Part shown: positions 1 to 25,861 of the stretch, one piece after another
How the letters are laid out: each line of letters opens with the position of its first letter
How positions within the stretch are numbered: position 1 is the stretch's first letter
NCBI GenBank assembly: GCA_964035545.1
Contig: CAXIUT010000258.1
Location: forward strand, 1-25,861
Reading direction: 5' to 3'
Origin: Bugula neritina
Taxonomy: Eukaryota; Animalia; Bryozoa
Length of the DNA stretch: 25,861 bases
Notes under the pieces: model-generated
What the model was told of the DNA's origin: nothing
The model's input: only the letters and a program-made list of their open reading frames with translations
Databases searched by the model: none
Translations under genes and position numbers: made by a program

Positions 1-75
1 CCCAACCCCAACCCCAACCCCAACCCCAACCCCAACCCCAACCCCAACCCCAACCCCAACCCCAACCCCAACCCC
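1..75. repeat. Left telomere, (CCCCAA)n
   Basis: Perfect C4A2 tandem repeat from base 1 to 75, then abrupt AT-rich unique sequence. Same repeat unit as Tetrahymena telomeres. Confidence 0.99.
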
Positions 76-133
76 TACTATTATTATCAAATATAAGAAT
101 AAATTATGATGTAAAATATGTTTCAATATGCTA

Positions 134-2180
134 TCATTGTCTGAATCTGTTAAGTTTTCTTCTCATTTTCTAGTTCTAACCTTAAACCTCTAAAATCCTT
201 TTTTCATATTCAGCTTTCATTCTTTATTCCGCCTAATCATACTTCTCCAACATCTATACTGCCCTTAACCTTGTATCTCTTTCTTTCTTCAATGCCTCTC
301 CCAATCGTGCCTCCAAGTCAGCTATTTTAGTCTCTCTTTCATCTCCCATCTGTGCATTTCGATACTAGTTGCTTCTTTTCAACCTGGTCAATTCATTTTA
401 AAGACATTCTTTCTCATTTGTTAAAATTGATGCTCTTGATCGCTACTGAGTAAGATCTTTCATATATTGAGTGGTTAATCCTTTCTACTTTTATAGTAAT
501 CTATTGTTATTTCTATTTTAACTTTCATATTAATGCATTTTTTATTCATATTTGTTTTAAAGATCCTTTAGTGCACGTTCCTTTTGGTTTAGTATTTTAG
601 TCAAAGAATCATTTTTAGCCTCATACTACTTTAACTTACAATAATTTATGATCCGCTACTCATACGTATGTTCTCTACAAATTTCAAATTTTATTCTTTC
701 AATATTCCATTTTCTCTCTTATACTTCTAAATCTGATTTTTTAAACCTAATTAAGCCTACATAAACACAGATTATCCTTCTTATTTCTCTTCAACAATCC
801 CTCTCATCTTCTACTGATACTCACTTAACATCTTTTAGTAATTTTAACGCTGTTTTGATTGCTACTCTCGATGACGATCACTCATATTTTCGAGCAATTT
901 TTCTAATTGTTCAACTCTTAGACCTGCTTTGTCTCTTTGTAACAGAACTTATTCAAGTTTCTATTTGCTTTGATTCATTGTCTAGTGAATTGATTACTAT
1001 CGACGAGTTAAGGTGGCTATCCTTGATTAATAAACCTCACACATTCTTAGAGTTTACTCTAAATTCGATTTGATTTTTTAATTCTACCTTCTCAAAGTTC
1101 TTAATGAATCTTTATTTGTTTCTAACTCTCTTTATAAAATCATCATCTTGTTAAATGACTATTTCTCTCTTTTAGTTGAATTTTATAATTAACTCTTCAT
1201 TGAATCCATATCAATTGACAATCTTTAACCTTCTTCTCTTGATATTTTTTTATCATTAAACATTTGACTTCTAAGATTCTTTAATTCTGACTCCAACTTG
1301 CCAATCCTTATTTCCATTTAATTATTTCCACTTTATAAACTAATATTTTATTAACTTAAACGATTAACACTCTTCTACAAAAAGTCTTTTACCTTTAATA
1401 AATTATCTACACTCATCAATGCTTCCTTTAACTCTTAAGATTGACGTCTAAAAGCATCATAATATTTCTATCCATTTATCTTCTCTTCTTCTAATTCCCT
1501 TTCTAGATCAATTTCTTTGCTCTCAACCTGTCTATAAGCATCTAGAATATGCTAACTCTCCTATCGAATCAACAAACTTTTCTCATTCTACATTTCACGC
1601 ATTAGTTTTACTTTATTATGATAGTGATACTGTATGCTGTAGTCAAGTTTTATTCTGGATACCCTCGATGATATATTTCTAATATCTTTTTACATTTGTT
1701 TCTGTTCTACTAGATCAGATATTCCTTCTCCCTGATAAATGATTATGCCTTTTTCTCAGCATCTTATAATTGAGAATATAACATAGCTATCTATATAGTT
1801 GTACTTGTACCATCTTTTTCTGTTTGAGTATTGTTTCATCATAAGATACCAACAAATTATCAAGATACTGTAGTTGTCCTAACTACGCATGATAAGTCAC
1901 AGATATATCACCTATTTTTTATAACTATCTCAAAACTGCAAAAGAATCTATTCCTAACTTTTTTTGAGAAACAGATAACTCATAACCAAGTCGTGTATCT
2001 ATATGTTTACATGTGTACTAACTTGATGTAGGATAGTGATTTATTAATTTTTGTTATTGATGATTTCTATTAGTTCTTTTTAGGATTGTTTTCTGTCGAA
2101 TTGCTAACCTGCCCGACGACTACCTCCAAGGTCGAGGATAGTTTCTTTATCGTCTATGTTTTGAATTATGTACTTCGCAT
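134..2180 (-). CDS. ~668 aa coiled-coil protein, SCLT1/SDCCAG8-like centriole or basal-body candidate
   Basis: With TAR=Glu, ATG at 2180 reads to TGA at 136-134 after removing a 20-nt intron at 1611-1630 and a second, less certain 20-nt intron at 620-639 (2007 nt spliced). Long heptad E/K/L-rich sequence. Segments YLDNLLVSYDETI and SKEKLEEVLLQRDKA resemble SCLT1 as recalled. The CDS is solid; the family call is tentative. Confidence 0.75.
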
Positions 2181-2471
2181 GAGGTTTAAATTATATCGAT
2201 TATTACGTTAAATTCGACATCAAACTCATCAATAACCAATCATTAATTAATATTTTGATATTTAAACCTTAAATTGAATCAAAAGACAACAATATTGATA
2301 TCCTTGTTAAATTGATATTATTTTTTTCAGAAGAATATACCTTTCTTAAAAACTAAATCAAAGGTTATTTCAAAATAATTGATCTCTTCAATATCTTTAT
2401 TATCTTTGAATTGTTCTTAAATATTATTTATTTAAAATGAATAATGGAGATGATCTATTGTTTGTTTTCAA

Positions 2472-2687
2472 TCAGTATTTGGTATCAAAGAATCCAGTAA
2501 TACCTCGTCCAATATTTCCCAAAAATTAATGAAATTATTCTTCGGTATTGAATCTGTTTCTTTGGTTGAGAGTGGTATTGTAATTTCGAACATGTTTCCA
2601 TATCTTTTGATCAAAATGATGTCTGAAGGGAGGAACTATATAGATTGTTCCACAAACTATCGCTGTTATCTTAGCTATTTTTCCCAT
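2472..2687 (-). CDS. 71 aa small hypothetical protein with hydrophobic N-terminal segment
   Basis: MGKIAKITAIVCGTIYIVPPFRHHFDQKIW...FNTEEEFHEFLGNIGRGITGFFDTKY-TGA. A 21-nt GTA...TATTAAG intron-like sequence (2688-2708) directly abuts the ATG. Confidence 0.7.
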
Positions 2688-3103
2688 CTTAATAAGAAGA
2701 GTATGTACCTTAGTTGATTTATTTATTATGATTGATAATTATCATATTTGGATGCATTGATTGTTATTTATATAGGGAATTGAAAATTCAGTCTATTACA
2801 TGATAAGGAAAGGTAATTTGATAAAAAATAGCAAGCTCTGAAGGTTATTTGGTTCGTATCAGTCAAATCACCTCGAGGGCTCACAAACTACTTTGAATGG
2901 ACAACTACAAATAATCTACTAAAGTATTCATCTTATCATCTATTTTGATCACAATGAATATTTCTATTTTTTCTTATGCTGTAATTTAAAGAAATTCTGA
3001 AAGTTTTTAACTTAAGTATGATATTTAATACAATACTATTTTGTCTTATATTTTTTTAATAGGTGCTTCCTTGAATTTAGAAATGCATAAATGTTCTAGA
3101 ATA

Positions 3104-3793
3104 TCAAGTCCTTTTGAGAAATTTCCTCAAAAAGCGGCTACCTGCTTTTATGTAAACTATTTTTTCTTTCTTCTTGAGTTTTCCCATCATCGAAACCACC
3201 ATTTTGAATTCCACTCTCATAAATCTTTCAAAAATAACCCTGAAAACTCTTGATTCTTCTTCAGGAAGTAGTCCATTTTGACACATAGACTGAATTGTTC
3301 GAGGTCTGACATAGTTTGGGTTAACTTTGATATGTTTTTGGATCTCCTTTATGCAGTTTTTGAATTTTCTTTGATTCTCTTCAGAATTAGCCCCAAAAAG
3401 TCTCCAGAGTTAAGAGTGCTGATAGACGAAGGAAATGAACAGTTTAAAGATGTTGGAAGGTAGATTTCTATCTTTTTTTTGCCTTTTCTTATCAAAGCTG
3501 TCTTATCTATCCTAAATTTAGAAATAAGTTACTCTTTTCTTAAAATGAAAGGGTTTAAGTTTAGATTTTGTTATCTTCTAAATAATCTAAGAAGGAACTT
3601 GTTTATCCTTTCCTTAATCATTTTCTTGAGAAGTCTCGATCTTCGAGTTTTGAAGAACTTCTGTCTTCTCAATTTTATTTTGAAAAATATTGTGATAAGA
3701 GCTAGGAATGGGATAGGGAGGAGCAAAGACTGGCCATGAACTATTAAAGAAGGGATAGCTGAAGGAAATACAAGTGAGTTAAGAATTCCACAT
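3104..3793 (-). CDS. 229 aa hypothetical basic protein, paralog A
   Basis: Open 690 nt from ATG 3793 to TGA 3106-3104. Collinear, same length and frame as the paralog at 5869-6558, with many synonymous differences. Conserved C-terminal block DRNLPSNIFKLFISFV...FRVIFERFM. Confidence 0.85.
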
Positions 3794-3865
3794 TTAATAT
3801 ATTATAATCAATTGACGAGTAAAGCGTATAAAACCCAGAAAATCTCTTGCTTTTTGGGTTTTATA
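3794..3865 (-). promoter_or_regulatory. Conserved upstream block with inverted repeat (paralog A); copy at 6559-6628
   Basis: About 50 nt immediately 5' of the ATG is identical in both diverged copies, followed by arms TATAAAACCCA / TGGGTTTTATA (3827-3865). Function is inferred. Confidence 0.45.
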
Positions 3866-4483
3866 AAGGAAATAATTGGTTAACTATGATAATATTAAAA
3901 GTTCTATCTGTTCAGAGTATGAGAAGAATTAAATATTTGATTTTTTTATATTTTCTTTCATGAATTCGTGATGAAAAAAATATGAGTAAACATCAATTAA
4001 TATTGTTATCTTCTGAGAAGATATTTATTCAAAATTATTATTATATTTGAAAACACTCTTATTTAAAGTTCTTTTATTAGTTTAAATGCTTTTCTTATGA
4101 CCCCCTCATAATTTTATTATATAGTCCATCTCGAAATAAAACATAAAATGTAATATTTTTAGCTATATTTATCTCAATCTTTTAGTTTCAATGGCTATTC
4201 ATCTTTAAAAGAATTTTAGTTTATGATAAAATAGTTATCTACAGCTTATAAAGTTTATCATGAGTTTTTCATCGTAATAAAATTTAATTAATAAATATAA
4301 CAAAGTTAATATCAATAAACTGAACTTTCTCTATAAGTTCTACTGTGACTCTGATGACTGACATTTCAAAGAATATTATTTGTAGAACCCTTAAGACTTT
4401 CAAAACTTTGAAAGGTTATTTCGTATTATATAAAATTTAATTTAATATTTGTGATTTAATTAATCAAGTATAATCATACTTGT

Positions 4484-4849
4484 ATGAGTATTCCAGCTAG
4501 ATAGGCTCTTAAACTCATAGCTAAGAACGCAAACAATCCTAAGTTTTTGCTGCTTGATGTGCGTACTCTTCCAGAACGTCAAGCTCTTTCCATTCCTAAC
4601 TCAGAACATATCCCATTGGATCAAATTCAAAAGTCTTTAAACTCTCTATCGAAGGACACGACTTACTTGATCTACTGCAGAAGTGGACGTCGCAGTTTAG
4701 ACGCTACCAGCATTCTGAAACAACAAGGATTCGAGGCTATAAACATGGAAGGAGGGATCATCGAATGGTAAAATCTAACGTCTGCCTAGAATTCCAAGAC
4801 AGAAAAAGAAAATAAGAAGGAATCTCAGTCATGGTGCAACATTATTTGA
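4484..4849 (+). CDS. Single-domain rhodanese (sulfurtransferase) with C-terminal CaaX box, 121 aa, copy 1
   Basis: LLDVRT, active-site loop YCRSGRRS, NMEGGIIEW. Reading through TAG/TAA gives N-terminus MSIPAREALKLI and C-terminus ...SWCNII-TGA. Confidence 0.93.
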
Positions 4850-5133
4850 TAACAGTTGTTGCTTCTAGATAAAACACCAGTTTTTGATAATCGAAACTTG
4901 AATTTACATTTCTCTTTAATAAAATTTACAACACAATATTTAATAATCTCTTAACAAGTTCAGCAGTCTTAGAGTCTTTGAAATTTTAAGAAGAAAAGAT
5001 GTTGTTTATCCTTTTCTATTGGAAATTCAAAATAAATTCAAAATCATTACAAAAGTATTCAAAAGTATTCAAACTCTTATCCTAAAGTATTCCATCTTTA
5101 AATCTACATTCTTTCCATTCCTTTTAGAAATTA

Positions 5134-5711
5134 ATGAAGATCTTCAAACCTCTCCTTGCACTACTCCTCATCTTCCCTCTAGTCTTATCTCTTAGTCCAG
5201 TACCTATCTATCTATTTAGACTACACCTATCTTCCAAACTAAACTCAAAGGACCTTTTAACTGCTAGGTCAAAGCCTATGGAAACTTCGACATAGAAAAA
5301 CCTATCTGGAAGTAAGACTAAGATGAACTAAACCAAGCTCAGAAAGCAATAGACTAGATGATTTCCCACTATCATCGCTCTAACTTTCCAAGAGGTCCTA
5401 CCTACTCACTTGAGTTCTATCGAGATAGTTCTCTTAACACTGTTGCCTACATCTTCTACAAGCAAAAAGACACCAAAATTACTAAATACTATTCTCTCAA
5501 GATAGAAGACGGACCATACAAAGATAAAACTTACTTCATGGGTCATGAAGAGACAGCAGGAGTAAGACCAGGTCATGAAATGCCATTGATGAACTATAAA
5601 TATCTCTTTCTTGAAAGGATAATATCAGATACTTTACGAGATGCACTACCTATTTTGAATAGACAAAAAAAAAACATTCTACGAAGGTATTTATCTAATT
5701 ATCTCTTCTGA
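5134..5711 (+). CDS. Truncated, chimeric copy of the large secreted protein (~185 aa); possibly a pseudogene
   Basis: Matches 7884-8357 up to 5607 (signal peptide, 20-nt intron 5200-5219), then runs about 34 codons into unrelated sequence and stops at TGA 5709-5711. Confidence 0.65.
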
Positions 5712-5868
5712 TCATAATGATTATTTATATATTTTCTTTTTATGTAGTAATTTCAAGTTATCCTGAAAGCTTTAACTGAAGATTTGTAGTCAATTGAATA
5801 CTATCTTCCTTATATTTTTTAAATAGGTAATCCCTTGAAATTTATAAATGCATAAATATTCTTGAATA

Positions 5869-6558
5869 TCAAGTCTTTTTGAGAAATTATCTCAAAAAAC
5901 TGTTACCTGCCTTTAAATAGACCATTCTATCCTTTCTTTTGATCTTTGCCATCATCGAAACTATCATTTTAAACTCCACAGTCATAAATCTTTCAAATAT
6001 AATCCTGAAAACCCTTGATTCTTCTTTAGAAAGCAATTCATTTTGGCACATAGATTGAATCATCCGAGGTCTGACGTAGTTCGGGTTAACTTTGATATGT
6101 TTCTGGATCTCCTTTATGCAGTTTTTGAATTTTCTTCGATTCTCCTCAGACTTAACTCCAAAGAGTTTCCAAGGCTAGGAATGCTGGTAGACAAAGGAGA
6201 TGAACAGTTTGAAGATGTTGGAAGGGATGTTTCTGTCTTTTTTTTGTTTTTTCTTTCCAAAGCTATCTTATCTATCCTAAATTTAGAAATAAGTTACTCT
6301 TTTCTTATAATGAAAGGGTTTATGTTTTTATTTGCCTATCTTTTAGACAGTCTATGGTTAACCTTTTTTATCCTTTCCAAATTCATTTTATCGATAAATC
6401 TCGATCTTCGACTTCTGAATAACTTCTGTTTTCTCAATCTTATTTTTAAAAATATTGTGATAAGAGCCAAGAATGGGGTAGGGAGGAGCAAAGACTGGCC
6501 ATGGACCATTACTAAAGGGATAACTTAAGGGAATACAGGATAGTTGCGAATTCCACAT
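5869..6558 (-). CDS. 229 aa hypothetical basic protein, paralog B
   Basis: Open 690 nt from ATG 6558 to TGA 5871-5869; aligns codon-for-codon with 3104-3793. Confidence 0.85.
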
Positions 6559-7233
6559 TTAATATATTATAATCAATTGACGAGTAAAGCGTATAAAACC
6601 CAGAAAATATATTCTTTTCTGGTTTTATGAATTAAATAGATGGTTAAAAATGATCATACTGAAAAATTCCATCTTTGCTGAGAACGAGAACTTTGAAAGT
6701 TTGTCTTGCTTTAAATATTCTTAAGTAATTGTTTTGAAGAATTTATTTTTTAAGATAACTTAATAATGTCCTCTTCATAACAGATATTCTTTCAAAATTC
6801 TTGATATCTAACTTTATTTAAGAATAATTCTTTTATTAGTTTCAATGCTTTTGCAATGACCCCTCATAATTTGATTATAAAGTTCTTCCTCAAATAAAAA
6901 AAAATGCGATTTTTTTTATCAGAAATCATCTAATACTCTTAGTTTTATGAATTCTTCATCACCAAAAGAATTTTAGTTAATGATAAAACTGTTATCTGCT
7001 ATCTTAAAAAGTTAGTCATGAATTTTTTACCATAATAAAATCATAAATATATAAATAAAGTCAATATCAATAAACTAGAACATTACTATGAGTGCCACTA
7101 TGACTCTAATGACTAATATTTCAAATATTATTATTTATAGAACTCTTAAGACTTTCAAAAGTAGTTAATATCTGATTATCATAAAGTTAAATAAATATCT
7201 GAGATTTAATTAATCAAGTATAATCATACTTGT

Positions 7234-7599
7234 ATGAGTATTCCAGCTAGATAGGCTCTTAAACTCATAGCTAAGAACGCAAACAATCCTAAGTTTTTGC
7301 TGCTTGATGTGCGTACTCTTCCAGAACGTCAAGCTCTTTCCATTCCTAACTCAGAACATATCCCATTGGATCAAATTCAAAAGTCTTTAAACTCTCTATC
7401 GAAGGACACGACTTACTTGATCTACTGCAGAAGTGGACGTCGCAGTTTAGACGCTACCAGCATTCTGAAACAACAAGGATTCGAGGCTATAAACATGGAA
7501 GGAGGGATCATCGAATGGTAAAATCTAACGTCTGCCTAGAATTCCAAGACAGAAAAAGAAAATAAGAAGGAATCTCAGTCATGGTGCAACATTATTTGA
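7234..7599 (+). CDS. Single-domain rhodanese with C-terminal CaaX box, 121 aa, copy 2
   Basis: Appears identical to 4484-4849 at offset 2750. Confidence 0.93.
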
Positions 7600-7883
7600 T
7601 AACAGTTGTTGCTTCTAGATAAAACACCAGTTTTTGATAATCGAAACTTGAATTTACATTTCTCTTTAATAAAATTTACAACACAATATTTAATAATCTC
7701 TTAACAAGTTCAGCAGTCTTAGAGTCTTTGAAATTTTAAGAAGAAAAGATGTTGTTTATCCTTTTCTATTGGAAATTCAAAATAAATTCAAAATCATTAC
7801 AAAAGTATTCAAAAGTATTCAAACTCTTATCCTAAAGTATTCCATCTTTAAATCTACATTCTTTCCATTCCTTTTAGAAATTA

Positions 7884-10800
7884 ATGAAGATCTTCAAACC
7901 TCTCCTTGCACTACTCCTCATCTTCCCTCTAGTCTTATCTCTTAGTCCAGTACCTATCTATCTATTTAGACTACACCTATCTTCCAAACTAAACTCAAAG
8001 GACCTTTTAACTGCTAGGTCAAAGCCTATGGAAACTTCGACATAGAAAAACCTATCTGGAAGTAAGACTAAGATGAACTAAACCAAGCTCAGAAAGCAAT
8101 AGACTAGATGATTTCCCACTATCATCGCTCTAACTTTCCAAGAGGTCCTACCTACTCACTTGAGTTCTATCGAGATAGTTCTCTTAACACTGTTGCCTAC
8201 ATCTTCTACAAGCAAAAAGACACCAAAATTACTAAATACTATTCTCTCAAGATAGAAGACGGACCATACAAAGATAAAACTTACTTCATGGGTCATGAAG
8301 AGACAGCAGGAGTAAGACCAGGTCATTAAATGCCATTGATGAACTACAAATATCTCTCTACTGAAAAAAATCATTCCTTCAGTAACTATCTTTTAGCTCA
8401 AGCCAGTGGAAGCAGTAGAATCGTTTATTCTCCTTCAGATATTTTGGAAATCAAGTCATGGACATTTCCTAATAGTGAACTCTACCTTCTCAAATGCAAA
8501 AATCCAAACGCATCATCAACTTATTTCACTCTTTTGCACGTAGATAAAATTTACACTTTATTGGACTATACTAACTTACCTCCCATGAAATGCCCATAGA
8601 AATTTGACTACTTATACTTCAACTTCTACATCAAAAAGTTCATGAACGCCCTCTATCATTTCAGACCCTTCAAATCTCAAAAATCAATTCAACACATCGT
8701 TTTTTGTTAGATGTTTATAGATCCTTTATACTAAGACGGCATTCACATCATGGTCGTGTTAAATTTGCATTTAGAGAGAAGAATATCAGCCAAAAAATAT
8801 AGCAGAAATATGGGAATTTTATGGAATACCATTGGACATGCCAGATATTCTATTCGGTATCTACCAATTCAAGGATGTTCATTATTAGATTAATTTAAAT
8901 ACAACAAACCTGAAGAAAATAAATTCCATAATCAGTCATATTTCAACAATAACTAATATGACTAACGAATCGGCAATGGAACCAGCGACTAGAAACAGTA
9001 AAAATTACTAAATAGAAGTTTAGCGCTAATTTTCAAATAAAATTAAGGATTCAAAAAAATATATCATGTTGATTACCCACTATTCCGAATCTTTTCATGT
9101 GAAACACATTACAGATCAAGAATTTATCATCATTACTTGAGATTTGATCACAGGTATCCGACTCACAGAGGTCTACGCATCTGGATGAGAGTTCTTCTCA
9201 CTTCTCAATCTTTCAACCCCTTTACCTAGAATAACTACTCTCAAGCTATTGCTAAACAAAATTAATATCAACTGGAATACTATTTGGCTAATGGAACTGA
9301 TTAATATATAAGGAACCTTCATGTAGTTTTCCATCAATATTGTCCCATTTTCGGAGGAGAGTTCTAGCTAGAATTTGCCTATAAAGTAAAGTTAAGCAGG
9401 TAAGTATGCTTCATTAAAAGAAGTTTTATAAAAGATATTTTAAACAAGAAAACTTTCTATATAGGAGATTCAGATGTAAAGAGAAAAGATACCAACCAAG
9501 TTAGAAGTTAGTCACTTCATAGATGTTTTGTCGAGCCAATATGTAACAAAATAACCGAAAGAGGACTATCTAATAACTAAATAGTTGATTTTATCAATAA
9601 AAATAGAAATCTGTTAAAAGATGCTAAAGATGTAAGTTTATAGAGATAAAATATCAAAGATATTGTTAAAATTGATCTGGATGTTGTTTAGTTAGCCGAT
9701 ATGTGGATTGTTTGGACTGAGAAAGATGGAATCAAAGGGAAGTTTATTGTTAGTTTGGATTAGAGAGATAGATATTTAGTTTTGGGCTATTAAGAAAAGA
9801 AATTAGAATAAAATAATTAAAATAATTAGAATAGTAGTAATGAGGGTAATAATAATTAAAATAATGGAAATAATCAATAAAATGGAAATAATAACAATAA
9901 CAATAATAATAACAATAATAATAATAATAATAACAATAAACCTCCACTAATCGGTTCTAATTCAGGCAAAACAGACCCAAATATAATTCCATCATATACT
10001 CTTACTGGCAACAATGATTTACAAAAATCCTAAATAGATAAATTTTATCCCTACCTTTTAAACCAAATCCTACAAAACGTCCAAAACCCATGCTCCCAAA
10101 TACAAAAAATCCAATACTACATCGACCCACTAAACAAGTTAATAGCCTTCATGCTTAACTGTCCCTCAAGAAATACCATCTACTAGCTAATTTACCTCCA
10201 ATAAACAAAAAAATATCACTACATGGGATCAAAAATACAATCAATCCTTCCCGATCAATATTGGCAAGTTCAACCTGTTCTAGCCAGTAATGGATTGGTT
10301 AGTTTTATTCGAGAGGAGATTAAAAATGTAGTTGGTGATATGGCTTCTTTGGGGGAGATCTTGTTTACGAGTAGAATTAGGTTTGTTAAGGGGTAATTTG
10401 CTTTTGTTGGGTTTTCACTTACAGATAATAGTAATTTACAAGGGGAATTTTTAATGATTGATAATAAGTGGAATAAAATTAGTCTTAATATTGTTTCAGT
10501 AGGAAAGAATGGAAATAATCAAGGTATTGGAAATAGTCAAGGTATTGGAAACAATCAAGGTATTGGAAATAATGGAAATAATAACAACCTAGATGGCAAT
10601 TTTGGAAACAATCTAGGTGGAAATTTTGGAAACAATCAAGGTTCTTCTAAATATGGAGGAATATTCACCTTATTCCCAAAACCATCTCCTCCAAAACTAG
10701 TATACAAAATCATGAATCCTAACTAAGTTCGATCAGACCCTTATCTCCTTCAAATATACCAATTACTTGTTCCTAATCTCCCATCATATCTGACAAAATT

Positions 10801-11239
10801 GAACATAAACTAGGTCTAAAAAGCAACATTCTCTAACAAAACCATAGTCTACCGCATCTACTACGGCCCATCTCCTTCCAACAGTCAATACTACCTCTCA
10901 ATCTTCTTCGATCCAAAAATAAACCAAGTAATTAACCTTGAAGTAAAATAATTCAAAAAACCTTCAATTCCTTCAATTCCTAACTTACCACATCAACCAT
11001 CTATCTGCTAGCCTCCTTAAACAAAAAATCTAATTAAGAGGATTTTTACTTAATGGGTGTTTAAGAGACATGAAGAGTTGAGAGGGAGTCAACCTACATC
11101 AATGAAGATGACAATATCTGGAAGAAGAGCTGTATGCATGATGACCTTTGTTACTGATGATAACAGACAATTTTCAGCTCAATTGGAAATGAATATGGAG
11201 AACAATGAGGTCAGGGAGTTGTCATTCAGACAGGATTGA
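7884..11239 (+). CDS. ~1111 aa secreted or surface protein with Asn/Gly-rich linkers
   Basis: Signal peptide MKIFKPLLALLLIFPLVLSLS, 20-nt intron 7950-7969, then one frame with no TGA until 11237-11239. Joins supplied ORFs 8108, 8330, 10454 and 11057. Poly-Asn near 9890-9937; NQGIGN and LxGNFGNN repeats near 10516-10636. Confidence 0.88.
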
Positions 11240-11432
11240 GATGATTCATCACTTTTTATAAATATTAAATCTCATAGTATTAATATTGTCTATCAGTTGA
11301 TAGAATAGATAGAATAGCTATATTTTTATTTTAGTATAAATACTCTTTGTCTTTAAATAAAAATCTTGAATAAATTATTTTAGCATCTCTTTAACACTTC
11401 CTTTATATAATATGTTAAGCTGATAAAAATTA

Positions 11433-11951
11433 ATGACAGAACGCAGCCTTCATAGCTCCCAAACCACTTCAAAGCAATGCCGAATTTGTCTAGACAACAC
11501 CAACATATCTGATTTCGTAACACCATGCGACTGCCGAGGATCAATCTAGCACGTCCATCTAACCTGTCTCACCGAATACTTCACCCACAAATTCAAAAAC
11601 ACCTCCTCATCACTCGAACGCCGACGCATGAGATAATCAATATCCTGCTAAATTTGCCACTCCTAAATGCCAAACCTAAAAATCCAATCCTCAAAAAAAT
11701 GCGCCTCATGCGAATAACTAAACAAAAGAGTAGAAGGCGAAGATGTCTTCTTCCTTGTGGTATATATTATCCTCTATATTGGATTTCATGCGGTAGGAAT
11801 AATACTTATTATGCAAGGATAGACCATATCATATGTAATCGGCAGTTTATGGTTATTACTATCAACGATTGCTTTCAATTATGGGTTGTATAAAATAGTC
11901 AAATAGATTTGCTTTGTCAGAGAGGCGCAAGTTAGCTATAACGGCAGGTGA
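11433..11951 (+). CDS. RING-CH (MARCH-type) membrane E3 ubiquitin ligase, 172 aa
   Basis: CRICLD...TPCDCRGSIEHVHLTCL...CEIC (C4HC3 RINGv) followed by two hydrophobic transmembrane segments; TGA 11949-11951. Confidence 0.92.
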
Positions 11952-12045
11952 TAATTTATCTTAATTTATTGTTTTTTTATTAGATTTTCTAATAAGATCA
12001 AGATTGATATAATTATGAGAAGGCCATAATATCATAATAATACAA

Positions 12046-13266
12046 ATGATCTCTTTATTTCTTCGTAAAATAAATGGCAAAGGCGATCTCATACACATCT
12101 CGCCGTTACTAACAGTACAACAACTGCTATAAACTATCGATTCTACCCTCAAAATAGCAAAAAACACAGAATAAAATAACAACTAAAACATAATCTAATC
12201 ATATTTCAAAGGATAACTTCTTTTACCCTCATCAACTTCCATCCAAGAACTATAGATATCAAATAATAGCATCATACATATAGTATAAAAACCTTCAAAT
12301 TCGAATCGATAACAACCAGTTCACCTGAAATTAATATTAGAATAAAAACTGTTCGAATATTAGATAGCACCTAGATAATCTATAGGATATTTGAAATAAA
12401 TTATCTGTGATGATCTTAAAATCATTGATAGAAATCAACTGACATTATCTTTCTTGGGATTAGAATTAGATTGCTAAACAACTGTACAATCTTATCATTT
12501 TGGGGAAGAAGTACTCATATCAGCATCTTTGAAGGAATCGCAAAAGATTGATCATTAGATGCTTCAAACTCCACATTCTAGGTAAAGTTTGTCATAGAGT
12601 GGGTCAGGTAAATTCAGCAAAAGTTCTAAATAAAAATAATAATAATTTATACAACCTACTATTCACATCTAACAATAGAAAATAGAAAATCAACCAAAAA
12701 CATTATTTTCAAATATGCATCTAAAAAAGGTATAATCAAGCAACGATCTCTAAGTATAATTATAATAACCACAATAACAAACATAATAAACAAAACCCAG
12801 ACCAAAGTTGACTCTCAACTCCTTGATGAATCCTCTCGAAGGAGGTCATAAAATAATATAGACATAGAGTATAGTTGACGACTAATAAGAAACAGTTATG
12901 AATAGTTGTACGTTATAATTGATAAGAAAAGATGGAAAACACTAATTTTCAATATACTGTAATAAATAACATAGTTTTGATTAGGTTATTGAAAAATTAG
13001 CAATTTTGTAAAAAGTTGATTAAAAAAGAATTAAATTGATGGTTTAGTTCAATTAGTCAGCACGCTCAGGTATAGCAAAGAAATCAAATAAATAAATAGA
13101 TTGTTCTAGTCCTATGTCAGCCAATCCAAGAAAACCACATAGTTCTGGATTATTAACACAAGGTTTTCCTTAAACTTGGAATTGCTACAAGATGTCAGTC
13201 CTTGACTACGTCCAAAAGACAAAGAAAAGTATATTGACTATCGAATACGATATTGAACCTTTCTGA
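12046..13266 (+). CDS. 406 aa protein with two N-terminal ubiquitin-like domains and a probable third C-terminal one
   Basis: Open 1221 nt. UBL-like patterns LTVQQLLETI...YFKGELL...SIQELEISNNSIIHIV and ESIGYLKEIICDDLKI...QLTLSFLGLELDCETTVQSY; acidic linker. Confidence 0.75.
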
Positions 13267-13365
13267 TTTTGTTTAATTATTTTAATAAAAGAGATTATTT
13301 ATAGTATTTATCAGATATTATCAAAGAATAACTCAATTATTTAGTAATTCTTGCTATAATATTTG

Positions 13366-14876
13366 ATGATCAACTAATCACTCAACTAAAACGATTGGCA
13401 GTCGTATCAAGAATTGACTATTGACCTGGAATTTGTACTTAAACATGATTTACTGTCGTATAGTAAGGAATAAATGCATTTTGTTGTATTTGCTTTACAA
13501 ATGGGAAATAAAATTCCTTCGAAGGAGTCTATGAAGAGGTCAGAAAAAAGAAATCAAATCAAAATTTAAGCTAATAATAAAAAAGAGAAAAATAATGATT
13601 AGAGAAATGTAGTTGCTAGAGTCGGATAGAGTTAGACTAGAAATAAGTTTATAGTGCCGAAGAAATATGGACAAAAACCTATTTTGGCAAAAAGAAAAAG
13701 GAAAGTTGTTAGAGGTAGAGGAAGGGGAAGGGGAAGAGGAGGTAGATATGATAGAAGAGATAGGTATAGATATGACGATAGAAGAGATTATAGAAGAGAT
13801 GATAGAAGAGATGATAGAAGAGGTTATAGAGATGATGATCGAAGAGATGATATAAGAGGTTATAGAGAGAATGATAGAAGAGATGATAGAGGAATAAATA
13901 GAGAAGATGCTACATCGATCAGACCTCAAACTAACATTTTTTTGCCTCAATTTCAACATAATAACATTTTTGGTCAAACCTACACATCTCCGACATCTTT
14001 TCCTCCTTCAATTCAATCAATGGTATTCTCTAGTTATCCACCTCTTCAATCTCAAATCCCAACCAATATTTCTCAACTTCCTCTTCAACTACAACAACAA
14101 ATTCCAATGATTCAACCAATTACTACTCCTGTTCCTCTTCACCCAGGATTCGCCTTAAACTACTTAGTCGGTCCTTAAGTTGTAAATAAAGCCTAGGCTC
14201 CTGAAGGATTGATCAAATCAACAAAAATCTAACAATAAAAATAACTATAAGTGAAATTATAAAACTTGCCTAAAGAAATAATCACAAAAAAGAAGCAAAA
14301 TCAATCTAAAAAGTAAAGGATTAATTCTATTATGATAAGATCACCTTCATGGAATGAGTTAAAAAGTAAAAGACAAGAATATAAGACAAATTTAACATTT
14401 TCGTAGATTAAAATAAAAATAGGAATAACTATAAAGACAAAAACCAAGATCTTTCAGACCCTATAGAAATAATACAAAATAAAAAAGATATCCTGAATAT
14501 TTCAGAAAAAAGAAATAATGCCAAAAAAGAAGAAGAAATTAAAAATATTAGTTAATCAAAAAACACAGAAGACAACTTGAACAAAATATTTGGGAATGCT
14601 ATCTATCAGAAAGGATGGCCAGTTAGTCGATAATAAATCAAATTGGTTCTTGGAATTAAATAAGAGGATAAGCAGGTTAATTAGTTAGGAGAATTCATGG
14701 AATTGGCTTAAAGAGAGGGAAATATCTTAGAATAAAAAGAAAAAGTTTTATCATAGACAATCGACTCAACTCGAAGCAATATTCTAGAAAATAATATCCA
14801 ACCATAAACAAAAACAAAAATACCAATGATATAAACAAAAGTTCCATCACAGAGAGAGACGGCCTAAGATTGGTGA
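13366..14876 (+). CDS. ~496 aa RG/RD-repeat and Q/P-rich protein of unknown family (paralog P1)
   Basis: ATG 13366, 20-nt intron 14403-14422, TGA 14874-14876 (1491 nt spliced). Contains RGRGRG, DRRD repeats and a Q/P-rich tract. Shares several blocks with the next gene. Exact 3' end is less certain. Confidence 0.8.
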
Positions 14877-15089
14877 GGAAGGAGGAGTTCAGCATTTGAA
14901 AAGGCATGCTGATTGATTTTTTTATATCTACTACCAGCCTTTTCAATCATAAATAACACAAAATTAACAAAGATAAATATTTATATAAAATATGATAAGT
15001 ATTATAACAAGAGATCTTTCATGGAAATGATCAGAACAAGAATAAAAACATTTATAAATCTAATTTTATTATAAAAAATCCTATAATCT

Positions 15090-16169
15090 ATGTTAGCTTA
15101 AGAAGAAGAATAAACCACCTTTACTGAATTAGAACCTCAACAAACCTATAAACTACGCATAGACATGATCAAAAATATCAACCTCAACCTCTATCCTCCC
15201 AATAGACTACGTTATCTCATCTTTGCCTTACAACATGGATTGAAACCTCCAACTGTGGCCTCTATGGATCGTTCAGAAAAAGAAATTAAAAGAAATCTGG
15301 AGCAGATAAAGCTGCAAAAGTGATCAAAAGACCCATCAATGTCCGTGGTGCTCGTGCTTTGATCCCAAGTGCTCCTCAAAGACGTATTAGACCTCCATTT
15401 TTGATACCCAGTAAATTTGGATCTCCCCCTCTCAAAATGCCTGTTGTTAGACGTCGAGGTCCTAAAATAACCTATTCAAAACAACCAGCTTACCGAAAAG
15501 GACGTGTTTTTCCTCCCAGAAAACCCATTGGTCTTCCTTCCTAGGTAGTCGCAAAAACGAGAGGAAATAGAGTACCAAAAGTAAGAAAAGATGTTTTCAT
15601 TGTTAGAACACCTTAAGAAATAGCTTTAAAAGCAGAACGCTAGAGATTTAGATAGGAAGTATAAAAATATAGAAAGAAAAGTTTCAACCAGCCAGAACCA
15701 AATAAAAAAGGAGTGCCTCACTATTTCTAAAAGAAAAAAGCTAGTCAACAGCGTAGACGCAAAGAAAAACATTAACTCATCAAAAGTAATCGAAAGGCTT
15801 TGGTTTAGATCTTTGGAGATGCAATTTTTAAGAGAGGATGGCCAATTAGTAGGGCAGAGATAAAGTTGGCTCTCGGTGTAAAGGAAGAAGATCATGGAAA
15901 GTAAAACTACCTTTCTGAATTTCTGGCAATGGCTGAAAATAAAAGCGATTTTAAGGTTAACAATCATCTTCAGCCTCAACCTGGATAAGTAAGTCGAATG
16001 GTAAGGAAAGGACCTAGTTCAAGGATAGAAGGAAGTCGATATATCAAAATTCGATCCATCCAAACGAGTCTACTTGAAGCCTTCAAGCGAACCATAGTAC
16101 AAAGTAGACTAAGACGACTTTCCATCTCTTATGGAAAGTCAATCAAACAAAAAAGGAAACAAAAAATGA
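15090..16169 (+). CDS. Arg/Pro-rich paralog of P1 (P2), with an apparent 1-nt deletion
   Basis: Shares FALQxG..P...SM.RSEK, F(L/I)xPxK(F/Y)G and IFGxAI..xGWP(I/V)SRxEIKLxLGxKEED with P1. Needs a -1 correction at the A5 run 15277-15281 (A6 in P1). The preferred C-terminus (YKVDEDDFPSL...TGA 16167-16169) needs a +1 shift, e.g. a 22-nt intron at 15989-16010. Confidence 0.72.
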
Positions 16170-16339
16170 ATATTTGATCTCTCTTAACAAAATTTCAATC
16201 TTTTCTTATTGAATAACATCTAATAAGATAATCTTCATCATCAAAATTATTTTAATAACATATCATAAAAAAGAGTCAATATCTATTTGATTTAATTCTC
16301 ATAAAGTTACTAAAAGCCCGTTTAATAATAAATAACATC

Positions 16340-18493
16340 ATGGGAGTTCATAAACTATGGTAGTTACTTCTGACAATAGCCCAACCCGTCTCAATCTAAA
16401 CTCTATCTAATAAGGTACTAGCAATAGACGCCTCAATTTGGATAATGAAAATGTAGACAATATTTACAACAAATTCATAAAAACTAAGATCAATACTAAA
16501 CAAAATAATAATGCTAAAAAGACATAATATTTTACCAATATTCGTTTTTGATGGCACCCCGCCCCTCCTCAAACGACATACTCTCGCCTAAAGAAACAAA
16601 AAAAAATTAGTAGCAAATGAAGTCTAAGCCAGAAAGAAATCATAAATATAAATAGTTAGAATGATCTAAGGCGACAACACCCGCAAAAGCGAACGATAAC
16701 GCCGAATACTCTAAAACTAATCTGAATTGGACACAATAAACACCCAATTATAAAACCTCTAAAAAACAATAAAACAAAACCAAGAAGACCTCCCCACCGA
16801 ACTCCTATAAAAAATATCAATGCAAAGTGAAATCCTCAACACAAAATACAAACTAATGCTCGATCTCACCCATAATACCTAAAATATCCCTACTTCATAC
16901 CCATAGATGAATATTCATAACTAGATCTCGATCTCAAGGTGTAGTATTTGGATTAGCTGCAGTAGTATAAATGGAAACATATCAAGAAGAAAAGAAAAGT
17001 TGGATTGACACAGTAATAAAAAATAAAAAATGATATTTAGATTATTTAGAAGAAAAGTATTATCAGGGATATGCAGGATAATTTATTTCGAAAGATGATG
17101 CAAAAAAATATCAAAATATAAAATGGATTTTAAATTATAGAAACTATCTATAATGGAAAACCAATAATTCAAAAAGAAAAGTACAGTAAAAAAACAATAA
17201 AGGATATCATTTCGCAGGAGGAATGAGAAAATAAAAAATGATCAATGATTTTGGTAAAATCAACTTCCAGTAATAAAAAGATAGTCAATCCTAGGAAGAT
17301 CTAGATCCATTTGTTTCATCTTTTTGCGATCATTCGCTTAAAAATAGCACGAAATCATCTAGTATATCATCGAATGTTAAAATATAGTAGAAAAATTAGT
17401 GGTACAGAGAAGGGCATAAAAGAAATCAACCTAAGATAGTAAAATAGAATAAAAAACATAAAAAAAATTATAATTCTGATTAAAATAAATCATAATCATA
17501 ACCCTATATTCCCTTCAGATAATATACCAACAAAAATGAACCTCAACCTAAAACTTTGTCAACAAATAATAACTCAACCTAAAATATTCTAACAGCCAAC
17601 CACAAGAACCACTAAATCGAGACAACTTACCTTCATTTTCATCATCCGATCCTCAAAACTATCTCAACTCCTCCTCCGACAACCTCTAACTCCAAAATCT
17701 ATTTACCATCTTAGGCATTCCCTTTCTCATAGCTCCAGGTGAAGCATAGGCTGAATGCGCATCCCTATAATAGCAAGGAATAGTAGATGGAATAATAACA
17801 TAAGATTCTGATGTTTTTTTATTTGGTGCTAAAAATGTCTACAGAGGAGTATTCAATCAAAATATCAGATATTATTCTTATGAGAAAATGATAAGAAAAC
17901 TTAAACTAAATCGATAAAAACTTATCATCTTTGCATAACTACTCGGATCTGACTACACCTAAGGTATCAAAGGCATAGGAGTAGTAAATGCTATGTAGAT
18001 ATTGAAAGTTTTTAACACATTTTAGAAATTATAATAATTCAAAAAATGGGCATAACATCCTGATTTATTACTACCCTAAAACTAAACAACAACAGCTATA
18101 TTAGCCAGTAAATCAGCATAATAAAAATAATTTTTCAATCTCCACCAAAAATACAAAAACTACTGGTACATACATCCAACTTTCGGCAACGATACCATCC
18201 ACAAAGCCTACCTAAAACCAAACACAGTAAATCCCTAACAAATAAAATCAATGAAATCTAAAGGCACTTTTTCCCAGAAATAAATAAAAATAGATCTATT
18301 AGATAAAATTCTCAAATAAAAACTAGAGATGAATCAATAGTAATATGATCATTATCATAAGTTGTTATTGATTCAGTATGATAACAAACGTAATAATACT
18401 TTATTGAACTATTTTAGAAGAGATGAGGAGGCGGAATTGGCCAAAATACGAAGCAAAAGGTTGCAAAAATCAATATAAACAGGACAACCATGA
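16340..18493 (+). CDS. RAD2: XPG/RAD2-family 5' structure-specific endonuclease
   Basis: N domain MGVHKLW...LAIDASIW...PIFVFDGTPPLLKRHTL; I domain LGIPFLIAPGEAEAECA...ITEDSDVFLFGAKNVYR; H3TH LLGSDYTEGIKGIGVVNAMEIL; C-terminal SKRL. The spacer between N and I domains has three -1 frame breaks (see findings). Confidence 0.93.
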
Positions 18494-18542
18494 TTAGAAT
18501 AAATATAAGATGTTAGGAATAGTTATAAATATAATTTATAAA

Positions 18543-19478
18543 ATGAACGCACAATTTTTATTATACAAACATATCAGAAAATAAACCCCTTACGAGAAAT
18601 ACATCAAGGAAAAACAATAGATCTAAAAGAAAAAAGAACGAGTTAAATTTTTTGATTAGATTTTAACTTTCAACCAATCCAGATATCCCCAAGAACTAAT
18701 GTAACAACTAAACAAATAAATAAATCCATTCTAGCTATCAATAGATAAATTAAAATAAGTCTACAATTCAAAATTTCCACAATACTCCAACGACCTAGTC
18801 CACTAGGCAGTATAATACGTCTTCAAAAGAAAATGCTAGCAATCCTAAACAATAAAGCAAAGCGCAATGGTAATCTAGGACGGAGATGAGACTATAAGAA
18901 ATGGAAGGAAGTTAGTAAAATAAGATTTCAGCTATTTTTTCAAGAAATTAGATGTAGATAAAAAAGATCATTCCACAAGTATGCGATAAACCTTTCGATA
19001 AGCAATAAAATAAAATTCTATATAGATATCGCCTACATCCAAAATGTACTAAGACATCCAGATGAAAACCTAGAGATTTAATCGGATGTTAATGGATGCA
19101 ATAAACGACTAAAAAAATAAATTTTAAAATATACAACTCATATAATAAGGCAACCCCAAAGATTCACTGTATTATAAAGAACCCAGCAAAGATACCGACT
19201 CATTTCCGTATTTTAGATAAACCGATCTGATTGTCAAACCTTAAGGCGGGTTGTAGACGGGAAGGACGGAGATATAAGAATTGAATTATTTGTTGGGAGC
19301 TTTGACTAAGAGATAAGATTAGGAACTTGGGTCTGTTACTGGTCGGTCAAGAGGGTCGAGCTATGCTGTCAAAATCAATAAAGAAGTTATGGATAATTTG
19401 TATAATGCCAGAGGGAAGTTGAAATTGAATTTGGTTAAAAGAGTAGTAGACAAATTCAAAAGAGAGAAAAGTCTTTGA
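18543..19478 (+). CDS. 311 aa hypothetical protein
   Basis: Open 936 nt ATG-to-TGA with TAR=Glu, flanked by short AT-rich spacers; no motif recognised. Confidence 0.75.
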
Positions 19479-19568
19479 TTGTTTATATTAGAGTAATAGA
19501 TAAGTTAGAGATAGGTATTTCTAATAACTCATATACTAAACTAATAATAGAATATTCGTTAACTCTTG

Positions 19569-21302
19569 ATGCCAGGTCGTTCAGCCCACCTATCCCCCCT
19601 CCAACCTGACAACTCCAGCCTGCTGCACCTCCCCACCGAACCCCAAACAACCCAAATCTACCACTTCTGTCATTGCTTCCAAACCCACCAGCACAACTTC
19701 ATAACTCATGCTCTCGAATGGTCATCAAAATGCAGATTATCATAGCTAGTATTAGTAAACCAACCCGAAGTGCTAAATTAGGTCATAAACTAGATCTACT
19801 AAAGGAAGTATGTGGTATTAGACTGTGTTAGTGAATACAACATGAACTATAAGGGATTTATCAGTTTGTTTCTGATAGGATTCAATGATAAAGGATATCT
19901 AGTTGATTCGATACAATTACATAGATAGCTGCATCATTTGAAAATGGTTTTATAGGATTCGAATATAGTTAAATTCGTGTATCGGATGTTCGATTTCATA
20001 AACGATATCAAACGAGAATACAAAGCCTTCGGATCAAATTATTTTGATTTATAGATGCTATAAAAACGACTACACCCCTCAAAAACAATAAACAAAACAA
20101 TCAACCAATCCGGATAGAGACCAATCCAACAATAAATAATCTAATAGCTACAATATAAATACAACTCATTGATAAAATATCTATCACAGCTAAAATATCT
20201 ACTAGAATTATAATAAAAACAATAATATTCAACTTACTGCTATTCCAACCACTACTAACTACTACTGAAAGAATACCAACATAAAATATATAATTTGGAG
20301 GAATAACAAAAACAATATTAATATTTATTGAATTAGTAAATAGTCAAAATCAAATAATAAAAATAAAATTGTATTGATCCTAATTACCAATATCAGATAT
20401 CATATCTTTATCCTTAGAGTGAGAGATAAAAAAATCTATGCGGAATGTTGCTGGGCTGGCGCTAACACATGGCCAAAATATGGGATGTTCGACCTTCCAG
20501 CATAGTCAAATACCAACAACTGCTATCCATTGCAATCGATCGACCAAATTCAATCCTATAAATGCAAAAGTTACTAGGCGATGCCGTAAACACACTAAAT
20601 ATCATCCCAAAAATACTATAAATAATAAATTTATAATCATAGTTATACTAGAATAGCCAGCATTAGCTAAACGTCAGATCGAAGAAGATCAAATAGAGAA
20701 ATATCCGACATCTTCTAAAAGATTTAAAATGGGATAGCAAATAAGAATGGCTCAATAGAAAAAATGACTAAAGTATCAAATTATACAAAGAAATAGTATC
20801 AGTAGTGGAGCTAGACAGTTCAATTGTAGATTAGTTTACATAGGGAATGAAAGATGGTATAGTTGGTAGTAAAGATATGAACAGATTTATTAAATATGCA
20901 TAATACTTCAGAAATAAAAATCATAAAAAATTGCAATAGTTTCATAATAACCTACCACCTTTAGCATCATATAAAGAAGAATCAGAGTGGTCAGAGTAAG
21001 ATGATGATGATTTTTTGGTGACAACTTTCAAATCATAAACTTCTATCTTTGATTCTTCAGAGAAGTTGTAAAAACAAGAAATTAGAACTTCTCCCACTCT
21101 CAGATGCGGAACTTCCATCACCTGCATCGGAGAGGGGTAGAATAAAATCAATTTGCCTTAAAATATATAATAAATATACTTGAAGGCTGCCTCTGTGAAG
21201 AAGGGGTATCAGAAAGTGCAGAAGAAGAGTAAGAAGGAGTTGAAGGAGGAAGATGAGTTCGTACCGACATGGTAGTAAATAAAGTTACTACTAGATGTAT
21301 GA
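19569..21302 (+). CDS. RRP6/EXOSC10-like exonuclease-fold plus HRDC protein, catalytically degenerate, 577 aa
   Basis: Open 1734 nt. YKGFISL...YLVDSIQL...HLKMVLEDSNIVKFVY...NYFDL parallels the RRP6 exo domain; LLGWREHMAKIWDVRPSSIV...LLSIAIDRP parallels HRDC. Confidence 0.82.
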
Positions 21303-21385
21303 ACTGATTGATAATGGTATTATTTCAATAACAAAAATATTCATTTAAACTTTTTTATTATTATTTAAATTAATTTCAACTAGAA

Positions 21386-21895
21386 ATGCTTGGAGTCCTT
21401 ATCGGCGCAATATCAGCAATATCTTTATTGGTATTTATGCAACATGATCCCTAAGCAGTCAAAAAGAAGAAACAATAGCAGAAATAGCTCTAAAAAGAAC
21501 GTCAGAAAGAGATGTAAAAAGCAATGCAAGAACAACATAAAAAAATGAACTAGCCAGCCTAGATCTAACGCAGATAGAAGCGACAAGGATAGCTAAAATA
21601 GAAGATGTTTAAAGGACTAAGCGAATAATAACGTAAATTGATAAGCGAATACGTAAACGAGAAGAAAGGATAAGGCAAAAACGAATAACAAATAATGAAA
21701 TAAGCCGGCACAAAAGCATTTCTTTTTATTTGCTGTCTAATGTTCATAGTCATATTTTGTCTATTTGCTATTTTCATCGTTTTGGGTGGAAATTAACAAG
21801 CAGTAGTCGATGCTTTTGCTTCATTGAAAGAATCGGGCTAACAATTATTGTTATTCAACTTTCCGAGGTTTAATAGCACAAATGGATAGCTATGA
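21386..21895 (+). CDS. 169 aa membrane protein (N-terminal hydrophobic segment, charged helix, second TM)
   Basis: MLGVLIGAISAISLLVFM..., KE-rich helix, AFLFICCLMFIVIFCLFAIFIVLGG, ends NGEL-TGA. Confidence 0.8.
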
Positions 21896-21924
21896 TAGAA
21901 TGGATTATTATTTATGTATTTGAA

Positions 21925-22641
21925 ATGAATAAAACTATAAATAAACAAAGAAGCGTATCTATTAAAACCATCGCATTAGAACGATCAGAATATGCTGGTG
22001 GTAAGTTATTCAGAAAACCAAAAAAAGTTATCAAACGATTCAGAAATATATCAAGAGAAATAGTATTCAATACAGTGATCAAAGATGAAATGATAAATTA
22101 CTAGAAAAAACGTCAATAAATAAAACAATCAAAAACCGATAGAACTCAACATGATAGCAATCATACAAAAAGCAATATATTTGATGATTACCATTTCATA
22201 AGAAAATAATAAAATGTGATAAGTTTACCAATAACTACAAGGATAATTCCAAAAGACAACTAATAAATAAAACTAAATTTAAAATAAATCAATAAAATAA
22301 AATCAAATCTGTCTGCAAAAAAAGTAACCCTCACTCCTTCTTCTTTCATTTTACCATAAAATCAATAATCACAAAAATCAACATCAAAAAAGAAATCCAA
22401 TAAGAAAACTATCCCTCTTAAACAATTCAAGAGCTAATTCGTAGCAGTGTAGATGCCTGATCCTAATTTTAGAACAATAGATACTAAGAAAATACTACTA
22501 TTCAAACAAAATAAAAAACAAACTCCATTCAGCCAATCCTCGCATAATTTGTTATACCACCCGCATCATAAAACTTTCTACACCAGCAAATCCAACATCA
22601 AATCTTTCTATCAAACCGCTCAGAATTTCAGATAAATATGA
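21925..22641 (+). CDS. 238 aa basic hypothetical protein
   Basis: Supplied ORFs 21892 and 22453 join into one frame when TAR is read through; TGA 22639-22641. Confidence 0.7.
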
Positions 22642-22697
22642 ATACAAACAATTGATATCATATATAGTTATTATTTTATATTATTAATAAAGAATAG

Positions 22698-23540
22698 ATG
22701 TAGGAGGAGATGTTTTAGGAGATGCAGACTTATTCAATTATTTGCAAGAGTCAAGAATTGGCATTAACTGTCAATTCAGTCAATGGGAAGTTGGCTATAT
22801 CAGGATAACCTTTTCATCCGCAAAATATTAGTCAACTATTCTTCATCAATAAAATAAACAATAAATTATATCAAATTATTCATCTTAATTCCAATGCACT
22901 TCTAACAGCCAGTTTTCAATAAGTCAGCTTTCAACCTCAACAATCAAACCAAACAATATCAATCATAAAATCACCATACAACTAACTTAATAACTACTAT
23001 TGGCTAAAATTATAACAATAAAATAAAGCATTAACACTAGATGGTTCTCTACGCATCAGCACCTTCAGATCATCTCTTGATACTCAATTATTTAGAATGG
23101 CAGCTGTTAATGGTAACAATTTGTTCAAACAGACTTGCATACTCATCAACAAGTTTTCAAACAAAGTTTTAGAAGTAGCAATAGATACTTATAAATAAGG
23201 GAGTAGACCAATTCACAATAAGATGACAAAAAGGTTCAACCAAAGATGGCTATGGGTACACCACTAACAATCAATAATCATCCAAAATATGCTAACTAAA
23301 TTGCAAATAACTGTCAATACCTAAAACAATCAATTATAACTCGCTAATAAAGGTATAGGAATCAATCATCTCTGGCTACCGTAAAGAATATCGAATAATG
23401 TGTATAGAATTCGATCCAAATTGAAAACTAATTTATATCTTGGAGTATCCGGCTAGTAGATTGTGGAATAAGCACCTGTTATTCTTATTAGTTCGTAAAA
23501 AAATAATAGTTTATGGATGGTGTAAGGTGCTCTTCCTTGA
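22698..23540 (+). CDS. Ricin-B / beta-trefoil lectin-like protein, 280 aa, no signal peptide
   Basis: QxW-type repeats (SQLFFI, TQLFRM, NQRWLW, NHLWLP, NSLWMV) and LINKFSNKVLEV. Confidence 0.75.
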
Positions 23541-23606
23541 TATTTATTGTATTTATAGTATTTATAGTATTTTAGTTATAGATCGTATTTAAAGGGACTA
23601 GATTTA

Positions 23607-24362
23607 TCATTTCTTCTTGGCTTTGCCCTTAACACATTGTACCTAAAACTTGTAAGTAGTCACCTAAGCTTTGTCTTCTTACTCTTCGTCTTCCCCTTCT
23701 TTCTTCTCATCTTCCTTTTACTAGTTTACTTCTTCAATGTTGATAATTCTTCCCAAACTCAAACCTGCCCGTTCGCATAAACCTTAACCTTGCTCCAATC
23801 CCTGTTTGATAGCCTCTTCTTCTGAATCTTTTTCCTTTATAAAATGATTAATACCTCAAAAGGTTTCCACTCAAAACCTTTAAGAGTAAGATCATCTAGA
23901 TTTTTGAACGAATCAATCAAAGAACCAATATTATCAGGAGAGTAGACATTAATAGTAATTTCATATGACACTACAAAGGCTAAATAGACTAGATCATACC
24001 TGTAAAGACATTTTCCTTGCGAATCAACTTGTAATCAGTCTTGATATTATAGTTTCCTTTCTGAATAATACATCAACTACATCAACAGCTTCTTTGCAAT
24101 CTCCTCTACCTTTCTTAGCAAACTGCTTGCAGTGAGAATTACCCAAAGCCTACACTTAATTTGCTACTTTTTTTGCCTCATCAATAGCCTGACTCAATTG
24201 AGCATTTTGAGACTGAATCAAAATTTTAACCTCAATGAAGTCTTACTCTTGTTCTTCTTCGTAATCTATATGATATGTCAGAATGGTTGATTCTTCTTCG
24301 GCTGCGAGGACAGTAGTCGAAAGGAAAAGGATCAATAAAGCCCAGATACGGAGATTCATCAT
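23607..24362 (-). CDS. Secreted SIMPL/DUF541-like protein, 231 aa
   Basis: Signal peptide; three 20-nt introns (24061-24080, 23980-23999, 23835-23854) each restore the frame (696 nt spliced). Motifs SYEITINVYSPDNIGSLIDS and AGLSLGRIINIEE. Confidence 0.75.
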
Positions 24363-24468
24363 AATTAACAATAAAATATAACATCCGCAAACTTTAATTA
24401 TTCAAATCATATTCAAAATAACTACTCAATACTCTAACTCAATTACAATAACTAAAATGTTTTATTGG

Positions 24469-25011
24469 TCAATTGATCAACACTTCAATTCCTTTTTTTC
24501 TGTCCACCCACTCCTTCAAATTATCCAACCGATATTTCCCTCTATTCTCCTATTCATGGCAATAAGGCAAATCTTTGTTATCTTGATTCCAGGTGCACTC
24601 ACCCAGTGGAATAGTTCCTCTCTTTCCTGGCTAACTCACTTTAACACAAGTTACAGCCAATCGATCGCTCCAACCGCAATCATTCGATCCTGTAAAAAGT
24701 TTACAAGTTGAGTAGCTGGCATCAATGATAGGTTTTCCTGATTTTCTCTAATATTAGCAATTAGGTCCATAATCAATTACTAATAGATTGGCACTTTTTC
24801 CTGAACGACTGCAACTGATAGTAGCCCCGCATTTAAATCTCTGAGAATCAGCTGCATAATACCATGTACAATTTCCACAACTTCTCCCACATGCAGTCTA
24901 CTTATCGCAAAAAGAAGTCAGATAGTAAACATGGTCAGCTGGTATGTTACTACAAGCTGTCTGAGCAAAGACACAAACTAGTAGAATGAATCCTAGAATA
25001 AACAATTTCAT
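24469..25011 (-). CDS. Secreted amoeba-type (Dictyostelium AlyA-like) lysozyme, 180 aa
   Basis: Signal peptide, then YYLTSFC, AADSQRFKCG, VIDYGP, GKPIIDAS, CGWSD and PLG in the same order as AlyA as recalled (YYLTDFC, TADSQRFGCG, VYDAGP, GKMIIDAS, CGWSD, PLG). Confidence 0.85.
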
Positions 25012-25082
25012 TTTAGATATTATGGATGGTATAAAATATTATGAGTAGTTGTATTGGTTTATTTGTTATAAAATTTAAATAA

Positions 25083-25693
25083 ATGCAACAAGATAGAGGC
25101 ACCAAAATCAAGAAGATGTAAGTGAAGGGATATATAGTCAAGTATAAAATAAGAAATTAGAAGAGGATACGGAAAAGATGGTAAAGTGATGGTTATTCAG
25201 ATCAAAGAACTGTAAAAAATAAAAATTATCAAAGAACAAGAACTATTAAATCTTAAAAAAAAGTATCATCAATAATAAGTAGAACTGAACAACCTCCATA
25301 AACCCAATAAATATAAAAAAAGTAAACTAAAACTAAAACAAATCAACCAGCAAAATTATATAGTAATCAAAAATCGATATCTAGGCTATGGCAAATAAAT
25401 CGCCAAAACACATGAAAGCTAGCGAGTCAAAAAGCAGCTAAAGAAGATAGTGATAGAGAGCAGCGAGAGTGAGAAAGAAGAGAACGATGGTTCTAATTTG
25501 AAATATTTTTTAACAACAATGGGAATGTAGAAATATTTTGATGCATTCCAAGCCAACAACATTCTTAGTTTACCAAAATTAAGAAGTAAATGTTAAATAA
25601 GTAGACATCAAATAGGCCCAGCTGAAAGAAATGAATATTCCCATTAAAGATCATGTCAAAATCATTAAAAAAATCAGGGAAATGGGATTCTGA
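25083..25693 (+). CDS. 183 aa coiled-coil plus C-terminal SAM-domain protein
   Basis: Introns 25118-25137 (20 nt), 25181-25200 (20 nt) and 25586-25604 (19 nt) give 552 nt. SAM pattern LKYFLTTMGMEKYFDAFQANNI...QLKEMNIPIKDHVKIIKKI. Confidence 0.85.
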
Positions 25694-25768
25694 TGGTTGC
25701 TTATGTCAATTCTCTTTAATATAATATCAAATTATATCGAAATACTTTTCTTTTTATATCATTTGTAC

Positions 25769-25861
25769 GGGGTTGGGGTTGGGGTTGGGGTTGGGGTTGG
25801 GGTTGGGGTTGGGGTTGGGGTTGGGGTTGGGGTTGGGGTTGGGGTTGGGGTTGGGGTTGGG
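25769..25861. repeat. Right telomere, (GGGGTT)n
   Basis: Perfect G4T2 repeat to the end of the window; reverse complement of the left telomere. Confidence 0.99.

Follow-up and report, generated by a model that had tools for sequence, protein, structure and literature searches.

The 25,861-nucleotide stretch of DNA analysed here (the window) is very probably one complete macronuclear chromosome, from a ciliate co-assembled with a larger host. Judged from sequence, TAA and TAG are ordinary glutamate codons in this ciliate and TGA is its sole stop codon, which corresponds to NCBI table 30, a rare code. An earlier note on this DNA, written from the letters alone, had claimed that both codons mean glutamate. 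A profile test of 118 codons, a pair of tubulin paralogues and a catalytic glutamate of the XPG nuclease all bear out this claim.

A ciliate chromosome in a host assembly

The window is contig C267 of an assembly of 216 Mb in 321 contigs. It starts with C4A2 repeats (left telomere, 1..75, with (CCCCAA)n at 6-71) and ends with G4T2 repeats (right telomere, 25769..25861, with (TTGGGG)n at 25773-25856), both read directly. There are no internal telomere runs in the 25,861 bases. Since telomeres cap both ends and none lies in between, the window represents a macronuclear chromosome in its entirety (25.9 kb). The same telomere repeat is found on many small contigs of the assembly.

The host itself does not share the unusual codon pattern. 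Its HSP70 genes, which are intronless and lie on large contigs, contain 0 in-frame stops. Hence the host uses the standard code. The window's stretch also occurs in sequencing runs of three studies with three organism labels, as expected for a free-living or epibiotic cobiont.

Most of the code statistics reported below come from assembly contigs other than the window. That these contigs belong to one ciliate species is an assumption, based on the codon pattern, composition and telomeres that they have in common. The assembly clearly captures the ciliate genome only in part: a search for the HSP70 family across all contigs gave no cytosolic member on ciliate contigs, there is a single gene with an eRF1 domain, and a ciliate 18S gene is absent. 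A conserved 20-mer finds only host-type 18S genes, three in number (C6, C9 and C135), which are 94-97% alike and have 53-56% G+C. One further contig, C73, reads TGA as Trp. With 19% G+C and the genes atp9 and rps12, it is a ciliate-type mitochondrial genome.

In-frame TAA and TAG in the window

When TGA is taken as the sole stop, open frames in the window reach 1,195 codons. The longest (7652..11236, plus strand) contains 32 TAA and 17 TAG. Open frames of this length with 49 TAA/TAG are a pattern far beyond chance.

The most informative gene of the window encodes an XPG/Rad2-type nuclease on the plus strand. It begins with an ATG at 16340, and its N domain (16340..17005) carries 18 TAA and 4 TAG in frame; the piece 16481-16588 matches Pfam XPG_N with an E of 7e-07. 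The I domain and the C-terminal part (17540..18490) carry another 22 TAA and 5 TAG in frame and are followed by a TGA stop (18491..18493). Here, the piece 17804-17914 matches Pfam XPG_I as well as the structures of human XPG and yeast Rad2. The stretch 16340-18493 as a whole is not a single open frame: five in-frame TGA codons lie between 17006 and 17540, in the frame common to the N and I domains, and the gene model is incomplete in this spacer (17006..17539, plus strand). No set of up to four GT-AG introns of 17-36 nt opens the frame of the spacer; to open it would take at least three introns of 18-61 nt.

Seven carboxylates bind metal in human XPG: D30, D77, E789, E791, D810, D812 and D861 (PMC7515719). 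In the 37-residue piece of our gene that starts at 17804, the leading DSD falls on D810-S811-D812 in the alignment to full-length human ERCC5. A TAG at 17747..17749 (plus strand, in APGEA[TAG]AEC) precedes the Asp aligned to D810 by 19 codons, and human E791 and D810 are also 19 residues apart. The codon two before this TAG is GAA (GEA[TAG]A). From the equal spacing it follows that the TAG stands at Glu791. Because this position is a conserved metal-binding carboxylate, Gln or Lys would not fit there.

Three more codons of the I domain and C-terminal part, all on the plus strand, lie in conserved motifs. The TAA at 17801..17803 (IIT[TAA]DSD) directly precedes the DSD that aligns to D810-S811-D812, and so faces human residue 809, presumably Asp, as in the human sequence given in the earlier note (TDDSD). 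The TAA at 17960..17962 (LLGSDYT[TAA]G) is found three residues past the conserved Asp of GSDY; we take the human residue opposite to be Glu. For the TAG at 17996..17998 (VNAM[TAG]IL) the human counterpart is presumably Glu as well (AMEIL). Hence the earlier claim that TAA and TAG occupy conserved acidic sites of XPG is correct for TAG 17747, at Glu791, but needs to be qualified for TAA 17801, which by the human sequence given in the note would face Asp and not Glu. All coordinates given earlier were correct when checked (XPG codons, 11649, 25522, 20457 and gene ends). Searched against the profile library, the 37-residue piece returned two short fragments only, and among the other loci examined there was no XPG or FEN1 homologue.

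Outside XPG, the window contains a direct repeat of 1,139 nt. Copy 1 (4453..5591) has GAA at 5577-5579 and copy 2 (7203..8341) has TAA at 8327-8329. The two copies had been described as near-identical, and indeed G 5577 versus T 8327 is their sole difference in 1,139 nt. Two paralogues on the minus strand, A (3107-4105) and B (5872-6774), show TAA/GAA exchanges and two TAA/TAG exchanges. The counter-examples already noticed between them, TAA/CAA and TAA/AAA, are present too, the former as one pair and the latter as two.

A TAA is also found in SC[TAA]IC of a RING-CH-like zinc finger (11649..11651, plus strand), a position at which we assume related RING-CH fingers to carry Glu. Further in-frame codons stand in GM[TAG]KY at 25522 and in WR[TAA] at 20457. 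The Gln-rich tract of the window uses CAA only, as had been claimed (13 CAA, 0 CAG, 0 TAA/TAG).

The amino acid at TAA and TAG

To assign an amino acid to the two codons we used the HSP70 family. Across the whole assembly, ciliate contigs yielded five genes of this family, each of which contains 4-35 TAA/TAG in frame. A stop-free BiP piece of 389 residues led to 120 homologues, and a profile HMM was built from 33 full-length distant references that were at most about 70% identical. The six open frames of the five ciliate genes were aligned to this HMM with X at every TAA and TAG, and log-odds were summed over the match columns.

Glu is the best residue for both codons. For TAA (n=86) Glu scores -40.5, Asp -122 and Lys -178; for TAG (n=32) Glu scores 2.9, Asp -49 and Lys -64. 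Thus Glu leads Asp by 82 log units for TAA and by 52 for TAG, and Lys lies 137 below Glu for TAA. The same procedure decodes the control codons correctly (GAA and GAG as Glu, CAA as Gln, AAA and AAG as Lys). If only the four close orthologue frames are considered, then Glu scores 13.5 versus -33 for Asp at TAA, and 25 versus -20 at TAG.

Counts of columns give the same picture. Columns with a Glu consensus hold 26 of the 86 TAA and 13 of the 32 TAG, where 9.4% would be expected (p = 5e-08 and 3e-06). On columns for Gln, Lys or Tyr, the HSP70 profile shows no such excess of either codon. The 169 conserved-Glu columns contain GAA 58 times, TAA 18 times, GAG 16 times and TAG 10 times. TAA sits less sharply on Glu columns than GAA does, with a mean Glu frequency of 0.29 versus 0.49. 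The earlier note had named a dominance of Gln or Lys at TAA or TAG as the outcome that would speak against its reading; in the HSP70-family alignments the best-scoring residue is Glu.

Single genes agree with the profile. BiP has a TAA in LGG-E-DFD, and mitochondrial HSP70 has a TAG at that same site. Two alpha-tubulin paralogues (on C87 and C16) differ in nothing but codon choice at many Glu sites, among them FFS-E-TGAGK, VV-E-PYNS and WYVG-E-GMEEGEF. Counting the TAA and TAG of each copy, there are 9 TAA/GAA pairs, 1 TAA/GAG, 1 TAG/GAG and 6 in which TAA or TAG faces TAA or TAG; of the remaining codons, 2 face other residues in variable stretches and 1 is unpaired at the C-terminal end. Beta-tubulin, which is stop-free, has Glu at most positions homologous to a TAA or TAG of alpha-tubulin. 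A few TAA face Lys, Asp or Gln in homologues.

One TAA of the eRF1 gene would face human Q80, by positional mapping. Together with the TAA/CAA pair of paralogues A and B, this would suit the table 6 ciliate code, in which TAA and TAG both mean Gln. That code is the commonest ciliate variant (PMC11687900). However, 0 TAA and 0 TAG fall on the 58 conserved-Gln columns, 23 of which have CAA, and in the profile test Gln is outside the four best residues for both codons. The Gln-rich tract without TAA or TAG and the TAG at the metal-binding Glu of XPG also argue against Gln. We give this reading next to no chance.

A split code, in which TAA means Lys and TAG means Glu, is known from PL0344, a member of the same ciliate class (PMC10553269). 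It could account for the two TAA/AAA pairs of paralogues A and B and for the TAA on conserved-Lys columns. Yet of the 189 such columns, 5 have TAA and 6 have GAA, so TAA is no more frequent there than a regular Glu codon, and the summed scores place Lys far behind Glu for TAA. Furthermore, BiP and alpha-tubulin have TAA at conserved Glu sites, TAA and TAG interchange at the same sites in the tubulins and in paralogues A and B, and the sole change in the 1,139-nt repeat is between GAA and TAA. A split code is therefore extremely improbable, and the preferred reading for both codons is Glu.

TGA as stop codon and the use of TAA and TAG

The claim that TGA is the only stop codon holds: there are 0 TGA in 6,523 trusted codons, and the trusted genes end at TGA. 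Tubulins, BiP, mitochondrial HSP70 and eRF1 reach this TGA with acidic or family-typical C-termini. We also considered TGA as a sense codon for Trp (tables 27/28). This was rejected, since the trusted nuclear genes contain no in-frame TGA and TGA means Trp only on the mitochondrial contig.

TAA makes up 2.9% of the trusted codons, TAG 1.0%, GAA 4.6% and GAG 1.2%. Their use differs strongly between genes. Beta-tubulin writes 0% of its Glu codons as TAA/TAG and BiP 5%; this fraction is about 20-45% for eRF1 and the remaining chaperones and rises to about 75% for XPG. Genes that, going by their identity, are presumably highly expressed thus shun TAA and TAG, a pattern that would fit a scarce decoder tRNA or residual competition by the release factor.

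The same pattern could have another cause. TAA and TAG might mostly mean Glu but also terminate near some mRNA 3' ends, or be decoded inefficiently against eRF1. Context-dependent codes exist in other ciliates (PMC4967479), and one alpha-tubulin ends in VD-TAA-TGA, where the true end is ambiguous. But every trusted gene reaches a TGA at the expected C-terminus, TAA and TAG occupy essential internal Glu sites, and a scarce tRNA explains the avoidance in presumably highly expressed genes equally well. Hence we consider such a dual meaning highly unlikely, and continue to read TAA and TAG as plain Glu codons.

Putative decoder tRNAs and release factor

The earlier note had suggested a search for tRNAs with UUA and CUA anticodons. 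It was successful for one of the two: patterns of anticodon loop and T loop found two tRNA(CUA) genes (C10, 16787-16858; C256, 3981-4052, minus strand), but a tRNA(UUA) was not found in the assembly. In both tRNA(CUA), the variable loop has four bases and the D loop resembles that of host tRNA-Glu. The reads at the C256 tRNA agree with the assembly. In sequence, the suppressor tRNAs are 69-71% identical to host tRNA-Glu and 68-71% to host tRNA-Lys, in a small panel with no Gln reference; this comparison does not tell a Glu from a Lys isotype.

That no tRNA(UUA) was found, though TAA is commoner than TAG, is a point against our reading. Two anticodon-loop/T-loop patterns gave no nuclear tRNA(UUA) in the assembly, with hits at or below the reversed-pattern control (36 vs 45 and 74 vs 77). 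All UUA candidates on small contigs fail ARAGORN except for one gene on C73. We rejected this candidate as a nuclear decoder, as the tRNA is mitochondrial and its loop has six bases. A BLAST search started from the C10 tRNA, and a search for the T arm that allowed two mismatches, returned nothing beyond the two CUA genes and one tRNA-Gly. Because the ciliate part of the assembly is incomplete, the missing tRNA(UUA) proves nothing.

Related metagenome contigs contain both kinds of tRNA. A scan for the shared T arm with a YTA anticodon found 61 loci, 45 with tRNA(CUA) and 16 with tRNA(UUA). Identity between the UUA and CUA families is 85%, with the D and T arms in common, and such a common body fits one amino acid for both codons. 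The C10 tRNA(CUA) lies in synteny with CUA loci of the metagenome contigs. Around the C256 tRNA(CUA), the flanking sequence aligns with six metagenome loci that bear UUA at that place. A paralogue with a UUA anticodon, like those of the related metagenome contigs, may read TAA in this ciliate too, and the suppressor tRNAs would be charged with glutamate.

The stop-codon-reading domain of eRF1, which the earlier note had proposed to inspect, differs from the standard one. The gene is on contig C314. Compared to human eRF1, the GTS loop is one residue short (NG-SV for NGTSM), and the YxCxxxF motif is retained (YNCDSRF). QIKD would take the place of NIKS by position, a mapping that assumes no indel; the same mapping puts a TAA codon opposite human E55. 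The piece around NIKS is too divergent to give a database match. By analogy to work on other ciliates cited in PMC10553269, the altered eRF1 would no longer recognise UAA and UAG and would be restricted to UGA.

Which ciliate is it?

G4T2 telomeres are of the Tetrahymena/Paramecium type. Among named organisms, the best BiP relative is Paramecium, at 68%, and a BiP paralogue contains an intron that, by homology, would be 23 nt long. Telomere type, intron and best named relative all fit Oligohymenophorea. There was no named peritrich among the BiP or mitochondrial S12 search matches, and no named ciliate among the S12 matches. BiP relatives with 87-95% identity turn up frequently in Logan, ENA, JGI and one NCBI assembly. 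Eight relatives were looked up, and none of them stems from either of the two known peritrich transcriptomes.

We think that the organism is probably a peritrich. Alternatively, it could belong to a non-peritrich lineage that acquired TAA/TAG=Glu independently, or it could be a relative of the peritrichs in the middle of remodelling its decoders, with TAA read by a hitherto unseen kind of decoder. The remodelling idea arises because the gene that in relatives encodes the UAA-reading tRNA bears CUA here, and because no UUA tRNA was found. We regard these alternatives as unlikely, and a peritrich remains our preferred source.

Comparison with known codes

The code is NCBI table 30 and as such already known. 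Hence the ciliate joins the organisms that use this variant, and its code is not new. What it adds is a genome-level instance of Glu reassignment, in which telomere-capped chromosomes come together with putative decoder tRNA genes and an eRF1 gene. There is also a practical consequence. Roughly 300 small contigs of the assembly come from a ciliate cobiont and need table 30, as otherwise every gene fragments; standard gene callers and contamination screens would misread them. Furthermore, a TAA/TAG share that ranges from 0 to about three quarters between genes makes for a usable system to study the cost of reassigned stop codons.

Table 30 is the closest match among known codes. Sanchez-Silva et al. 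reportedly described it in 2003 as the nuclear code of peritrichs. The likeness is complete at the level of codons: TAA and TAG mean Glu, and TGA alone is a stop. For peritrichs, UAR=Glu is given as the code (PMC11687900), and it is found in Carchesium polypinum, Campanella umbellaria and Opisthonecta henneguyi (PMC4967479; PMC10553269 supplement). Peritrich genomes exist, and peritrichs share with Paramecium a narrow distribution of intron lengths (PMC13685798), which the 23-nt intron of our ciliate fits. Published genomes include those of Vorticella, Epistylis and Campanella, and transcriptomes exist for Carchesium (SRR1768437), Campanella (SRR1768423) and Opisthonecta.

Oligohymenophorea sp. 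PL0344 belongs to the same or a close class. As in our ciliate, TAG means Glu there, via a tRNA(CUA), and TGA is a stop codon. In contrast, PL0344 reads TAA as Lys with a Lys-like tRNA(UUA), whereas here TAA means Glu and the UUA and CUA tRNAs of relatives share a body. The table 6 code of Tetrahymena, Paramecium and Oxytricha resembles ours in its architecture: TAA and TAG are read as sense codons, only TGA terminates, suppressor tRNAs are dedicated to the task and the N domain of eRF1 is altered. The two codes differ in the amino acid, which is Gln there and Glu here.

Codon use and decoding

The ciliate nuclear code reads TAA and TAG as Glu and leaves TGA as the only stop, but not all genes use the reassigned codons equally. 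We counted the share of TAA and TAG in trusted genes, a set of ciliate coding sequences on contigs C10, C95, C87, C16, C291, C58, C31 and C314 and in the window. The two codons make up 0% of the Glu codons in beta-tubulin and 5% in BiP, whereas they make up about 75% in the XPG/Rad2-type nuclease gene (XPG). Hence, reassigned TAA and TAG are avoided in genes for which gene identity predicts high expression.

The release factor eRF1 is encoded on the minus strand of contig C314 (17039-18373; L067:540-1874) of G000, the combined host and ciliate assembly. Its GTS loop has a gap of one residue, positional mapping gives QIKD in place of NIKS, and the YxCxxxF motif reads YNCDSRF. At the place of human E55, the gene itself has a TAA codon.

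A tRNA(CUA) gene lies on the minus strand of contig C256 (3981-4052) in the same assembly. Six metagenome loci carry a tRNA(UUA) at the corresponding place, and they align to the flanks of the C256 gene at 65-71%. The tRNA body is 75-76% identical to the UUA and CUA families alike and thus nearer to neither. No variant of the anticodon was seen in the single run that covers the gene.

Gene and chromosome structure

On the minus strand of C291 (L038), a 23-nt GT-AG intron interrupts a BiP paralogue, as judged from homology across the junction. The XPG spacer (window 17006-17539) contains five TGA codons in the frame common to the N and I domains. No set of up to four GT-AG introns of 17-36 nt each restores an open frame there. 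Introns longer than these, indels introduced into A-runs by the assembly, or decay of the spacer could explain the TGA codons.

The window also contains a direct repeat of 1,139 nt (4453-5591 and 7203-8341), whose copies differ at one base. Each copy holds the 5' portion of the 1,195-codon gene together with an antisense open frame. The first copy ends in a truncated, 269-codon version of that gene. Contig C10 (21,272 bases; L072-L074) has a telomere at its left end, and further G4T2 runs lie within it (9694-9747, 10934-11011 and 19627-19680). These runs suggest alternative fragmentation sites, or mini-chromosomes joined in the assembly.

Host and mitochondrial sequences

Host 18S genes occur in G000 on C6 (7.11-7.27 Mb), C9 (1476190-1477883) and C135, and the three forms among them show 94-97% similarity. 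The copy on C9 is shortened to 1,694 nt and has an AT dinucleotide run at its end. Hence, this rDNA copy has probably decayed.

On contig C73 (70.6 kb, 19% G+C; L010, L081, L082), a tRNA whose anticodon loop has six bases (TTTAAG) occurs twice; we interpret it as mitochondrial and possibly as Leu(UAA). The contig also carries atp9 and rps12, with TGA encoding Trp. C73 is a mitochondrial genome of the ciliate type.
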